Source of the DNA: an uncultured Gammaproteobacteria bacterium
GTDB taxonomy: Bacteria; Patescibacteriota; Patescibacteriia; Patescibacteriales; Patescibacteriaceae
NCBI GenBank assembly: GCA_964599395.1
Contig: CAZRDY010000002.1
Span: forward strand, 189,990 to 253,989
Direction of reading: 5' to 3'
Length of the DNA stretch: 64,000 nucleotides
The first letter of the stretch is position 1, and each line of letters begins with the position of its first letter. Position numbers and translations under genes: made by a program. Shown here piece after piece: positions 1 through 64,000 of this stretch. A model generated the notes under the pieces. It was not told the DNA's origin. It made no database searches and saw only the letters and a program-made list of their open reading frames with translations.

Positions 1-1095
1 TTTAACGCGTTCGTATCCTTTTTGAATCAATTGCTGACGCAAATCATTGTTTTCAAGAAAAAAATCAATTGTTCCTTCTAATTCAATTTCATTAACAGGA
101 TTAATATACAAAGCGGCGTCCCCCAACACTTCCGGTAAACATGTGGCACTCGAGCTGATGACCGGGCACCCTCGCGACATAGCTTCAAGCGGAGGCAGCC
201 CAAAGCCTTCATAGCGTGAAGGAAAAACATAAGCTGCGGCATGTTTAAATAAAACTTCCAATTCTCGATCAGGAACATAACCCGGAAAAATTACTGCTTC
301 TGAGGCATTATCTTTGGCAAACTTTTTTAAACGTGCATAAAAATAATCTTCCTTACCAACTAAGACAAGTTTTAAGTCGGATCGCTTTCGATGAAGTTTA
401 TTAAATACTCTAATTAAAAATTCAAGATTTTTATGCGGGTAAGCGTTTCCAACATACAATAAATATGGTTCTAAAATACAATAATCAGATAAAATCTCAT
501 CAGGATTTAGTTTGGCGGCGAATAATGTGTCATGCCCACCAGATAAATTAGCCACTCCTTCATATGTTACTTCTATCTTTGAAGGATTAACCTTGAACTG
601 ATTGATAATATCGTCCTTGGTATATTTAGAAATTGCAATAATTTTTTTTGCCCGCCACACAGCCAATGTAATGCCGATACGATAAGCAATGTTTTTTATC
701 CAATACAGAATGGGCCCCAAAGTTGTCGCCCTCATTGTTGGGAAGCGAGTTAAAATTAAATCATGAATCGTAACAACAAATTTTGTCGGGCAGAAAACCG
801 GAACATTAAAATGCGGGAAATGCATCAAGTCAATTTTTTCACGAAATATAATAACAGGCATTTTCAATTGTTCTGCCAAGCTATACCAACGAACATCCGC
901 TAATACTTTTTTGTGCCGTGGATGATCGGAGTGAAATTCATCAAAATTATCCTTACTCAAAAAAATTACATATTCGTTATCTCGATCAATTTTTAAGACA
1001 TTATCAACCACTTCTTGAGTATAGCGACCCAGGCCCTTGCCTAAAGGACCGTAAAAACGAGCGTCAATTCCTATTCGAAAACGCTTTTTTTCCAT
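1..1095 (-). CDS. GT4-family glycosyltransferase, C-terminus cut by window edge
   Basis: Absent from the ORF track because no stop lies in the window. My translation from ATG 1095-1093 is open to nt 1: [30 protein letters not shown]...[27 protein letters not shown] (GT-B/GT4 EX7E region). Confidence 0.85.
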
Positions 1096-1169
1096 GAATA
1101 CATTATAGCATGAAGCCAAACTTAAAAGCCGCCGTATATATACGAGCGGCCTTTGAGTTATATTTTTGC

Positions 1170-1649
1170 TTACAAGGTACTCTTAATCTTCATTTGTTCT
1201 TCAGGTTTTTTTGCAAAGAGAAGAACAATGAAGTTACAAAATTCGAGAACGATCATGAGCCAGATAATCACTTTGTTGATAACATAAAACGAATGTGCTC
1301 CGTTTGAACCAACCACTTCATATAATGATGTATTGTTCATGTAGGGCAATACACCGTTAACCAGATACAAAACCATGATAAAGGCAAAGATTATATTAAA
1401 TATAATTGCCACACTTCTTTCTCTTACTATTAGACAATCAATAGTCGAGAAAGAAATAAACGCAGTACTGCCTCCAATAATAGCCCAGTGAAAGAACAAA
1501 TCATTTGAGGTCAGATTGCCAAACGCATTATATGCAAAAGCATAAAAATCGACGCACAATAATGCTGTGATGATTGCAAATATGATAAATCGGCCATATC
1601 CGTAACGCCAATTATCAAAACTACCAACTTCCGCCTGACTATACAGCAT
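1170..1649 (-). CDS. Small polytopic membrane protein, unknown function
   Basis: 159-aa ORF with 4-5 hydrophobic segments. Strong SD AAGGAGGG lies just upstream of ATG 1649. Confidence 0.6.
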   Translation of the reverse strand: MLYSQAEVGSFDNWRYGYGRFIIFAIITALLCVDFYAFAYNAFGNLTSNDLFFHWAIIGGSTAFISFSTIDCLIVRERSVAIIFNIIFAFIMVLYLVNGVLPYMNNTSLYEVVGSNGAHSFYVINKVIIWLMIVLEFCNFIVLLFAKKPEEQMKIKSTL

Positions 1650-1723
1650 CTCGCTACCCTCCTTAAATTAATTATTACTATATTTTAAAGAAACTTATTT
1701 TGTAGGGCTACTTTAGGTCCAAT

Positions 1724-3442
1724 CTATTGTGTTGTCAAGGAATTGAGTTTATAGAGATTAAACCTATCAGTAATCGCTTGCACCAATGAAAGAGATAGGC
1801 CGGCGCGAACCAGCGACCCGTTATTAAGATAATCTAAGTCTTCTTTTTTAAAAGAAAAATTATAATAATAAACCGGGACACGTCGCGCCAAGTTCGCGTA
1901 TTCGACAATCATATTCGGATCGTCAAATAAGCCAATCACAACTTTTCGTTCGGGAAACAACAGCTTATCATGATAACGAGTAATTATAATTGAATTTTCT
2001 TCAGTTAAGGACAGTATCGTCCTTAATTCAGTTTTAGCTACTGCTTGTTTTTCTATTGAGACTGCCAAGCCTTCTGAAGGTTCATTCCAAACATACTGGA
2101 CAGAAATAATAACAATCATTGCTAAAGCAACAAAACGAATTGCCCAGGCGTGTTTTATATTCCTAATCCATTGAGTAGCAGTAATCAGCGCCAAACTAGC
2201 TAAGGGCAGGGCTCCAAAATAAATCGGCAGCCAATAGCGTGTATAGGAATTTCCAATTGTAAAACTGTTCGGATCCGGATTATCAAAAAATGTCCAACTG
2301 CCATAATACAAAATAAGTAATACAGAAGCGCTTACCCAAGCGATTAAAAATATCCACTTTTCTTTAGAGTACTTTTTAAAAAAAGTTATGAGCACCAATA
2401 AGCCCGCTGCAGCTGACCAGAATAACCACGGAAACATATTCGTAATATAGGCATTAAAGAGTTTATAACTTTGCTCCGGCTTATAACCAAAATGAAAAAT
2501 AGTAGCTTTAATTTTTGCGACTATTGGTCGCAGTTCGTTAAATTTCCCGGCGATACCCGTATTAGCTAACTCTGCCCCACCTTGCTGCAAGGAAAATAAT
2601 GAATCATTTAATTCAGGATAACCGCTTGAAAAAAATGATCCGTAAAGCGCACCGTTCCAGTAGAGCATCGGGAGAAAAATAATAAAGACACCATACGCAA
2701 AAAAGAAAAGTCTCACCAAACCGATCTTACGAACATTACAAAGCCAAACGAAAACCATTAATGGGCCGACCCACAGTAATTCAGAACTGCGAGCTGCGAT
2801 CGCCAAACCGATAAACAAACCGGAACACAATGAAAAAATTAATGCGAAACCATTTTTTTTGAAATATCCTTTCACCTCTTGATTTCTTTCACTCATTCGC
2901 GATGCAAAGTATAGACCCGCAAAAAAGGCTGCTAAGAATAATACATTATGAAACATACTGCGGGCAGAATAGTATGTGTAAATTGGGAAAGCTGCTGCGA
3001 GTATTGTAGCAATCAAGGCATTATCTTTGCCAAAGATTCTTTTGACAAATAAATAAAAGAAAATCAGGCCAAAGATTCCGATAATCGGGGTTAGGTAAGG
3101 CAAAATACCGACACCGAATAATTTCGCCAACTTACCGTAGAGAATTGGCAATCCAAGAAAACTAACGGGTTTTATCAAACCGTAGTCAGAGCGAAAGCTG
3201 CGCGGATGAATAATGTCCTTGGCAATCAAATTGTATTTCTCAAAAAATGCCAAATTATCAGTCTCGGCATACAATTTAGCTACCGTATAATTAGCGGTTT
3301 CATCCGGAGACATCCATTTTGTAAAATCCTTGCTTTGGCTCAAATAATTAAAACTTGAAGAAAACAAAAAATAGCCGATACAAAGCGGAATAATAAACAA
3401 CCAGGGCCAGTTCTGTTGCAATCGTTCTTTTATGAGTTTCAT
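1724..3442 (-). CDS. GT-C fold glycosyltransferase (GT39/GT83, ArnT/PMT-like)
   Basis: 572 aa with many TM segments. First extracytoplasmic loop carries SPDETANYTVAKLYAE (DE..Y motif of ArnT/PMT-type enzymes). Soluble C-terminal domain. Confidence 0.65.
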   Translation of the reverse strand: MKLIKERLQQNWPWLFIIPLCIGYFLFSSSFNYLSQSKDFTKWMSPDETANYTVAKLYAETDNLAFFEKYNLIAKDIIHPRSFRSDYGLIKPVSFLGLPILYGKLAKLFGVGILPYLTPIIGIFGLIFFYLFVKRIFGKDNALIATILAAAFPIYTYYSARSMFHNVLFLAAFFAGLYFASRMSERNQEVKGYFKKNGFALIFSLCSGLFIGLAIAARSSELLWVGPLMVFVWLCNVRKIGLVRLFFFAYGVFIIFLPMLYWNGALYGSFFSSGYPELNDSLFSLQQGGAELANTGIAGKFNELRPIVAKIKATIFHFGYKPEQSYKLFNAYITNMFPWLFWSAAAGLLVLITFFKKYSKEKWIFLIAWVSASVLLILYYGSWTFFDNPDPNSFTIGNSYTRYWLPIYFGALPLASLALITATQWIRNIKHAWAIRFVALAMIVIISVQYVWNEPSEGLAVSIEKQAVAKTELRTILSLTEENSIIITRYHDKLLFPERKVVIGLFDDPNMIVEYANLARRVPVYYYNFSFKKEDLDYLNNGSLVRAGLSLSLVQAITDRFNLYKLNSLTTQ

Positions 3443-3480
3443 AGCTTAATGGTAGCAGTACTCGTAAACTTTTTGCAAAT

Positions 3481-3510
3481 AAAAAAAGGGATACTGTTAT
3501 CCCCTTTTTT
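3481..3510 (-). terminator. Intrinsic terminator (bidirectional shape) after the 253-aa orphan gene
   Basis: A7-GGGATA-ctgt-TATCCC-C-T6. On the minus strand the stem is followed by a run of 7 T. Confidence 0.6.
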
Positions 3511-3530
3511 CATAAAAAAATGAACTACTA

Positions 3531-4292
3531 CTATAGAGCCAGGATGTTTGCATGTTTAACCCTTTTCAGGTGTTTGTAATATGCTAGTCCTAAACCAAGG
3601 TATCTCGCAAAATTTGCCAACGGCATTGTTTCAAAACGTTGGTATATCTTTTGCACGCTTTCAAAATAGTTATTAACAACAACCTTAAAAGCGTTAACAT
3701 CATTTTCGGTTTTCCTGAACTTACTATCCCATATTGCAGCATTCATCAGGACATCGGACGAATACTGAATCCCCCAATCTGACATGCTGCAAAGGTTATC
3801 TTTTATCTCTTGGCTGAGACTAAGGACTTCCGGACGCTCGGGTTCAAGTTTGATAAGATTTGTTGAGCCGGAACCAAAGGTACCTCCAAAAAAATGTCTG
3901 TTCCAAGCAATAACCAAACTATTGAGTTTCTCGGGAAGCAGATGAACATTTTTCATCCCTGTCTGTTTTGCTTCCAGATCTTCAGCAAAGCATAACATCC
4001 CATTATCCCTGTAATGCTCCTGCAAATACAGCATGTGGGAATAGGAAACGCAACTCATGTATTCAGGTGAATCATAACCTGAATACGTATTGGTACGATT
4101 CAAAGGAATAGCATCTCTTGCTACATAGTCATGCACATACTTTCGTGCATAAATAAATTCCTCTGCTTTATCAAAGCGCTGCTCAGCTATCATCTTTAAA
4201 AAGTAATTGGATTTGGATATATCGATAACATTAAAATATCCCCACCAGTTCGGACAGCCACGAAATGCCAAATAACAAAAAATTGTTCTCAT
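3531..4292 (-). CDS. Hypothetical cytoplasmic protein (orphan), W/Y/C-rich
   Basis: 253-aa ORF. SD GGGAG lies 10 nt upstream of ATG 4292. Own promoter and terminator. No motif I can assign. Confidence 0.6.
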   Translation of the reverse strand: MRTIFCYLAFRGCPNWWGYFNVIDISKSNYFLKMIAEQRFDKAEEFIYARKYVHDYVARDAIPLNRTNTYSGYDSPEYMSCVSYSHMLYLQEHYRDNGMLCFAEDLEAKQTGMKNVHLLPEKLNSLVIAWNRHFFGGTFGSGSTNLIKLEPERPEVLSLSQEIKDNLCSMSDWGIQYSSDVLMNAAIWDSKFRKTENDVNAFKVVVNNYFESVQKIYQRFETMPLANFARYLGLGLAYYKHLKRVKHANILAL

Positions 4293-4344
4293 CTTGTATT
4301 ATCTCCCTTGGATTAAGTTTTTTATGAACATTATATTTTCTCTT

Positions 4345-4373
4345 TTTATACAATAAATACCACACCGGGTCAA
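4345..4373 (-). promoter_or_regulatory. Sigma70-type promoter of the 253-aa orphan gene
   Basis: Minus strand reads TTGACC (4373-4368), a 17-nt spacer, then TATAAA (4350-4345). Confidence 0.5.
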
Positions 4374-4420
4374 TAGACATCATATAGACGCCAGGACGAA
4401 CTCTTAGTATTATTAAGTCT

Positions 4421-6313
4421 ATGGACAAATATCAAGGCATTCTAACAAAACTACTGGTAACTGCGCCAATCTTAGTCGCCTGCTTTGGTTCTTTAATGTA
4501 TATTCTCTTTGGACTGACAGATCTAAGCATTTGGCTTGTTATTATCCTGACCTTACTAGGCGTCGTCTATTTTCTTCGTACTAATAATACACGTGATGAA
4601 ACCTCAGCATTATCTTCAAGAATCTCAATTTCTGAATGGCGTTTATTTGCCTTATTTATGTGCGTCTCTTTTGTTTCAATATACTTTCTCTACAACGGCA
4701 TAAGCGAGCGAGCTATTTTAACACCGTGGCAAGTCGTCAGCAAATGGTATTTTGTTTCATTTACTCTTGGAACAATACTCTTATCGTATTTAGTTACAAT
4801 ATCATCACGACTTACAAAGTATGCGCTCATCATACAAGCATTTTTACTGTATGGTGTTGCAGCGGTCGTCTACGGAATCGGCTATGGTTTTGATCCTTTT
4901 ATTCACGAAGCCGCAATTAAAGCGATTGAGCAACTCGGTCAAATCAAACCGTTAACGCCATACTATCTCGGTCACTACAGTTTAATTCTTGTTTTAAAAA
5001 CAATGAGTGGCCTCGGTATTCACTTTTGGTCAAAGTTTCTTATTCCCGCAATGGCCGCAATTCTTTTTCCTCTTCTTATAACACGTTGGTTATCACACCA
5101 CCACGGCGTTGAAAAAAATTGGATGGCACCAGCATTGTTTCTTTTTATGCTGCCCGCATCGCTTTTTATTGCTGGCACGCCGCAAAGTTTGGCTTATATA
5201 TTTTTAATGATTGTTATTTTCTGGCCTACGCCGAAACATAATCTCCAAGACAAATTAATAATTATTTTAGCGGCCCTCGCTGCTTTAGTAACTCAGCCAA
5301 TCGCCGGCATTGCCGCGTGTTTAGTTGTAGCGTACGACTTGACTAAGAATCTTCGTCTGGCAAAAAAATTGTACTCACTCATTATACTAGCGTTTGTCTT
5401 TGCCATACCCGCCGCCCTGTATCTGGTGAGTCGCTTTGATGCGACAACTGTGTCATCTTTTGTTTTGCCACAACTTACATGGCTCTTGGATTTTTGGCCC
5501 CAAAATCTAATTAAAGGCTCAATCGGTCTTAATTTCAGCTACCTGTTTGGCGGTCTACAAGGCCTTATAATAGCGTTTCTCTGCCTCGCTGGCGCTTATA
5601 TAGCACTTCGTAGTAATTCCAGTGAATTGAAACAAAGATATTTGTGGCCGGGCCTGGCGCTTTTTCTTGCAAGTATTCTTGCTAGTTCCATCAACTTCCA
5701 TTTTTTAATCGACTATGAACGCTCTGATTACCCCCAGCGAATTTTAATAAGCGCTTTAATAATTTGTCTACCACTTGTTATTATCTCTCTTGAACGTTTT
5801 ACTCGTTATCTTAATCTTGCGCCTCGCATAGTTATGATTTCAATTCTTCTTGCGTTTAGCGTCGCAATTACTGCGAACCTCTATCTTAGTTATCCGCGCT
5901 TTGACGATTTTGAAAATAGTCACAGTTATGCGACGTCACGAGCAGATATCTTAGCGACTCACTGGATAGATAAAGACGCTGCAGGAAAGCCTTACGCAGT
6001 ATTAGCAAACCAGCAAGTGAGCGCCGCCGCCTTGCGAGAATTCGGCTTTGCACATTATCTGAAAAATAATGTATTCTACTATCCGATCCCAACCGGCGCG
6101 CCACTCTACGGATATTTTTTAAGTACGGTCGATGCTCCGAAGTCTTCCACTATTGCAGAAGCTATGGAACTTGCAGGAGTTGATCGATTGTATCTTGTCT
6201 TAAATAATTATTGGTGGCGCTTTAAAGACCTTGCTCCTGAAATAGAAAAAATCGCCGATGAAACTCATGACATCGGCGACGGTCAGCTTAAAGTGTATAG
6301 ATTTACTAAATAA
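4421..6313 (+). CDS. Large polytopic membrane protein with C-terminal soluble domain (possible GT-C-like)
   Basis: 630-aa ORF with about 14 hydrophobic segments followed by a roughly 130-aa hydrophilic C-terminus. Sits in a glycosylation cluster. No firm family motif seen. Confidence 0.55.
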   Translation: MDKYQGILTKLLVTAPILVACFGSLMYILFGLTDLSIWLVIILTLLGVVYFLRTNNTRDETSALSSRISISEWRLFALFMCVSFVSIYFLYNGISERAILTPWQVVSKWYFVSFTLGTILLSYLVTISSRLTKYALIIQAFLLYGVAAVVYGIGYGFDPFIHEAAIKAIEQLGQIKPLTPYYLGHYSLILVLKTMSGLGIHFWSKFLIPAMAAILFPLLITRWLSHHHGVEKNWMAPALFLFMLPASLFIAGTPQSLAYIFLMIVIFWPTPKHNLQDKLIIILAALAALVTQPIAGIAACLVVAYDLTKNLRLAKKLYSLIILAFVFAIPAALYLVSRFDATTVSSFVLPQLTWLLDFWPQNLIKGSIGLNFSYLFGGLQGLIIAFLCLAGAYIALRSNSSELKQRYLWPGLALFLASILASSINFHFLIDYERSDYPQRILISALIICLPLVIISLERFTRYLNLAPRIVMISILLAFSVAITANLYLSYPRFDDFENSHSYATSRADILATHWIDKDAAGKPYAVLANQQVSAAALREFGFAHYLKNNVFYYPIPTGAPLYGYFLSTVDAPKSSTIAEAMELAGVDRLYLVLNNYWWRFKDLAPEIEKIADETHDIGDGQLKVYRFTK

Positions 6314-7376
6314 TTTCTTTACTGACTTTTTCCCAGTACTCTTTTGTTGTCGGAATAGCTAAGCGCGCTCTCCCTTCAGCGCTTAACTTTTTTAATTCCT
6401 CGGGGTTAGTTAAAGACCAGCGCATTAAATCTTGTAATGCTTCTACTCTCGGTTCAAAAAGTAATTGCGAAACGCCAATGCTTTCTGTAACTCCTCCGGT
6501 GTTGGAACCAATAACCGGAGTTTCGGCTCTCGCTGCTTCCAAAGCGACAGTCGGTAAATTTTCATAACAAATAGATGGCACAACAACGCAAGATGCTTGA
6601 GCTAAATATGTGTAAGGATTTTCAAATCCTCCCAAAAAAATAATTCTCGAATCCCGATACTGTTTTTTTAATCTTTCTAAAATCGTACCATCTCCGCCGA
6701 TTATTAATTTACAAGGCAATGATAATTGCCGAAAAGCCTTAAGTAACATTTCAACTCCTTTATGTTCCTCTACTTGGCCCAGATACAAAAAAGTAAAAAG
6801 TTCTGGCGGCATTATCTTAACATTAGTTGTTTCCAATGGATTTTTTAAAACAATGCAATTGTTATGTTTAAAAAAACCGCGTTCAAAATATAAAGTCTTA
6901 AGCCACTCTGAGGGAAAAACAACCAAGGCATCTTTTGGGAAGAAGAGTTTAACAATGAACTGATAAATCTTGGCAATAAAAGTATCAATACTTTTTTCTG
7001 TGCCATACATCATTAATCCGGACGGATGCAATAACTGAATGTCGTGCATAGTGTGAACTTTCTTTGCATTTCCCAAGGCGCGAAAAGCCAGCAAGCCGAA
7101 ACCGGTCAAATTATGTGTCCAAATAATATCAAATTTCCCACGTTTTATTTTTCTTCGTAAACGACCAAACGATGCCAAATCTAAAAAAGAGCTGCTGTGA
7201 TATATAAAACGACGCCACTTGGGCAAGGATGCCAAACGCGCATAATTTTGGTTAGCTTCAATAACTGTGATTTCATGGCCTGTTTCGTTTAAGTACGCTA
7301 TTAATGCCTGAATGGTGCGTTCTGCGCCACCTCGGATATGCGCACTAAAGCGATTGTTGATAAAACAAATTTTCAT
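6306..7376 (-). CDS. GT4-family glycosyltransferase
   Basis: MKICFINNRFSAHIRGGAERT N-terminus and ENLPTVALEAARAETPVIGSNTGG (EX7E region). ATG overlaps the upstream stop (TAATG at 7374-7378). Confidence 0.85.
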   Translation of the reverse strand: MKICFINNRFSAHIRGGAERTIQALIAYLNETGHEITVIEANQNYARLASLPKWRRFIYHSSSFLDLASFGRLRRKIKRGKFDIIWTHNLTGFGLLAFRALGNAKKVHTMHDIQLLHPSGLMMYGTEKSIDTFIAKIYQFIVKLFFPKDALVVFPSEWLKTLYFERGFFKHNNCIVLKNPLETTNVKIMPPELFTFLYLGQVEEHKGVEMLLKAFRQLSLPCKLIIGGDGTILERLKKQYRDSRIIFLGGFENPYTYLAQASCVVVPSICYENLPTVALEAARAETPVIGSNTGGVTESIGVSQLLFEPRVEALQDLMRWSLTNPEELKKLSAEGRARLAIPTTKEYWEKVSKEII

Positions 7377-8524
7377 TATTTTTTTTCTTTGGGAGGAGTA
7401 TACGCGATACGAAGATATGCAGCCTCAAGTCGTTCCCCTACTTTTTCCCAACTGTATCGCTGATCAATCCATTCACGAGCTTCTCGTCCCATGCGCTCAG
7501 CCAAGTTTGGCGATTCAATAAGCAAGGCAAGTTTCACAGCCAAATCTTCAGTGTCACCGGGCTTAATCAAAAAACCGTGTTGTTGGTTTCGGAATACGTT
7601 TCGAACGCCGGGCAAATTAGAAGCCACCACCGGTGTTGCGGATGACATTGCTTCCAAAAGAACCAAACCGAAAGCTTCACTTTTATTTATTGAAGGTAAA
7701 ACTGAAACACGCGCTTTTCTATACCAGGTTACCAAATCTTCATCCGTGGCATCATTGATAATCTTAACATTATTTTCAATCTGTAAAGTCTTTGCATCTT
7801 CAGCATACTTTTTCTCCAAATCTCCTTTGCCGACCAAAACCACTTGTGTTTGCGGATATTGAGCAATTACTTTAGCTGATGCTTTGAGTAGCTCGTTTAC
7901 TCCCTTGAAATAATGAGCTTTATCTAAGCCTCCGACAAATAAAATAATTGGATCACGCGGATATGGTCCGGGGGAAAAATAACTTGTGTCCACGCCAAAT
8001 GGAATCTCTATAAATGATGATTCATGATTCACGTAATAATCTGCCAGAGCGGATTGTTTAAGATAATCAAGAGAAGCGCAACTGACTGTTGATGCTATAC
8101 GCACAATAATGGGTAAGAAAAAGAACTGATACATTTTAAAAATTAATCCTTTAACGCCCGTTGCTACGGTGTCCATGTGATAATGCAATATCAGTTTGGC
8201 TTTAGGCAACAAAAGAGTGCTTAGCACAATAATGTCCGCGCTTCCATAAAACGGATAATGAAGATGCACGATGTCAAATGACCGCAAGCGCCAAAGGAGC
8301 TGTGGTAGAACAGCGGCGTTACCGATTGTTAGCAAAGGTCGCAAGCGCTGCACAGTAGTATTCTCTCCGATCATTTCAGTGCCCGCTTTTAAACCCTTAT
8401 AGGCCGGCGTAAATACCACGCTTTCATGTCCTCGACGCCCAATTTGCAAAGCAGCGTGATACACGCTGTTGCCCATGCCTCCTTTATATGGAGGAAAGGT
8501 GGAGATGACATGAGCGATTCTCAT
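7376..8524 (-). CDS. GT4-family glycosyltransferase
   Basis: MRIAHVISTFPPYKGGMGNSV N-terminus and SEAFGLVLLEAMSSATPVVASNLPG. Confidence 0.85.
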   Translation of the reverse strand: MRIAHVISTFPPYKGGMGNSVYHAALQIGRRGHESVVFTPAYKGLKAGTEMIGENTTVQRLRPLLTIGNAAVLPQLLWRLRSFDIVHLHYPFYGSADIIVLSTLLLPKAKLILHYHMDTVATGVKGLIFKMYQFFFLPIIVRIASTVSCASLDYLKQSALADYYVNHESSFIEIPFGVDTSYFSPGPYPRDPIILFVGGLDKAHYFKGVNELLKASAKVIAQYPQTQVVLVGKGDLEKKYAEDAKTLQIENNVKIINDATDEDLVTWYRKARVSVLPSINKSEAFGLVLLEAMSSATPVVASNLPGVRNVFRNQQHGFLIKPGDTEDLAVKLALLIESPNLAERMGREAREWIDQRYSWEKVGERLEAAYLRIAYTPPKEKK

Positions 8525-8525
8525 A

Positions 8526-8936
8526 TTATCTGGCGCGAAGCCATAAATATTTATGCCACAAAAAACCTATAACAAAAACACACGCTGCTTGAACAATATC
8601 ACTGGTCTCAACCCCGCCGTCTAAAAAAGCCGCTATAAACAATATTGACAATGGCAAGGCAAAAACAATAAACTCAGCTTTCATTTTATCACCATACGAC
8701 AATGTTAATGTCCTCAAGCTGAGTCCAGTCCCCTCACCCGCCCTTTTTTCACTTTGGGTCAGTCGCAGTTTTATAGCGAGAGCTCCAAGAAAAAAAGCGA
8801 TGGGCCAAGCAGAACGCAAAAAAGTGGCAAAGCTTGAAAAGCGATCGCCCTGGATGAAAAAAATAATACAAGAACCAACCAGCAACACAAAGAATGCTAT
8901 GTACAAAAAATTCAAGAGTAAATCCTTGGCGCTCAT
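8526..8936 (-). CDS. Small 4-TM membrane protein, unknown (candidate lipid-linked sugar flippase subunit)
   Basis: 136-aa ORF with 4 hydrophobic segments, packed 1 nt from the downstream GT4. Confidence 0.5.
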   Translation of the reverse strand: MSAKDLLLNFLYIAFFVLLVGSCIIFFIQGDRFSSFATFLRSAWPIAFFLGALAIKLRLTQSEKRAGEGTGLSLRTLTLSYGDKMKAEFIVFALPLSILFIAAFLDGGVETSDIVQAACVFVIGFLWHKYLWLRAR

Positions 8937-8942
8937 ATATTA

Positions 8943-9278
8943 TTATTCTCTATGCTTATTAGACAAAAATGCAATACTTCGTGTTAACGAAGTAATCTCT
9001 TTGCTCATTTTATCAATTGTCAAACGTAAACGGAAAATCCAATAAAATAACAAAGCAACAGCGATATAAAACAACAACTGAATACCAGTGCTTGAAAAAC
9101 CAAGATTGCTTACAAAAGCATCAATCGAATGAATAAAAATAATTAACAATCCCGCTAAAAACCAAAACCCCGTCCAAAAAATAAACTGAGTTTTGGAAAT
9201 TTGGTCTTTATAAAATTGCCAACCAAGTCGAATTATAAAAAATAGTACAACGGCTAAGCCAATTGATTCTTGTAACAT
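8943..9278 (-). CDS. Small membrane protein, DUF2304-like
   Basis: 111 aa with 3 TM segments plus an amphipathic C-terminal helix. Lies immediately downstream of a GT2 gene, the usual DUF2304 context. Family assignment is from memory. Confidence 0.5.
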   Translation of the reverse strand: MLQESIGLAVVLFFIIRLGWQFYKDQISKTQFIFWTGFWFLAGLLIIFIHSIDAFVSNLGFSSTGIQLLFYIAVALLFYWIFRLRLTIDKMSKEITSLTRSIAFLSNKHRE

Positions 9279-9282
9279 ATAC

Positions 9283-9960
9283 TTAATGATTCATTTTTGA
9301 AATAAACATATCACGCAATATTTTTAAACCACCACCAAAGCGTTGTCCAAAATCAGGATATAAAACGGTGATAGGCACTTCGTTGATTCGTAGTTCCGAA
9401 CGATGAGCCAATATTAGTATTTCTGAACAATGAGCCATTGCATCCTGTTTCCATTTTATTTCTTCGGCAGCACGTCGACTTAATGCCCGAAAACCGCTTT
9501 GCGGATCACTCGTCTGTATCTTAAAAATTAAACGATTGACCAAACGAGCCAAGGGCATGATTAGTTTTTCTTTCATATACGGCATGACGGTAGTATTATC
9601 AATGAAGCGAGAACCAAAAACTACGTCTGCACGACCTTCACGAATCGGTTCGAGCACTCTTGCTATATCCTCCACTCTGAATTGTCCATCAGCGTCAAAA
9701 TGCACGATAATATCAGCGCCTTGTTCAAGCGCATAATCAGTACCGGTTTTAAGCGCTGCGCCTTGACCGCGATTGACAGGATGACGCAAGATATCAACCG
9801 GAAGATCTTTGGTTAATCGATAAGTATCATCATCCGAGCCATCTTCAACAATAACAATCTTATCAACTTTATCTTGTAGTTCTTCTACAACACGCGGCAG
9901 AGCGAATTCACTGTGACGAGAATCTTCGTTCCAGGCCGGAATAATACAATATACTTTCAT
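9283..9960 (-). CDS. GT2 glycosyltransferase, polyprenyl-phosphate sugar synthase-like (DPM1/ArnC/GtrB-type, no TM tail)
   Basis: IIPAWNE...VIVEDGSDDDT...NRGQGAALKTG...FDADGQF (GT-A DXD architecture), 225 aa. Confidence 0.8.
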   Translation of the reverse strand: MKVYCIIPAWNEDSRHSEFALPRVVEELQDKVDKIVIVEDGSDDDTYRLTKDLPVDILRHPVNRGQGAALKTGTDYALEQGADIIVHFDADGQFRVEDIARVLEPIREGRADVVFGSRFIDNTTVMPYMKEKLIMPLARLVNRLIFKIQTSDPQSGFRALSRRAAEEIKWKQDAMAHCSEILILAHRSELRINEVPITVLYPDFGQRFGGGLKILRDMFISKMNH

Positions 9961-9962
9961 AA

Positions 9963-11000
9963 TTAAACACCGTATGAACCTATTCGGTTAATACCTTTAA
10001 TACCTTTATTGGCGCGTAAGTCTGCAATAGTTTTTTCAAGCCCTGATTCAAGGCTAACCAAGGGCATCCAACCAAGTTGATCGCGAGCCTTGCTTATATC
10101 AGGTAATTTGAGCGGAGTCATAAACAACATCGGTTCGACATACACAACTTTTGATTTTGAATCAAGCATGGAGATTATTTTATTCGCCATATCCGTAACG
10201 CTTACATCTTGATCTGACCCGACATTAATCGGTCCAAACAAATCGGATTGCATAAATTTAAAAATTGCATCAAGACAATCGCTTATATAACAAAATGAAG
10301 AAGAGAAATTTCCATCTCCGTATATTACCAAATCCTTATTATCGAGTGCGTTGCTAATAAAGTCCGGTAGCATATGACCTTGATCTAATGGCATGCGCGG
10401 ACCATAAGCACGAAAAAGACGAACAATTTTTGCGTCAATCTTATAAACATCTTTGTATGTTTTAACCATGCTCTCCGCGAAACGTTTGCCCTCATCATAA
10501 GAACAACGATCAGACAGCATATCGACAGTACCAACAGTTTCTTCGTTAACCAAACGATTACTTGAATCACGAGAACCATATACGACAGATGAAGAGAATT
10601 GCATGAATTTTGCTTCGTACTTAACTGCAAGGTCCAACGCGTTCTTCACGGCATACGAGTTAGCAAGCAAATTAGCGATTCTATTTTTTTCAAAATGGAT
10701 TGGTGCGGTTGGACAAGCTAAGTTATAAATTTCCTGCAATCCTTGAAACTCAATTTTAAATCCTTGCAATTCGGCAAATGACTCTAAATCAATAGCTTCG
10801 CTCATGTCGTGCTTGATAAAATGAAAATCCGGATGCGCCAAAAGACGGTCAATGTTATTTTCATCGCCTGAGGAGAAATTATCGATACATATTACTTTGG
10901 AGTTTTGGATTAGCTCCTCGCACATGTGTGATCCCAGAAAACCCGCTCCTCCGATCACCAATACATTTTTTTTATCAAAAATTGCTCGTTTCATAGTCAC
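9963..11000 (-). CDS. NAD-dependent SDR, UDP-glucuronate decarboxylase (UXS/ArnA-C-terminal-like)
   Basis: VLVIGGAGFLGSHMCEELI (Rossmann GxxGxxG), ICIDNFSSG, YDEGKR (YxxxK). ATG at 10994 is an alternative to the GTG at 11000. Confidence 0.75.
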   Translation of the reverse strand: MTMKRAIFDKKNVLVIGGAGFLGSHMCEELIQNSKVICIDNFSSGDENNIDRLLAHPDFHFIKHDMSEAIDLESFAELQGFKIEFQGLQEIYNLACPTAPIHFEKNRIANLLANSYAVKNALDLAVKYEAKFMQFSSSVVYGSRDSSNRLVNEETVGTVDMLSDRCSYDEGKRFAESMVKTYKDVYKIDAKIVRLFRAYGPRMPLDQGHMLPDFISNALDNKDLVIYGDGNFSSSFCYISDCLDAIFKFMQSDLFGPINVGSDQDVSVTDMANKIISMLDSKSKVVYVEPMLFMTPLKLPDISKARDQLGWMPLVSLESGLEKTIADLRANKGIKGINRIGSYGV

Positions 11001-11005
11001 GTAAA

Positions 11006-13234
11006 TTATTTAATAAGAAATACCGCGCCGCGAACGCCACCGATATTAAGCGACTCGTAGGCATAGAAAGAACTTAAAATTGAACCGCTACGGTCAAAAA
11101 TTCTAACATGCGGGCCTGCCCCAACTCCTGGCATACTAATGATATCGGTAAATCCGTCTCGATTCAAATCTGAGGCAATAATTCGCGTATTTCCTCTAAA
11201 ATTATCATTGTATGGCTGGAACCTAAAACGCTGGTTACCTCGGAAATCATACACCGCTATATACGAAACTCCAGAACGCGGACTAAGTATTATTTCCGAG
11301 AAGCGTTGACGGGGATTGCCGTCCATATCAGCAAGAGCCAGATTTAGACCTCCTAAATAGTTTTTTGGAGCTGCGATAAAACTACTTAAAAGTTTTCCAG
11401 TGTTAGAAAATATTTTAACTTGCGGAGCAAAATCTTTTGAAGGAGTCACTGCAATTTCTTGCCCTCCGCCTTCGATAATATCAGCCACGGCAATTTGTAC
11501 GCCGGATTTAAAACTTTTTGGAAAAGCGCTAAACGAGCGCAGTAATTTTCCATTGGATTTATATATTTTAATAATTGACTCCATACCAGACGCCGGTGTA
11601 ACGATAATCTCATCTTTTCCATCAGCGTCAATATCAGCCCCCGCTACTGTTGCTCCACCTCTAAAACTTGCGGGCAATGCCAAAAAATGACCAAGCATCG
11701 CTCCTTTGTCATTAAAGATTCGAATATCAGCTTCACGACCCGATGCAGGGGCGGTTATGATTTCTTCCGTACCGTCACCGTTTACATCAGCCCGAGTTAC
11801 ATTCACGCCGCCATTAAATTCTATAGGATAAGCAAGGAAAGTTTTTTCGACATATCCGTTAAGATCTGAAATTGTTACCCAGGGTTCAGTGTTCGAATCA
11901 CTGACAAAAGCAAAACGGGCACGACGAGTTTTAAGCTGCAACGCAGCTTTTAAAACGGCTTGTGCGACATTCAAACGTCCGCTGCCCAATTGATTCACGT
12001 AATCAGGATTAAGCGCGTTAATATTGTCGGAACTCGATAAAACAATATGGAGAGCTTGTTCCGGTGATAAGCTCGGATTAGTTCCTTGGACCAGGGCAAT
12101 CGCTCCGCTCACAAGTGGCACAGCCATTGAAGTTCCTGACCAATATCCGTCATAATACTGATTAAAAAATTTTCCGGCAGACGATTTGTCGGGTGCAAAA
12201 ACACTTGTACTATAAAAACCAATTCCCGGCGCCGCGATATCAATACACTTATTGCCGTAGCCCGAAAAAGCGGTTTTTTGATCAAGTCCATCTGTGGCAG
12301 CAACACCAACCACTAATTTCTTACCAGTCGCATCTCGGTAACAGGCCGGATAAATCGGGCGTCGATTTAAATCAATACCACTAGAACTTTGCTGTTCATT
12401 GCCTGCCGGTGCAACAACAATAACTCCGGCGGCGCGGGCTCTGATTATCGATTGCTCCAGCGACTTACTCAAACCAAAGGTGGTAAAACTTAAATTTATT
12501 ATATTCGCACCCTTAGCTGTTGCATAATCAACAGCCTTAACCACAGAAGCAATGTCGCCGTTGCCTTTGTCATCAAGTGCCTTAAGAACCATAATATTAC
12601 TCTTCCAGGTAACTCCGCTAATACCTTGACCGTTATTTCCGGTTGCCGCAGCAATGCCAGCAATGATTGTGCCATGCAGTACGCCCGATTCAGTGAAACC
12701 TGTTTTGAATTTGGGTGAGGGATCAGACGTGTGATTAACAAAATCCCAACCGTTAATATCGTCTATCAAACCATTTTTATCGTCGTCCTTTTTATTAGCT
12801 GCAATTTCATTACGATTTGTCCACAAAACAGGAGCAAGATCAGGATGAGTAATCTGTACACCGGAATCAACAATCGCTATGGTAATTGTAGGGCTCGAAT
12901 TATTAATGTCCCATGCTTCGGAAGCGTTAATTCGCTTTAGATACCATTGGTTGGTATACGATTTGTCTGATGGAATAACCGAAGCACTCACAACATAATT
13001 TAATTCGGCATATTCAACAGTCTGCAATTTTTCATATTGCTTAATCGCGTTTAAAGGACTTATGTTTTTCTTTAATTTAATCAATCGAGACCCTAATTCA
13101 TTTTTGTACTTTACAATAATCGAATCATTTCTGAATTCAGGAATAATTTCTTTTTCAAGCGCAAAAACAGGCAGCGTCATTGCAGACGAGCTAAAAAAAA
13201 CAAGAACCAATAATATATAACAAAATTTTTTCAT
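11006..13234 (-). CDS. Secreted subtilisin-like S8 serine protease with C-terminal FG-GAP repeat module
   Basis: Signal peptide MKKFCYILLVLVFFSSSAMT. Catalytic motifs AIVDSGV (D), HGTIIAG (H), APAGNE (N), SGTSMAVP (S). C-terminal ~270 aa carry DVNGDGTEEII/DIDADGKDEII-type repeats. Confidence 0.85.
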   Translation of the reverse strand: MKKFCYILLVLVFFSSSAMTLPVFALEKEIIPEFRNDSIIVKYKNELGSRLIKLKKNISPLNAIKQYEKLQTVEYAELNYVVSASVIPSDKSYTNQWYLKRINASEAWDINNSSPTITIAIVDSGVQITHPDLAPVLWTNRNEIAANKKDDDKNGLIDDINGWDFVNHTSDPSPKFKTGFTESGVLHGTIIAGIAAATGNNGQGISGVTWKSNIMVLKALDDKGNGDIASVVKAVDYATAKGANIINLSFTTFGLSKSLEQSIIRARAAGVIVVAPAGNEQQSSSGIDLNRRPIYPACYRDATGKKLVVGVAATDGLDQKTAFSGYGNKCIDIAAPGIGFYSTSVFAPDKSSAGKFFNQYYDGYWSGTSMAVPLVSGAIALVQGTNPSLSPEQALHIVLSSSDNINALNPDYVNQLGSGRLNVAQAVLKAALQLKTRRARFAFVSDSNTEPWVTISDLNGYVEKTFLAYPIEFNGGVNVTRADVNGDGTEEIITAPASGREADIRIFNDKGAMLGHFLALPASFRGGATVAGADIDADGKDEIIVTPASGMESIIKIYKSNGKLLRSFSAFPKSFKSGVQIAVADIIEGGGQEIAVTPSKDFAPQVKIFSNTGKLLSSFIAAPKNYLGGLNLALADMDGNPRQRFSEIILSPRSGVSYIAVYDFRGNQRFRFQPYNDNFRGNTRIIASDLNRDGFTDIISMPGVGAGPHVRIFDRSGSILSSFYAYESLNIGGVRGAVFLIK
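11009..11827 (-). repeat. Coding FG-GAP/VCBS-type repeats (about 5 units of ~58 aa)
   Basis: Recurring F-x-A-[YF]-x3-F-[RK]-G-G-[VA]-x-[VL]-A-x-[AG]-D-x-[DN]-x-D-G-x2-E-I pattern. Confidence 0.75.
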
Positions 13235-14500
13235 CTATTTTACATTTTCAAACAGGTCCAAGATCTGTCGTGCCCAGATAGCTGAATTAAATTGCTTAAC
13301 TCGTTCCTGTCCGTTTGCTACTAATGATGAGCGCAGCGCTTTGTCGCTTAACAACTCATATATTTTTGCAGCCATATCTTTCGGGTCCGTTGGGTCAAAG
13401 AGTAGAGCGGCGTCCCCCGCGATTTCCGGAATTGAAGCGGCATTTGATGCGACGATCGGTGTTTCGCAGGCCATTGCTTGCAACAAAGGAATTCCAAAAC
13501 CTTCATAACTTGAAGGAAAAACAAACGCATCTGCCTTGCTATAGATATACGGAAGATCATTCTCTGCTACCCAACCGGTTGTCTTAATCTCATTTTCCAA
13601 TCTAAAACCATGAATCGAATATTTAATATCATCAAAACCAAAACTGGCGTCGCCAATCAAATATAGTTTATGTGGTAACTCAGGGTGTTGAGTTTTTAAA
13701 AAGTAAAAAGCCTCAACCAAAGTTGCAATATTCTTCTTTTTTTCAAGTCGACCCACGTAAAATATATATGGCTCTTGCAATCCGTACTTAACAAGTACCT
13801 CGGTCGAAATAGGATCTTTTGCTTTGGCGCAATAGAGCTTATCATTGTAGCTGTTATGTATAACGCTAATGTTCTTGCCGTCGTTACTATATATTTCCAT
13901 CAATTCTCTTTTAGTAAAAGCCGATATGGCGATAATCGCCCGGGCCTTACGTAAAGCAAAAGAAGTTGACCAATCAAGGTAATCAAAGCTATTGGCTCCA
14001 TACTTGCCCGCACTTATTATTCTAACCAAAGCATTAATTACTCCTTGACGACGTTGTTTTTCAGCACCAATCTGAGTACGTTCATACAATGCGCCCTCAC
14101 GTCTAAAACCAATGTCATGAATAGTAACGACAGATTTTCGCGGATGAAAGATAGGAAGTGCGTGAGCCGGTACAAAAAGTAGGTCAGGAGCATTAAAAAG
14201 CATTTCCAAAGAAAGTCGTCCCTGAGACCAAAAAAACTTCCAGGGCCATTTTAAAACTTTTGCTTTAAAATTATTATGCGGACTCTTTAAAATCTGAAAC
14301 CCATCTTTATACTTGACTGATGTATTTTCTTCGCTGTCGCGCAAATCCACCAATCCTCCGCTTAAAGGAGTATCGGTATACAAAATATATTCGTTGTGAT
14401 CATCCAATTTCGCCAAAGCTCTGATTGCATAATACGAATACCATTCGGTTCCGCTTTTATGAGCTCGGTTGGCGCGACTGGCGTCTATGCCGATAATCAT
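13235..14500 (-). CDS. GT4-family glycosyltransferase
   Basis: MIIGIDASRANR... N-terminus and FPSSYEGFGIPLLQAMACETPIVASNAASIPE. Stop abuts the S8 protease ATG. Confidence 0.85.
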   Translation of the reverse strand: MIIGIDASRANRAHKSGTEWYSYYAIRALAKLDDHNEYILYTDTPLSGGLVDLRDSEENTSVKYKDGFQILKSPHNNFKAKVLKWPWKFFWSQGRLSLEMLFNAPDLLFVPAHALPIFHPRKSVVTIHDIGFRREGALYERTQIGAEKQRRQGVINALVRIISAGKYGANSFDYLDWSTSFALRKARAIIAISAFTKRELMEIYSNDGKNISVIHNSYNDKLYCAKAKDPISTEVLVKYGLQEPYIFYVGRLEKKKNIATLVEAFYFLKTQHPELPHKLYLIGDASFGFDDIKYSIHGFRLENEIKTTGWVAENDLPYIYSKADAFVFPSSYEGFGIPLLQAMACETPIVASNAASIPEIAGDAALLFDPTDPKDMAAKIYELLSDKALRSSLVANGQERVKQFNSAIWARQILDLFENVK

Positions 14501-14505
14501 GAAAT

Positions 14506-15513
14506 TTACTTAGTTGCGAAGATACTTCTCTTATACGAATCAAGATTTTCCAAAGCAATACCCGTTCCCTTTGCCACACATAAAAGTGCATCGTCAGCCA
14601 CGTACGCAGGAACATCAGTCGTTCTATATAAGAGTTGATCAAGGTTGCGCAACAGAGAAGATCCACCTGACAAAACCATTCCTTTATCCATAATGTCAGA
14701 AGATAATTCCGGGGGCGTATCTCGTAAAACATTTTTAGCAGCCGCAATAATTGCTTCAAGTTCGTTTTGAATTGCTTCGGTAACATCGTCCGATGAGACA
14801 ATAATATTTCTAGGTAATCCGGTAATAATATCTCGACCGCGAATTTCCATAGTTAGTTTATCTTCAAGATACAACGCTGAACCAATGCCGATTTTAATTT
14901 CTTCAGCGGTTCGCTCACCAATTACTAAATTATATTTTCGTCGAATGTAATCAATAATTGATGAATCAAATTTTGTACCTCCAACTCGAACTGATGTTGA
15001 AGTAACAACTCCGCCCAATGAGATAACTGCCATTTCCGCAGTACCTCCTCCTATATCGACAATCATATGTCCTGATGGTGAACCAATGGGAATATCAGCA
15101 CCAATGGCCGCGGCAATCGGTTCTTTAATAATGTAGGCGGCTTTAGCACCGGCGGCAATCGTCGCGTCAATAACCGCGCGTCGTTCAGTTGACGTAATTC
15201 CTGCTGGAACCGCAACCATAACTTCCGGACGAAATAAACGAACTCCGGCTAAAGCTTTATTGATAAAATAACGAAGCATCGCTTCAGTAGTATGATAGTC
15301 AGCAATAACTCCGTCCTTCAAAGGTTTGATCGCAACAATATTACCCGGCGTTCTGCCGAGCATGTCTTTGGCCTCATTTCCTACGGCCAGAATCTTTTTG
15401 TCGCTCATTGAGATAGCAACGACCGACGGCTCATTAATAACAATCCCGCGACGCGGGACATGTACGAGAGTATAGGTCGTTCCTAGGTCAATACCTATTC
15501 GTTTGATAAACAT
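14506..15513 (-). CDS. mreB: Rod-shape/actin-like protein MreB
   Basis: MFIKRIGIDLGTTYTLV (phosphate-1), DIGGGTAEMAV, GMVLSGGSSLLRNLD. The ATG at 15513 lies 1 nt after the upstream TAG; the ORF-track TTG at 15528 is probably too long. Confidence 0.9.
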   Translation of the reverse strand: MFIKRIGIDLGTTYTLVHVPRRGIVINEPSVVAISMSDKKILAVGNEAKDMLGRTPGNIVAIKPLKDGVIADYHTTEAMLRYFINKALAGVRLFRPEVMVAVPAGITSTERRAVIDATIAAGAKAAYIIKEPIAAAIGADIPIGSPSGHMIVDIGGGTAEMAVISLGGVVTSTSVRVGGTKFDSSIIDYIRRKYNLVIGERTAEEIKIGIGSALYLEDKLTMEIRGRDIITGLPRNIIVSSDDVTEAIQNELEAIIAAAKNVLRDTPPELSSDIMDKGMVLSGGSSLLRNLDQLLYRTTDVPAYVADDALLCVAKGTGIALENLDSYKRSIFATK

Positions 15514-15514
15514 A

Positions 15515-17425
15515 CTAAAAATTAACAAAATAGCTCCGATCTGTAAGCAAATCCCCGTCTGCCTTTAAACTACGGTGATTAGGAGCTTCTGAATAAAAAT
15601 TCGCTGGACTATAGGATTTTATCTCATTTATGAAGTTTAGGTCAACAGACAAGCGGCTAACTTGTTTGCCCGGTTGTTTTTGAATCGTAAGGCGATAATT
15701 ACTGTATTTTTTAAGATTCTGAACTATTGAATTGGGCAATTCATATTCAAAGGTCATTGTGCCGATTTGACTTGGTTCTACTGAGATAAAAGCTCCAAAC
15801 CAAGTCTTGCCAAACTCTTCTCCGATATCAACCTTGCCCTGGCTAAAACCCTCGGCTTTCAAAAGACGACTTCCGCCGGGAACATACACTCGAGTGTAAC
15901 TTCTATAGCGACTTGTTTTCCAATCAAATTGTCCGTTGTTGGAATAGCGCAATGTTAAAACCGCTTTAAATCCGTTTTCAGTTTCTTTTAGCTGATACTG
16001 AATTTGACGATCCATCACAGCATCAGTTTTTAGCGCCGCCAAGTTAGCATCAACCACCATAAGATAATCGCCCCAATCTTGTCTGATTTCCCCACCCCAA
16101 CCATTTTCAAGAATCAGTTTTTGCAGATTTTGGTCATTGGCATAAAGCAAAATATTTTTTCGCGCAACATTATTCGAAACCAATCTAATCATTTCCGGCC
16201 ATTTTCCTAATGGCGTATCTAATAATTTTTGTTTAATAAGTTTCGCAATATCACCGATCACTTCTTTACGTTGCCACTCCGGCGTTCCCAACTGAATATA
16301 TGATCGTTCAACTTTATACTGCAAAAGATCTACAAAATTTTCCGGTGTGTAGGTATCTTTTCCAATCGTCACTGGTCCCGTAAATTTCATCAAATCCGTA
16401 ATTAGTTCCGGAGTAATAGCTATCACTCCGTCAAAGTCAGAAATTGGATCAGTTTTAACTTGCAAGGCATTTTCTTTTTTGTAAAAATCTGAAACGGTTT
16501 GCGCCGCTGTCGGGAAGTCCGGTGACCAGTTTGCATCTCTCATATACCATTTTGAAACTCCGAGATATTGTTTCAAAGGTTCAGGCGGCGTTACTGAAAA
16601 TTTATCTTGAATCGGAATGTCAAGATGATAAATGTCATGTGTTTCAAAACGTTCAAAATCTCCGTCTTTAGTTTGAATGATTCCGTAAGTTCCGATAAAT
16701 CCTCCCGTGGGACGAAGTTCATCGCTGTTTTGCAAAAGAAGTAAAAAGCGAGCAGTTTCAGGATAACCAAGTAACGGTGGCAAAAGCTGGGTTAAAGGAG
16801 AGGCGTCCTGAATTGTTTCCTGTCCCTCACTAATCTTTTCTTTTAATTCCTCCAAACGAACACTCAAGGGACCGAACCAACTAAAAGAGTTGATACTTTT
16901 TAAATTGTCCAAGCTTTCGTTTAAGTTGGAATCAACAGAGTTTAATGTTGAACTTGAATTATAAATTGCTGCTAAAATTCGACGACGTTCTTCGGCAGGC
17001 AACTGAGAAAAAGTCACATTACTATTGGCCTTGATTACATCACCTAAATCAAAAGCATAGGCGGTCGCATTCTCCATAGCTTCAGCTAAGGATTGTCCGG
17101 CTAATACTAAATGTTCTGCGTCATTTTTATAATTGCTTGCTATTTTAAGATAGCCAACCGGACCTAATTTAATCGCTTTCGTTTCATTCGAAGCAAACTT
17201 AAAATGTCCGACTGCGGTGACGGCTGATTCATGAGCAGATTTGAAATCGGAACTTTGTGCTAAAGTTAAAGACTTTTCCAAATTACTTTTGCCGGCCTGG
17301 ACATTAGAATAGACAGAAGCGACATGCTTGATATTAAATCCAATCAAAATCAAAACAACGCCCAGAATAAGGAATCCGGCGATAAATAAGCTCCACAGGC
17401 ACTTTATAATAATTTTCATGGCCAT
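15515..17425 (-). CDS. DUF4012 domain membrane-anchored protein
   Basis: N-terminal TM segment. LLLLQNSDELRPTGGFIGTYGII is the signature segment I associate with DUF4012. ATG at 17425 (MAMKIII) is preferred over the TTG at 17434. Confidence 0.7.
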   Translation of the reverse strand: MAMKIIIKCLWSLFIAGFLILGVVLILIGFNIKHVASVYSNVQAGKSNLEKSLTLAQSSDFKSAHESAVTAVGHFKFASNETKAIKLGPVGYLKIASNYKNDAEHLVLAGQSLAEAMENATAYAFDLGDVIKANSNVTFSQLPAEERRRILAAIYNSSSTLNSVDSNLNESLDNLKSINSFSWFGPLSVRLEELKEKISEGQETIQDASPLTQLLPPLLGYPETARFLLLLQNSDELRPTGGFIGTYGIIQTKDGDFERFETHDIYHLDIPIQDKFSVTPPEPLKQYLGVSKWYMRDANWSPDFPTAAQTVSDFYKKENALQVKTDPISDFDGVIAITPELITDLMKFTGPVTIGKDTYTPENFVDLLQYKVERSYIQLGTPEWQRKEVIGDIAKLIKQKLLDTPLGKWPEMIRLVSNNVARKNILLYANDQNLQKLILENGWGGEIRQDWGDYLMVVDANLAALKTDAVMDRQIQYQLKETENGFKAVLTLRYSNNGQFDWKTSRYRSYTRVYVPGGSRLLKAEGFSQGKVDIGEEFGKTWFGAFISVEPSQIGTMTFEYELPNSIVQNLKKYSNYRLTIQKQPGKQVSRLSVDLNFINEIKSYSPANFYSEAPNHRSLKADGDLLTDRSYFVNF

Positions 17426-17427
17426 TG

Positions 17428-17457
17428 TTGACAATTTCTTTATTATTGTAGCATAAT
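17428..17457 (+). promoter_or_regulatory. Candidate promoter for the 92-aa plus-strand gene
   Basis: TTGACA (17428-17433), 18-nt spacer, CATAAT (17452-17457). GGAGGG SD at 17484-17489, TTG start at 17498. Confidence 0.4.
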
Positions 17458-17497
17458 TGAGGAAAATCTAAAAAAAATTTAATGGAGGGAAGGTTCC

Positions 17498-17776
17498 TTG
17501 AAAATAGATGAAATTTTTTATAAATCAATAGTAACGTTGCTATGGATTATAGCAGCTGAGCTATCAGCGTTTATTCTTGCATGTTGTATCTTGGCTTTAA
17601 GTAAGCTTATGGACTTTCCGCTAATTGTTGTCTTTAGCGTAAACATTAAAGCATTCATTATAAATTATTTTTTGGCTTATACTTTATTCGTATTAGGGAT
17701 AGCAATAGGTCTGGCTTTTATTACTCTTATTCTGTTTATAGTTTACACAGAAGGCAGAAGATTGCTAACTAATTAA
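17498..17776 (+). CDS. Small 3-TM membrane protein
   Basis: 92-aa ORF with a TTG start preceded by SD GGAGGGAAGG. Three hydrophobic helices. Confidence 0.5.
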   Translation: MKIDEIFYKSIVTLLWIIAAELSAFILACCILALSKLMDFPLIVVFSVNIKAFIINYFLAYTLFVLGIAIGLAFITLILFIVYTEGRRLLTN

Positions 17777-17786
17777 TTTCTAACTT

Positions 17787-17817
17787 AAAAGGGGCGAAAC
17801 AATCGCCTCTTTTTTTG
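17787..17817. terminator. Bidirectional intrinsic terminator between convergent genes
   Basis: AAAA-AGGGGCGA-aacaa-TCGCCTCT-TTTTTT (8-bp stem including one G-U pair). Confidence 0.6.
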
Positions 17818-17822
17818 TATAA

Positions 17823-19079
17823 TTATTCGCTGCGCAGCGCTTCAATCGGATCAAGTTTTGCTGCGGCGCGCGCCGGCGTGACACCAAAGATAATTCCGAA
17901 AAATGCGCTAAAAGACAAAGCAACAACAAACGCCTTAAGTGGCACGGCAAATGTCCACGAAAGACCCATGGAATTTGCTATTACACTGATAAGAAATGAA
18001 AATCCGGTTCCGAGCACACAACCTATAACACCGCCAACAACTGTTAAGAGTATTGATTCAATTAAAAATTGCCGCAAAATATTAGACGAACTTGCACCGA
18101 CGGCTTTTCGTAAACCGATTTCCATAGTTCTCTCAGTAACAGCAACATACATAACGTTCATAATTCCAACTCCCCCGACAACCAAAGAAATAATAACGAT
18201 TGCTAGAAGTAAAAATGTAATTGCACTAGTGACAGTATTTAAAATATCCATAGCTTCGGCCATTGATGTCACATTAAAATCTTCGCGTAGTGGATCAGTA
18301 ATTTCATGTCTGCGTCTTAATGTATCACTTACTTCTTCAACAGTAGCTTCCGGTGAACTCGGATCTTTCATTTTTGAAATAAAGTAGGAAATATGATCAA
18401 TGCCCATGACTTTTTTTTGCAAAGTCGTGACAGGCATATAGACGTAATCATCAAAATTAATAAACATTACGCTCCCTCGTTCTGCCATAACTCCAATAAC
18501 GGTAAACGCGTTTCTACGCAAACGAATTGTTTTACCAACCGCGTCAGAGTCGCCAAACAGTTTTTCTTTTATACCTGATCCGAGCACAACTACAGACGCG
18601 AGCGAGCGCTCTTCTGATTCAGTATAAAAACGTCCTTCTTTTAAAGTTGATTTATCAATATCTAAATAAGTGCTGCTCAAACCGTAAATAAATGCGTTAC
18701 GCAATTCATTACCGTAGGAGATTGCTTCTTGACTTAATACCGCGCCATAACTTGTTTGAATATTTGGTAAGCGATTTACGGCTTTCATATCATCAAGCGT
18801 CAAGGTTGTAATCTGCACGCCGCCGACCATTGCCGTGCTTGATTTGCTATCAGACGCATTTCCGGTTTGACTGTTAGGAACTTTGATTTCGGTATTAATT
18901 GTATCAGTACCGAAAGTTTCCAGTTGACCGAATAATAATCCTTTAATTCCCTCACCCGCAGAAAAAACAATGATAACGGTCATAATACCGATAATCAAAC
19001 CGAGCAAGGTTAAGCCCGTGCGCATTTTATTGGCGCGCATGAGCTTAAGAGAGTTAGTAATGGAATTAAAAATTGTCAT
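17823..19079 (-). CDS. ABC transporter permease, MacB/FtsX type (paralog 2)
   Basis: N-terminal TM, large extracytoplasmic domain, C-terminal FtsX 3-TM block ending [14 protein letters not shown] at 19079 (1 nt after the upstream stop) gives 418 aa, the same length as its paralog. Confidence 0.85.
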   Translation of the reverse strand: MTIFNSITNSLKLMRANKMRTGLTLLGLIIGIMTVIIVFSAGEGIKGLLFGQLETFGTDTINTEIKVPNSQTGNASDSKSSTAMVGGVQITTLTLDDMKAVNRLPNIQTSYGAVLSQEAISYGNELRNAFIYGLSSTYLDIDKSTLKEGRFYTESEERSLASVVVLGSGIKEKLFGDSDAVGKTIRLRRNAFTVIGVMAERGSVMFINFDDYVYMPVTTLQKKVMGIDHISYFISKMKDPSSPEATVEEVSDTLRRRHEITDPLREDFNVTSMAEAMDILNTVTSAITFLLLAIVIISLVVGGVGIMNVMYVAVTERTMEIGLRKAVGASSSNILRQFLIESILLTVVGGVIGCVLGTGFSFLISVIANSMGLSWTFAVPLKAFVVALSFSAFFGIIFGVTPARAAAKLDPIEALRSE

Positions 19080-19080
19080 A

Positions 19081-20337
19081 TTATTCGTATCGCAACGCTT
19101 CAATCGGATCTAACTTACTTGCTTTAGCCGCCGGGTATAAACCAAAAATTAAACCAACAGCAATTGAAACCGAAACCGCCACGATAATTGCCGTAAAGGA
19201 AAAGCCAAAAGGCCAGTCATAGCCAAGCTGTTGCGCAATCAACGCAATAATAACTGCAATAATTTCACCGACGATTATACCGATAATTCCTCCTGACAGT
19301 GTAATCGCTGCGGCTTCAGTTAAAAACTGCGCCATAATATCAAAACGCCGAGCCCCAACTGCTTGGCGCAAACCAATTTCTCGAGTGCGCTCAACAACAC
19401 GGATTAGCATAATATTCATAATCCCGATACCGCCAACCAAAAGTGACAACGCGGCCATGGCAGCAAGAAAAAAACTAAGTCCGCCGGTTACTGCGGTAAG
19501 CGTATCAATGGCGTCGCGAGAATTTTGAATGGTAAAATCATCACTTTTTCCGCTTGAATCTTTAATTTCATGGCGTTCGCGCAAAGTTCTTGCAACATCT
19601 TCCATTGTTTGATCGATGTTCTCTCCGTAATCAACTTTCACGCGTAAAAAGCCAAGATGGTTAACTCCTAAAATTAATTTTTGCAATGTTGTTATCGGCA
19701 ATATGACTTGATCATCCGGATTTTGGAAGGCGACTGTCCCCCGCTCTTTCATTACACCAATAACAGTCAACGCGGTATTTTTTAAACGGATGGTCTGGCC
19801 GACAGCTTCATTTTGTCCAAACAATTCATCCTTTACCGTAGAGCCCAACACTACAACTCGAGCCGTCGCATCAACTTCATCGCTACTGAAAAATCTACCT
19901 GATTCAAGTTCACCGCCTTCGACTTCAATATAATCAGCGCTTGTTCCGAAAAATGTCGTATCATAACTTTGGCTACGCCAACTGGCTGCGCCCGCTCCTT
20001 GACTAACCGGTTCGATTGCAACGGCATGCGGAACATTGTTTTTTTGACCTAATGCTATAGCATCATCTAAAGTCAGAGTGGTAATCGTAACGCCAAACAC
20101 TGCAGCAGGCGGCCCGTTATCTTCAGATTTGCCCGGCAACACACCGACCAAATTTGAACCAAAACTTTCAAATTGTGACAAGATTAAAGACTGAGCGCCT
20201 GAGCCGATTGCCATGATGATAATAACCGCCGCGACACCGATAATAATACCGAGCATCGTTAAAATACTGCGACGACGTGCCGCATTAAGAGCGCGAAAAG
20301 CTCCCGAAATAAGGTTGTAATAATAATCTTTTCTCAT
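19081..20337 (-). CDS. ABC transporter permease, MacB/FtsX type (paralog 1)
   Basis: 418 aa with the same architecture; ends [11 protein letters not shown]. Confidence 0.85.
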
Positions 20338-20339
20338 TG

Positions 20340-21056
20340 CTATTTCAGCAAAGCGTCTTCTGTGGCAAAACGCCGATGCGCTACGGGTTTATCAGAAATA
20401 ATCATTCCGTCCTTCATACTGATAATTCGTTTGGCATGTTCTGATGTATACGTTTCATGCGTGACGAGAATGACAGTATGTCCCTCGTCATTGAGTTTTT
20501 GTAAAATACCCATAACCTGCACGCCTGATTTTGAATCAAGATTACCAGTCGGTTCATCAGCAAAAATAACCGAGGGGTTATTGATTAACGCGCGCGCAAT
20601 GGCAACACGCTGTTTTTCACCACCGGAAATTTGATTAGTAAAATAATGAAGTCTGTGACCGAGCCCAACTTGTCCTAGGACTTTTTCAGCTAACTTACTC
20701 GGATTTTCTACTAAATCAGAAGAATAGAGCAGAGGCATTTTCACATTTTCAAGCACACTCGTACGCGGCAATAAATTAAAAGACTGAAAAACAAAACCAA
20801 TTTTTTTATTCCTAAAAGCCGCCAACTCATCGTCAGACATTGAACCGACTTCGCGACCATCAAATTCATAAGAACCGCTTGTCGCGCGATCTAAAAATCC
20901 AAGAATGTGCATGAGTGTTGATTTGCCTGAACCTGAAGGGCCCATGATTGAAACAAATTCCCCGGACTCTATAGTAAAGGAAAGGCCGTGCAATACTGAT
21001 GTCACGACCTCCTCATTTATATAATCTTTCTTTAAATCTTGTATGCGAATTAACAT
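20340..21056 (-). CDS. ABC transporter ATP-binding protein (MacB/LolD-like)
   Basis: Walker [10 protein letters not shown], signature [15 protein letters not shown], Walker [13 protein letters not shown]. Confidence 0.9.
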
Positions 21057-22927
21057 TATTTTTTATTCGGATCTTTGATAAAGGTTACAACTTTGTTTCC
21101 CTCGTTGACACCGCTTACTACTTCAACCATGCCGTCATCTCCGCTCAGGCCAATCTGTATTTCAGCTTCACGAACAACTTCATTTTCTAAAATACGCACA
21201 ATTGTTTTTCCGTCTTTCTCAACTACGGCTCTAGCTGGCATGATAAGAATATTCTCTCGCTTATTAGTCATGATGACAGCGCTTGCTGTCATGCCCGGTT
21301 TTACCGCTGATTGCCCAGTCGGATCAAAACTTATCTTAACTTTATAATAAGTTACGCCTTGAATAATCGTAGCAGCCGGTTCAATAAAATATACTTTACC
21401 AGTAAATTTAATATCTGGGCCCAACGCATCAAGAGTAATTTCCGCTGAATCGTTTAATTTTAATTTAGCAATATCTGTTTCTGAAATATCAACTTCGATT
21501 TGATAATTGTTTTCAGTTAAAACTGAAACAAGAGCTTTACTTGGTGTTACCTGCTCCCCTATTTCATAATTTATTTTAGTAATAACTCCTTTAATTGGGG
21601 ACTTTAACGAGTTGTCAGCAATTTGATTTCGCACCGCTGAAAGATTGGCGCTTGCTTGTCCGATTTGCGCACGAGCGACATTAGCAGCCGATGAGGCATT
21701 ATCAACACGTGATTGAGCCAAACCGATTTGCTGATCCCTATTAGTCTTTGCTGTATTTACGGCGTTACGCGCTGTAATCAAACCATTATTATAATTTACT
21801 TGAGCTTGATTCAAACTTTGCTGAGCTGACAAGACATTAGTATCGTAAGACAAGCGTGCGTCATCATAGGCTTGCTTGGAACTTTGTATTGTATTGATAG
21901 CCGTCGATATTGTTGAAGTTTGCGCGTCAATGGTTGCTTTTGCGGCGTCCAATTCTGCTTGCGTATAATTTGAATTAGCAATTGAATTTTCTAATGCGCT
22001 AAAAGTAAGACTGAGTGTTTCGGAAGTTTTGCTTAATACTGACTGAGATGCGACATACGCGGCAACTACGTTCTCGTAACTACGATTATTCTTTGAGTAA
22101 GTCGCCTTGCCCGAAGCAGAGCTTAATAATATTCTGGATTGTTCATAAGCCGTATTCAAGGCAGAAACAATGGAAGAGTTTTGAATACTGAAGGTGGGTC
22201 TTAAATCCGGATCAGTTTTGATTCTATTAATTGCATCGAGTGCCGTAGTCGCATTTGCGATTTTATTTTCAAGCGTCTGCTGCAAAGATTCATACTTATT
22301 ATCTATGCCGCGCTGATATGTTGTAGTTGTCGAAGCGAGTGAGGCTTGCGCTGTTGCTATTGCTTGTTCATATGTTGTCACTGTCGCAGCTCCTTTATCT
22401 TCAAGATCAGCTTTGGTTTTTTCAGCTTGACGCAAGGTTTCAGTTAAACTTGCAACTGTCTTATCATATTCTCTCTTGGCTGACTCATACGACGCAGTGG
22501 CCTGCTGTGCTGATGCTTGAGACACATTTAAACTGGCTTGAGCTTCTGTCTCTTTTATAGCAAGGCCGCTCAAATCAATTTGTGCCAATACTTGGTCCGG
22601 AACAACCTGATCGCCCACCTTAATATTGAGCTTTGCCAATTGACCTGAACTCATGAAATTTAATTCAATTTCTTTTGCCGGAGTAATAGTTCCTGTTTCG
22701 CTTACACTCTGAATGAGCGTTCCGCGTTGTACGTCAGCAGTTGTATATTCAATATTACTCTTTCCTTTGCTTGAAAAGTATCCTGCTGCCCCAAGGAGCA
22801 ATACAACACCTACAGCAATCAATATATTGCGTTTTTTAGTAGTCATAATAATTATTATACTTTTAGTATAACTCATTTTAGCAAAAAAGTCCAATGTTTT
22901 AATTAAAAAAGGGTTGCCCGAGGACAT
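21056..22927 (-). CDS. HlyD/MacA-family membrane-fusion (periplasmic adaptor) protein with very long coiled-coil hairpin
   Basis: TM anchor ILIAVGVVLLLGAAGYF, lipoyl-like halves (LAKLNIKVGDQV / SPIKGVITKINYEIGEQV) and a beta-barrel C-terminus. About 320 aa of A/S/T/Q-rich helix lie between the lipoyl halves. Start is uncertain (ATG 22927, 22876 or 22846). Confidence 0.8.
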   Translation of the reverse strand: MSSGNPFLIKTLDFFAKMSYTKSIIIIMTTKKRNILIAVGVVLLLGAAGYFSSKGKSNIEYTTADVQRGTLIQSVSETGTITPAKEIELNFMSSGQLAKLNIKVGDQVVPDQVLAQIDLSGLAIKETEAQASLNVSQASAQQATASYESAKREYDKTVASLTETLRQAEKTKADLEDKGAATVTTYEQAIATAQASLASTTTTYQRGIDNKYESLQQTLENKIANATTALDAINRIKTDPDLRPTFSIQNSSIVSALNTAYEQSRILLSSASGKATYSKNNRSYENVVAAYVASQSVLSKTSETLSLTFSALENSIANSNYTQAELDAAKATIDAQTSTISTAINTIQSSKQAYDDARLSYDTNVLSAQQSLNQAQVNYNNGLITARNAVNTAKTNRDQQIGLAQSRVDNASSAANVARAQIGQASANLSAVRNQIADNSLKSPIKGVITKINYEIGEQVTPSKALVSVLTENNYQIEVDISETDIAKLKLNDSAEITLDALGPDIKFTGKVYFIEPAATIIQGVTYYKVKISFDPTGQSAVKPGMTASAVIMTNKRENILIMPARAVVEKDGKTIVRILENEVVREAEIQIGLSGDDGMVEVVSGVNEGNKVVTFIKDPNKK

Positions 22928-22950
22928 CCCTTTTTATAAAACTACTGATT

Positions 22951-23181
22951 TTAATAATTCTTTTCACTGCTTTCAAGGTACTTTAATTGCGGAACAACAT
23001 CAGATTCTCCGCCATTACGAAATTTCTGTACAATCGCAGAGCAAAAAATTGCCGCAGTGCCTGCAAAAAATATAATACAGCCAGCTGTCATATAGCCAGG
23101 CTCCTTACTTAAAAGAAGGCCAGTCCCTAAAGCCACGGCTCCAACACCTATAATCATGAGAATAATGAGAAAATTTTTCAT
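22951..23181 (-). CDS. Small 2-TM membrane protein leading the ABC exporter operon
   Basis: 76-aa ORF with SD AAGGAG about 8 nt before ATG 23181. Confidence 0.55.
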   Translation of the reverse strand: MKNFLIILMIIGVGAVALGTGLLLSKEPGYMTAGCIIFFAGTAAIFCSAIVQKFRNGGESDVVPQLKYLESSEKNY

Positions 23182-23257
23182 TAAAAGAGCTCCTTTTTAA
23201 AAAAGTTAGAAACAAAATTTTTTATAAATTAACACATTATACTAATAAAGTCAAGGG

Positions 23258-24199
23258 CTAAAAACCGAGACGCTGTACTTCTTCGTCAAGCTCTATTTTA
23301 AAATGATATTTTACTTTTTCCTTAACTATCGCAATAATGGCTGCGACATCCTCAGATTTAGCATTTTTTGCATTTACAATAAAATTGGCGTGTTGTTCGC
23401 TGATTTTTGCTCCACCATTTGATAATCCCTTTAAGCCCAGACTCTGTACAAGATATCCAGCGCCGATCTTCCCTCCTCTTACTTTATTGTCAGCTACAGC
23501 TTGCTCATACAATTCTTTGTTTTGCTTTTCAACGTCAGCTGCAAATAAATTTTTAAAAATGCAACCGGCGCTCGGTTCTTTGGGCTGTGAATTCTTTCGG
23601 TAATCACGATATTCATCCATTGCTTGTTTCATCGTGTTTAGGTCCCCTGCCGACAAACTCAAATGAATTTCCCAAATGATATAGTGGGGCTCAAGTTTAA
23701 AACGACTAGTTCTGTACGTAAACGCGCATTCTTCTTTCGCAAAAGAATGCCAGGAAAAATTTTCAGCATCAAAGACAACAACTCGATCAACGACTTTATC
23801 AAAACTTCCTCCGTGTGCACCGGCGTTGCCGCGGATTGCACCGCCCACTGAACCCGGAATTCCGATTGACCATTCAATACCTGATAATGATTTGTCAAAA
23901 GCAGCTTCAGCCAATTGCTTAACCTCAATACTTGTTCCACAAATGCACGCTTGTTCTGAAAATTCAAGAATGTGATTATGCGGTTTCACCACCAAACCTT
24001 TAACACCGGCATCGTTTATCAAAATATTACTACCTCCTCCCAAAACAGTGATTGGTACATTTTGTTCTTTTGCCCACGCAAAAGCCGCTTCAACTTCTTC
24101 TTTAGTTCTAAGCTCGGCAAAATACTCGGCGTTCCCCCCGATTTTAAAGGTAGACAAATCTGCCAATGGATAATTCTGTTTGAGTTGTTCGCTAAACAT
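23258..24199 (-). CDS. murB: UDP-N-acetylenolpyruvoylglucosamine reductase
   Basis: LADLSTFKIGGNAEYF, VLGGGSNIL, SAGCIFKN. ATG at 24199 overlaps the murC stop by 8 nt; the ORF-track start at 24244 is probably too long. Confidence 0.9.
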   Translation of the reverse strand: MFSEQLKQNYPLADLSTFKIGGNAEYFAELRTKEEVEAAFAWAKEQNVPITVLGGGSNILINDAGVKGLVVKPHNHILEFSEQACICGTSIEVKQLAEAAFDKSLSGIEWSIGIPGSVGGAIRGNAGAHGGSFDKVVDRVVVFDAENFSWHSFAKEECAFTYRTSRFKLEPHYIIWEIHLSLSAGDLNTMKQAMDEYRDYRKNSQPKEPSAGCIFKNLFAADVEKQNKELYEQAVADNKVRGGKIGAGYLVQSLGLKGLSNGGAKISEQHANFIVNAKNAKSEDVAAIIAIVKEKVKYHFKIELDEEVQRLGF

Positions 24200-25604
24200 C
24201 GTGTTTAAGTAGTGCTTCACCGATTCTAAATACATCTCCAGCACCCATTAATATGATTACATCGTTATCTCCTATACTGTTTTTAAGATATGATTCAACT
24301 TCCCCGAAGCTAGGAATATATCGTAGCTCTTTTTTGTCTCCCTGAAAAGCCTTGATCTTTTCAACTAATACCGCACTATCAATAACACCAGCTTGCTCCC
24401 TCGCTGAGGAATAAATATCTAAAATAATCACTTCATCGGCATTTTTAAAACTTTGGGCAAAATCATCAAGTAGCGCAGCTGTTCGGCTAAAGGTATGAGG
24501 ATGGAACACAACGCGGATTTTTTTCTTCGGCCATTTTTCTTTTGCAGCGGCTAAAGTAGCTTTTATTTCAGTTGGATGATGCGCGTAATCATCAATAATA
24601 ATCGCACCTTTGTATTCTCCCATCTTCTGCATGCGTCTTGACGTTCCGGTAAATTCTCCGACTGCTTTACGAATCAAATGCAAATCGCCGTTTAATTCGA
24701 TTGCTGCAATAATAACCGCAGTGGCGTTATGAACATTATGTTCGCCATTTAATAAAATAGAAAAGTCTCCAACATCAGAAATACCGTCTTCGTCTTTTAA
24801 TTGAAGTTTGAAAAATTGTTTTTGTCCGTCCCATGCAATATTTGAAATGATATAATCGCTGTCTTTGTTTTTTCCATAGCTCATTATTCTTCCTTTGCAA
24901 TACGCTGGAACAATTTTTTTAATTGTCTTATCGTCATAATTTGTTATCAATGTCCCGGACTTTGGCAATTTAAAAATAAATTCTACAAACGCTTGTTCGT
25001 ACGCCGCTAAGTCAGGAAAGAAATCCGGATGATCATAATCAATGTTATTTAAAAGAATCATTTTCGGATTAAAATATTTTAGTTTATTTTGATATTCATC
25101 AGCTTCGATAACTAAGGTGTTTGATTTTCCTACAAGTCCTGCGCCGTTAAATTGCGGTACGCCTGATCCAACCATAACATTAGGTTCTAGGCCGCATTCT
25201 TTTAAGACAAAACCGAGCCAGGCGCTCGTCGTTGTTTTTCCGTGCGAACCGCACACGGCCACTCCAAAACGAGAATTAAAAACCGCAGCTAAGGCTTCAA
25301 CAAAGGTTACGGTTTTTATTTGACTTTCCAATGCAGTTTTTACTTCAATACAATTTTCAGATGTAAAAGCCGAAGTATGAATAATCAAATCAAAGTCATT
25401 GCTGATATGTTCAGCGGCATAATCCTCATGAATATGAATTCCGGCATTTTTTAAAGCGATTGCGGCTTGGTCGGTAAGGTATGACCCTTTAATGTCACTA
25501 CCACTGACTTCAAGCCCTTCGTGCGCCAAAAACTCAGCCAACATGGTCATTCCCACGCCTTTGATGCCGATCATGTATATTTTTTTGATTTTAGAAAAAT
25601 CCAT
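24192..25604 (-). CDS. murC: UDP-N-acetylmuramate--L-alanine ligase
   Basis: IYMIGIKGVGMTMLAEFL, GSHGKTTTSAW, DDYAHHPTEI. Confidence 0.9.
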   Translation of the reverse strand: MDFSKIKKIYMIGIKGVGMTMLAEFLAHEGLEVSGSDIKGSYLTDQAAIALKNAGIHIHEDYAAEHISNDFDLIIHTSAFTSENCIEVKTALESQIKTVTFVEALAAVFNSRFGVAVCGSHGKTTTSAWLGFVLKECGLEPNVMVGSGVPQFNGAGLVGKSNTLVIEADEYQNKLKYFNPKMILLNNIDYDHPDFFPDLAAYEQAFVEFIFKLPKSGTLITNYDDKTIKKIVPAYCKGRIMSYGKNKDSDYIISNIAWDGQKQFFKLQLKDEDGISDVGDFSILLNGEHNVHNATAVIIAAIELNGDLHLIRKAVGEFTGTSRRMQKMGEYKGAIIIDDYAHHPTEIKATLAAAKEKWPKKKIRVVFHPHTFSRTAALLDDFAQSFKNADEVIILDIYSSAREQAGVIDSAVLVEKIKAFQGDKKELRYIPSFGEVESYLKNSIGDNDVIILMGAGDVFRIGEALLKHDV

Positions 25605-25624
25605 ATCTTTAGCCTAACAAAGAA

Positions 25625-25653
25625 TGCCCCGAAACACAAAAGGAATCGGGGCA
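25625..25653 (-). terminator. Hairpin terminator candidate after the 167-aa orphan gene
   Basis: TGCCCCGA-13 nt-TCGGGGCA (8-bp GC-rich stem). On the minus strand it is followed by a modestly T-rich tail (ATTCTTTGTT). Confidence 0.45.
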
Positions 25654-25688
25654 CGCTTACGCTCGTTTGTTGAGGCTAATTTGAGTCA

Positions 25689-26192
25689 TTACCGGGCCAC
25701 ATATGCGATATATGCATCAGGCCGTAATTGAACCTTAGTAGGAACATATACCCAATACCAATAAACTCCCTTTGGACATACGTTCGGCACTAACTTTAAC
25801 ATAACTATTTCTTTATCTTTGGGTGTATCAGAAGCGACAGGCACATAAATGGCGTGCTTTTGAAACAGATCAAAGCACGTTGGATTTTCATTCAGGGTCT
25901 GCCGTATCAATTTAGGCACGGCATACACTAAATGCGACTTGTCTTTTTTCTGCACCAAACCTATAAGATGATGGGCTACCACAGTTTCTGTAGAGGGTGC
26001 TATTTCCAAACTAGCCCTACCCCTGCATGGCAGTTTACGAAAATCAAAATATTTTGGAGCTGCGGCATCATTAGTATAACCGATATGCAATAAGCGTTTC
26101 GGATGGATTGTCGCATCAATGGAAAGTCCTGAACAAAGATTAATATTCTTGGCAAATAATGGTTCGCCAAGAAAGGCGGGAAATTGACTCAA
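25689..26192 (-). CDS. Hypothetical cytoplasmic protein (orphan)
   Basis: 167-aa ORF with a TTG start preceded by strong SD AGGAGGT. Own promoter and hairpin. No recognisable motif. Confidence 0.6.
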   Translation of the reverse strand: MSQFPAFLGEPLFAKNINLCSGLSIDATIHPKRLLHIGYTNDAAAPKYFDFRKLPCRGRASLEIAPSTETVVAHHLIGLVQKKDKSHLVYAVPKLIRQTLNENPTCFDLFQKHAIYVPVASDTPKDKEIVMLKLVPNVCPKGVYWYWVYVPTKVQLRPDAYIAYVAR

Positions 26193-26233
26193 GATTACCT
26201 CCTGTTTTTTTAATTTGAAGAACTATTTCTTTT

Positions 26234-26262
26234 GTTATAGTCTTCATTCTACATTTTGTCAA
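26234..26262 (-). promoter_or_regulatory. Near-consensus sigma70 promoter of the 167-aa orphan gene
   Basis: Minus strand reads TTGACA (26262-26257), a 17-nt spacer, then TATAAC (26239-26234). Confidence 0.55.
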
Positions 26263-26289
26263 CAAAAAAGCCCTTGATTCCAAGGGCTT
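26262..26289 (-). terminator. Intrinsic terminator of the 176-aa orphan gene
   Basis: AAGCCCTTG-gaat-CAAGGGCTT (9-bp stem) followed by TTTTTT on the minus strand. The T tract runs into the -35 of the next promoter. Confidence 0.7.
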
Positions 26290-26308
26290 AGCTGCTAAAA
26301 AAAGTTAT

Positions 26309-26839
26309 TTATTTTGAGAAACTCAACACATAATACTTTTTGGGATGATTTTTACCATTCCAACGAAACCAGCCTAATACCGGCTCTGTTTCATCATCTG
26401 TAAAAATTGAAACCAGATAAGAATCAGGGCCATTTTCATCGGCTGCGATGGGGTATAATTTCTTAACTTCATCAACGCCGATGAGCTGAAAATTTTCACC
26501 AATTATTTTTTCAAGCGGTGGAAGCATAGCGTACGCTGCTAAGGCTAAGCCATGTTCATTGGGTAAAATTTCTTTTTTCTGTTTGATGAAATCAATAATC
26601 TCCTGAAGTTCGGGCTTACCAATAACTTCATAAAAATTTGCTTTCAATTTAGCACCAACCACAATCTTCTTTGTCGGTTTAATAAATTCCTTACCAGATT
26701 TTTTCCATTTCTGAAAAAAATCCAAAAGCATGGACATCCAATTGATTGCTGCAATAACAGCATTCTTTGTTCTATCCATTAATTCTGGAGTTACAGTTAT
26801 GGGCTCGGTGGTGCAGACTAACTTTAATGAATTTTTCAT
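26309..26839 (-). CDS. Hypothetical cytoplasmic protein (orphan)
   Basis: 176-aa ORF with SD GAGGAGAG before ATG 26839. No recognisable motif. Confidence 0.6.
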   Translation of the reverse strand: MKNSLKLVCTTEPITVTPELMDRTKNAVIAAINWMSMLLDFFQKWKKSGKEFIKPTKKIVVGAKLKANFYEVIGKPELQEIIDFIKQKKEILPNEHGLALAAYAMLPPLEKIIGENFQLIGVDEVKKLYPIAADENGPDSYLVSIFTDDETEPVLGWFRWNGKNHPKKYYVLSFSK

Positions 26840-26901
26840 CTAACTCTCCTCTATTTTAATGTGCCACTTGTTGTTTTATTTTAACTATTTCCTTCTTCTT
26901 A

Positions 26902-27972
26902 TTACTTTTTTATAATTTTGTCAACAATCTCCACCATAGTTTCATTCGCATCTTGCTTCATCGCTTCTTTAATATTGTGAGATAATTCTTCGCGCTTAGT
27001 TTGATTGGAGTTTAGATCGCGTATTGTTGAAACAAAAGTTTCATTATCTAATTTTCTTTGATCAAGCACGATCGCCGCCTTGTGATGGGCAAAATAATTC
27101 GCGTTATCCTCTTGATGTGAATCAGGAATAGGAATAATGATGGTAGTTTTCCCTAAATATGACAACTCTGAAAGCGTACCGAGCCCGGCTCTCGTCACAA
27201 CAATATCAGCGTTAGCCATAGCTTTTGCCATATGAAAACTATCAAGTAAATCATATGATTGATAGCCGGGCAGATCTTCGCGCAAAACTGATCGTGTATC
27301 ATGCTTGCCGGTAATATGAACAATATCAACAAACTCAAGCAGTTGTTTAAGGTTATTGCTAATTAAATCATTAATAGATTGAGAACCTGTGCCTCCGCCC
27401 AAAACTAAAAGACACGGCTTAGTATGTGTTTCGGCGCGAGCAGCTTTTATCTGTTGTCTCATTGGATTACCGATCCATTGCGCTTTCTGACCATAATCAG
27501 TTAGGCTCTTTTCAAAGACGGTAGTAATCACCGTAGCAACAGGCGCCATTAATGTATTAGCGAGCCCCGGTCTAAAATCTTGCTGATGAATAAGAATTGG
27601 AATATCCAATAAACGTGCGGCCCAAATTAACGGTACACTAACAAAACCTCCGGCACTCATCACGATACGAGGTTTTAAAGAATGCAGTAGCGCCAATGAT
27701 TGGAAAAAACCAATCATAATATTTATCCAATCCAAAAAGTTCTGGACTGAAAAATATCTACGCAATTTGCCGGCGGCAATTGCGTGATATGTAAAAGGAT
27801 ATCCGCTGGTCAGTCGTTGTTCAATTCCTGAGTCTGTTCCAACCCAATGAAACGCATATCGTCCCCTTTGTCGTATCTCCATTTCTTCCGCAACTGCAAT
27901 CAAAGGCGTAACTGATCCGCCCGTACCACCGCCGCTTAAAATAATATTATTTTTTTGTTCGCTTGGATTCAT
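26902..27972 (-). CDS. murG: Lipid II synthase MurG (GT28)
   Basis: ILSGGGTGGSVTPLIAVAEE N-terminal G-loop and C-terminal TRAGLGTLSELSYLGKTTIIIP. Confidence 0.9.
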   Translation of the reverse strand: MNPSEQKNNIILSGGGTGGSVTPLIAVAEEMEIRQRGRYAFHWVGTDSGIEQRLTSGYPFTYHAIAAGKLRRYFSVQNFLDWINIMIGFFQSLALLHSLKPRIVMSAGGFVSVPLIWAARLLDIPILIHQQDFRPGLANTLMAPVATVITTVFEKSLTDYGQKAQWIGNPMRQQIKAARAETHTKPCLLVLGGGTGSQSINDLISNNLKQLLEFVDIVHITGKHDTRSVLREDLPGYQSYDLLDSFHMAKAMANADIVVTRAGLGTLSELSYLGKTTIIIPIPDSHQEDNANYFAHHKAAIVLDQRKLDNETFVSTIRDLNSNQTKREELSHNIKEAMKQDANETMVEIVDKIIKK

Positions 27973-29116
27973 AATATGTTTTCAAAAATATCTCATACTG
28001 CGCTCGATGTACCGGACTGGCCGCCTTTGTCAGATCTTCAAGTCGCACCCAGCGAAATCCTTTGTGTTCTACTGGATTGGTTCGCACTCCGTTACGAGGA
28101 CCTCTGTAGCGCAAAATGCAAAAACTTTGACGTTGGCCCTTATACCCTTTATTAGTATAGTGCTTCGGCCATTCATATTGATACATCTTCGGATATACTG
28201 ACACAAGTAGAAGATCTGTCAAACCGGTTTCTTCCTGAACCTCACGTCTCACCGCTTCTTCGAGACTTTCTCTTTTTTCAACACCGCCCTGCGGCAATCC
28301 CCAATATGTTCGATGTCCTGCGGCATTAAGAAGTAGCACTTCGTTATCAGAATTAACAATTAATGCAACCACATTAGGTCTATATTTAAATCGTCTAAAC
28401 TGCCAACCGATAATCGCTAAAGGAAATTTAACTACGGCGTTCCAAATTCTTTTAATTCGCCACGGCTGTTTCATTAAACGCCAGAGCCATTCAAAGCCCA
28501 AATTTTGAAAAATCTTAGGAGCTCGTTTTATTTTTCCGGTTAAAAAGTCAAAACTGCCTCCAACACCCATGGCAATGGCTACGGACGTTACATCTCTGAG
28601 CAATCGACGTCGTATAAAGATATCCTGTTCAGGAGCACCGAACGCGACAAAGACGATATCAGGACGAAATGCTCTCAGTGGTTTAACATCATAGTGAATA
28701 TCCTTCTTGTCCATTGAAAAAACAAAAGTCTTTAAGTAGGGATAACGCTTTTTAATAGCATTAACGATATCTGAATCACTGGACAGGCCATATCGCCAAT
28801 TCACCACTGCAACGCGCAAATGTTTTTGATCGGCAATTTTTAAAAGATATTGAACAAGGTTGGCGCCGCTATATCTGTGAATGTTTACTCCGTTAATCCA
28901 GGCGGCAAATTTCAAGCCAATGCCGTCAGGGATTGAAAGATCTGCTTTTAAAAGCACTGAAAAAAAGTCCTGGTCTTGCTGCGCCAGGAGTAAGAATTCG
29001 GGATTGGGGGTTACAATATGAGCATGACGACGAAATAAGAGCCGTCTGATTGCTCGTTCACGTTCAGAAGCTTTGAGAACTGAAATTGGCACCCCGAGTA
29101 GCACTGTCTTGTCCAT
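27947..29116 (-). CDS. Fusion protein: WecG/TagA/CpsF-family glycosyltransferase (GT26) plus C-terminal Nudix hydrolase
   Basis: GT26 motifs FGAPEQDIF, GVGGSFDFLTGKIKRAP, GFEWLWRL (aa 1 to ~240). Perfect Nudix box GGVEKRESLEEAVRREVQEETGL (aa 277-299, nt 28220-28288). The 3' end overlaps the murG start by 26 nt. Confidence 0.8.
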   Translation of the reverse strand: MDKTVLLGVPISVLKASERERAIRRLLFRRHAHIVTPNPEFLLLAQQDQDFFSVLLKADLSIPDGIGLKFAAWINGVNIHRYSGANLVQYLLKIADQKHLRVAVVNWRYGLSSDSDIVNAIKKRYPYLKTFVFSMDKKDIHYDVKPLRAFRPDIVFVAFGAPEQDIFIRRRLLRDVTSVAIAMGVGGSFDFLTGKIKRAPKIFQNLGFEWLWRLMKQPWRIKRIWNAVVKFPLAIIGWQFRRFKYRPNVVALIVNSDNEVLLLNAAGHRTYWGLPQGGVEKRESLEEAVRREVQEETGLTDLLLVSVYPKMYQYEWPKHYTNKGYKGQRQSFCILRYRGPRNGVRTNPVEHKGFRWVRLEDLTKAASPVHRAQYEIFLKTYYESKRTKK

Positions 29117-29179
29117 ACAGTTTTTACAGGGTAAAATTAGAAATATTAGTCATTTTTATTATACGTGACATATTAAGGA

Positions 29180-29208
29180 TTGACAATAAATATTAGCAGT
29201 CTTATAAT
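29180..29208 (+). promoter_or_regulatory. Consensus sigma70 promoter of clpB
   Basis: TTGACA (29180-29185), exactly 17 nt of spacer, TATAAT (29203-29208). Confidence 0.7.
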
Positions 29209-29219
29209 ACGAGTGCTAA
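29193..29219 (+). promoter_or_regulatory. CIRCE operator (HrcA binding site)
   Basis: TTAGCAGTC-N9-GAGTGCTAA versus the CIRCE consensus TTAGCACTC-N9-GAGTGCTAA (17/18 match). It overlaps the spacer and -10 of the clpB promoter. Confidence 0.75.
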
Positions 29220-29220
29220 T

Positions 29221-29236
29221 CCCCGCCTTCGCGGGG
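29221..29236 (+). promoter_or_regulatory. 5'-UTR stem-loop containing the SD-like GGGGA of clpB
   Basis: CCCCGC-CTTC-GCGGGG. The 3' arm plus the next A gives GGGGA, 6 nt upstream of ATG 29244. Confidence 0.4.
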
Positions 29237-29243
29237 ATGACAG

Positions 29244-31880
29244 ATGAAAAATATGTTAGACAAATTTACACATAAATCTCAAGAAGCAATTATTAATGCT
29301 CAGGTTATCGCTCAAGAATATGGCCAACAATATATCAGCGGCCTCCATATGCTCTTGGCTTTGCTTGAACAAAGCGAAGGGATGGTCAAACCAATTTTGG
29401 AAAATTTTGAAGTAGATACCGAAGCCTTGCGAGAACTTGCTGAAGCAGAAATTGAAAAACTACCAAAAATTGAAGTTCAAGCTTCAGTCGGCATGGTACA
29501 GGGCACAACCGAAATGGCGATGATTGTTGAACGAGCAGTTAAAGAAGCCGGGATGATGGAAGACGAATTTGTTTCAACTGAACATATTCTTCTCGCCATC
29601 CTTGAAACAAAATCTGATGCGCAGCGAATTTTACTAGCTAAAAATATCATTCGCAAAAAATTACTTGAAGCTATCAAATCAATTCGCGGTGATAAAAAGG
29701 TAGACAGTCAGGAACCGGAAACACGTTTTCGCGTTATTGAAAAATATACTACCAACTTAACGCAGATGGCACGCGACCATAAACTTGATCCTGTCATCGG
29801 ACGAGATGATGAAATTAAACGTGTCATGCAAATTCTTTCACGACGTTTAAAAAATAATCCGGTCTTACTCGGAGAAGCCGGCACCGGTAAAACCGCAATT
29901 ATCGAAGGTTTGGCGCAACGTATTATTTCCGGCGACGTTCCCGAAAGCCTTAAAAACAAAGAATTAATTTCTCTTGATCTTGGCTCACTCATCGCCGGAG
30001 CAAAATTCCGCGGTGAATTTGAAGATCGACTGAAAGCGTTAATTAAAGAGATTGAATCAAACGACGGACGTATTATTCTCTTTATTGATGAATTGCATAC
30101 CATTGTTGGCATGGGTTCAGCCGACGGCGCCGCCGATGCGGCTAATATGTTAAAGCCGGCGTTATCCCGAGGAACACTACGCGCAATTGGTGCAACAACC
30201 ACACGTGAATATCAGAAATATATTGAAAAAGACACGGCACTCGAACGTCGTTTTCAACCGGTGTATGTCTCAGAACCTACTGAAGAAGACGCTATTTCAA
30301 TTTTACGCGGTGTTAAAGATAAGTATGAACTTCATCACGGTGTAAAGATTAGCGACTCTGCAGTTGTTGCTGCTGTTAAACTTTCCAATCGTTATATCAG
30401 CGACCGATTTTTGCCTGATAAAGCCATTGATTTAATGGATGAAGCCACTTCAGCGCTTCGCATGTCAATTGATTCTTCTCCTGAAGAGCTCGATATATTA
30501 AAAAAAGAAATTCGCACGCTTGAGCTGAATAAAGCCGGGCTGATTCGCGATAAACGCAATGACGCTAAGTTAAAGTTAGTAAGCAAAGAATTATCGGACT
30601 TAAAAGAAAAAGCTGCTCAACTTGAACTACGTTGGAAAAATGAGAAAGACAGCATTGGTCGTATCAGGGCTCATAAAAATCAAATCGATTTACTGAAAGC
30701 TGAAGCTGAAACTATTCAGCGTCGAGGGGATGACCTGACTAAAGTCGCAGAAATCAGATACGGACAAATCCCTGATTTGCTTAAAAAAATTAAGAAAGAG
30801 GAAAACGATTTGAATAAACTGAATTCGAACGGAGAAAAAATTCTTAAAGAAGAAATTGACGAAGAAGACATTGCTCGAGTTGTGGCGCGTTGGACTGGAA
30901 TCCCGGTTGCGAAGATGCTTGAATCAGAAGTAAAGAAGTTGGCTCGCGCTGAAGATGATTTGCGTACCCGTGTTGTCGGACAAGACGCCGCGATTTCTTC
31001 GGTTGCTCATGCGATCAGACGTTCACGTGTTGGCATTAACGAAGAAAAAAAACCAATGGGTTCATTTTTGTTTGTTGGACCGACCGGCGTAGGAAAAACT
31101 GAATTAGGAAAAGCTTTGGCCGAATTTATGTTTAATGACGAAAATTCTTTGATCCGTCTTGATATGAGTGAGTACATGGAAAAACATTCAGTGTCCAAAA
31201 TGATCGGCTCCCCTCCCGGCTACGTCGGCTATGAAGAAGGCGGACAATTAACCGATCGCGTCCGTCGTAAACCGTACAGTGTTATTTTGTTTGATGAAAT
31301 TGAAAAAGCTCATCCTGAAGTCTTTAATGTCTTATTGCAAATCCTGGATGACGGTCGTTTAACTGACGCTAAGGGGCGAACTGTTAATTTCAAGAATACA
31401 ATCATTATCATGACCTCAAACTTAGGCAATGAAATTATTCGTGAATATTCTATCGGCTTTTCGGATCATTCTGACGCCGAACGAGTCAAAGTTATGCAAC
31501 AGGAAGAAATGCGCGAAAAGATTGATAAGATTCTCAAGCAGCACTTTAAATTGGAATTCTTAAACCGTATTGATGAAATCGTCATCTTTAAGAGTCTGAT
31601 TAAAGAAGACTTGGTGAAAATCATTGACCTTGAACTTGGTAAGGTTGAAATTCGTTTGAGAAATCAAGATATTAAGATCCGCATTGCTAAAAATGTTAAA
31701 GAAATGCTCGCGGAAAAGAGTTTTGATAAAACTTTTGGCGCTCGTCCCCTAAAGCGCGTGATTCAAAACATGATTTTGAACGAATTGGCTTCCGAGATCG
31801 TCGCCGGACGAGTTAAACACGGAGATAAAGTAAGTATTTCCCTTGACCTCAAGAACAACATCGCAGTGACAGTGAAATAA
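29244..31880 (+). CDS. clpB: ATP-dependent disaggregase ClpB
   Basis: Two AAA+ modules ([20 protein letters not shown]), a long coiled-coil middle domain and a Clp N-domain. 878 aa. Confidence 0.95.
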
Positions 31881-31884
31881 AAAA

Positions 31885-31919
31885 CAAAAAACATCGTTAT
31901 TATATATACGGTGTTTTTT
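31885..31919 (+). terminator. Candidate intrinsic terminator after clpB
   Basis: AAAAACATCG-AT-rich loop-CGGTGTTTTTT (stem with one G-U pair, then a T run). Confidence 0.45.
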
Positions 31920-31955
31920 GTTGTCTAAAGAGCACTTTTACGATATACTATCAAA

Positions 31956-33332
31956 ATGATGCAGCAATATAAACATATTACAGCTTTATTTTTTTTCAGC
32001 GCCGCTTTGTTCTTCTTAGCGCCATTCGCCGTGCGCGCGGATTTTGATCCGAACTTTATTATCGGAGATCAAGAAATCTTCGACGAAGCTTCAATGAGTC
32101 AAGAAGAAATCATTGCTTTCCTTAATGCTAAAGGTGGCTTTATCGCGACTTATACAGTAACTGATCCTGAAGGAAGGACAATGAGCGCCGCGCAAGCAAT
32201 CTATGAACGTTCCCGCGCCAATCATGTTAATCCAAAATTTATTTTTGTTCTTTTGCAAAAAGAACAGAGTTTGATTGAAGCAAAAAATCCCACACAAAGC
32301 CAGCTTGATTGGGCCGCAGGTTACGGGTGCCCTGACGGAGGAGGATGTAATGATCGTTGGCGCGGACTTTGGAAACAAATCAACAGCGCCACTTTGCAGT
32401 TCAGAGATTATATGGACAATCCTCAACTCTACCGATATAGAGTTGGTCAAACCTATACGATTCAAAACACCGGCCGACCTCCAATGAGTGTTACACCTCA
32501 AAATCTTGCGACCGCCGCATTATATAATTACACACCCCACGTCTACAACGGAAATTTTAATTTTTGGAAAATCTGGCAACGCTACTTCAGTCGTGATTAT
32601 TTAAGTGGATCACTGCTACAAGTTGCCGGCGAAGGCGGTGTATGGTTAATTGAAAACGGCATGAAACGTCCGTTCTTAACGCGTAGCGCTCTGACCTCTC
32701 GTTATGATCCAAGCCGTATTCAAATTGTTAGTCGAGCTGATTTAGACAAATATCCAAAAGGTGAGCCGATTAAATTTGCTCAATATTCAATTGTAAGAAT
32801 TCCAAACGGAAGAATATTTTTATTAGTTGATGATCATAAACGTCGCTTCGTTAATCCTGCCGCCTTTAAGAAAATGGGCTTTAATCCTGATGAAATTATA
32901 CAAGTTCAAGAAGCAGAATTAAGTTCATTTATTGACGGCGAGGTTTTGACAGAAACCTCAAGCTATCCGACAGGCGCCCTACTGCAGGATAAAAAGACCG
33001 GCGGTGTTTATTGGGTTTTTGAAGGTGTTAAGCAACCACTTCTTGACGCTTCATTGCTTAAAACTAAATTCAAATTGAAAAAAATAATTAAAACAAGCGA
33101 CACTGAATTAGCTACATATATTACTGGCGATCCGGTACGTTTAAACAACGGCGATATTGTAAGAACACCAAGTTCTCCGGCAGTGTATATTATTGAAAAT
33201 GGACTAAAGCGTCCGGTTACTTCAGCGGATACATTTCTCAAGCTCGGTTATAAATGGAGCAACGTTTTCGTAATTGCTGATATTGTACTTCAACTACATG
33301 GTGACGGCGCACCAGTTAGTATCGCCCTATAA
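31956..33332 (+). CDS. Secreted protein: Cys/Trp-containing N-terminal domain plus four ~55-aa C-terminal repeats
   Basis: Signal peptide ending FAVRA. Repeats GVWLIENGMKRPF / GRIFLLVDDHKRRF / GGVYWVFEGVKQPL / PAVYIIENGLKRPV. Function unknown; possibly wall-binding. Confidence 0.6.
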   Translation: MMQQYKHITALFFFSAALFFLAPFAVRADFDPNFIIGDQEIFDEASMSQEEIIAFLNAKGGFIATYTVTDPEGRTMSAAQAIYERSRANHVNPKFIFVLLQKEQSLIEAKNPTQSQLDWAAGYGCPDGGGCNDRWRGLWKQINSATLQFRDYMDNPQLYRYRVGQTYTIQNTGRPPMSVTPQNLATAALYNYTPHVYNGNFNFWKIWQRYFSRDYLSGSLLQVAGEGGVWLIENGMKRPFLTRSALTSRYDPSRIQIVSRADLDKYPKGEPIKFAQYSIVRIPNGRIFLLVDDHKRRFVNPAAFKKMGFNPDEIIQVQEAELSSFIDGEVLTETSSYPTGALLQDKKTGGVYWVFEGVKQPLLDASLLKTKFKLKKIIKTSDTELATYITGDPVRLNNGDIVRTPSSPAVYIIENGLKRPVTSADTFLKLGYKWSNVFVIADIVLQLHGDGAPVSIAL

Positions 33333-33334
33333 CT

Positions 33335-34141
33335 ATGTCTCTTCATTTTGCTGCGGTTATGCCGCATAGTCCATTATTGATTCCCAATATCGGAAAAGAA
33401 AATACAAGTCAATTTGTCTCGACCATTCCGGCTATAGAGCAAGTTGCCGAAAGAATTATTCAAGCGAAACTTGACACATTGCTACTTATTAGCGCTAAGG
33501 GTGCGACAATGGACAACAACTTTACTATTAATGTTCATCAAGAACTTAAAGCCAACTTTGAAATATTTGGAGACTTGGTAACTGATTTGCGTATTCCGGG
33601 AGATCTTGAACTTGCCGGACGTTTTCGCGAACATCTCGAAGCTGAATATCCTGTGCGACTTGCTACCGATACCGGACTCGATTATGCCGCATCAGTTCCA
33701 TTATTTTTAATTTCAGATAAAATTAAATTGCCAATAGTTCCCTTAATAGTTCCGCATAATAGCCATGACCTTATTCATGCTTTTGCTCCCGCCTTGCAAG
33801 AAACTATCTTGAACAGTAAAAAACGTATCGGCATTATTGCCGCCGCCGATCTTTCGCACCGACTCAGCAAACAATCTCCTGCCGGATATTCTGCTAAAGC
33901 AAAAAAAATCGATCAACGTTTGATCGAAATACTTAAAGATAATAATGCAAAAGGATTGACTGAGATTGAAAGCTTAGCCGTGGAAGCGGCGTGCGAAGAT
34001 ATTCCGGTGTTTGATTTATTTTTAGGATTACTGGATGACGTGGGCGCAACGCCGGGCATTGTTAACTACGAACCTCTTTTCGGCGTCGGTCACCTTACTT
34101 TGTGTTATGATCTGGGCTTGAACTCGTCGTCACAACCTTAA
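33335..34141 (+). CDS. LigB-superfamily (class III extradiol dioxygenase / Memo-like) protein
   Basis: N-terminus AAVMPHSPLLIP and mid-protein AAADLSHRLS resemble metal-ligand segments of the LigB/DODA fold. Tentative. Confidence 0.45.
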   Translation: MSLHFAAVMPHSPLLIPNIGKENTSQFVSTIPAIEQVAERIIQAKLDTLLLISAKGATMDNNFTINVHQELKANFEIFGDLVTDLRIPGDLELAGRFREHLEAEYPVRLATDTGLDYAASVPLFLISDKIKLPIVPLIVPHNSHDLIHAFAPALQETILNSKKRIGIIAAADLSHRLSKQSPAGYSAKAKKIDQRLIEILKDNNAKGLTEIESLAVEAACEDIPVFDLFLGLLDDVGATPGIVNYEPLFGVGHLTLCYDLGLNSSSQP

Positions 34142-34382
34142 AAAAATATCTCCACTGTTCTCCGCTTTGGCATAATTCTTTTGTATCAGCTAAGCAGCGT
34201 TCAATCACGACTCGAGGATAATCGCGACACACTTTGAATAAAGCGCTGCGTTTAAAGCCGGGAATCTTAATTTCTCGCTCAACTTTCAATGCTAAATCTT
34301 GCCAAGCGTATGCCGGAGCCTTTGGGCCGGCTTTTTTATTATCGAGAATATCTTTAAATGATAGCGGTTCAATGTCTTTCAT
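34095..34382 (-). CDS. Hypothetical small protein
   Basis: ORF-track 107-aa ORF. ATG 34382 (MKDIEPL) is preferred over GTG 34418. The 3' end overlaps the convergent gene by 47 nt. No SD seen. Confidence 0.4.
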   Translation of the reverse strand: MKDIEPLSFKDILDNKKAGPKAPAYAWQDLALKVEREIKIPGFKRSALFKVCRDYPRVVIERCLADTKELCQSGEQWRYFFKVVTTSSSPDHNTK

Positions 34383-34486
34383 AAATTCAGTATATAAAAA
34401 GAGAGACAGTTTTACCACCCCTCTAGTATTAAATTGCTACAATGCTGACTTGATTTTTTGCTTATATTATATATAATAAGGCTATT

Positions 34487-34951
34487 ATGCCTACAACTCT
34501 GCCATTAGTATTTCATCCGAACCCGATACTACGCGCGATGTCCGAAGCCATTGATCCCAAGGCAATTTCAAGCCTGGGAAATTTGTGGCGCGATATGGCT
34601 CAAACCATGAAAGATAATGAAGGAATTGGATTAGCGGCACCGCAAATTGGGCAAAATATTCGGCTTATTATTGTCAGTACGAGCGATGGTCCTTTGGCTA
34701 TGTTCAATCCTCTACTAATCAAAAAATCATTATTGAAAGAGTGGGGCGAAGAAGGATGCCTGTCTATACCGCAAACTTTCGGTGATGTTAAGCGACACAA
34801 AAGCGTCCGCTGTTCGTTTATTGACGCTGAAGGAAACACTCGTAGTATTGATGCAAAAGGATTACTCGCTCGAGTTATCCAACACGAGATAGATCATATT
34901 AACGGAGTCCTCTTTATCGACAAAGCGAAGAATATTCATACAGTAAAATAA
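34487..34951 (+). CDS. def: Peptide deformylase
   Basis: Motifs GIGLAAPQIG, EGCLSIP, HEIDHINGV. Confidence 0.95.
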   Translation: MPTTLPLVFHPNPILRAMSEAIDPKAISSLGNLWRDMAQTMKDNEGIGLAAPQIGQNIRLIIVSTSDGPLAMFNPLLIKKSLLKEWGEEGCLSIPQTFGDVKRHKSVRCSFIDAEGNTRSIDAKGLLARVIQHEIDHINGVLFIDKAKNIHTVK

Positions 34952-34952
34952 C

Positions 34953-35888
34953 ATGAAACCATTTCGCATTGCATTTGTCGGCACTCCGCAAATCAGTATT
35001 CCTTGTTTAGAGGCGCTCAGCACTGACGAGCGCTTTGAAATTGTTGTCGTTGTTACGCAACCGGATATGCCAGCCGGCAGAAATCTTGAACTCACTCCCC
35101 CGCCCGTCAAAACCTTTGCGGTTGGTCATGATTTGCAAGTACTACAACCGCAAAAAATTTCTTTAATTGCGGATCAACTGCGTGAAATGCAACTTGATGC
35201 GATTGTTGTTATTGCGTATGCACAAATCATTCCTGAATCTATCTTAAGTCTGCCTAAATTTGGTTGCGTTAATGTGCATGGTTCCCTCTTACCTAAATAT
35301 CGCGGCGCCGCAGTTTTACAAGCGCCTATTTTAAATAATGATTCTGAAACCGGCGTGACTATTATGCTCATGGATAAAAATCTTGATACCGGACCGATCT
35401 TAAAACAAAAAGCTTTTCCTATCACTGCACAAGAGACTGCCGGAACTTTGGGTAAAAAAATGGCAGAAGTAGGCGCTGAGCTTTTGCCGCAAACTTTAGT
35501 AGATTATTTTAGTGGTAATATTACACCACAAGATCAAAACGACGCTTTAGCAAATTATGTTGGACGTCTGAGTAAAGAAGATGGCTTGATTGATTGGACA
35601 AAGCCTGCTAAACAGTTAGAGTGCTTTGTGAGAGCTATGACTCCTTGGCCTTCGGCCTGGACTTGGATTGCCGGAAAAAAGTTAAAGATTATAGAAGTTG
35701 ATCCGACAATTATGACGCTCACAATGCATAAGCCGGGTAAGACTTTCATTTATAACAGTACCTTGGCTGTGCAATGCGGAACAGATTCATTAATCATTCG
35801 CCGTTTGCAACTGGAAGGGAAAAAGCCGATTACGTCTCAAGAGTTTTTGCAGGGTTATAATGAATTGATTGGAACGATTTTAGGGTAA
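34953..35888 (+). CDS. fmt: Methionyl-tRNA formyltransferase
   Basis: VVTQPDMPAGR and NVHGSLLPKYRGAAVLQ, immediately downstream of def. Confidence 0.95.
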   Translation: MKPFRIAFVGTPQISIPCLEALSTDERFEIVVVVTQPDMPAGRNLELTPPPVKTFAVGHDLQVLQPQKISLIADQLREMQLDAIVVIAYAQIIPESILSLPKFGCVNVHGSLLPKYRGAAVLQAPILNNDSETGVTIMLMDKNLDTGPILKQKAFPITAQETAGTLGKKMAEVGAELLPQTLVDYFSGNITPQDQNDALANYVGRLSKEDGLIDWTKPAKQLECFVRAMTPWPSAWTWIAGKKLKIIEVDPTIMTLTMHKPGKTFIYNSTLAVQCGTDSLIIRRLQLEGKKPITSQEFLQGYNELIGTILG

Positions 35889-35893
35889 CTCAT

Positions 35894-35965
35894 GGTCCCA
35901 TCGTCTAACGGTTAGGACGCCAGGTTCTCATCCTGGTAATAGGGGTTCGATTCCCCTTGGGACTA
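35894..35965 (+). tRNA. tRNA-Glu (anticodon CUC), no encoded CCA
   Basis: Manual cloverleaf: acceptor GGTCCCA/TGGGACT (G1-U72), D arm GTCT-AACGGTTA-GGAC, anticodon arm CCAGG-TTCTCAT-CCTGG, variable TAAT, T arm AGGGG-TTCGATT-CCCCT, discriminator A. 72 nt. Confidence 0.9.
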
Positions 35966-35968
35966 CAA
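35949..35968 (+). repeat. Direct repeat copy 1 (3' end of tRNA-Glu)
   Basis: GATTCCCCTTGGGACTACAA, identical to 36017-36036. Confidence 0.9.
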
Positions 35969-36016
35969 GTTTAAAGAAAAGGGTTCTCGGCCAAGTGCCG
36001 ACCCGCCTCTGGCGGG

Positions 36017-36036
36017 GATTCCCCTTGGGACTACAA
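36017..36036 (+). repeat. Direct repeat copy 2 (orphan tRNA 3'-end fragment)
   Basis: GATTCCCCTTGGGACTACAA, 48 nt downstream of copy 1. Preceded by hairpins TCGGC-caagt-GCCGA and CCCGCC-tct-GGCGGG. Confidence 0.9.
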
Positions 36037-36068
36037 AGAAATTTTAACTCTTTGTAACTTCATATTTT

Positions 36069-36647
36069 ATGCAAAAAAGAGTATTCATAATTCATGGATG
36101 GGATGGTCATCCTGACGAAGGAATTTTCCCATGGCTAAAACAACAGCTGGAAACAAAGGGTTATCAGGTTTTTAATCCATCAATGCCAGATCCATTAAAC
36201 CCACAAATAGACTCTTGGGTTTCACATCTCAAAAAACAAATTGGTGTTCCGGATAATAACACAGTTTTATTTGGACACTCTATCGGTACTCAAACAATTT
36301 TACGGTATTTGGAATCGCTCAACGAGGAAGAAAAGATTTGTGGTGCTGTATTCTTAGCAGGGTGGATACATCTTACTGATGAAGCATATGAAACTAAAGA
36401 AGATGCAGATATTGCCAAACCTTGGTTAGATACTCCACTGGATTGGGAAAAAATTAAATCTCATTCAGATAAATTTATTGCCATTTTTTCTGATAACGAT
36501 CCACTTGTTCCAATTGCTGACGCTAAAATCTTTGAAGATAAGCTAGAAGCAAAAATCATTATTGAACACGAGAAAGAGCATTTTAGTGGAAGCACTGGAA
36601 TCAAGGAATTACCTTCCGCCCTTGATGCGGTTTTGGAAATTATATGA
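36069..36647 (+). CDS. Alpha/beta serine hydrolase, YdeN/RBBP9 family
   Basis: VFIIHGWDGHP, nucleophile elbow GHSIG, SDNDPLVP, EHFSG. 192 aa. Confidence 0.7.
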   Translation: MQKRVFIIHGWDGHPDEGIFPWLKQQLETKGYQVFNPSMPDPLNPQIDSWVSHLKKQIGVPDNNTVLFGHSIGTQTILRYLESLNEEEKICGAVFLAGWIHLTDEAYETKEDADIAKPWLDTPLDWEKIKSHSDKFIAIFSDNDPLVPIADAKIFEDKLEAKIIIEHEKEHFSGSTGIKELPSALDAVLEII

Positions 36648-37135
36648 AGAAAAAAAATATCAACAGCTATTATCTTTCTCTACCTGCCAAAAGAATGGGT
36701 TCGGGAGTTATTATTAGAAATAGACAAGGTGAAATTCTTCTTCTTAAAACAACATATAAAGATCACTGGGAAATTCCTGGAGGTGTTGTTGAGACGGACG
36801 AATCTCCTAGAGATACTGCTCAAAGAGAAACGCTAGAGGAAATTGGTTTAAGAATAAAGATTAAATCATGCTTAGTGATTCACTACCGAGCAGCACAGGG
36901 TGACCAAAATGAAAATATTATGTTTGTATTTGATGGAGGTATCTTACAAAATATAAAAAAACTTAAAATTGACAATAAAGAAATTTCAGAAGCAAAATTT
37001 CTATCATTTAAGAAAGCAAAGCTATTAGTAGGTAAACGAATTGCGAGTCGCCTCCCCTTTTGTGAGAAAGCTTTAAAAAAGAAACAGACAATCTATCTTG
37101 AAAGTATTAAGAATATTAAACCAACTGAGATTTAA
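36644..37135 (+). CDS. Nudix hydrolase
   Basis: Nudix box GVVETDESPRDTAQRETLEEIGL. ATGA overlap with the upstream stop. Confidence 0.85.
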   Translation: MKKKNINSYYLSLPAKRMGSGVIIRNRQGEILLLKTTYKDHWEIPGGVVETDESPRDTAQRETLEEIGLRIKIKSCLVIHYRAAQGDQNENIMFVFDGGILQNIKKLKIDNKEISEAKFLSFKKAKLLVGKRIASRLPFCEKALKKKQTIYLESIKNIKPTEI

Positions 37136-37138
37136 AGT

Positions 37139-37726
37139 ATGATAAAAGCAATTTTATTTGACGCTGACGGAGTAACCTTGATTAAACAAGGTTATCTAAG
37201 TGAGAAATTGTCCCGCGATTTTAATATCCCACTTGATCAAATCATGCCATTTTTTAGAAATGATTATCGCTTGTGTCAAGAAGATAAACTCGATCTAAAA
37301 GTTATCTTGCCCAAATATTTAGAACAATGGAAAATACAAAAATCTGTTGATAACTTTTTAGACTATTGGTTTTCCGCCGACACGAAGCCTGACAAGATCA
37401 TGATAGAAAAGATTCAAGCTCTGAGAAAGAACGGCATCAAATGCTATCTTGCATCAGACCAAGAAAAATATCGGGCAGAGTATATTCTTCATACATTAAA
37501 ATTCAGTGAATACTTTGACAAATGCTTTTTCTCATATAATGTAGGCAGTTCTAAATCAAATCCTGACTTTTTTAAAAAAGTGATAGAAGAACTTAAACTG
37601 AATCCGGAGGAACTAGTATATTTTGATGATGACGAGAAAAATGTTACTATAGCTAAATCTATTGGCATTATCGCTCATCACTTTACTAATATTAACGACA
37701 TGGAATATGTGGCAGGAAATAAATAA
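37139..37726 (+). CDS. HAD-superfamily hydrolase
   Basis: Motif I ILFDADGVT, motif II LASDQ, motif III/IV K...YFDDDEKN. Confidence 0.8.
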   Translation: MIKAILFDADGVTLIKQGYLSEKLSRDFNIPLDQIMPFFRNDYRLCQEDKLDLKVILPKYLEQWKIQKSVDNFLDYWFSADTKPDKIMIEKIQALRKNGIKCYLASDQEKYRAEYILHTLKFSEYFDKCFFSYNVGSSKSNPDFFKKVIEELKLNPEELVYFDDDEKNVTIAKSIGIIAHHFTNINDMEYVAGNK

Positions 37727-37937
37727 TAAACTAGTGAAAGAATTTGAGTTTAAGGATTTCAAAGTTGCTTTTGCATTTATGACTAAAGTAGCGACAATTG
37801 CCGAAGAGCTCAAGCATCATCCTGAATGGACCAATATCTATAATAAAGTCACGATTAAATTATCTACACATGATGCCGGAGATATTGTAACTGAAAAGGA
37901 TAAAGAACTAGCCGGAGCTATTGACAAGTTGCTATAA
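37707..37937 (+). CDS. Pterin-4a-carbinolamine dehydratase (PCD/DCoH-like)
   Basis: EFEFKDFKVAFAFMTKVATIAEELKHHPEW (E-x3-HHP signature). ATG 37707 chosen; the ORF-track start at 37662 lies inside the HAD gene. Confidence 0.75.
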   Translation: MWQEINNKLVKEFEFKDFKVAFAFMTKVATIAEELKHHPEWTNIYNKVTIKLSTHDAGDIVTEKDKELAGAIDKLL

Positions 37938-37992
37938 TCATGCTATTTTAAACAATTAAATAACGTTCTCTTAAAGCGAAAGGAAAAATACT

Positions 37993-38529
37993 TTGAGTAT
38001 AAAAGTAGTTGTTTCAGGTAGTTTTAAAAAGAACCTGAAAGAAATTGAAGAGATTATTAAAAAACTTAAAGAAGCTGGCGCGGAAATTCTTGCACCACTT
38101 AGTACTAAGACCGATGATCCAACTAAGGATTTTATAATTTTAGTAAGTGATGATCCAAAACTTAGTGAATTTGAACTTGAAAAAAATTTCATGAATTCGA
38201 TTTACAAAAGTGATGCACTAATCATTGCCAACACTGATGGATCTATTGGCCGTAGCGTAGCTGCTGAAATGTCTTTGGCTAAGTTACAGAATATTCCGGT
38301 TATTATTGTTAAACCAATTACACAAGTAACCGAGGAACTTGATCCCTTATCCCAATTATTTATTAAACAAATTCCTATAGACTTATTATCTTTAGAAGAT
38401 ATTAGTAAGGAACGATTTGAAATGATTGGGATAGAAGAAGAAAGAAAGAAAAAACGTATTCTTTCAAAACGTCGCAAAGAAGTTTTGACCAGAAACGTTA
38501 ACACACTTCTAAAATCTTTAAAACGTTAA
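37993..38529 (+). CDS. Nucleoside 2-deoxyribosyltransferase-like (NDT/Rcl fold) protein with basic C-terminal tail
   Basis: TTG start after AAGGA. VVVSGSF...DALIIANTDGSIGRSVAAEMSLA resembles the G-x-S-x3-E-x3-A nucleophile segment of NDT-fold proteins. K/R-rich tail. Tentative. Confidence 0.4.
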   Translation: MSIKVVVSGSFKKNLKEIEEIIKKLKEAGAEILAPLSTKTDDPTKDFIILVSDDPKLSEFELEKNFMNSIYKSDALIIANTDGSIGRSVAAEMSLAKLQNIPVIIVKPITQVTEELDPLSQLFIKQIPIDLLSLEDISKERFEMIGIEEERKKKRILSKRRKEVLTRNVNTLLKSLKR

Positions 38530-38537
38530 AAAGTTTT

Positions 38538-38580
38538 AACTCACCCCTAACCCCTCTCTACGCTCACGCGTAAAGAGGGG
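38538..38580 (+). repeat. Left terminal inverted repeat plus hairpin
   Basis: AACTCACCCCTAAC followed by hairpin CCCCTCTCTACGC-tcac-GCGTAAAGAGGGG. Confidence 0.85.
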
Positions 38581-38617
38581 TATTTTGTATAAAAAATTCT
38601 ATATTTAAAATCTAACT

Positions 38618-38995
38618 ATGAAAATAAAAAAAATACTAATGGCACGAGAATTAAGAAAGTCTCAAACACCTTGTGAAAAAATATTATGGCAAGCGTTAAG
38701 AAACAGACAATTATTAAATTTTAAATTCCACAGACAATTTATACTAGCTGGTTTTATATTAGATTTCTACTGTCCAGCTTTGAAACTAGGAATAGAAGTA
38801 GATGGCAGTATTCATAATTTAGAAGAGAACAAGATCTATGACTTGGTAAGAGAAAAAATATTTAATGAGTATGGTGTTAGTATTATCAGATTTACTAACG
38901 AGAACATAAAAAAGAATCTACCTGTAGTTATACAACAAATCAAAAATAATATTATTAGTTCCCCTCTTTGCCCCGAAGGGGTAGAGAGGGGTTAG
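38618..38995 (+). CDS. DUF559 endonuclease-domain protein (Vsr/restriction-endonuclease-like fold)
   Basis: ARELRKSQTPCEKILWQALRNRQLLNFKFHRQFILAGFILDFYCPALKLGIEVDGSIH is the typical DUF559 core. The last 12 aa (SSPLCPEGVERG) are encoded by the right repeat. Confidence 0.8.
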   Translation: MKIKKILMARELRKSQTPCEKILWQALRNRQLLNFKFHRQFILAGFILDFYCPALKLGIEVDGSIHNLEENKIYDLVREKIFNEYGVSIIRFTNENIKKNLPVVIQQIKNNIISSPLCPEGVERG

Positions 38996-39004
38996 GGGTG
39001 AGTT
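38961..39004 (+). repeat. Right terminal inverted repeat plus hairpin
   Basis: Hairpin CCCCTCTTTGCCCC-gaa-GGGGTAGAGAGGGG followed by GTTAGGGGTGAGTT. A degenerate partial copy (GGGGCTGGGGGTAGAG) follows at about 39022-39037. Confidence 0.85.
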
Positions 39005-39041
39005 GTGCTTGCGGATGAGGAGGGGCTGGGGGTAGAGTACG

Positions 39042-39077
39042 AAAAAAGTCAGCTGTTGGGCTGACTTTTCTTTTTTT
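39042..39077. terminator. Bidirectional intrinsic terminator between convergent units
   Basis: AAAAGTCAGC-tgttgg-GCTGACTTTT flanked by an A run and a T run. Confidence 0.7.
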
Positions 39078-39096
39078 ATTGTATAACTAATCTTGT

Positions 39097-39471
39097 TTAT
39101 GCAGTAACTTTTTCCCTGGAGCTTTCCCATTTAATAATTAATAAAGGAATGATCAATGGCCAGCTGAGGAAGAAAAAAACTTTTATTGTTGCTAAGACGA
39201 AATTATTTTCATTAATGCCCAGACTTACGAATAAGAGAATCTGAACCCAAAAATTACAAAGAAACAAAGTAATCCCGTAAAGAAATAAGCAGTCTCTCTT
39301 TTCCGCAGGCCTAATATCGTATGACATAGCTGTCGTGCTTAATATTAAGAGAAGCATAAAGAAATATAAATAGACTGGCCAATTACTCCATAAGTAAAAC
39401 TGATACAGAAATGGAAATAGAAATATGAATTTGAAAAAGAACTTTAAAATAATCTTCAATTTAACCTCCAA
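39097..39471 (-). CDS. Small polytopic membrane protein, unknown
   Basis: 124-aa ORF with 4 hydrophobic segments. An internal TTG at 39459 preceded by GGAGG is a likelier start. Confidence 0.5.
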   Translation of the reverse strand: MEVKLKIILKFFFKFIFLFPFLYQFYLWSNWPVYLYFFMLLLILSTTAMSYDIRPAEKRDCLFLYGITLFLCNFWVQILLFVSLGINENNFVLATIKVFFFLSWPLIIPLLIIKWESSREKVTA

Positions 39472-39481
39472 TAGTAGTTAA

Positions 39482-39526
39482 TAAAAAAGTTTATATGACC
39501 ATATTATATCATATAAACTCTTTTTT
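39482..39526. terminator. Intrinsic terminator ending the dcw/M23 operon
   Basis: A6-AGTTTATATGA-10 nt-TCATATAAACT-C-T6 (11-bp AT-rich stem). Confidence 0.55.
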
Positions 39527-39552
39527 GTCAATATTATGATTTTCTAAGGCTT

Positions 39553-41064
39553 TTAATCCCCTCTGCCCCACCATCTTCCCCATCCACCGTTATTGTTATT
39601 ATTATTGTTATTAAAGCTCTGAGAACCGCTCACAGAGCGTATGGAGGCCCGGCGTCCGTCAGCCGTTATATAGATTAAACCGCTTGGTGTGGCTGATATT
39701 TCGTAACCGCCTCTCCACCACGGTTCAAAGGCTTTTTTGCTTGTTGTGAGATTTCCTAACGAATCAAAGATTCTAATATCCGGTCCGCCTTTGCTTGCCG
39801 GAACTGCTACAATCTGAAATGATCCGAAAAAATCCGAGTTGGCAATAACCGAAATTTTTACACCACCACGAAACTCTGGTACATACGCCATAAATGACGC
39901 ATCGGGATTACCTAAAGTATCAAATGTTCTGATATGAGGTCCGCCGAGTGACAAAGCTGATGTTACAATACGAGCCGGCGAATTGTTTGTAGATTTTTTC
40001 ACTGCAACGTCTACACCGCCTCTAAAAGTTTGAGCATAAGCCATAAAACTTGAAATCGGTGTTCCGTCTGATTTAAATACTCTAACCTGCGGTCCTCCAC
40101 CCGGTCCTGCGCCCGTGATAATTTCCGCTTTACCGTCATTGTCTATATCAGCCGCAGTCACACGAACACCGCCGCGAAATGCCAAGGGATAAGCAAAGAA
40201 ACTTTTAAGCGGAATTCCGCTCGCAGTTAATACTCTCACTTGCGGTCCTCCACCCGGTCCGGCACCGGTTATTATTTCATCAATGCCGTCTCCGTCAATA
40301 TCTCCGGCAGCAAGATCAACGCCGCCTTTGAAAGCCATTGGATACGGGAAAAACTGATTAATTACATCTCCATTATTATTTAGCACCTTTACATGCGGCC
40401 CTCCGCCTGGTCCGGCACCCGTTACTATTGTAGCGTTATTTCCGAAATTTCCAGCAGCAACTGAAGCTCCTCCTTTAAAATTACCAAAGGGAAGCATTTC
40501 ATAGCTTTGTTTTGGCGCCGGTACCGGTGTGGATATTTTTTGCGCAGCCTGCAAACTTAGATACGGACTAATCGGTGTACCGTCAGGTGTATGAATTTCA
40601 AAATGTACGTGAGCTCCGGTTCCTTCCGCATTACCACTATCACCCATCCAACCGATTAATTGTCCCCTCACAACTTGCGCGCCGTTTATTACATCAGGCG
40701 CATACGCAAATAATCCGTCTCCTAAACCGTCATCAGTTCCGGGACGATCATTATTAACATGTAAATACCAATAACTGTATCCGTCTGTATCTCGCAAAGA
40801 AATTGCATAGCCCCAATCCGGCTGTGGATACTGAACCCAATTAACAACTCCATCAACCGCAGCAACCAAGGGAAGCATTTTTCTTCCCATTAAATCATTT
40901 CCCTCGTGTGTATGCCCCGTGCGAGGCGCTCCAAAATCATCATAATATGAAACAGCACCAATCACAGGAAAAGTAATTGGGCGTAACTCAGCTGCTTGAC
41001 TTGGCTCAACAGAAGATAAACCAATAAGAGAAAATAAAAGTATGAAAGAGAATAATTTTTTCAT
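39553..41064 (-). CDS. Secreted M23 (LytM-type) metallopeptidase with FG-GAP repeat module and Asn8/Trp-Gly-Arg tail
   Basis: Signal peptide. HTHEGNDL (HxxxD) and GAHVHFEIH (HxH). Repeats GDIDGDGIDEIITGAGPGGGPQVRV. C-terminus NNNNNNNNGGWGRWWGRGD. Confidence 0.85.
   Translation of the reverse strand: MKKLFSFILLFSLIGLSSVEPSQAAELRPITFPVIGAVSYYDDFGAPRTGHTHEGNDLMGRKMLPLVAAVDGVVNWVQYPQPDWGYAISLRDTDGYSYWYLHVNNDRPGTDDGLGDGLFAYAPDVINGAQVVRGQLIGWMGDSGNAEGTGAHVHFEIHTPDGTPISPYLSLQAAQKISTPVPAPKQSYEMLPFGNFKGGASVAAGNFGNNATIVTGAGPGGGPHVKVLNNNGDVINQFFPYPMAFKGGVDLAAGDIDGDGIDEIITGAGPGGGPQVRVLTASGIPLKSFFAYPLAFRGGVRVTAADIDNDGKAEIITGAGPGGGPQVRVFKSDGTPISSFMAYAQTFRGGVDVAVKKSTNNSPARIVTSALSLGGPHIRTFDTLGNPDASFMAYVPEFRGGVKISVIANSDFFGSFQIVAVPASKGGPDIRIFDSLGNLTTSKKAFEPWWRGGYEISATPSGLIYITADGRRASIRSVSGSQSFNNNNNNNNGGWGRWWGRGD
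39655..40452 (-). repeat. Coding FG-GAP/VCBS-type repeats (about 5 units, ~174-nt period)
   Basis: DNA-level near-repeats such as GCGGTCCTCCACCCGGTCC recur with this period. Confidence 0.75.
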
Positions 41065-41132
41065 GAGTATATAATAAAAAATAAGCTGCTATAAGTATAA
41101 CGCCCTTTGCAATATAATGTTACCTTATTCAG

Positions 41133-42410
41133 TTATTGCCATTGTTTCTCTTGTCTGACCAATAATCTTGCTGCTTGTTCCGGTTCAGCCATTAACGCTT
41201 TCACAACTTTTTCCATGCGAGCTGATTGCGATCCCTTAACGACAATCAAATCATTCTCAACTAATTTATCTTTAATATAATCCGCCGCTTGATCTGAATT
41301 TTCAAACCAATAAGCTTGTTTAATTTTATTGGCAGCTATTGTTTCAAAAATTATTTTTGCTTCTTCTCCAACGGCCACAATAATATCAGTTGTACCTTCT
41401 GCCGCACGTGCAACATCTTCGTGGCCCTTTCGGCTTAAAGTCCCAAGTTCCTTCATTGAACCAAGTACTGCCCAAATACGTTTTCTTGAAACCTCGGGAA
41501 TTTCTTGCACAGCATTCAGTGCTTCAAACACCGAATCCGGAGAAGAGTTATAGGTGTCATCAATTATCAAAGTATTATTAATCCCGCTGATAAGCTGCAA
41601 ACGTCCTGACGGTTGTTTAAAGTCACGCAAGGCTTCAGAAATTTCAAGGCTGTTCATATCATAGCTTAATCCTACCGCAGCAGCCACTAAGGCGGCGTAT
41701 ACCGCCGGTCGTCCAATTGCACCGGGCAAAAATATTGGCACACTTGAACCGGCGTTCTCCATTTTAAATGAGATTCCTGAAACAGCTTCTTCGGAAAAAC
41801 TTATACTTATGTTATCAGCGCGTACATCACAGGTTTCTCCGAATCCAAAACTTAAACTATTGCATTTAATCTTTTCAGCAAGTTTAGCTGCATTTTCATC
41901 ATCACCGTTATAAATTAAAACGCCGTCATAAGGCAAATGCTTTGCTATCTTAAATTTTTCATTGTGAAGTTCTTCTAAAGATGAAAAAAATTCAAGATGC
42001 GCTTGACCTAGTTTGGTTACTATCGCGCGACTGGGTTGAATAATATTTGTCAGGTAATCCATGTCGCCCGGACGATCAACTCCCATTTCCAAAACTAAAG
42101 CTTCTGGATAATCGTTATTTTTTCCTCGAATTAATTTTCTGGCTTTAGAAAACACACGCAGCCAACCAAAAATTGATTTGCCCGGAGAAATTTCGCCTAA
42201 AATAGTAAGCGGTAAGCCCAGTTCATTATTATAATTCTTATAGGTTTCACGCAAGCTAAAACGTCGACTCAAAACACGAGCCGTTGCTTCTTTAGTGCTG
42301 GTTTTTCCCACGCTACCGGTAATTCCTATAATCTGCGGCTTATAGTGCGCAATTACTTGGCGGGCGTAAGAGCTCAAAAGTCGTTGTAGAATAAATGTTA
42401 ACATAGGCAC
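41133..42410 (-). CDS. murF: UDP-MurNAc-tripeptide--D-alanyl-D-alanine ligase
   Basis: IGITGSVGKTSTKEA P-loop and Mur ligase architecture. 425 aa. GTG 42410 or ATG 42404 start. Confidence 0.85.
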   Translation of the reverse strand: MPMLTFILQRLLSSYARQVIAHYKPQIIGITGSVGKTSTKEATARVLSRRFSLRETYKNYNNELGLPLTILGEISPGKSIFGWLRVFSKARKLIRGKNNDYPEALVLEMGVDRPGDMDYLTNIIQPSRAIVTKLGQAHLEFFSSLEELHNEKFKIAKHLPYDGVLIYNGDDENAAKLAEKIKCNSLSFGFGETCDVRADNISISFSEEAVSGISFKMENAGSSVPIFLPGAIGRPAVYAALVAAAVGLSYDMNSLEISEALRDFKQPSGRLQLISGINNTLIIDDTYNSSPDSVFEALNAVQEIPEVSRKRIWAVLGSMKELGTLSRKGHEDVARAAEGTTDIIVAVGEEAKIIFETIAANKIKQAYWFENSDQAADYIKDKLVENDLIVVKGSQSARMEKVVKALMAEPEQAARLLVRQEKQWQ

Positions 42411-42416
42411 ACTATA

Positions 42417-44510
42417 CTACTTCTTAACATTTGTTTCAATCTTTCGATCTTGTGGTATCTGCCAGTGATTAAGAAGAAATTTGGTAATATCATGAGCTAA
42501 GGGAACAGCGGTTCCCTCGGCAAAACGCGAGGTCTGCGGGCTGTCTATTTTTGTGAGAATGACAAAACTCGCATTATTTGCCGGAGCATAACCTACAAAG
42601 GTGTGATTGTAGCGGCTGGTGTATCCTTTTGAACTCGCTGACGCGATTTGAGCCGTTCCGGTTTTTCCCGCAATATAATATCCCGGAATCTGAATCAATT
42701 TTGAATGTCCGTTCTCCACAACATTAATCAACATACCTGTTAGTATCGCGGCACTTCGCTCAGATATCACTTGTCGAATCAAAGATGGCGTAGTAACAGA
42801 TCGAGATCCGTCCGGCGCGACAACGGCTTTCACAATATATGGTTTCATTAATTTACCGCCATTGGCAATCGCGGCATATGACATAACCATTTGCAGAGGA
42901 GTAACAGTAATACCTTGACCGAATGATGCAGTAGCCGCTGAAATATCTTTCACTTTAAAGCCGGAAATATTTCTGATATCGCCTGCACTCTCCCCTTCCA
43001 ATTCAATTCCGGTTTTTTCACCAAAACCAAAGTGTCTTACGTAGTCTGCAAAATTTTCTACACCAGTTTGTTGCATGGCAAAAATAGCTCCGGTATTAAG
43101 AGATTGTTCAAGCACAGTTACCATATTTGTCTTGCCGTGACCGCCAAAAGTTTCAAAGTCAGAATTCTTAATCGGTTTTGGCCACCCTTTAATGATTATT
43201 TGTCCGTTATCTTGATATGTTGTTTCCGGTGTTACCTTATTCGTATCAAGCGCTCCAGCCATGGTGATTGCTTTGAACACTGAACCAGGTTCATATTGAT
43301 CAAACACTGCTGGATTATTAAAAACACGTAAATCAGTTTCTTTTTGATAGTTATTTGGATCAAAGTCAGGCGCAGAGCACATCACTAAAATTGCCCCGTC
43401 TTTCGGATTAACGACAATGACACTTCCGCCAAGTGCTTTATATTTATTAACCGCCTCATCAAGCATCTTACAGGAATTGAACTGTGCCGCCCGATCAATT
43501 GTCAAAACAAGACTTGATCCATCTTCTTTTTTATTGGTTTGTCTGTCGTTCACAATAACAAGTCCACCGGCACCGCGCTCCGCTGTCACGGAGCCGAATT
43601 TGCCAAATAGTTCTTGATCAAAAAATCCTTCAAGTCCATATTTCCCCCGCTGCTCCTCATTTTCATATCCGGCAAAGCCGAGAATATTAGCACCAATATT
43701 ATTCTCCGGATAAAAACGATGGGGTGCCAATGAATAACCAAACCCTTCAATTTCAAATTCTGTTTGGTCTTTTGTAGAGACCATCATTCCATTCTTCATT
43801 GTTAAGTCATCGGCAACGATGTCAGAACGACCGGACATAAATACATAAAACTTTTTCAAGACATCATCACTTAATTTTCTTTCAATCGGTTCATACTCAT
43901 CTTCTTGCTGATCAAGGGCTTTAATGTATGATGCAAGGGAAGCTTCTTTTTTTTCTCGAATATAATCCTCAATTTTTTGTTTTTCAAGTTCTTGGAAAAG
44001 TAAATCGTTCAGTAAAGCGTCTTGTTTACTTTTCGTTTCAGCAAGTTTGACGCCCCGTTCGGCTTCAGGTAAGCCATCAAATGACGCTAATTCTGTTTTG
44101 AAATTTTCTTCTCTCTCTTTTTTAACCATCTCGGCTGCTTCTTTTTCTATGCTGGCTTTTTTAAAAAATTCATATAGTTGCTCAGAAACTTTTTCTGGAT
44201 CAATAATTTTTTTAGGAACAGCAAAGAGAAGAGCAAAATCTTTATTAACAGCTATTGGATACAAAAGATCGTTACCCGCTAAAGCATTTTCTTGAATATA
44301 TATTTTACCTCGTTCCGGCAACAATTCATATGAAGTTTTATGTTGACCCTCAGCCAGAGCCGAATAGCGACTATGTTCGAATATCTGTAAATAAACGAGA
44401 CGCGCTACGAGTCCAAAACTCAATAAAAAAACCGCCGTCGCGATAATCGCGACGCGGCCATTTGATGGTGCTGGGGCTTGAACCTGGGGTCGTCCGAACT
44501 TCATCATCAT
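42417..44510 (-). CDS. ftsI: Class B penicillin-binding protein (FtsI/PBP2-type transpeptidase)
   Basis: N-terminal TM. SxxK = SVFK, SxN = SLN, KTG = KTGT. K/E-rich insertion at about aa 117-205. Confidence 0.85.
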   Translation of the reverse strand: MMMKFGRPQVQAPAPSNGRVAIIATAVFLLSFGLVARLVYLQIFEHSRYSALAEGQHKTSYELLPERGKIYIQENALAGNDLLYPIAVNKDFALLFAVPKKIIDPEKVSEQLYEFFKKASIEKEAAEMVKKEREENFKTELASFDGLPEAERGVKLAETKSKQDALLNDLLFQELEKQKIEDYIREKKEASLASYIKALDQQEDEYEPIERKLSDDVLKKFYVFMSGRSDIVADDLTMKNGMMVSTKDQTEFEIEGFGYSLAPHRFYPENNIGANILGFAGYENEEQRGKYGLEGFFDQELFGKFGSVTAERGAGGLVIVNDRQTNKKEDGSSLVLTIDRAAQFNSCKMLDEAVNKYKALGGSVIVVNPKDGAILVMCSAPDFDPNNYQKETDLRVFNNPAVFDQYEPGSVFKAITMAGALDTNKVTPETTYQDNGQIIIKGWPKPIKNSDFETFGGHGKTNMVTVLEQSLNTGAIFAMQQTGVENFADYVRHFGFGEKTGIELEGESAGDIRNISGFKVKDISAATASFGQGITVTPLQMVMSYAAIANGGKLMKPYIVKAVVAPDGSRSVTTPSLIRQVISERSAAILTGMLINVVENGHSKLIQIPGYYIAGKTGTAQIASASSKGYTSRYNHTFVGYAPANNASFVILTKIDSPQTSRFAEGTAVPLAHDITKFLLNHWQIPQDRKIETNVKK

Positions 44511-44527
44511 ATTTCCATTGTCTTAAT

Positions 44528-44833
44528 TTATTTTTTAGCAACCGCCTGTTGATTCCAGTTAAGGTAGTTAATTGAATCGGCCGCAACAAGACGCATGGCT
44601 TGGATGCGAGGGTTTAAATTTTGATACGAAGATAGGGCGCTCACACGGCTTTCCATAGTCTGACGTTCAGCAACAAGTTCGTTACTCTCTATTTTAAGAT
44701 CCTTAAAAACAAAACCCTTGGTTGATAAGTCATTCACCACCAAAAAGTGTCCGACAGCTGTTCCTATAACTGCTATCGCCAAGAACTTATTGAGCTTCGA
44801 AAGTGTTCGAGAACGTTCGGGAAGATGAGTCAT
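44528..44833 (-). CDS. FtsL/DivIC-like bitopic cell-division protein
   Basis: 101 aa with a single TM (FLAIAVIGTAVGHFLVV) and a short coiled coil. Lies in the canonical position between rsmH and ftsI. Confidence 0.6.
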   Translation of the reverse strand: MTHLPERSRTLSKLNKFLAIAVIGTAVGHFLVVNDLSTKGFVFKDLKIESNELVAERQTMESRVSALSSYQNLNPRIQAMRLVAADSINYLNWNQQAVAKK

Positions 44834-44850
44834 ATTTTTTTATTTTTATT

Positions 44851-45795
44851 TTATATTATTTGAGCGGCGCGCAGCTTTGCGCTGCGGGAGCGAGGATTAT
44901 TTGCAATTTCCTCGCTTGTTGCCATTATTGCTTTTTTAGTTAAAGGTTTAAGCCAAGCTCTGTGATTACAGGCACAGACGGGAAGCTTAGGCGGGCAAAT
45001 ACAATCACGAGCCTCTTGTCTGAAAAAATGTTTCACTATTCTGTCCTCAAGACTATGAAATGAAACTATGACGATTCTCGCACCCGGTGACAGAACTTCT
45101 TTTGCTTCATTGAGAACCGCGCTGAGATTTTCCAGTTCTTTATTAGTCGCAATCCTAAATGCTTGAAACGTCCTGGTCGCGAAATGAATTTTCATACGCT
45201 TATACGATGCAGGTACGGCTTGAGCAATCGCATCAACTAATTGCTTAGTTGTAGTGATCGGCGCCACACGTCTCTTAGCAACAATTGATTGCGCAATTTT
45301 GTAAGCGTAGTGTTCTTCTCCTAAGTCGCGAATAATCGCAGTCAGTTCAGCCAATGGTTTTAAATTGACAAGACCTTCGGTGCGACGGTCAGAGACTACC
45401 GAACCAAAAGCCATGCTGAGCGGAGAGTCGGTTTGAAAAGAAAATCCTCTGCTTTGATCATCAAGCTGAGCTGATGATAATCCCAAGTCAAGGACCAGCC
45501 CGGCAGGCCGAATATTTGTTGCTTCGGCAAGCTGAGTTAGTTCTCGAAAATTTGCATGAACTAGAACAATATTTTTAATGCCCTCACGGGCAATCTTTAA
45601 TTTGGCGTTGTTAATGGCGCTTTCATCCATATCAGTCGCAATCACTTTTCCTGTCGGCCCAACTAAGCGTGAAATTTCAAAGGTATATCCTCCCGCGCCC
45701 AGAGTTCCGTCAATAATACATTCTCCTGGTTGCGGATTTAGATACTGCATCGCCTCCTTAAGCATAACTGGCGTGTGGCGGTACATACTATTCAT
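44851..45795 (-). CDS. rsmH: 16S rRNA m4C1402 methyltransferase
   Basis: HTPVMLKEAMQYL, IDGTLGAGGY, DLGLSSAQLD. ATG at 45795 (MNSMYRH) avoids overlap with mraZ; the ORF-track start at 45867 is too long. Confidence 0.9.
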   Translation of the reverse strand: MNSMYRHTPVMLKEAMQYLNPQPGECIIDGTLGAGGYTFEISRLVGPTGKVIATDMDESAINNAKLKIAREGIKNIVLVHANFRELTQLAEATNIRPAGLVLDLGLSSAQLDDQSRGFSFQTDSPLSMAFGSVVSDRRTEGLVNLKPLAELTAIIRDLGEEHYAYKIAQSIVAKRRVAPITTTKQLVDAIAQAVPASYKRMKIHFATRTFQAFRIATNKELENLSAVLNEAKEVLSPGARIVIVSFHSLEDRIVKHFFRQEARDCICPPKLPVCACNHRAWLKPLTKKAIMATSEEIANNPRSRSAKLRAAQII

Positions 45796-45797
45796 TT

Positions 45798-46223
45798 CTA
45801 AATATCTCCCAAAGCTTCCGCAATCTGATTGCTTTGTTTCTCGGTGGCTTTTTTGTAACTGTTCCAAGCATTCTCATCCCAAATTTCCAATCTGGTGTAT
45901 AGACCAGCAATCACCGCCTTCTTATTCAACTTAGCAAAGCTGCGTAAATAATCAGGCAAAGTAATTCGTCCTTGGTTGTCAAAATCCGCTTCAACCGCAC
46001 CCGCCAGAATAAAGCGAGCCAAGCTTCTGTCATTGGTTTTATTAAATGGCAGTGCGGAAATCTTTGCGGCCAATTTCTCCCATTCTTTTTTTGTGTAGAG
46101 AACCAAACAATTATCCAAGCCCTTGGCCACAACTGCACCGCCCCGTAATAATTGACGGAACTTGGCAGGAACGGCCAGCCGTCCTTTATCATCAAGCGTG
46201 TGATTATATTCTCCAATAAACAT
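45798..46223 (-). CDS. mraZ: Transcriptional regulator MraZ
   Basis: MFIGEYNHTLDDKGRLAVPAKFR plus a second SpoVT/AbrB-like half with DNQGRITLP. Confidence 0.9.
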   Translation of the reverse strand: MFIGEYNHTLDDKGRLAVPAKFRQLLRGGAVVAKGLDNCLVLYTKKEWEKLAAKISALPFNKTNDRSLARFILAGAVEADFDNQGRITLPDYLRSFAKLNKKAVIAGLYTRLEIWDENAWNSYKKATEKQSNQIAEALGDI

Positions 46224-46249
46224 CTTAATATGGGAGCGGGAGTGGACTT

Positions 46250-46275
46250 ATCCACAATTCCCCACTTTTCCCCTT
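46250..46275 (-). promoter_or_regulatory. Candidate MraZ operator: three G-rich boxes at 10-bp spacing
   Basis: Minus strand reads AAGGGGaaaaGTGGGGaattGTGGAT. The middle box sits in AAAGTGGGG. The last box forms the palindrome GTGGA-taag-TCCAC. Confidence 0.5.
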
Positions 46276-46284
46276 TACTATTTA

Positions 46285-46313
46285 ATTTTACACCATTTTT
46301 CCACACGGGTCAA
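46285..46313 (-). promoter_or_regulatory. Sigma70-type promoter of the mraZ (dcw) operon
   Basis: Minus strand reads TTGACC (46313-46308), a 17-nt spacer, then TAAAAT (46290-46285). Confidence 0.6.
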
Positions 46314-46402
46314 TCATTTTACACCAGTCGTTTTTTATACAGATTCCTTAATATTTTTGCAGAAAATAAAAAACGCCCGGCACTTATGCACAGGTGTTGA
46401 AA

Positions 46403-46774
46403 TTATAGAAGTGAACAATATATCAAACTCTTCTTTTTGGTAATAGCTGGCTCCTTAGAGTATTCGGGACTAACCAGTTTAGTTCTCCCCTTTCCCGGCG
46501 TCGAGACGGCGACGCCCAACGCGTAGCTTAAAGCGTTGGCAGTAGCTACTCCAATGCGCAAAGCGGTAAAACCTTCACCCTTACTTTCTACAATAATCTG
46601 TTTTATATCATTTATATTATTCTTTGTCTTTAGAAGCATGGCTTCTATTTCAGGCAATAGTTTTTCAGCTTGACGATGTGCCGCTTCAAATTCTTTACGT
46701 GCCACAACAGATTTACCTGAACGAAGTTCAAGAATAATGCTGACATGACTAGCGGTGCTGATATAGAGTTTCAT
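46403..46774 (-). CDS. TsaB (YeaZ)-like protein, N-terminal domain only
   Basis: 123 aa. KGEGFTALRIGVATANALSYALGVAV corresponds to the GPGSFTGLRIG segment of TsaB. Confidence 0.55.
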   Translation of the reverse strand: MKLYISTASHVSIILELRSGKSVVARKEFEAAHRQAEKLLPEIEAMLLKTKNNINDIKQIIVESKGEGFTALRIGVATANALSYALGVAVSTPGKGRTKLVSPEYSKEPAITKKKSLIYCSLL

Positions 46775-46802
46775 ACCACAACTTTATCATAATTAAGGGT
46801 AT

Positions 46803-46833
46803 TTAAAAAGCTCGTACACAATTGTACGAGCTT
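46803..46833 (-). terminator. Intrinsic terminator of the lipoprotein gene
   Basis: AAGCTCGTACA-attg-TGTACGAGCTT (11-bp stem) followed by TTTTT on the minus strand. Confidence 0.7.
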
Positions 46834-46878
46834 ACCTAATTTTTTAGGATTTATTTAAAGAGCAGTAGCTGCTAAAGC

Positions 46879-48054
46879 TTAAAGTTCGGTATTAATTCCC
46901 CGAGCTTTTGCTTCTTCAACTGTAACAAATTCCGCCTGTCCACCGGGATAGAGCGGCTGAATAACAACAAATACAAGAGCATCTTCAGCCTGGATATACC
47001 ACATTGAGTTAGTGATATTAACACCAGGAATTCTTATTTTTACTTTATTGTCAGGACCAATGGAGCTCATTAATACGCTTCCATCACCCCAACCTGAGCT
47101 TGGTACCATTGACATGTTAACTGTAGTGTAACCGCCGGTGGTAGCCCATTGATATTGAGGAGTATGGTTCCATGCAAAATTGCCGCTTTTTACGTTTATA
47201 TGTAATGCAACGTTAAGAGCATTGAATGACAATCTTAAATTACCTGTCATGAAGTTATTGTCGCCAACAAAGCCAGGAGCAGTTGGTGCTGTCTGTCCCC
47301 ATCCGTACAATGTTCCATTTCTCACATCAAGCCAAAATAAATTGTCGCTGCCTCCAAGATACTGGAAGTTAACTGAGCGTTCTTTATGTCCCCAAGGTCC
47401 ACCCTGAAATCCGGAAAAGTTTATTTTATCACCACCAATATCATAACTGGTGTCTCTTAAAATAAATCCGCCGCTTACAGTATCACCCGGAGGATTAGCT
47501 ACGCCTGCCCATGGTCTGCCACGATATCCGTAAATCTGAGGAGAAGCTGTAGAACCTGCATCAAGAAACCATTTTGGTAAATATATTGCATTGGCTCTTT
47601 TCCCATTAGCGAGAAGAATGCTGCTGATCAGATAAATATCATTTCCGCTCTGTTGACCGTTAGTTACAACAAGTCGGAACCAAACGGAATCTGCACCACC
47701 GGGGCCGTTTACCTTCATGGTAACAATTATTGTATCCGGTGCCGAGGAGAATGTTCTGGTAAAAGTTTTCATAGTGGAAGTGTCAATAAGTATGCCATTC
47801 CTTTTGAAAGTCCAATACCAGCTGGTTGCATTCAACGACCTGCTGCCGTCAAATACGCCGGTTACTCCAACACCAATGCTTACAAGTCCGCCATTAGGAA
47901 TATCAAGAGAATTTACTGATATAACCGCTCTGACTGTGTTTGGATCATTATTTGAGCCTGAAACATTTTGTATTGTATCTTCTGCACAACCTATCATTAC
48001 GGCTGCAACAAAAAACATGAATACATAGATTAATGAAAAAGTTTTGTTTCTCAT
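46879..48054 (-). CDS. Putative lipoprotein with PKD-like N-terminal domain, unknown function
   Basis: Signal peptide with lipobox-like VMIGC. FDGSRSLNATSWYWTF resembles a PKD-domain core. The rest is a G/W/N-rich beta domain. Confidence 0.6.
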   Translation of the reverse strand: MRNKTFSLIYVFMFFVAAVMIGCAEDTIQNVSGSNNDPNTVRAVISVNSLDIPNGGLVSIGVGVTGVFDGSRSLNATSWYWTFKRNGILIDTSTMKTFTRTFSSAPDTIIVTMKVNGPGGADSVWFRLVVTNGQQSGNDIYLISSILLANGKRANAIYLPKWFLDAGSTASPQIYGYRGRPWAGVANPPGDTVSGGFILRDTSYDIGGDKINFSGFQGGPWGHKERSVNFQYLGGSDNLFWLDVRNGTLYGWGQTAPTAPGFVGDNNFMTGNLRLSFNALNVALHINVKSGNFAWNHTPQYQWATTGGYTTVNMSMVPSSGWGDGSVLMSSIGPDNKVKIRIPGVNITNSMWYIQAEDALVFVVIQPLYPGGQAEFVTVEEAKARGINTEL

Positions 48055-48178
48055 TGTTAATCCCTTTCGTTTATTTTGAGATTGTTTGGTTAATTAAATT
48101 TTCAAAGAATTTAATGGACTAAATTAAGGATTAATTTAAGTTCATTATCCCGCCCCCGTAAAGGAGCGGAGAATGAAT

Positions 48179-49348
48179 TTAAAGTAGGGTTGAGAAACGA
48201 GTGGCAAAAGTCAATGTGGCAACTCGTTTACGCAAATCTTTTGTAATCAAATCGGCGTACAAATTTTCGGTGCTAGTTGTAATGGTCTCCCAATTATATT
48301 CAGTGGCAACACGTTGTTTTGCGGCAAGTCCAAGACTCTCCAGAGCATCGGGATTCGCAAGCGCGAATTTCAATTTGCTGGCCAAGTCAACAGAATCAGT
48401 GTGAGCAAATTCAATGCCGGTATCTTCAATCGCTTCAAGGTTTTCAGGAATATCACTGACGATTGAAACTTTGCCGTAAGACATAGCTTCAAGCAACGCG
48501 ATTGAAAGTCCTTCCAAGTTTGAAGGATGAGCAAATAAGCTTGCATTGGAGAATAACTCTTCCAAGACTTTGCCTTTTTGCGCACCGGTAAAAATAATAT
48601 TAGGATTAGACGCAGCCGCGGCTTTTAAGTTACGTACATAGGTATCAGTAAAAGCTCCGTCGCCGACAATAACCAATTTCTTATCAGTTGTAATCTTGTT
48701 GTACGCATCAACCAAATAGTGAAGTCCTTTGTTTGGGATCAAACGAGAAACCGTTAATATATAATCGTTGCCGGAAAGATTCCAAAGTTTGCTAATCTCA
48801 TCTGCTTCTACGAAAACCGCATTCTTTACGCCGTTTGGAATATATTCCGCATTCGTCTTATAACGATCGTGAGCCAAACGGGTCAATGATTTGGAAATTG
48901 CAATTGTTTTATCCGCATACGCGCAAGCAATACGTTCACCAAACTTAAGATATAAGCGAGCTACAAGGCCCCACTTGTCCTGGCAATAATCTTGACTATG
49001 CACCGTAGCAACAATCTTAGCGCTCGGTTTAATCAAACGAACCAAAGGAATTAATGAAGAGGGCCCGATGCCGTGAAAGTGAACGATATCAACTTTACGG
49101 CGCAGTAAATCTAGGATTGCAAAGAATGTATGAGTAATAGCATCAAAGTTTTTGGTAGCCAAAGTCGGCAGGCTAATTAATCGAACACCTTTATATTCTG
49201 TAAGATTTTTATCGCTGTAGCTTGGACGAGTATATACCGTAACCTCATGACCGCGCTGAACCAGCTCCGTTGAAAGATCTTCAACGTGCTTTTCAACTCC
49301 GCCGCTAACGGCCGGAATGCCTTTTTGTCCGATAAATGCAATTTTCAT
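48179..49348 (-). CDS. GT4-family glycosyltransferase
   Basis: MKIAFIGQKGIPAVSGGVEKHVEDLS and SNLEGLSIALLEAMSYGKVSIVSDIPEN. Confidence 0.85.
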   Translation of the reverse strand: MKIAFIGQKGIPAVSGGVEKHVEDLSTELVQRGHEVTVYTRPSYSDKNLTEYKGVRLISLPTLATKNFDAITHTFFAILDLLRRKVDIVHFHGIGPSSLIPLVRLIKPSAKIVATVHSQDYCQDKWGLVARLYLKFGERIACAYADKTIAISKSLTRLAHDRYKTNAEYIPNGVKNAVFVEADEISKLWNLSGNDYILTVSRLIPNKGLHYLVDAYNKITTDKKLVIVGDGAFTDTYVRNLKAAAASNPNIIFTGAQKGKVLEELFSNASLFAHPSNLEGLSIALLEAMSYGKVSIVSDIPENLEAIEDTGIEFAHTDSVDLASKLKFALANPDALESLGLAAKQRVATEYNWETITTSTENLYADLITKDLRKRVATLTFATRFSTLL

Positions 49349-49412
49349 AATAATGTCTTGTATCAGTTAATTACTGATAATAACATATTTTAATATTTGT
49401 GTCAATAGATAC

Positions 49413-50741
49413 TTATTCAATGAAAAATCCTAGGCTATAGCTATAATTACTGGTTTGACCGATTACTTTGATATCCGTAGCCGAACCTGAGGATAAACGA
49501 GCTGGAACGGTTATTTCTTGGCTAAAACGTCCGTCATAACCTGCAAGGGCAGCGGTTTCAATCCCCCCAAACTTAATGGTTAGATTCTCAAATTTTCCAT
49601 ATCCACCACCACTCAGAATAACCGTTGAACCTGCCGGAGCGCGTGCTTTGTCGATTCGTAAGAATAACGCTTCTGTAATTTCAGGAAACGACTCTTCTTC
49701 AGTAGCACCGATGTAGGCCAAACGAGTACGGTTGGTTTTGATCGGTTGTAATTTTGAATCAAGTAAAATAATAGAAGAGCTGTTAAAGACAACAAGCTGT
49801 TCACCTTCCGGTGTATTCACCGTGCGAATGCCCATCGCCCAACCGTTACCTAACGCTAACTCGCTTGTATAAGTATAATGTAATACCGCTAAATCGCTTT
49901 TACGCAATTTAACAACTCCAATACCATCGGAGAAATAAATGCTCTTTCCATCAGATGATGGGATAACATCGTATCCGAGATTACCGGTGTGCTTAAAACT
50001 TTTTTCAATTTCACCGGCAAAGTTAATTTTACGTACGGCGGTATCATCAACAACATACACCGCGTCATCAAGTCTGTCATTAAATACAGAACGCTTATAC
50101 CATTCACTCCCCCATTTGAAATCCAAAGGAATGGTGGTTTTTTCCACGCGCGATTCGCGATCAAAGATAGAGATACTTGAATTAAAAATGTTAAACAAAA
50201 ACTTATCGCTGCCAGCCGGGCTTATATTATAGGTGTTGTTGCCACGGTTCTTAACATTATAAGAATCAACTACCGTCATGTCATTACTCCACACCTTAAC
50301 TCCGTTTGAACCGATCGTAGCTAATTTTCCACCAACAACAGTTACGCCACCAAACCAATCCCAAGAGCCGTCTTCAACACGGTTAACGCGATTTGCTTGC
50401 TTTAAGTTACTGATATCGTATTTCTGCAATGAACGTCCATCAACTGCATAAGCAAACAAACGACCATTTTCCGAGCGCAAAGCTACTTCATAAAAGTCAG
50501 CCGGCGCATTAAAGCGCAAGTTGGTTGATTTGAATGAAACGAACTTAACCGGAACTTGACCAGGTTCAGCTTTAAACAACTCAAGTGCTCCGGTGTTAGT
50601 CGTAGCAATAACGATGTTACCGGAATAATATGTCACAGCGCCGGAGTGATAAGATTTAAGCTTAGTTTCCGCACCAGAAATCGGTGCCAAACTTGCTGCA
50701 ATCAACCCCGCAACTGCTACTGAAAATAATAGCTTTTTCAT
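49413..50741 (-). CDS. Secreted beta-propeller-like protein with C-terminal Ig/IPT-like domain
   Basis: ATG 50741 gives signal peptide MKKLLFSVAVAGLIAASLAPISG. Repetitive beta-strand pattern. C-terminus STVILSGGGYGKFENLTIKFGG. Fold call is tentative. Confidence 0.55.
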   Translation of the reverse strand: MKKLLFSVAVAGLIAASLAPISGAETKLKSYHSGAVTYYSGNIVIATTNTGALELFKAEPGQVPVKFVSFKSTNLRFNAPADFYEVALRSENGRLFAYAVDGRSLQKYDISNLKQANRVNRVEDGSWDWFGGVTVVGGKLATIGSNGVKVWSNDMTVVDSYNVKNRGNNTYNISPAGSDKFLFNIFNSSISIFDRESRVEKTTIPLDFKWGSEWYKRSVFNDRLDDAVYVVDDTAVRKINFAGEIEKSFKHTGNLGYDVIPSSDGKSIYFSDGIGVVKLRKSDLAVLHYTYTSELALGNGWAMGIRTVNTPEGEQLVVFNSSSIILLDSKLQPIKTNRTRLAYIGATEEESFPEITEALFLRIDKARAPAGSTVILSGGGYGKFENLTIKFGGIETAALAGYDGRFSQEITVPARLSSGSATDIKVIGQTSNYSYSLGFFIE

Positions 50742-50796
50742 AGTTTTTGTTAACAATTTATTGATAAATGTAATGGTTTAACTTACCATAATAGCT

Positions 50797-50826
50797 AAAA
50801 AAAGTCAAGCCCCAGAGCGGGGCTTG
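50797..50826 (-). terminator. Intrinsic terminator
   Basis: CAAGCCCC-5-nt loop-GGGGCTTG (8-bp stem) followed by a run of 7 T on the minus strand. Confidence 0.7.
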
Positions 50827-50849
50827 AAATTCATATAAGAATTCTTCTC

Positions 50850-52619
50850 TTATTGCTCGGTTGGCTCAACAATGCCCTTACCGCTTGCTTTTGTATCTGA
50901 CTCTATATTTGTTGTAATATTAGCCAATTTTTTCATAATCTGCGCATCTGTATAGCTATCCTTTGCCGTAAATTGAATAGTATTTACCAGGTTTGGCACA
51001 GTACCCAACTCTGACTCACCCGGCACTATACTAACGGCGAAACTCAATCGATAGTTACCGCCCGTTTTAGGGATAGAATCGATATTCCACAACACTCTGC
51101 GCCCTACCGGTGAATAGGACACTACACCAGCGACTACGCTTGTTTGATCAAGCCACACAACATTAGCAGGAAGATCAGCTGTTAATTGAAAACGAGACAA
51201 ATCATTCCCTAAATTGTTAGCCTCCCAAATAATCCAATAAGTTGTTGGGATACCAACCTTTGGCGGAATCGGCCCGATACCAAGTTGATCACCTTGCGGT
51301 CCGTAATAATAGCCCGCAGAATTAACCGTAAGATTTGAATCAATTTTCAAAACAGGCAGTGCAATCTCATACGCATACTCTTTGTCATTCATACGATATG
51401 AAACCTGCAGAGAAATATTAAGAAAATCATTTAAGACTATTTCTTTGCGATCAAGTTGAATAGACGATTCAAATCGACCACTCTCCCCTGCTTTCAAATC
51501 TTGATTATACGCAAGAGCATTATCACGAAGAGAAAAATTACCACTGACTAAATTAAAACTTTTAATACTCGCGGTGCTTCGACGACTTTCTGCTTTAAAC
51601 GATAAATCAGAGATTGTCGCTGACTCACTGTTGCGGAATGCAACACTTAATCCCAATGCCGATCCTGAAAATGATGTATTTTTAAAACTTGCAGTAACCC
51701 CTAGGCTGGGTTCAAGTACTGAAACGCGGTGACTACTAATAGTCTGATTAAGTTTCACGGTATTAATTAGTAAACTTGAGTTGATACTGAAGTCAATTTC
51801 AGTCAAAGCGGGCTGCATAGTCAAAGCAGAAAAAGCAATATGTTTGGTTTCCCCAGCTTTAAGGAGTGGAATTAAAATTGCGTTATTTTCAAAGGTTTCA
51901 TTATCCGGCGTAATATTCCATCCCCCACTAAAGCTCAAACTGACATTGTGTAGCGCCGCTTGCCCGGTATTCTTAACATCAACTGATGCACTGAAAGGGA
52001 TCCCGCGATACGCAGTTTCGGGGATAGTTACATTAAGTTCAATCACAGAGGCATCAATTGAATAGACCAGGGAACTCAATACTTGTTTTTTAAAATTTTT
52101 ATTCTGGTATGTTAGATTAAGTCCAAAGAATTGACGTTCGCTGATTTCTCCTTGGACAATTCCTAAGATACGGACTTCACCGCGCGCACCATTGGCAAGA
52201 TCGCCAAGACTAAAGGTGTTTGATTCTTTATTAAAACTATTACTTGGTGCCGAGTCTTCAAGGACAAAATGCTTGGGCAAATCAATCTCGAGTGTCGCGC
52301 CATTAATTGCATTACCTTCGTCGTTCTTATAATTGATAATAAATTCTTGCGTCTCTCCGCTTACAATACGCGCTGAAGCAGTACGGACTTCAAGCTCAAA
52401 CTCTGAACGGGGCTGCCATAAAACAAGCCAAATAAAAGTAATAACCAAACCAAGTAAGATGCCGGCCAAAATCAAGTCTGCCCAAAAGTGAAAATAACTA
52501 TCACGGTAATGACGTACATGCCGATTTTTCAAAATCTGGATAAGCAGATTAAGCTTTTGTACAATTATATTCTTTTGAATGACTGGCGCATCAGCGGCAG
52601 CACTTATTTTTCTTGACAT
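50850..52619 (-). CDS. Membrane-anchored surface protein with DUF11/CARDB-like beta-sandwich repeats
   Basis: One TM (ADLILAGILLGLVITFIWLVLW), then several ~100-aa segments of the type GETQEFIINYKNDEGNAINGATLEIDLP. ATG 52619 is preferred over TTG 52643. Confidence 0.55.
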   Translation of the reverse strand: MSRKISAAADAPVIQKNIIVQKLNLLIQILKNRHVRHYRDSYFHFWADLILAGILLGLVITFIWLVLWQPRSEFELEVRTASARIVSGETQEFIINYKNDEGNAINGATLEIDLPKHFVLEDSAPSNSFNKESNTFSLGDLANGARGEVRILGIVQGEISERQFFGLNLTYQNKNFKKQVLSSLVYSIDASVIELNVTIPETAYRGIPFSASVDVKNTGQAALHNVSLSFSGGWNITPDNETFENNAILIPLLKAGETKHIAFSALTMQPALTEIDFSINSSLLINTVKLNQTISSHRVSVLEPSLGVTASFKNTSFSGSALGLSVAFRNSESATISDLSFKAESRRSTASIKSFNLVSGNFSLRDNALAYNQDLKAGESGRFESSIQLDRKEIVLNDFLNISLQVSYRMNDKEYAYEIALPVLKIDSNLTVNSAGYYYGPQGDQLGIGPIPPKVGIPTTYWIIWEANNLGNDLSRFQLTADLPANVVWLDQTSVVAGVVSYSPVGRRVLWNIDSIPKTGGNYRLSFAVSIVPGESELGTVPNLVNTIQFTAKDSYTDAQIMKKLANITTNIESDTKASGKGIVEPTEQ

Positions 52620-52655
52620 AGGCGTATCACTATATTGTAGCAAAGTTAGTTAATA

Positions 52656-54638
52656 TTAGAAATTAGCGGTTCCAGCCAATATCTCGTTCTTTAAGTCACC
52701 GTCAGTGTCTCCAACCATAACGTTCACACCGGTATTAGACGAGGCATCAAATGCCATAAATTGAGCTTTTAATCGACCGGCATAATCAAAAATTCGAACG
52801 TGCGGTCCCCCGCTCATCGGCCCGGTAATCAAGTCTTGTTTGCCGTCATTATCAGCGTCTCCTACGACCAGGTTCACACCTCCGCGGAATTTTTTATCAT
52901 ATGCTAAAAATGAACCAAGTAATTTTCCTTTATCGTTAAATATTTTGATTGTTGGAGGCAATCCTTTTCCCGGAGCAACAACTATTTCAGCACTGCCATC
53001 ATTATTAAGATCTCCGACAGATAAAGAAACACCACCTCGAAAATTCTTTTCAAAAACAAAAAATCCGGCGCTCAAAAGCTTTCCATCAGATGAATAGATT
53101 TTTAAATTAGGTCCGCCTGCTGTTGCAGGAATAACAACAATTTCTTTCGCTCCGTCTTTATTAAAATCATATGCAGCAAAAGACAGTTTACCTTTAAAGC
53201 CCGAGCCAAAAGGAGTGATACGGATCGAAGCTCTTCCTGCCCGTGTCACAGTTAAGTAGCCATTTTGCTCGCTGATACGATCGCGAGCGCCATCACTGTT
53301 TAAATCATCATATAGAACCTCAGAGTTTGACGGCAAGTCGGCACGGTAGGCAAAAAAACCGTTACGAAGCTGCGCGCCGCTCGGATTAAATACACGAACA
53401 AAATTTCCATTGAAAAAAGGAGTGCCGATAATATCTTGATTTGCCTTGCGCATAATAATTCCGTCATTCGGATTAAGACGAACATAATTCACCTTTGATC
53501 CGTCATTTACATTTCTGTCTTGTGTGCCTTTGATCTTTTCAAATTGCTCGCGTTTAAAAATATACAATTGCGGTTTGGTTGTTGAATTAACAATCGAAAC
53601 ACCATTTTCAAAATCGCGACGCCAAAGTCCGGCTTCAACAAGGTCGCTATTATTATTCAAGAGATTATAGAAAGAAGATTCGGCTCGACCAAGCGCAACA
53701 TCATATTCGTCATACCACCATAATTGTTGATGGGCTTGATCGCCGTAATCAAAGGAAAAATATCCGTCACCAAGCAAGGTACTCGTCAAACCAAAACGCA
53801 TCTTACGATAATCGTTTTGAGCACCGGTATTATTTGTATTACTATTGATGACAAATAATTGCGGTGACTTATTGAGCGGCGGAAGACGACGCAGATATTG
53901 ATACATTGTCGCCTGCCAGCTTCCATTTCCTTCCCATGGTGTTGGGAAAGTCTCAAACACTCGGCCGTTCATATCCGGCTGATATGAGGCCACTGAATTA
54001 CCGTTCATAATCATGGTTTTATTCTGCAATGGCCCGTTACGAGTTTTTTTAAACAACTCAGCCATTGATCGTTGCCAAGCGCTATTCACGCTTGAAGAAT
54101 CATCGGCTTGTCTGTCGTTGTTAAGATCTATGCCATTTCTACTGTAATGATTAATAGAAGAATCAACCGTGTCATACATAATGCCCGCCCAGTCCCCCTC
54201 ATTCATTTTACTTTGTACAAAATCAACATTCATATTCTGCCAACGGGGGTTTGTCAGGTTTACCGCATATAAACCTGACCAGATTTGCAATTTATTTCCG
54301 TCTTTGTCTCGCAACCACAAATTATCTTGTTCAATTCTACTGTATAACGTATGCGACAAAGTTAAAGACATTGCCGGATAGGTATAAGCCAAGGCAATAC
54401 CTTTTTTCTCATTTTTATAACGCTGCAAAAAACTTGATTGACGCAAACTTGTTTCGTTCGGCAAAATTAACAAATCCCATTTCATGAGTTGGTTGTATTC
54501 ATCCGGATTTACCAACTCAAAATATTTTAAATAAATATTGGCCAAACGCGGATAGGTTTCTTTAGCCTGCGTCAGAGCTGGCGCGACTAAGAGAAAAAAT
54601 AGTATTGGTAGAAAAAATTTACGAGACATAACGTTCAT
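52656..54638 (-). CDS. Secreted protein: putative glycoside-hydrolase-like N-terminal domain plus FG-GAP repeat module
   Basis: Signal peptide MSRKFFLPILFFLLVAPALTQA. N-terminal ~400 aa are W/D/N-rich (GHL-type, tentative). C-terminus has DFNKDGAKEIVV, DLNNDGSAEIVV, DADNDGKQDLIT, DTDGDLKNEIL. Confidence 0.65.
   Translation of the reverse strand: MNVMSRKFFLPILFFLLVAPALTQAKETYPRLANIYLKYFELVNPDEYNQLMKWDLLILPNETSLRQSSFLQRYKNEKKGIALAYTYPAMSLTLSHTLYSRIEQDNLWLRDKDGNKLQIWSGLYAVNLTNPRWQNMNVDFVQSKMNEGDWAGIMYDTVDSSINHYSRNGIDLNNDRQADDSSSVNSAWQRSMAELFKKTRNGPLQNKTMIMNGNSVASYQPDMNGRVFETFPTPWEGNGSWQATMYQYLRRLPPLNKSPQLFVINSNTNNTGAQNDYRKMRFGLTSTLLGDGYFSFDYGDQAHQQLWWYDEYDVALGRAESSFYNLLNNNSDLVEAGLWRRDFENGVSIVNSTTKPQLYIFKREQFEKIKGTQDRNVNDGSKVNYVRLNPNDGIIMRKANQDIIGTPFFNGNFVRVFNPSGAQLRNGFFAYRADLPSNSEVLYDDLNSDGARDRISEQNGYLTVTRAGRASIRITPFGSGFKGKLSFAAYDFNKDGAKEIVVIPATAGGPNLKIYSSDGKLLSAGFFVFEKNFRGGVSLSVGDLNNDGSAEIVVAPGKGLPPTIKIFNDKGKLLGSFLAYDKKFRGGVNLVVGDADNDGKQDLITGPMSGGPHVRIFDYAGRLKAQFMAFDASSNTGVNVMVGDTDGDLKNEILAGTANF
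52659..53417 (-). repeat. Coding FG-GAP/VCBS-type repeats (about 4-5 units)
   Basis: Same F-x-[AV]-[FY]-x3-F-R-G-G-V-x-[LV]-x-V-G-D-x-[DN]-x-D-G pattern as in the S8 and M23 proteins. Confidence 0.75.
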
Positions 54639-55842
54639 ACACTGAGATAATTTTCTTAAGATGTAAATCTGGAGCAAAACGCTCGGCGCTTTTTGCTGCC
54701 GCTTCTCCAATTGCTTTAAGATCAGTCTTAGTTAAATTGTTAATTGTTTTGGCCCAATCTGTTGGATTATTTGATTCACATAAGAATCCGTTAACATTGT
54801 CCGTAAGTACCTCGGGAATTCCGCCGATACGAGCACCGATTACCACTTTTCCCATACCGATTGATTCAAGTAAAGTCAGTGACATATTTTCATACCAAAT
54901 TGATGGAAGCATCAAGGCGGTTGCTTCAGCAATCATTGTTCTTAAACTATGGCCTTGCATCGCCGGGATCATTTCAATTTTTGATTCTAATTTCAATTCC
55001 CTAATTAACGCGTTGCAATGTTCGGCATAGGGACCTTCGCCAACAATCTTTAAAACAAAAGGCGCAGTAACATCTTTCATGGCGCGAATCAGACAATCAA
55101 GTCCTTTTTCCTCTGACAAACGGCCGTAAAATAATATATAATCTTTTAAATGTATGGAGTCTTTTTGCGGGATAAAACCGCTTGAAACAAAGTTAGGAAT
55201 CGCAAAAATAATATCTTCAGAAAATCCGGCGCGAACGCAGATTGATTTCATAAATTCACTTGGTGCAATATACGCATCAATATTTCGTTCATAAATTTTT
55301 AAAATCTTATGATGCAGTATCATAGCAAGTGAGGCCAATAAACTTTTTGAAAAAGAATTTTTATGACATCGATCAAGCGCACAACGCAAATAATGTCCGC
55401 CTAAGGCCCTGGTATAAATTTTACCACGGCAAAACAATTGATGATCAGGCGATACTAAGCTGTAATCATGCAAATGCATAATAACTGGAATATTCATCTT
55501 TTTTGCTACAGGTATTATTGAAGGAGAAATTTGGTTGTAAATATTATGAAGATGAATAATGTCAGGTTTAAAATCAAGCAAAAGTTTTTTAAATTTTCGT
55601 TTGGCCTCAAAACTATAAAGAATTCGCAGCGGCGCGATAAGGTAATCTCGAAGTTTTGGTTCACTAAAACTGATTCGCGAAACAAAATACTTTGACCATT
55701 TCGTCGGCAAATTTTTCGGATGATCCATACTGAAAAACGCGACTTCATGTCCGGCTCTTTCAAGCATCTGACTTAAATCAAGGCAGTAGCGCTCAGCGCC
55801 ACCTCTGACATAATGATATTTGTTGACCTGAAGAATCTTCAT
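54619..55842 (-). CDS. GT4-family glycosyltransferase
   Basis: MKILQVNKYHYVRGGAERYCLD and SIWYENMSLTLLESIGMGKVVIGARIGGIPE. Confidence 0.85.
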   Translation of the reverse strand: MKILQVNKYHYVRGGAERYCLDLSQMLERAGHEVAFFSMDHPKNLPTKWSKYFVSRISFSEPKLRDYLIAPLRILYSFEAKRKFKKLLLDFKPDIIHLHNIYNQISPSIIPVAKKMNIPVIMHLHDYSLVSPDHQLFCRGKIYTRALGGHYLRCALDRCHKNSFSKSLLASLAMILHHKILKIYERNIDAYIAPSEFMKSICVRAGFSEDIIFAIPNFVSSGFIPQKDSIHLKDYILFYGRLSEEKGLDCLIRAMKDVTAPFVLKIVGEGPYAEHCNALIRELKLESKIEMIPAMQGHSLRTMIAEATALMLPSIWYENMSLTLLESIGMGKVVIGARIGGIPEVLTDNVNGFLCESNNPTDWAKTINNLTKTDLKAIGEAAAKSAERFAPDLHLKKIISVYERYVS

Positions 55843-55843
55843 A

Positions 55844-56923
55844 TTATGACAAGATTTCTAAATAAGCCTTCCGATACTCGGCCACCATCTTCGAAACTGA
55901 AAAATGTTCGGCAACTGCTACCCGCAATGCTCTGCCTAACCGTTCGCGCTCGTCAGCGTTGTTTATTAAACTTCGTAACTTACTAGCTAAGATGTGGGCG
56001 TCGCCGGGTTCAAACAATAATCCATCTTTTGTATCCGTGATAATTTCTCTAATACCATCAACATTAGAAGCAATAACTGGCAAAGAAGTGGCACCAGCTT
56101 CTAAAACTGCAATACCAAGTCCTTCCCATAATGATGGCAATACAAAAATATCAAGGCCATGCAAAAACTCAGGAACATCAGAGCTGAGTCCCGGCAAAGA
56201 AACCCGTTCATCTAAATTAAGGGTGCGAATAAGAGTTTCAAGTTCAGTACGTTTCACTCCTTCACCTACGATTGTACAGTGAAAATTTAAATCTTTTAAT
56301 TCAGCAAGAGCCTCAATCAAAATTGCAAAGCCTTTTTGTTCAGTTAATCTACCGGCTGAGCCTATCTGTATTCTTGCGTTATCAGACATGAACTCCTTTT
56401 GTTTGAAATTATTTATATCAATGCCGTTATAAATTACTCTTATCTTTTCTTTTGCAATACCGTAACGATGAATCAGGTCGCGTTCCACGGCTTTTGATAC
56501 GGCAATAATTTTATTTGCCCAAGTACTCGTAATTTTTTTTATAAGATTCATTAAAAATCCTTCATCGGGATTGACGTTATGTTCCGTTGAAATAATATTT
56601 TTATAGCCGAGCAAACGAGCCGCTAGACGACCGTACAAATCACCTCCTAAATGAGTATGAATAATATCAGGATTTTCTTGCTTAATAATTTTCTTAATCA
56701 TCAAAAAATTCTTAAGATCAAACTTGGACTTTTTGTGCAATTCAATCACTCTAATATGTTTCTTTTCAAGAATTTCTTTCCAGTATCCACCGCCGACAAA
56801 ACTTAAAACAACAGTTTCAAATTCACTGGTCTCAAGTCCAAAAGATATATCAACCACGACGCGTTCAGCGCCGCCCATGCCGAGAGCCGGTATAATATGT
56901 AAAACTTTATGTAACTTTTCCAT
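55844..56923 (-). CDS. GT4-family glycosyltransferase
   Basis: VLHIIPALGMGGAERVVVD and PSLWEGLGIAVLEAGATSLPVIASNVDGIRE. Confidence 0.85.
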   Translation of the reverse strand: MEKLHKVLHIIPALGMGGAERVVVDISFGLETSEFETVVLSFVGGGYWKEILEKKHIRVIELHKKSKFDLKNFLMIKKIIKQENPDIIHTHLGGDLYGRLAARLLGYKNIISTEHNVNPDEGFLMNLIKKITSTWANKIIAVSKAVERDLIHRYGIAKEKIRVIYNGIDINNFKQKEFMSDNARIQIGSAGRLTEQKGFAILIEALAELKDLNFHCTIVGEGVKRTELETLIRTLNLDERVSLPGLSSDVPEFLHGLDIFVLPSLWEGLGIAVLEAGATSLPVIASNVDGIREIITDTKDGLLFEPGDAHILASKLRSLINNADERERLGRALRVAVAEHFSVSKMVAEYRKAYLEILS

Positions 56924-58289
56924 GTGTCAGTTTTGAGCGTGAAGCAAGACTAACTGCCGCTACAGCAAGTGCAATCGGAAACCATAGCTTGCCTTTGTAA
57001 TATGAAGTATTAAAAAATTGAAAAATAAATCCACCACTGACCGCCAATACAATCGGAATTAATATATTTCTGGCTGCAGGATTTTTTGCAATTCCCTCAT
57101 AGAGTCTTTTAAAAATCAAGAAAGCAAAAATACTAAAGCTGAAGATGCCGAGCAATCCGTTTTCGGCCAACACTTTTTGCCATAAGCCGTGGGAATCCAA
57201 AGGATCACCGTATTGAGCTTTAAAACGAATATTATTATCCACGAGCGATATATAGGTTCCGCTCCCCGTACCAATGATAGGATGCTCCAAAAAACTTTCC
57301 CAAGCGACACGGCTTAATTGCAAGCGGCTCTCGGTTGAACTTGTATTTGTTTCTACTTGCAATTCAAGCATATATAACGATAATGGCGCGGCAATCATTA
57401 CCATGATAATAATGGGTAAGAAATATCGTTTAATTAATTCTTTGCGGTGATATATAAAATACATGAAAACCTGAAAGTACAAAGCGATCCACCCGGCACG
57501 AGAAAAGGTGCCGACAGCTACCGCTGCGAACAATAAAGTAACAACATTCAACCACTTCTTAATCTGCTCCCCTTTAACAAACTGTTTAAGGGCAATAGTT
57601 AAGAAAGCAAGAATTACTAAAAACTCCGCGATAAGATTTTGATTTTCGCCAATAGGATAACCGCCAAATATTTTTGTCGGTTTAATACGTGCAAAACTAT
57701 TCTGCCAGTCCTGCGCCGATAGTGAGGTCAAACCAATCAAAGCTACGGCAAGACCCGCAATCACGAGACAAATAATTGTTCGCTTTAAAATTGTACGATT
57801 AGTAATAACATTTATTGGTAACCAGATAAACGCCAAGTAAAAAAATAAAATCCAACGTACTGAATACCAGGCGCTCGACAGTGGATATTCAGCAAATATA
57901 CTCGATATGAGCGTAGCAATAAAAAATAACGTGAAGCTCCCTACAAAGGGCCAGGATATGCTAAAATTTTTGCGGTCAAACAAAAATGTAAACATTTGAC
58001 GACTCGCATAGCCTATTAAGCTCAGTAAAGCAACTAAATCCGGTAAAGGAATAAGTAATCCATCCAAAGGAAATGACCAATTGATAATCGGCAAACTAAG
58101 AGCCATTAAATATAATGACCAGGTCGGTTTAAAGGCGGCTACGAGAATAAGACCGCTCATAAGAATTGCGGCAATCATTTGCTGGGGCCAGCTGCTTGCT
58201 AAAATTAAAATAACGGAAGCCGCGGCTGAGGCTCCGATAATCAGTAGAACAATTTGGCTTCGTGCTTCAATAGTCTTTGAGTCGTTCAT
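56907..58289 (-). CDS. O-antigen ligase / Wzy-type polymerase family membrane protein
   Basis: 460 aa with about 11 TM segments. Loop VGTFSRAGWIALYF matches the Wzy_C-type S-R-x-x-W segment. Confidence 0.7.
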   Translation of the reverse strand: MNDSKTIEARSQIVLLIIGASAAASVILILASSWPQQMIAAILMSGLILVAAFKPTWSLYLMALSLPIINWSFPLDGLLIPLPDLVALLSLIGYASRQMFTFLFDRKNFSISWPFVGSFTLFFIATLISSIFAEYPLSSAWYSVRWILFFYLAFIWLPINVITNRTILKRTIICLVIAGLAVALIGLTSLSAQDWQNSFARIKPTKIFGGYPIGENQNLIAEFLVILAFLTIALKQFVKGEQIKKWLNVVTLLFAAVAVGTFSRAGWIALYFQVFMYFIYHRKELIKRYFLPIIIMVMIAAPLSLYMLELQVETNTSSTESRLQLSRVAWESFLEHPIIGTGSGTYISLVDNNIRFKAQYGDPLDSHGLWQKVLAENGLLGIFSFSIFAFLIFKRLYEGIAKNPAARNILIPIVLAVSGGFIFQFFNTSYYKGKLWFPIALAVAAVSLASRSKLTHGKVT

Positions 58290-58330
58290 ACCTTAATTAC
58301 ACTATAAAAACGCATAAAAATCAATATTAT

Positions 58331-58356
58331 AAAAGGGAGCATGGAGGCTCCCTTTT
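58331..58356 (-). terminator. Intrinsic terminator (bidirectional shape)
   Basis: AAAAGGGAGC-atggag-GCTCCCTTTT. Confidence 0.65.
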
Positions 58357-58381
58357 GCTTATGTAATCCGGAAATTAATTG

Positions 58382-58783
58382 CTATTCCGGAGTCACATAA
58401 AAATTAATGCCGGTGTCGGAGTCGTTAGGTTTCGTATCGTTGATGAAATCAACCCGTGGATCGTTAGGATCTATAGCTGTCGGAAAATATACATATTTTC
58501 CGTTAGCAAGTTTAACCCGAACGCTAAACTCGTTTTTTTTGCCGGGAAACCGCTTTCCTGTGCTGGCTACATATTCACTGCCTTCGAGATACATCTCCTG
58601 CCAGGTTGACCAACCATTACTATCACCGCTGACTTCAACCAGTTCAAAATCCTGGTAGTCTGTCAAAAGTTGAGCTTGGATTTTATACTCACCCGGTTTG
58701 GTTGCAGTATAGTATTTGGTCTGCGACTGTGCGACAGCGCCTATTGTGAAAAAGAACAGTACAACTAAAATTTTTTTAAGCAT
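58382..58783 (-). CDS. Small secreted protein, CBM48/E-set-like carbohydrate-binding module (tentative)
   Basis: ATG 58783 gives signal peptide MLKKILVVLFFFTIGAVAQS. VSGDSNGWSTWQEM...KLANGKYVYF...DPNDP resembles the AMPK-beta/CBM48 pattern. Confidence 0.5.
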   Translation of the reverse strand: MLKKILVVLFFFTIGAVAQSQTKYYTATKPGEYKIQAQLLTDYQDFELVEVSGDSNGWSTWQEMYLEGSEYVASTGKRFPGKKNEFSVRVKLANGKYVYFPTAIDPNDPRVDFINDTKPNDSDTGINFYVTPE

Positions 58784-58833
58784 CTTATTGCCCTCTGGTA
58801 TAGTTTTAAAAAAATGTTTTGTATTAATATAGT

Positions 58834-58862
58834 AATATATCAGATATATCAAGTCCTGTCAA
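58834..58862 (-). promoter_or_regulatory. Near-consensus promoter of the CBM-like gene
   Basis: Minus strand reads TTGACA (58862-58857), a 17-nt spacer, then TATATT (58839-58834). SD GAGGG lies 9 nt before the ATG. Confidence 0.55.
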
Positions 58863-58879
58863 TAGCAGTTTTGGGTGTG

Positions 58880-58909
58880 AAAAAGGCGTTGTTTTTCAAC
58901 AACGCCTTT
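58880..58909 (-). terminator. Intrinsic terminator
   Basis: AAAGGCGTTG-8 nt-CAACGCCTTT (10-bp stem) followed by a T run on the minus strand. Confidence 0.7.
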
Positions 58910-58939
58910 CTTTTAAAAATGTACAACTTACATCTAATA

Positions 58940-59650
58940 CTATTTGTATTCCACTTCATAGCCGATGTTCCAGCCGTTTCCAAGCCAATTCGCCAATATA
59001 AGCGGTGATGATGCACTCATGCTACCGGCTTCAATAGGTAAAGCTGGATAGTGACCTGTATTGGGCCAAAATTCAGCACAGAAATTTACAAAGTATTTTG
59101 TAGTATTGTCTTTCTGAGGAATGGCTGTTGGAGAAATATTTCCATCAACATAGGAATATTCGCCTTCATAGCTTACCTTAACGTTATGATCGCTGGTGTG
59201 ACAACCACGCATAAAGGTTGTATCCGCCGGATGTGTCTGCCTGTAACGCTTTTCAATAGAAGTTAAAATAAATGATCTTAAATGTCCAGCCGGTGTAACA
59301 CACATGCCGTAATTACCTTTCATTTCAGTAGGAAAATCAACTAAGCCGCCTGATGTTTTTATCATCAGCTTTTTAACGAGTGATTTTTCATTCTGGGTAT
59401 TTTCCAGATTGGTTTCCTGCGTGATTTGTTCTTTGCCGGAGAGATCTTCTTTCTTTGTTTCTTTCTTATCCGCAGTGTTTTCGGTTGTAGTGGTTCCCGG
59501 GAAGTATTTGGCTTTTACACTGTGGACCACAGAGCGTGCCCCAAAGTATAAAACCGTGCTGGTTCCGCTCAGGAAAAAAAACAGCATAAGTAAAGCCACT
59601 ATTCCACCAAAGATAATAAATCCGGTGGTTCTTTTTTTGTTCGTCTGCAT
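58940..59650 (-). CDS. Membrane-anchored protein with T/E/K-rich linker and Cys-containing C-terminal domain, unknown
   Basis: 236-aa ORF. N-terminal TM GFIIFGGIVALLMLFFFL. No motif recognised. Confidence 0.55.
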   Translation of the reverse strand: MQTNKKRTTGFIIFGGIVALLMLFFFLSGTSTVLYFGARSVVHSVKAKYFPGTTTTENTADKKETKKEDLSGKEQITQETNLENTQNEKSLVKKLMIKTSGGLVDFPTEMKGNYGMCVTPAGHLRSFILTSIEKRYRQTHPADTTFMRGCHTSDHNVKVSYEGEYSYVDGNISPTAIPQKDNTTKYFVNFCAEFWPNTGHYPALPIEAGSMSASSPLILANWLGNGWNIGYEVEYK

Positions 59651-59709
59651 TGTTAAAGCCCTTTCGTTTAGTTTTTATGAATTGTTTTATAATTAGTTGT
59701 TAGATCTAT

Positions 59710-60780
59710 TCAGAATCTATTCAGGAATGACAAAAGGTTCGCTTTTGCCTCCAGAATCAAGATTACATTATCCTGCGAGGTCGAGGTTAAGTGCATGAGT
59801 GCTTTAGCTGTTAACTGAATGAATTGATTGCCCTGGTAATTAACCCAGGCTGCGGCACCCAACACCAGTCGTTCCAACTTACCTTCGTTCTGAAAGTCAT
59901 ACCCGAGTGAAAGGGGTATTTCAAGCTCATACTTCTTTGAGAGGATCAAAAATCCTCCTAAGTTTTGTTTCAACACAACAACCGTACCGACCACACCCCA
60001 AGCCCTGGTATCGACCAAATGATCGTCCTTGATCTGAGATGTATCGTAGCGCGAGCTTAAACTACGCGTAATGTTTCCTCTGTAATATCCAGAGATCTCA
60101 TAACGCACCATAGATGTTTTGTCCGCACTTTTTGCCGAGGGCGTCAGGCACATATTCACCAAAAAGTCATTGTTAACCTGTTCCCGATTATAAGCGCCGA
60201 TCTGTCCTTTGATCTTTGAGTGAATAATTAATAAGCTACCCGTCCATGAGTTCATGTCCGTAGTAACGTTATTTCGGTTTACGATCGGACCAATACCGAA
60301 CTCCGTAACTTCAGAGTTATATTGTCCCGTTTCTTTGTTCTCGTAACGTGACGAGAAGTTACCGTAATACGCAACAGCTCCGATCATCAAAGTACCATCT
60401 TTTTTTCTGGGGTCAAGGATATTTCCTTTTCCCTCGAACCATGCAAATTCTCCGCCGCCTTTTAAAGAAAGGGGTGTATTGAAACTGCTTAGACCTATGA
60501 TCAAATCATAGTTATTCTTTGGGCGAAGGTAAATTTCAGTGGATTTTTTGGTTTTATACGGATTGTAATTTGGATCAACATATTTCCCGGTATTAGGATT
60601 CTCATAATAGACATCGGATTTTTGTTGCTCATTACTCTTTACCGGCTGATCATGCTGCTTTTCGCTTTTTGTTCGTATGTTATTTTTGCGCCAGGCTTCA
60701 ATAAGTGAATCGTTGGCCTGAGCAAAAAGCTCCATACCTGAAAAGATGAATAAAACTAAAAAACAATGTATTAGTTTCAT
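59710..60780 (-). CDS. Secreted beta-rich protein ending in Phe (outer-membrane beta-barrel-like)
   Basis: Signal peptide MKLIHCFLVLFIFSGMELFAQA. Alternating hydrophobic/polar strands through the last ~250 aa. C-terminus ...NLLSFLNRF. SD AGGAGG 8 nt upstream. Confidence 0.6.
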   Translation of the reverse strand: MKLIHCFLVLFIFSGMELFAQANDSLIEAWRKNNIRTKSEKQHDQPVKSNEQQKSDVYYENPNTGKYVDPNYNPYKTKKSTEIYLRPKNNYDLIIGLSSFNTPLSLKGGGEFAWFEGKGNILDPRKKDGTLMIGAVAYYGNFSSRYENKETGQYNSEVTEFGIGPIVNRNNVTTDMNSWTGSLLIIHSKIKGQIGAYNREQVNNDFLVNMCLTPSAKSADKTSMVRYEISGYYRGNITRSLSSRYDTSQIKDDHLVDTRAWGVVGTVVVLKQNLGGFLILSKKYELEIPLSLGYDFQNEGKLERLVLGAAAWVNYQGNQFIQLTAKALMHLTSTSQDNVILILEAKANLLSFLNRF

Positions 60781-60863
60781 TTAGAATTCCTCCTGCGGCT
60801 ATTTTTTATAGCACGCTTTTTTATAGGTTTTTAATTTGCTTTCTTTAATTTCTTTAATCCATA

Positions 60864-60892
60864 ATCCTACCATGAAGCTCAACTATTGTCAA
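60864..60892 (-). promoter_or_regulatory. Candidate promoter of the 356-aa/236-aa gene pair
   Basis: Minus strand reads TTGACA (60892-60887), a 17-nt spacer, then TAGGAT (60869-60864). Confidence 0.45.
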
Positions 60893-60919
60893 GCTTCAGG
60901 GCAGTGTTCTGTTTTAAAG

Positions 60920-61723
60920 TTATTTAAGGATATTTCGCATATTTCCTTGACGAGCAATCTCTTCCACAGTCAATGGTCTTACTTCTTCAAGATAGCCTCC
61001 CTCGCCAATCATGTCAGGATACTGCTCTTCGGCGTGCGCCGTATGAAAATTAGGCGAAGATGGTTGAGACTTCAAGGTCGCCTTCTGTCCGTAGCTGTGC
61101 GGAATCTGAATCATGTTTTGGGGAATCAAGTACAGATACACCAAGCTCGTCAAAAATCCGAGTAGAACGGCAATGCTGATAATCAAGAAAACATTCGGAC
61201 GTACCGGCCAGGTTGAATTAATCGGTTGGTCAATCAAACGCACCTTTACTGCGTCGCCTGATCCGTGATACGCGGTGTTCTGAGTCATTAAGACAAAGTT
61301 AATGGCGCGATCAATTTGTTCAGCCTGATTACGATTTGGGTGATACACGGTAATCGCAATAATACCCGAGTCGTTAATACTCTTTGCCGTAACTGTACGA
61401 TTCCACTGCGTCATCTGATCTTTGGTGTTATCACCGAAATATCCTTGGTTGATTGAAAAACCCGACTCCATCACTTTAGTAAAGAATGAGTTTGAAGTAA
61501 CAACGTTTGCTAAGACGCTCGAAAGATATTCATTTGATTTTGAGGCGGTATAGGCGTCAACGCTACGGTTATATTCTTGCACAACCAAGAGCTGAGATTT
61601 TGAACTATACTTAAAACGCTGCACGGCGATTACACCAACCCCCAATAATATAAAGAGGGCGATGATTCCATACACGGTTTTACGCTTACGCGCGACCAAG
61701 TTAATAAAGTCGTTAAATTCCAT
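60920..61723 (-). CDS. Wzz-type polysaccharide chain-length determinant (PCP) protein
   Basis: N-terminal TM after DFINLVARKRKTVYGIIALFILLGVG, a ~170-aa extracytoplasmic domain and a C-terminal TM VFLIISIAVLLGFLTSLVYLYL. Confidence 0.65.
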   Translation of the reverse strand: MEFNDFINLVARKRKTVYGIIALFILLGVGVIAVQRFKYSSKSQLLVVQEYNRSVDAYTASKSNEYLSSVLANVVTSNSFFTKVMESGFSINQGYFGDNTKDQMTQWNRTVTAKSINDSGIIAITVYHPNRNQAEQIDRAINFVLMTQNTAYHGSGDAVKVRLIDQPINSTWPVRPNVFLIISIAVLLGFLTSLVYLYLIPQNMIQIPHSYGQKATLKSQPSSPNFHTAHAEEQYPDMIGEGGYLEEVRPLTVEEIARQGNMRNILK

Positions 61724-61753
61724 AAAGGATTAGTTTGTTTAAATATGGCTCAT

Positions 61754-61782
61754 ACTATAGCATGTAATCAAAATTATGTCAA
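61754..61782 (-). promoter_or_regulatory. Near-consensus promoter of the wzz-like gene
   Basis: Minus strand reads TTGACA (61782-61777), a 17-nt spacer, then TATAGT (61759-61754). Confidence 0.55.
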
Positions 61783-61842
61783 TATTGCATAAAAACAAGC
61801 CATATACTCACTTTAATAAACGCTACAAAAGCTTAAAGATTA

Positions 61843-61875
61843 CAAAAAAAAGACCTGTATTCGGTCTTTCTTTTA
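61843..61875 (-). terminator. Intrinsic terminator after the wHTH regulator gene
   Basis: AAGACC-7-nt loop-GGTCTT followed by a run of 8 T on the minus strand. Confidence 0.6.
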
Positions 61876-61891
61876 AAATAATTATAGGGAT

Positions 61892-62494
61892 TTAAGACAT
61901 TTTTAAATAGCCCCGCTCATCAATTACTATAATCTTTTTGCTTTCGAGTAACGCATACAAGAAAACATCAGTCATCTGCTGTCGATAGCGGAACTCTTCT
62001 TCGGTCAAAACAGCGTAATTTACTTCATTAACTAATTCGTCTTCCAATTCTTTAATCAATTTAGCAACTTTATCTTTATTGAACTCACCTACTATAAGCA
62101 TATCAACCGGCGACTGTTTATCATTCAAAAATAATCCTGAAAGAACTAACAATTTGATTTGTCCCAATTTTCTCAATTTCTCGGTAAAATCTTTTTCAGA
62201 CAAGATCTGTCCTTTAATAATCAACTCACGTATTTCATTGAAAAGCACGAAATCCTTATTGGCTTGATAAAATTTACGGTCACTTCGTCCCCCGTCTTCA
62301 TGCTCCTCATCATTTCCTTGATGAGTGGTCAGTAAACCCATTGTTTCTAAGTTTTCAAGTTCGCGACGAACAGCATTAAGCTGTAAATTAAGATGACGCG
62401 AAACCTGCCGGATAAAGTAAGCGTTATCAGGATTCAAGAGGCACAATTTTAAAATTTTTACGCGCGCCACCGAGCCAAAAAGTTTTGCTAACAT
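61892..62494 (-). CDS. Winged-helix (ArsR-like) transcriptional regulator with extra C-terminal domain
   Basis: VARVKILKLCLLNPDNAYFIRQVSRHLNLQLNAVRRELENLETMGLL. ATG 62494 is preferred over TTG 62515. Confidence 0.6.
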   Translation of the reverse strand: MLAKLFGSVARVKILKLCLLNPDNAYFIRQVSRHLNLQLNAVRRELENLETMGLLTTHQGNDEEHEDGGRSDRKFYQANKDFVLFNEIRELIIKGQILSEKDFTEKLRKLGQIKLLVLSGLFLNDKQSPVDMLIVGEFNKDKVAKLIKELEDELVNEVNYAVLTEEEFRYRQQMTDVFLYALLESKKIIVIDERGYLKMS

Positions 62495-62583
62495 AGTACA
62501 GGCGGAAATCCGCAATTTTGTTGATTTTTAACGACTTTCATCGTATACTACTATTATACTCTCGTCAAATAGTGAATCAGCCT

Positions 62584-64000
62584 ATGAGCTACAAAGTGGC
62601 GCCTCTTACCGTGAATCCGCGTCAAAAATTAAATGTATCAAGTCGGGTGTTTGTCAGCCAGCCGTCGGCCGAGGAAGAACTTCTCGCCGGCCGGCTTTTT
62701 GTTTTGTTAGAGATTGAAGTTGAACGCCCGGAAGACATTCGTTTGGCTGATTTCATCATTGCGGATGCGTATCGACAGTATTATGAAAGTGAAATTTTCT
62801 TAATGCGTGAACGCATGGGCATTATTAAACCTGAAACTGTTTTTGAAGCCGCAGTAGCAAAACTTAATCGCAACTTGGCGGAAATTATCGAACAAGAAAA
62901 AATTCGCATCTCTTCAAGTGACCTTCACGCCACTGTCGGATTAATTCACGGCAATAAATTATTCTTCAGTCAGCTGGGTCAAGGTAAGGCTATTCTATTA
63001 TATAGACCAAAAAATAAGAACGGCGAAATGCTTGCCGATTACAGCTTGGTCGATATTACCGAAAAAACAAACGACCCGACCCAAGAGATTCCGCAAGCCA
63101 ATACTTTCTTTACAAATATTGTTGCCGGAGCTTTGCCCGCGCATGGTTATTTCTTTTTTGCCAATGAAGCCTTGTTCGAATACCTTACCAAGAAACAACT
63201 CACGGACATTATTACCACACTTCCACCTTCAGGCGCCGCCGAGCAAGTTAAGAACATGCTTGAGCAAACCAATGCCTTTGTCCCCTTCTTTGGCTTGATT
63301 ATTAAAAACACTACAGGAGAGAAAGACGCGTTTGCCGCACCGGCCGCGACATTCGGTTTACCGGGAACAATGCCGGTTGGCATGGGCCGATCATCAGTCA
63401 ATCAACTGAATCAAACTCAAGAAAAAACCGAGCAGCTCTTAAGTCCTTCAGGCATGGTTAATATTAAGAAGTGGCTTTCGAAACTTAGCCCAGTTTCAAA
63501 AAATATTAAAAGCTTTGCCAATGACAAAGCGCGCCAACTTAATATTGCCGGAGAGCGTTTGAGTCTTAAAAAGAAAATTGTGACACTAGGACAAGGTGCC
63601 GCTGCATTTCTTTCCGCATTGTTTATGCTAATTTGGAAAGGCGTCATCCAGCTTGCTCATTTGGTTTCAAGTCCTCAAGCGCGAAAAAATGCGCTCTCCG
63701 AAATTAAGCAAACTTCATTTCAAACAGCGCAAAAAGGCATAAGCGCAATTAATCGCTTTAATGGTTTAGATAAAAAAAGAAAAACCTTATTGGTTGTTAT
63801 CGGCATCTGCATAGTGGCTTTTCTCGGAAGTGTTGTGTATACCAGTGTAAGTTCGCGCCGCGCCGAAGCAAAAAAGCAAATTACAGCTTTGACCGAACAG
63901 TTCACTCAAAAAGAAAATCAACTTGAAGCTACGCTCTTATATAACAATCGCGAAGGCGCCAAGCAATTGCTCGACGAGATGAGCGGTTTAATTACACAAT
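62584..64000 (+). CDS. Large membrane-associated protein, 3'-truncated by window edge, unknown function
   Basis: Absent from the ORF track (no stop in window). My translation from ATG 62584 (MSYKVAPLTVNPRQKL...) is open to nt 64000 (472 codons). Hydrophobic segments at GAAAFLSALFMLIW and LLVVIGICIVAFLGSVVY. Coiled-coil-like after the second. Confidence 0.7.
   Translation, partial: MSYKVAPLTVNPRQKLNVSSRVFVSQPSAEEELLAGRLFVLLEIEVERPEDIRLADFIIADAYRQYYESEIFLMRERMGIIKPETVFEAAVAKLNRNLAEIIEQEKIRISSSDLHATVGLIHGNKLFFSQLGQGKAILLYRPKNKNGEMLADYSLVDITEKTNDPTQEIPQANTFFTNIVAGALPAHGYFFFANEALFEYLTKKQLTDIITTLPPSGAAEQVKNMLEQTNAFVPFFGLIIKNTTGEKDAFAAPAATFGLPGTMPVGMGRSSVNQLNQTQEKTEQLLSPSGMVNIKKWLSKLSPVSKNIKSFANDKARQLNIAGERLSLKKKIVTLGQGAAAFLSALFMLIWKGVIQLAHLVSSPQARKNALSEIKQTSFQTAQKGISAINRFNGLDKKRKTLLVVIGICIVAFLGSVVYTSVSSRRAEAKKQITALTEQFTQKENQLEATLLYNNREGAKQLLDEMSGLITQ

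Follow-up and report, generated by a model that had tools for sequence, protein, structure and literature searches.

In the 64-kb stretch of DNA analysed here, referred to as the window, we identified a compact element in which a DUF559 gene is enclosed by two TM-type repeats arranged as an inverted doublet, the third block of each repeat facing outward. The association of DUF559 genes with such repeats is specific, and we consider its best reading to be a nuclease–repeat partnership of the REPIN-RAYT kind that would employ a Vsr-fold nuclease, at a probability of about 0.5. Described some 30 years ago, the BoxC / PIT / TM repeats are highly conserved over hundreds of genomes without an assigned function or origin; a specific partnership would provide a testable explanation for both the repeats and the DUF559 family. 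The link appears to be new, as published TM work names neither an associated gene nor a mobility function and our literature search on DUF559, ycjD, BoxC, triplex repeats and DNA strings returned no paper linking DUF559 and repeat.

The coordinates of the individual features are collected in Table 1. As described in the initial sequence-only reading, the element has a perfect 24-nt inverted repeat at its ends, each of which also contains a hairpin, the left 24-mer AACTCACCCCTAACCCCTCTCTAC being the exact reverse complement of the right arm. With up to three mismatches allowed, a search of the 64-kb window found AACTCACCCCTAACCCCTCTCTAC at these two sites only, and 0 of 100 shuffles contained it. 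Elsewhere in the window we found no further copies of these G4/C4 motifs, and its TMs number exactly two, both flanking DUF559. The left hairpin (38550–38563 / 38568–38581) spans 14 nt with 93 % paired match, and the right one (38961–38974 / 38978–38991) 14 nt with 86 %, its non-Watson–Crick positions being a T.G and a G.T. Folding computations on single-stranded DNA yielded −10 to −14 kcal/mol for both hairpins (z = −3.3 to −7.6), with hairpin and cloverleaf as the computed folds of the ends. The earlier observation that the hairpin tips differ and yet still pair extends to the relatives, where L019 carries CCGCC-aagtc-GGCGG in place of GC-tcac-GC.

The lone gene inside was correctly recognised from the start: the last ~12 codons of the 125-aa DUF559 reading frame lie within the right repeat, and its stop codon TAG (38993–38995) takes its T and A from the end of the TTA loop and its G from the start of the outer block. 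Its placement was likewise borne out, the element beginning 8 nt past the stop of a 178-aa ORF and ending ahead of a terminator-like hairpin. This ORF had been labelled NDT, a designation that we could not confirm, since it gave no match in Pfam or NCBIfam. The window neighbours comprise Pterin_4a, a HAD hydrolase, NUDIX, the 178-aa ORF and an M23/FG-GAP protein. The sequence GGGGCTGGGGGTAGAG at 39023–39038, previously taken for a degenerate partial repeat, is present at this position; it is really part of a relic of a second repeat flavour (type 2), which over 31 nt (39011–39041) exactly matches the right end of a type-2 DUF559 element (L142/L146) and whose TGCTTGCG is also found in L136. The element abuts this relic at the relic's would-be hairpin loop.

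Table 1. Features of the DUF559 element and its immediate surroundings (window coordinates).
Feature	Position	Strand	Evidence or remark
178-aa ORF, no family match	37993..38529	+	Co-oriented with DUF559, between Pterin_4a and element
Left arm of perfect 24-nt inverted repeat	38538..38561	+	Repeat search
Left TM repeat, read on minus strand	38538..38581	-	Repeat search, TM detector
Left TM, outer third block	38540-38547		CTCACCCC
Left TM, loop	38548-38550		TAA
Left TM, C-block/hairpin	38551-38580		
AT-rich leader, left repeat to ATG	38582..38617	+	Low conservation except GGGGTATTTTGTAT; promoter scan: none
DUF559 gene, 125 aa	38618..38995	+	Pfam E = 2.5e-30; sole gene within element
Right TM repeat	38961..39004	+	Repeat search, TM detector
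Right TM, C-block	38961-38974		Followed by loop GAA
Right TM, G-block	38978-38991		
Right TM, loop	38992-38994		TTA
Right TM, third block	38995-39002	+	GGGGTGAG
Right arm of perfect 24-nt inverted repeat	38981..39004	+	Repeat search
Type-2 TM relic, right half	39007..39041	+	Loop TGCTTGCG, G-block GGATGAGGAGGGG, loop CTG, third block GGGGGTAGAGTA
Terminator-like hairpin and T-run of host transcription unit	39044..39069	+	Downstream of element; conserved in L001, L003

Judged by their block layout, both ends are BoxC / PIT / TM intrastrand-triplex repeats and not a new type of hairpin. The family is known in E. coli and >260 genomes; the TM / PIT literature includes Hoyne & Maher 2000 and Holder et al., NAR 2015 (PMC4666352), and BoxC is listed in PMC2267715. 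Like these repeats, each end runs from a C-rich stem block through loop 1 to a G-rich stem block, a 3-nt loop 2 (TTA) and a mirror G/T block, corresponding to the TMECO type A architecture, and shares with them a GC-rich, intergenic and multi-copy occurrence over many phyla, either singly or in inverted pairs made up of two sub-types. A TM detector (8-nt blocks, loop 1 ≤14 nt, loop 2 ≤5 nt, ≤1 mismatch) recovered both ends, at 38539–38579 on the minus and 38962–39003 on the plus strand, and found 0 TMs in 448 kb of unrelated control loci, which also contained 0 DUF559 genes. The ends did not match the strict E. coli TMECO consensus CCCTCNCCC-N3-6-GGGNGAGGG-N3-GGGNGAGGG. As their blocks (CCCCTCTTT.. 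/ ..GAGAGGGG / GGGGTGAG) agree with TMECO only in loop 2 (TTA, type A) and in the overall design, they represent a related flavour and not TMECO itself. They further differ by a longer hairpin (13–14 bp) with a variable tip, by the gene within the doublet, and by their outward third blocks, which face inward in the inverted TM pairs of E. coli (Holder et al., PMC4666352, Table 1). Triplex formation was demonstrated with E. coli oligonucleotides (Holder et al., PMC4666352). An exact 22-mer of the repeat was carried by 57 loci spread over at least 8 phyla, individual MAGs containing up to ~15 copies, and a T.G mismatch on the G-rich strand is conserved in the hairpins.

The DUF559 protein is a predicted Vsr-fold PD-(D/E)xK nuclease. 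The DUF559 family is very large and includes members of solved structure, and many homologues carry the JGI annotation Vsr. A check of the catalytic residues showed D49, E60, H66 and D75 to be invariant, and domain searches detected DUF559 together with a weak MTES_1575 match and no others. Sequence matches in the PDB were obtained to 3HRL (E = 1.5e-26) and, by profile, to 3R3P (E = 2.8e-5). An AF2 model (pLDDT 82.5), in which residues 115–125 encoded by the right repeat are modelled at low confidence, was matched by Foldseek to 3HRL and to the catalytic domain of I-Bth0305I (E = 4e-4, TM-score 0.58/0.72), a fold that would be compatible with a nuclease initiating DNA copying. Vsr itself belongs to the same superfamily and the T.G mismatch conserved in these hairpins is its hallmark substrate, whereas the structural similarity is weak (Foldseek E = 0.59) and there is no adjacent cytosine methyltransferase here. 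With I-Bth0305I, an EDxHD / Vsr-like homing endonuclease (3R3P), the protein shares the catalytic fold as well as conserved acidic and histidine residues, and homing endonucleases likewise present as selfish genes present or absent at a conserved site. In contrast to these, intron and intein are both absent here, and one genome contains an intact ORF-less doublet together with a DUF559 element, which efficient homing would not allow. We know of no counterpart in the DUF559 protein to the DNA-binding region of I-Bth0305I. Counting against a partnership, this is a 125-aa PD-(D/E)xK nuclease without joining chemistry or a separate DNA-binding domain.

Comparing six elements, the mean pairwise identity was 0.91 for the left and 0.97 for the right repeat, 0.84 for codon positions 1+2, 0.65 for position 3 and 0.35–0.49 for the flanks, the repeats thus exceeding the protein-coding positions in conservation. 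With a dN/dS of 0.17 for DUF559, gene and repeats are both under selection, which is purifying for the gene. Relative to L001/L003, the dS of DUF559 was 0.67–0.74, similar to the 0.46–1.3 of the neighbouring genes, indicating that the element has long been static at this locus. It is thus old here and has passed down vertically from the time of its separation from L001/L003, and we obtained no evidence of recent movement at the window locus. This lack of recent movement, the missing insertion signature and the location of most TMs far from DUF559 weigh against a partnership.

Among related genomes, the same cassette is present at at least five different loci, answering the earlier call to look for extra copies. 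The suggested ORF-less, MITE-like repeat pairs exist as well (L012, L024, L026, L058). L012 shows synteny to the window (fmt, tRNA, Pterin_4a ... Mur ligase) and retains both repeats, 21 nt apart and ORF-less, while its genome has a DUF559 element elsewhere, after metG (L019). Orthologous sites therefore differ in whether an otherwise intact doublet contains the gene. More generally, outward doublets are the common unit across several phyla, including a ~225-nt MITE-like doublet element with at least 8 copies in one Latescibacterota MAG, and DUF559 was the sole gene found within any doublet examined. Its orientation relative to the right repeat is constant, its 3' end often running into the repeat. 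As to empty sites, the ORF-less doublet of L012 was found and a clean empty or excised site was not, and the 10 junction pairs inspected showed no target-site duplication. A search with the FG-GAP protein gave seven true, more distant relatives without the element (L064–L070, 48–73 % identity), which are not clean empty sites because their gene order differs. Of the initial proposal of a minimal selfish element, the discrete cassette and its extra loci hold; recent movement does not, and mobility of the element is what we infer.

The repeat flavour co-varies with the DUF559 subfamily, as determined on a small sample of eight type-1, three type-2 and one type-3 elements. Type-1 ends accompany the subfamily of the window (window, L001, L003, L023, L019, L004, L134, L135), type-2 ends the P0018 / P0020 / P0015 subfamily (L136, L140, L142) and type-3 ends P0016 (L144). 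The flavours are moreover reciprocally nested, with type-2 relics beside type-1 elements in the window, L001, L003 and L019, and a type-1 relic beside the type-2 element in L146. Synteny of the latter element with the window was unsupported on comparison. GTTRRRY-like cores at some ends (L004, L023) led us to consider integron attC sites, which we dropped, there being no integrase, no conservation of the core in the window, and an ORF that lies within and not beside the palindrome.

Outside the CPR-like relatives, DUF559 lay beside the repeat in 6 of 50 loci selected for a TM, belonging to Balneolaceae, Kryptonia, Bacteroidales and Rhodohalobacter, and not nearby in the other 44, a cross-phylum sample that is biased, having been picked by the exact 22-mer. 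For independent chromosomal loci picked on protein similarity alone, TM flanks were present in 8 of 9; closely related DUF559 genes elsewhere have the same kind of repeat at their flanks, a further point that had been put forward for checking. In E. coli, the DUF559 gene ycjD has TMECO no. 9 170 nt 3' of it plus a degenerate TM. All 5,426 E. coli genomes carry TMs, at a median of 19 places, and ycjD is absent from 38 % of them. These ycjD-less genomes were considered as empty sites and rejected, as the locus holds the eefRABCD operon with no TM at the sapF junction. In viral contigs, 0 of 80 loci with DUF559 homologues had a TM, other inverted flanks were likewise missing from the viral homologues, and the type-1 22-mer was absent among 2.9 million viral contigs; phages as vehicles were rejected on these results. 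The TMs kept by ycjD-less E. coli and the viral DUF559 homologues without repeats speak against a partnership, as do the few flavour cases, the biased sample and the opposite doublet orientation in E. coli.

The same data bear on the possibility that DUF559 is mere cargo of a hot spot, an accessory gene (a restriction, repair or defence nuclease, for example) captured once between recombinogenic TMs and persisting or travelling without acting on them. TM loci are indeed rearrangement hot spots (Holder et al., PMC4666352), and the position adjoining the left repeat is variable, occupied by the window-specific 178-aa ORF here and by an unrelated ORF of 150 aa in L012, with no ORF there in L001, L003 and L023. 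Likewise, ycjD and the eefRABCD operon alternate at one E. coli locus, and most TMs have no DUF559 neighbour. A chance capture of this kind would, however, leave it unclear why only DUF559 is ever found within a doublet, in a fixed orientation and often with its 3' end in the repeat, and why gene and repeat turn up together again in distant phyla, with different repeat flavours that follow the subfamily of the protein; we thus regard it as unlikely.

The purifying selection and long vertical inheritance would also suit a domesticated structure-specific or mismatch endonuclease that processes TM hairpins or triplexes at replication and thereby limits damage, its gene lying beside the repeat for regulation or co-inheritance. 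Such a host function fits the Vsr-like fold of DUF559 and the T.G mismatch conserved in the hairpins, and TM oligonucleotides reportedly block polymerases in vitro (cited in Holder et al., PMC4666352). We nevertheless judge it unlikely, because TMs persist in E. coli strains without ycjD and because the location of the gene inside the doublet, the ORF-less allele at the same site and the reciprocal nesting of flavours would all be left unexplained.

With regard to transcription, a promoter scan predicted none inside the element, and at 10 of 10 independent loci the gene upstream runs in the same direction as DUF559. Given no predicted promoter of its own, a co-oriented host gene before and a host terminator after it, the DUF559 gene is probably expressed by read-through transcription. 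The two ends also pair in the RNA fold of 38530–39045 (MFE −124 kcal/mol, z = −4.0), raising the possibility of a device acting on RNA alone. In this case the read-through mRNA would be stabilised or processed through either a long-range stem of ~40 bp or a pair of local hairpins, in the manner of a REP-like stabiliser or of the RNase III sites of rRNA intervening sequences. Beyond this fold, the invariant co-orientation and the position ahead of the terminator, the T.G and G.T of the right hairpin agree with such a role by forming wobble pairs in sense RNA. The left hairpin, in contrast, has a C.A mismatch there: the two ends favour opposite strands, since wobble pairing is compatible with the G-rich strand of each end, which points to DNA. 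Solo repeats and ORF-less doublets moreover reside in many intergenic contexts. No Rfam family matched above threshold, either in the window region (best BTnc231, 25 bits vs a threshold of 80, E = 0.013) or at 10 related loci. PIT elements showed no promoter or terminator activity in work of Maher and colleagues, as cited in Holder et al. (PMC4666352). Taken with these points, an exclusive RNA role is very unlikely.

Terminal inverted repeats, subterminal hairpins and multi-copy MITE-like versions without an ORF are features also expected of a classical transposon or IS, either IS200/IS605-like or a MITE that a standard transposase mobilises in trans, DUF559 then being a passenger. We consider this extremely unlikely: a transposase domain is absent in and beside every element examined, target-site duplication is absent, separating the element from MITE / DDE transposons with their shared terminal inverted repeats, and Holder et al. 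(PMC4666352) saw no mobility genes or transposase by the E. coli TMs. Small size, subterminal hairpins and the absence of target-site duplication are reminiscent of IS200/IS605, the ends of which had been invoked in the sequence-only reading; this likeness did not survive, as no HUH transposase (TnpA, Y1 HUH) or TnpB is found here and as IS200/IS605 has no counterpart to the perfect 24-nt terminal inverted repeat.

The parallel drawn at the same time to REP/RAYT fits the architecture well. As in the REP / RAYT and REPIN-RAYT systems, reportedly described by Nunvar 2010, Bertels & Rainey 2011 and Ton-Hoang 2012, a single-copy nuclease gene lies between two inverted structured repeats, many ORF-less inverted doublets and solo repeats occur elsewhere in the genome, the gene is inherited vertically over long times under purifying selection with no target-site duplication, and the repeat flavour tracks the protein subfamily. 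It differs in having a ~120-aa Vsr-fold PD-(D/E)xK nuclease in place of an HUH/Y1 transposase (Y1_Tnp was not found), so that the DUF559 enzyme would be unable to rejoin DNA itself. In addition, the repeats here possess a third, triplex-type block, and their copy number is low, with a few per small genome and 8–15 in some MAGs.

For the partnership between DUF559 nuclease and repeat, any action of the nuclease on the repeats is what we infer. The small Vsr-fold enzyme would be specific for its own flavour of repeat, which it would probably recognise in extruded form, as a hairpin or cloverleaf bearing the conserved T.G mismatch on the G-rich strand, a mismatch that may itself be the feature recognised, and would nick or cut the repeat. 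Host recombination would then copy or replace doublets, whether gene-bearing or not, at other repeat sites, such that the spread may proceed through break-induced gene conversion, with ORF-less doublets and solo repeats as the putative non-autonomous form. If true, this would constitute another example of a nuclease–repeat replicator resident in bacterial chromosomes. A wider conjecture, which we offer tentatively and at rather less than even odds, is that small chromosomal DUF559 proteins, including YcjD and Neisseria NGO0050, are the missing enzymes of BoxC / PIT / TM, each subfamily serving its flavour, and drive repeat duplication, replacement and rearrangement via nicking and host recombination. 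This would amount to a second, mechanistically distinct replicator of the REPIN-RAYT type, extending from Patescibacteria to Enterobacteria. E. coli offers a direct test system, since ycjD is naturally variable and present in 62 % of its complete genomes.

The sequence-only reading had placed a DUF559 gene between perfect 24-nt inverted repeats. This arrangement holds exactly, with 38538-38561 being the reverse complement of 38981-39004, and a repeat search likewise recovered the proposed subterminal hairpins of 13–14 bp just inside each arm. The 24-mer has no further copy in the window even at three mismatches (0/100 shuffles), and the hairpins, folded as single-stranded DNA, are much more stable than shuffled sequences (z = −3.3 to −7.6). 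As described earlier, the right hairpin encodes the last ~12 codons of the gene, whose TAG stop takes its first two bases from the end of the TTA loop and its G from the start of the outer block. The unit also begins, as stated, 8 nt past the preceding ORF and upstream of a terminator-like hairpin. The label 'NDT' for that preceding gene could not be confirmed. No other G4/C4 motifs of this kind occur in the 64-kb window (G+C 39.6 %).

Features of the DUF559 element and its surroundings, with mean pairwise identities among six elements
Feature	Coordinates (strand)	Description	Identity
178-aa ORF	37993-38529	between Pterin_4a and left repeat; no Pfam or NCBIfam match	
Left repeat	38538-38581		0.91
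Weak Rfam match	38550-38634 (-)	Bacteroides sRNA BTnc231; 25 bits vs gathering score 80, E = 0.013	
DUF559 ORF	38618-38995	125 aa; Pfam E = 2.5e-30	
Codon positions 1+2			0.84
Codon position 3			0.65
Right repeat	38961-39004		0.97
Leader and flanks			0.35-0.49
Type-2 relic	39011-39041	31-nt exact match to right end of type-2 element in L142/L146	
Terminator-like hairpin	39044-39069		
124-aa ORF	39097-39471 (-)	beside element	

Scanning 185,579 species genomes with the 22-mer CTCACCCCTNNCCCCTCTCTAC yielded 57 loci, part of them in close relatives of the window and the remainder in Bacteroidales, Balneolaceae, Latescibacterota, Kryptonia, Chloroflexota, Gemmatimonadales, Pirellulales, Cyanobacteria and Mucilaginibacter, a single MAG holding as many as ~15 copies. 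The 22-mer of these other organisms lies within a compact unit, CTCACCCC-TNN-[CCCCTCTCTAC nn GTAGAGAGGGG], whose opposite strand runs from a C-block across a short loop into the complementary G-block and, after a second loop of 3 nt, into a G/T block mirroring the G-block. A detector for these three blocks found both ends of the window element and gave no match in 448 kb of unrelated control loci. In E. coli, CCCCTCGCCCCTCTGGGGAGAGGGTTAGGGTGAGGGG is located about 170 nt 3' of ycjD, the organism's own DUF559 gene, and at a median of 19 places per genome, and a degenerate copy overlaps the ycjD stop codon. CCCCTCGCCCCTCTGGGGAGAGGGTTAGGGTGAGGGG is a described repeat, variously named BoxC, PIT element and TMECO 'intrastrand triplex motif' (TM), and appears as no. 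9 in Holder et al. 2015 (Table 1). Judged by sequence, the window's ends are a related flavour of this family, not TMECO itself, because their blocks depart from the strict E. coli consensus; loop 2 of TMECO type A (TTA) is identical to that of the window repeats. The BTnc231 family, weakly matched by the left repeat region, might contain a TM-like hairpin.

Loci picked by protein similarity, without regard to repeats, showed the same repeat-DUF559-repeat arrangement at the syntenic site (L001, L002, L003, L023), after gyrB (L004-L006), after metG (L019) and at two further sites of one Falkowbacteria genome (L134, L135). A paralogous DUF559 subfamily about 50 % identical to the window protein (P0018, P0020, P0015) is associated in three independent elements (L136, L140, L142/L146) with type-2 ends, which have the same architecture as the window's type-1 ends with other blocks, CTACCCTACCCCC-nn-CCCCTCCCC... 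and ...GGGGAGGGG-nnn-GGGGGTAGGGTA. The homologue P0016 carries a third flavour (L144). This co-variation of flavour and protein, drawn from about a dozen elements, is a weak point of a nuclease-repeat partnership. In many homologues the C-terminal peptide is repeat-encoded, e.g. SPLCPEGVERG, IPSPSPKGEGS and ..ASPLS. Among repeat-selected loci outside the close relatives, DUF559 adjoins the repeat in 6 of 50, and the 448 kb of controls contain no DUF559 gene. These comparisons indicate that gene and repeats belong together, a link that does not cover the whole DUF559 family: neither TM nor any comparable flank was found at 80 DUF559-homologue loci on viral contigs, which counts against a nuclease-repeat partnership, and a Dyadobacter homologue (L137) has short hairpins only. 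In the gene-family table of PMC9881135 (Milman et al. 2023), predicted programmed-inversion targets show a 14-fold enrichment of 'DUF559 domain-containing protein', which might be explained by inverted TM repeats overlapping these genes and not by true inversion switches.

D49, E60, H66 and D75 do not vary among the homologues, and D62 hardly does. Profile searches matched the Neisseria DUF559 protein NGO0050 (3HRL) and the catalytic domain of the homing endonuclease I-Bth0305I, which were again the top two structural matches of the AlphaFold model (pLDDT 82.5; low confidence for the repeat-encoded tail), followed by the Vsr-like domains of PvuRts1I and AbaSI and, weakly, Vsr and TnsA. Between the window and L001/L003, DUF559 dS (0.67-0.74) is similar to that of neighbouring genes (0.46-1.3); the element was therefore inherited vertically at this locus. 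The gene is constrained, but less tightly than its neighbours (dN/dS 0.17 vs 0.04-0.11), and the most conserved part of the element is the repeats. Compared with L023, DUF559 dS (0.87) is below that of the flanking FG-GAP gene (2.3), hinting at later exchange, weakly so owing to saturation.

The common unit is a gene-less inverted doublet whose third blocks face outward and whose repeats are 15-70 nt apart; it occurs in Latescibacterota, Bacteroidota, Cyanobacteria and the window's relatives (L012, L024, L026, L058). L012, syntenic with the window through fmt, tRNA and Pterin_4a on one side and Mur ligase on the other, has a gene-less allele, left repeat, 21 nt and right repeat, exactly at the element site of the window, L001, L003 and L023, and its genome carries a DUF559 element elsewhere (L019). 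In more distant relatives (FG-GAP protein ≤73 % identical) the element is absent and gene order different. In Latescibacterota SI047_bin62 the doublet is the core of a ~225-nt MITE-like repeat with at least 8 copies (L010, L011, L027, L028, L030, L041, L047, L061), flanked on either side by an additional hairpin, CCTCGAYGCTTGCRTCGGGG, in direct orientation. Bacteroidales MAGs (L016, L017, L040, L053, L063, others) contain a ~190-nt repeat with one TM unit, bounded on both sides by TTAAATTGTTAA; one MAG has at least 15 copies of the unit, none near a DUF559 gene.

The degenerate partial repeat reported behind the window element is present (within 39007-39041) but is not of its own type, being a type-2 right end whose would-be hairpin loop the element abuts. 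Type-2 relics lie to either side of the type-1 element in L019, and in L146 a type-1 relic (AACTCACCCCTAT) lies beyond the type-2 element; elements of the two flavours have therefore replaced or invaded one another at repeat sites, in both directions. The slot of the 178-aa ORF is empty in L001, L003 and L023 and holds an unrelated 150-aa lipoprotein-like ORF in L012; the position beside the left repeat looks like a gene-turnover spot. In a rival reading, a small accessory gene could simply have been trapped by repeats acting as recombination hot spots. The 124-aa ORF is only 53 % identical to its L001 counterpart (~93 % for its neighbours); no match was detected in L003, and L012 lacks it. 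Its product is a small protein that either evolves fast or is replaceable. Tandem partial duplications of outer block and flank directly follow the right repeat in L023 (3650-3720, AGGGGTGAGTTRAGCCRGGTCGGRGGAAGAGTT twice) and L019 (2716-2800, AGGGGTGAGTTGAGTGCGAAGAA twice).

In REPIN-RAYT systems an inverted repeat doublet encloses one nuclease gene, which is inherited vertically and under purifying selection; doublets without the gene and solo repeats are more numerous, flavour tracks protein subfamily and target-site duplication is absent. The DUF559 element is alike in its single, vertically inherited and selected nuclease gene within an inverted doublet, in the greater number of gene-less doublets and solo repeats, in a flavour following the DUF559 subfamily and in lacking target-site duplication; it differs in its enzyme, a Vsr-fold PD-(D/E)xK nuclease able to cut but unable to rejoin DNA. 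Our analysis is most likely explained by a REPIN-RAYT-like partnership of BoxC-type repeats with this different nuclease. Because such an enzyme cannot rejoin DNA, we infer that it would nick or cut its cognate repeat and that host recombination would perform the copying, which would account for relic junctions at hairpin loops and for the rearrangement-prone TM loci of Holder et al. 2015. In each repeat, the hairpin formed by the G-rich strand retains a T.G mismatch; both ends have it, as do almost all type-1 elements and, of type 2, the elements L136 and L142. T.G is the Vsr substrate, and the mismatch may matter for the mechanism. The repeats could instead act in mRNA, where the element ends can pair over about 40 bp, but the two ends keep T.G on opposite strands, making an RNA explanation less natural than a DNA one. 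DUF559 is probably expressed by read-through, since no promoter was predicted in the element and the upstream gene is co-oriented at 10/10 independent loci.

Against a nuclease-repeat partnership, recent movement was not seen, most repeats have no DUF559 nearby, and the repeats are kept in all 5,426 complete E. coli genomes although ycjD is present in 3,378 and missing from 38 %. The nuclease could also be a host guardian against repeat structures. Both the BoxC/TM repeats and the DUF559 proteins are known families, and a literature search found no paper connecting them; Holder et al. 2015 listed the repeat adjoining ycjD, yet stated that mobility-related activity had never been found near TM sites. 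With the proposed partnership, E. coli offers a direct test of where BoxC/TM repeats originate and of what DUF559/YcjD does.

In E. coli K-12 (L133, NC_000913 1351040-1351830) a second, degenerate copy of the ycjD 3' end (ggagacggtgctggagaatattc...), with TMECO no. 9 after it, lies between ycjD and fabI, and the interval resembles what two consecutive DUF559-TM cassettes would leave behind. At the fabI-sapF locus, the eefRABCD efflux operon occupies the ycjD site in the two ycjD-less genomes examined (L138, L139), as reported for ycjD-lacking E. coli in PMC12817139, where at least two independent replacements were inferred. The window's closest relatives (L001/L026/L056, L012/L019/L058, L023/L024; CAZASI, CAZQHN, CAZVMF) were deposited as 'uncultured Gammaproteobacteria'; their DUF559 is nearest to Candidatus Falkowbacteria proteins, and with AT-rich DNA and small-genome-style gene content the label may be wrong.
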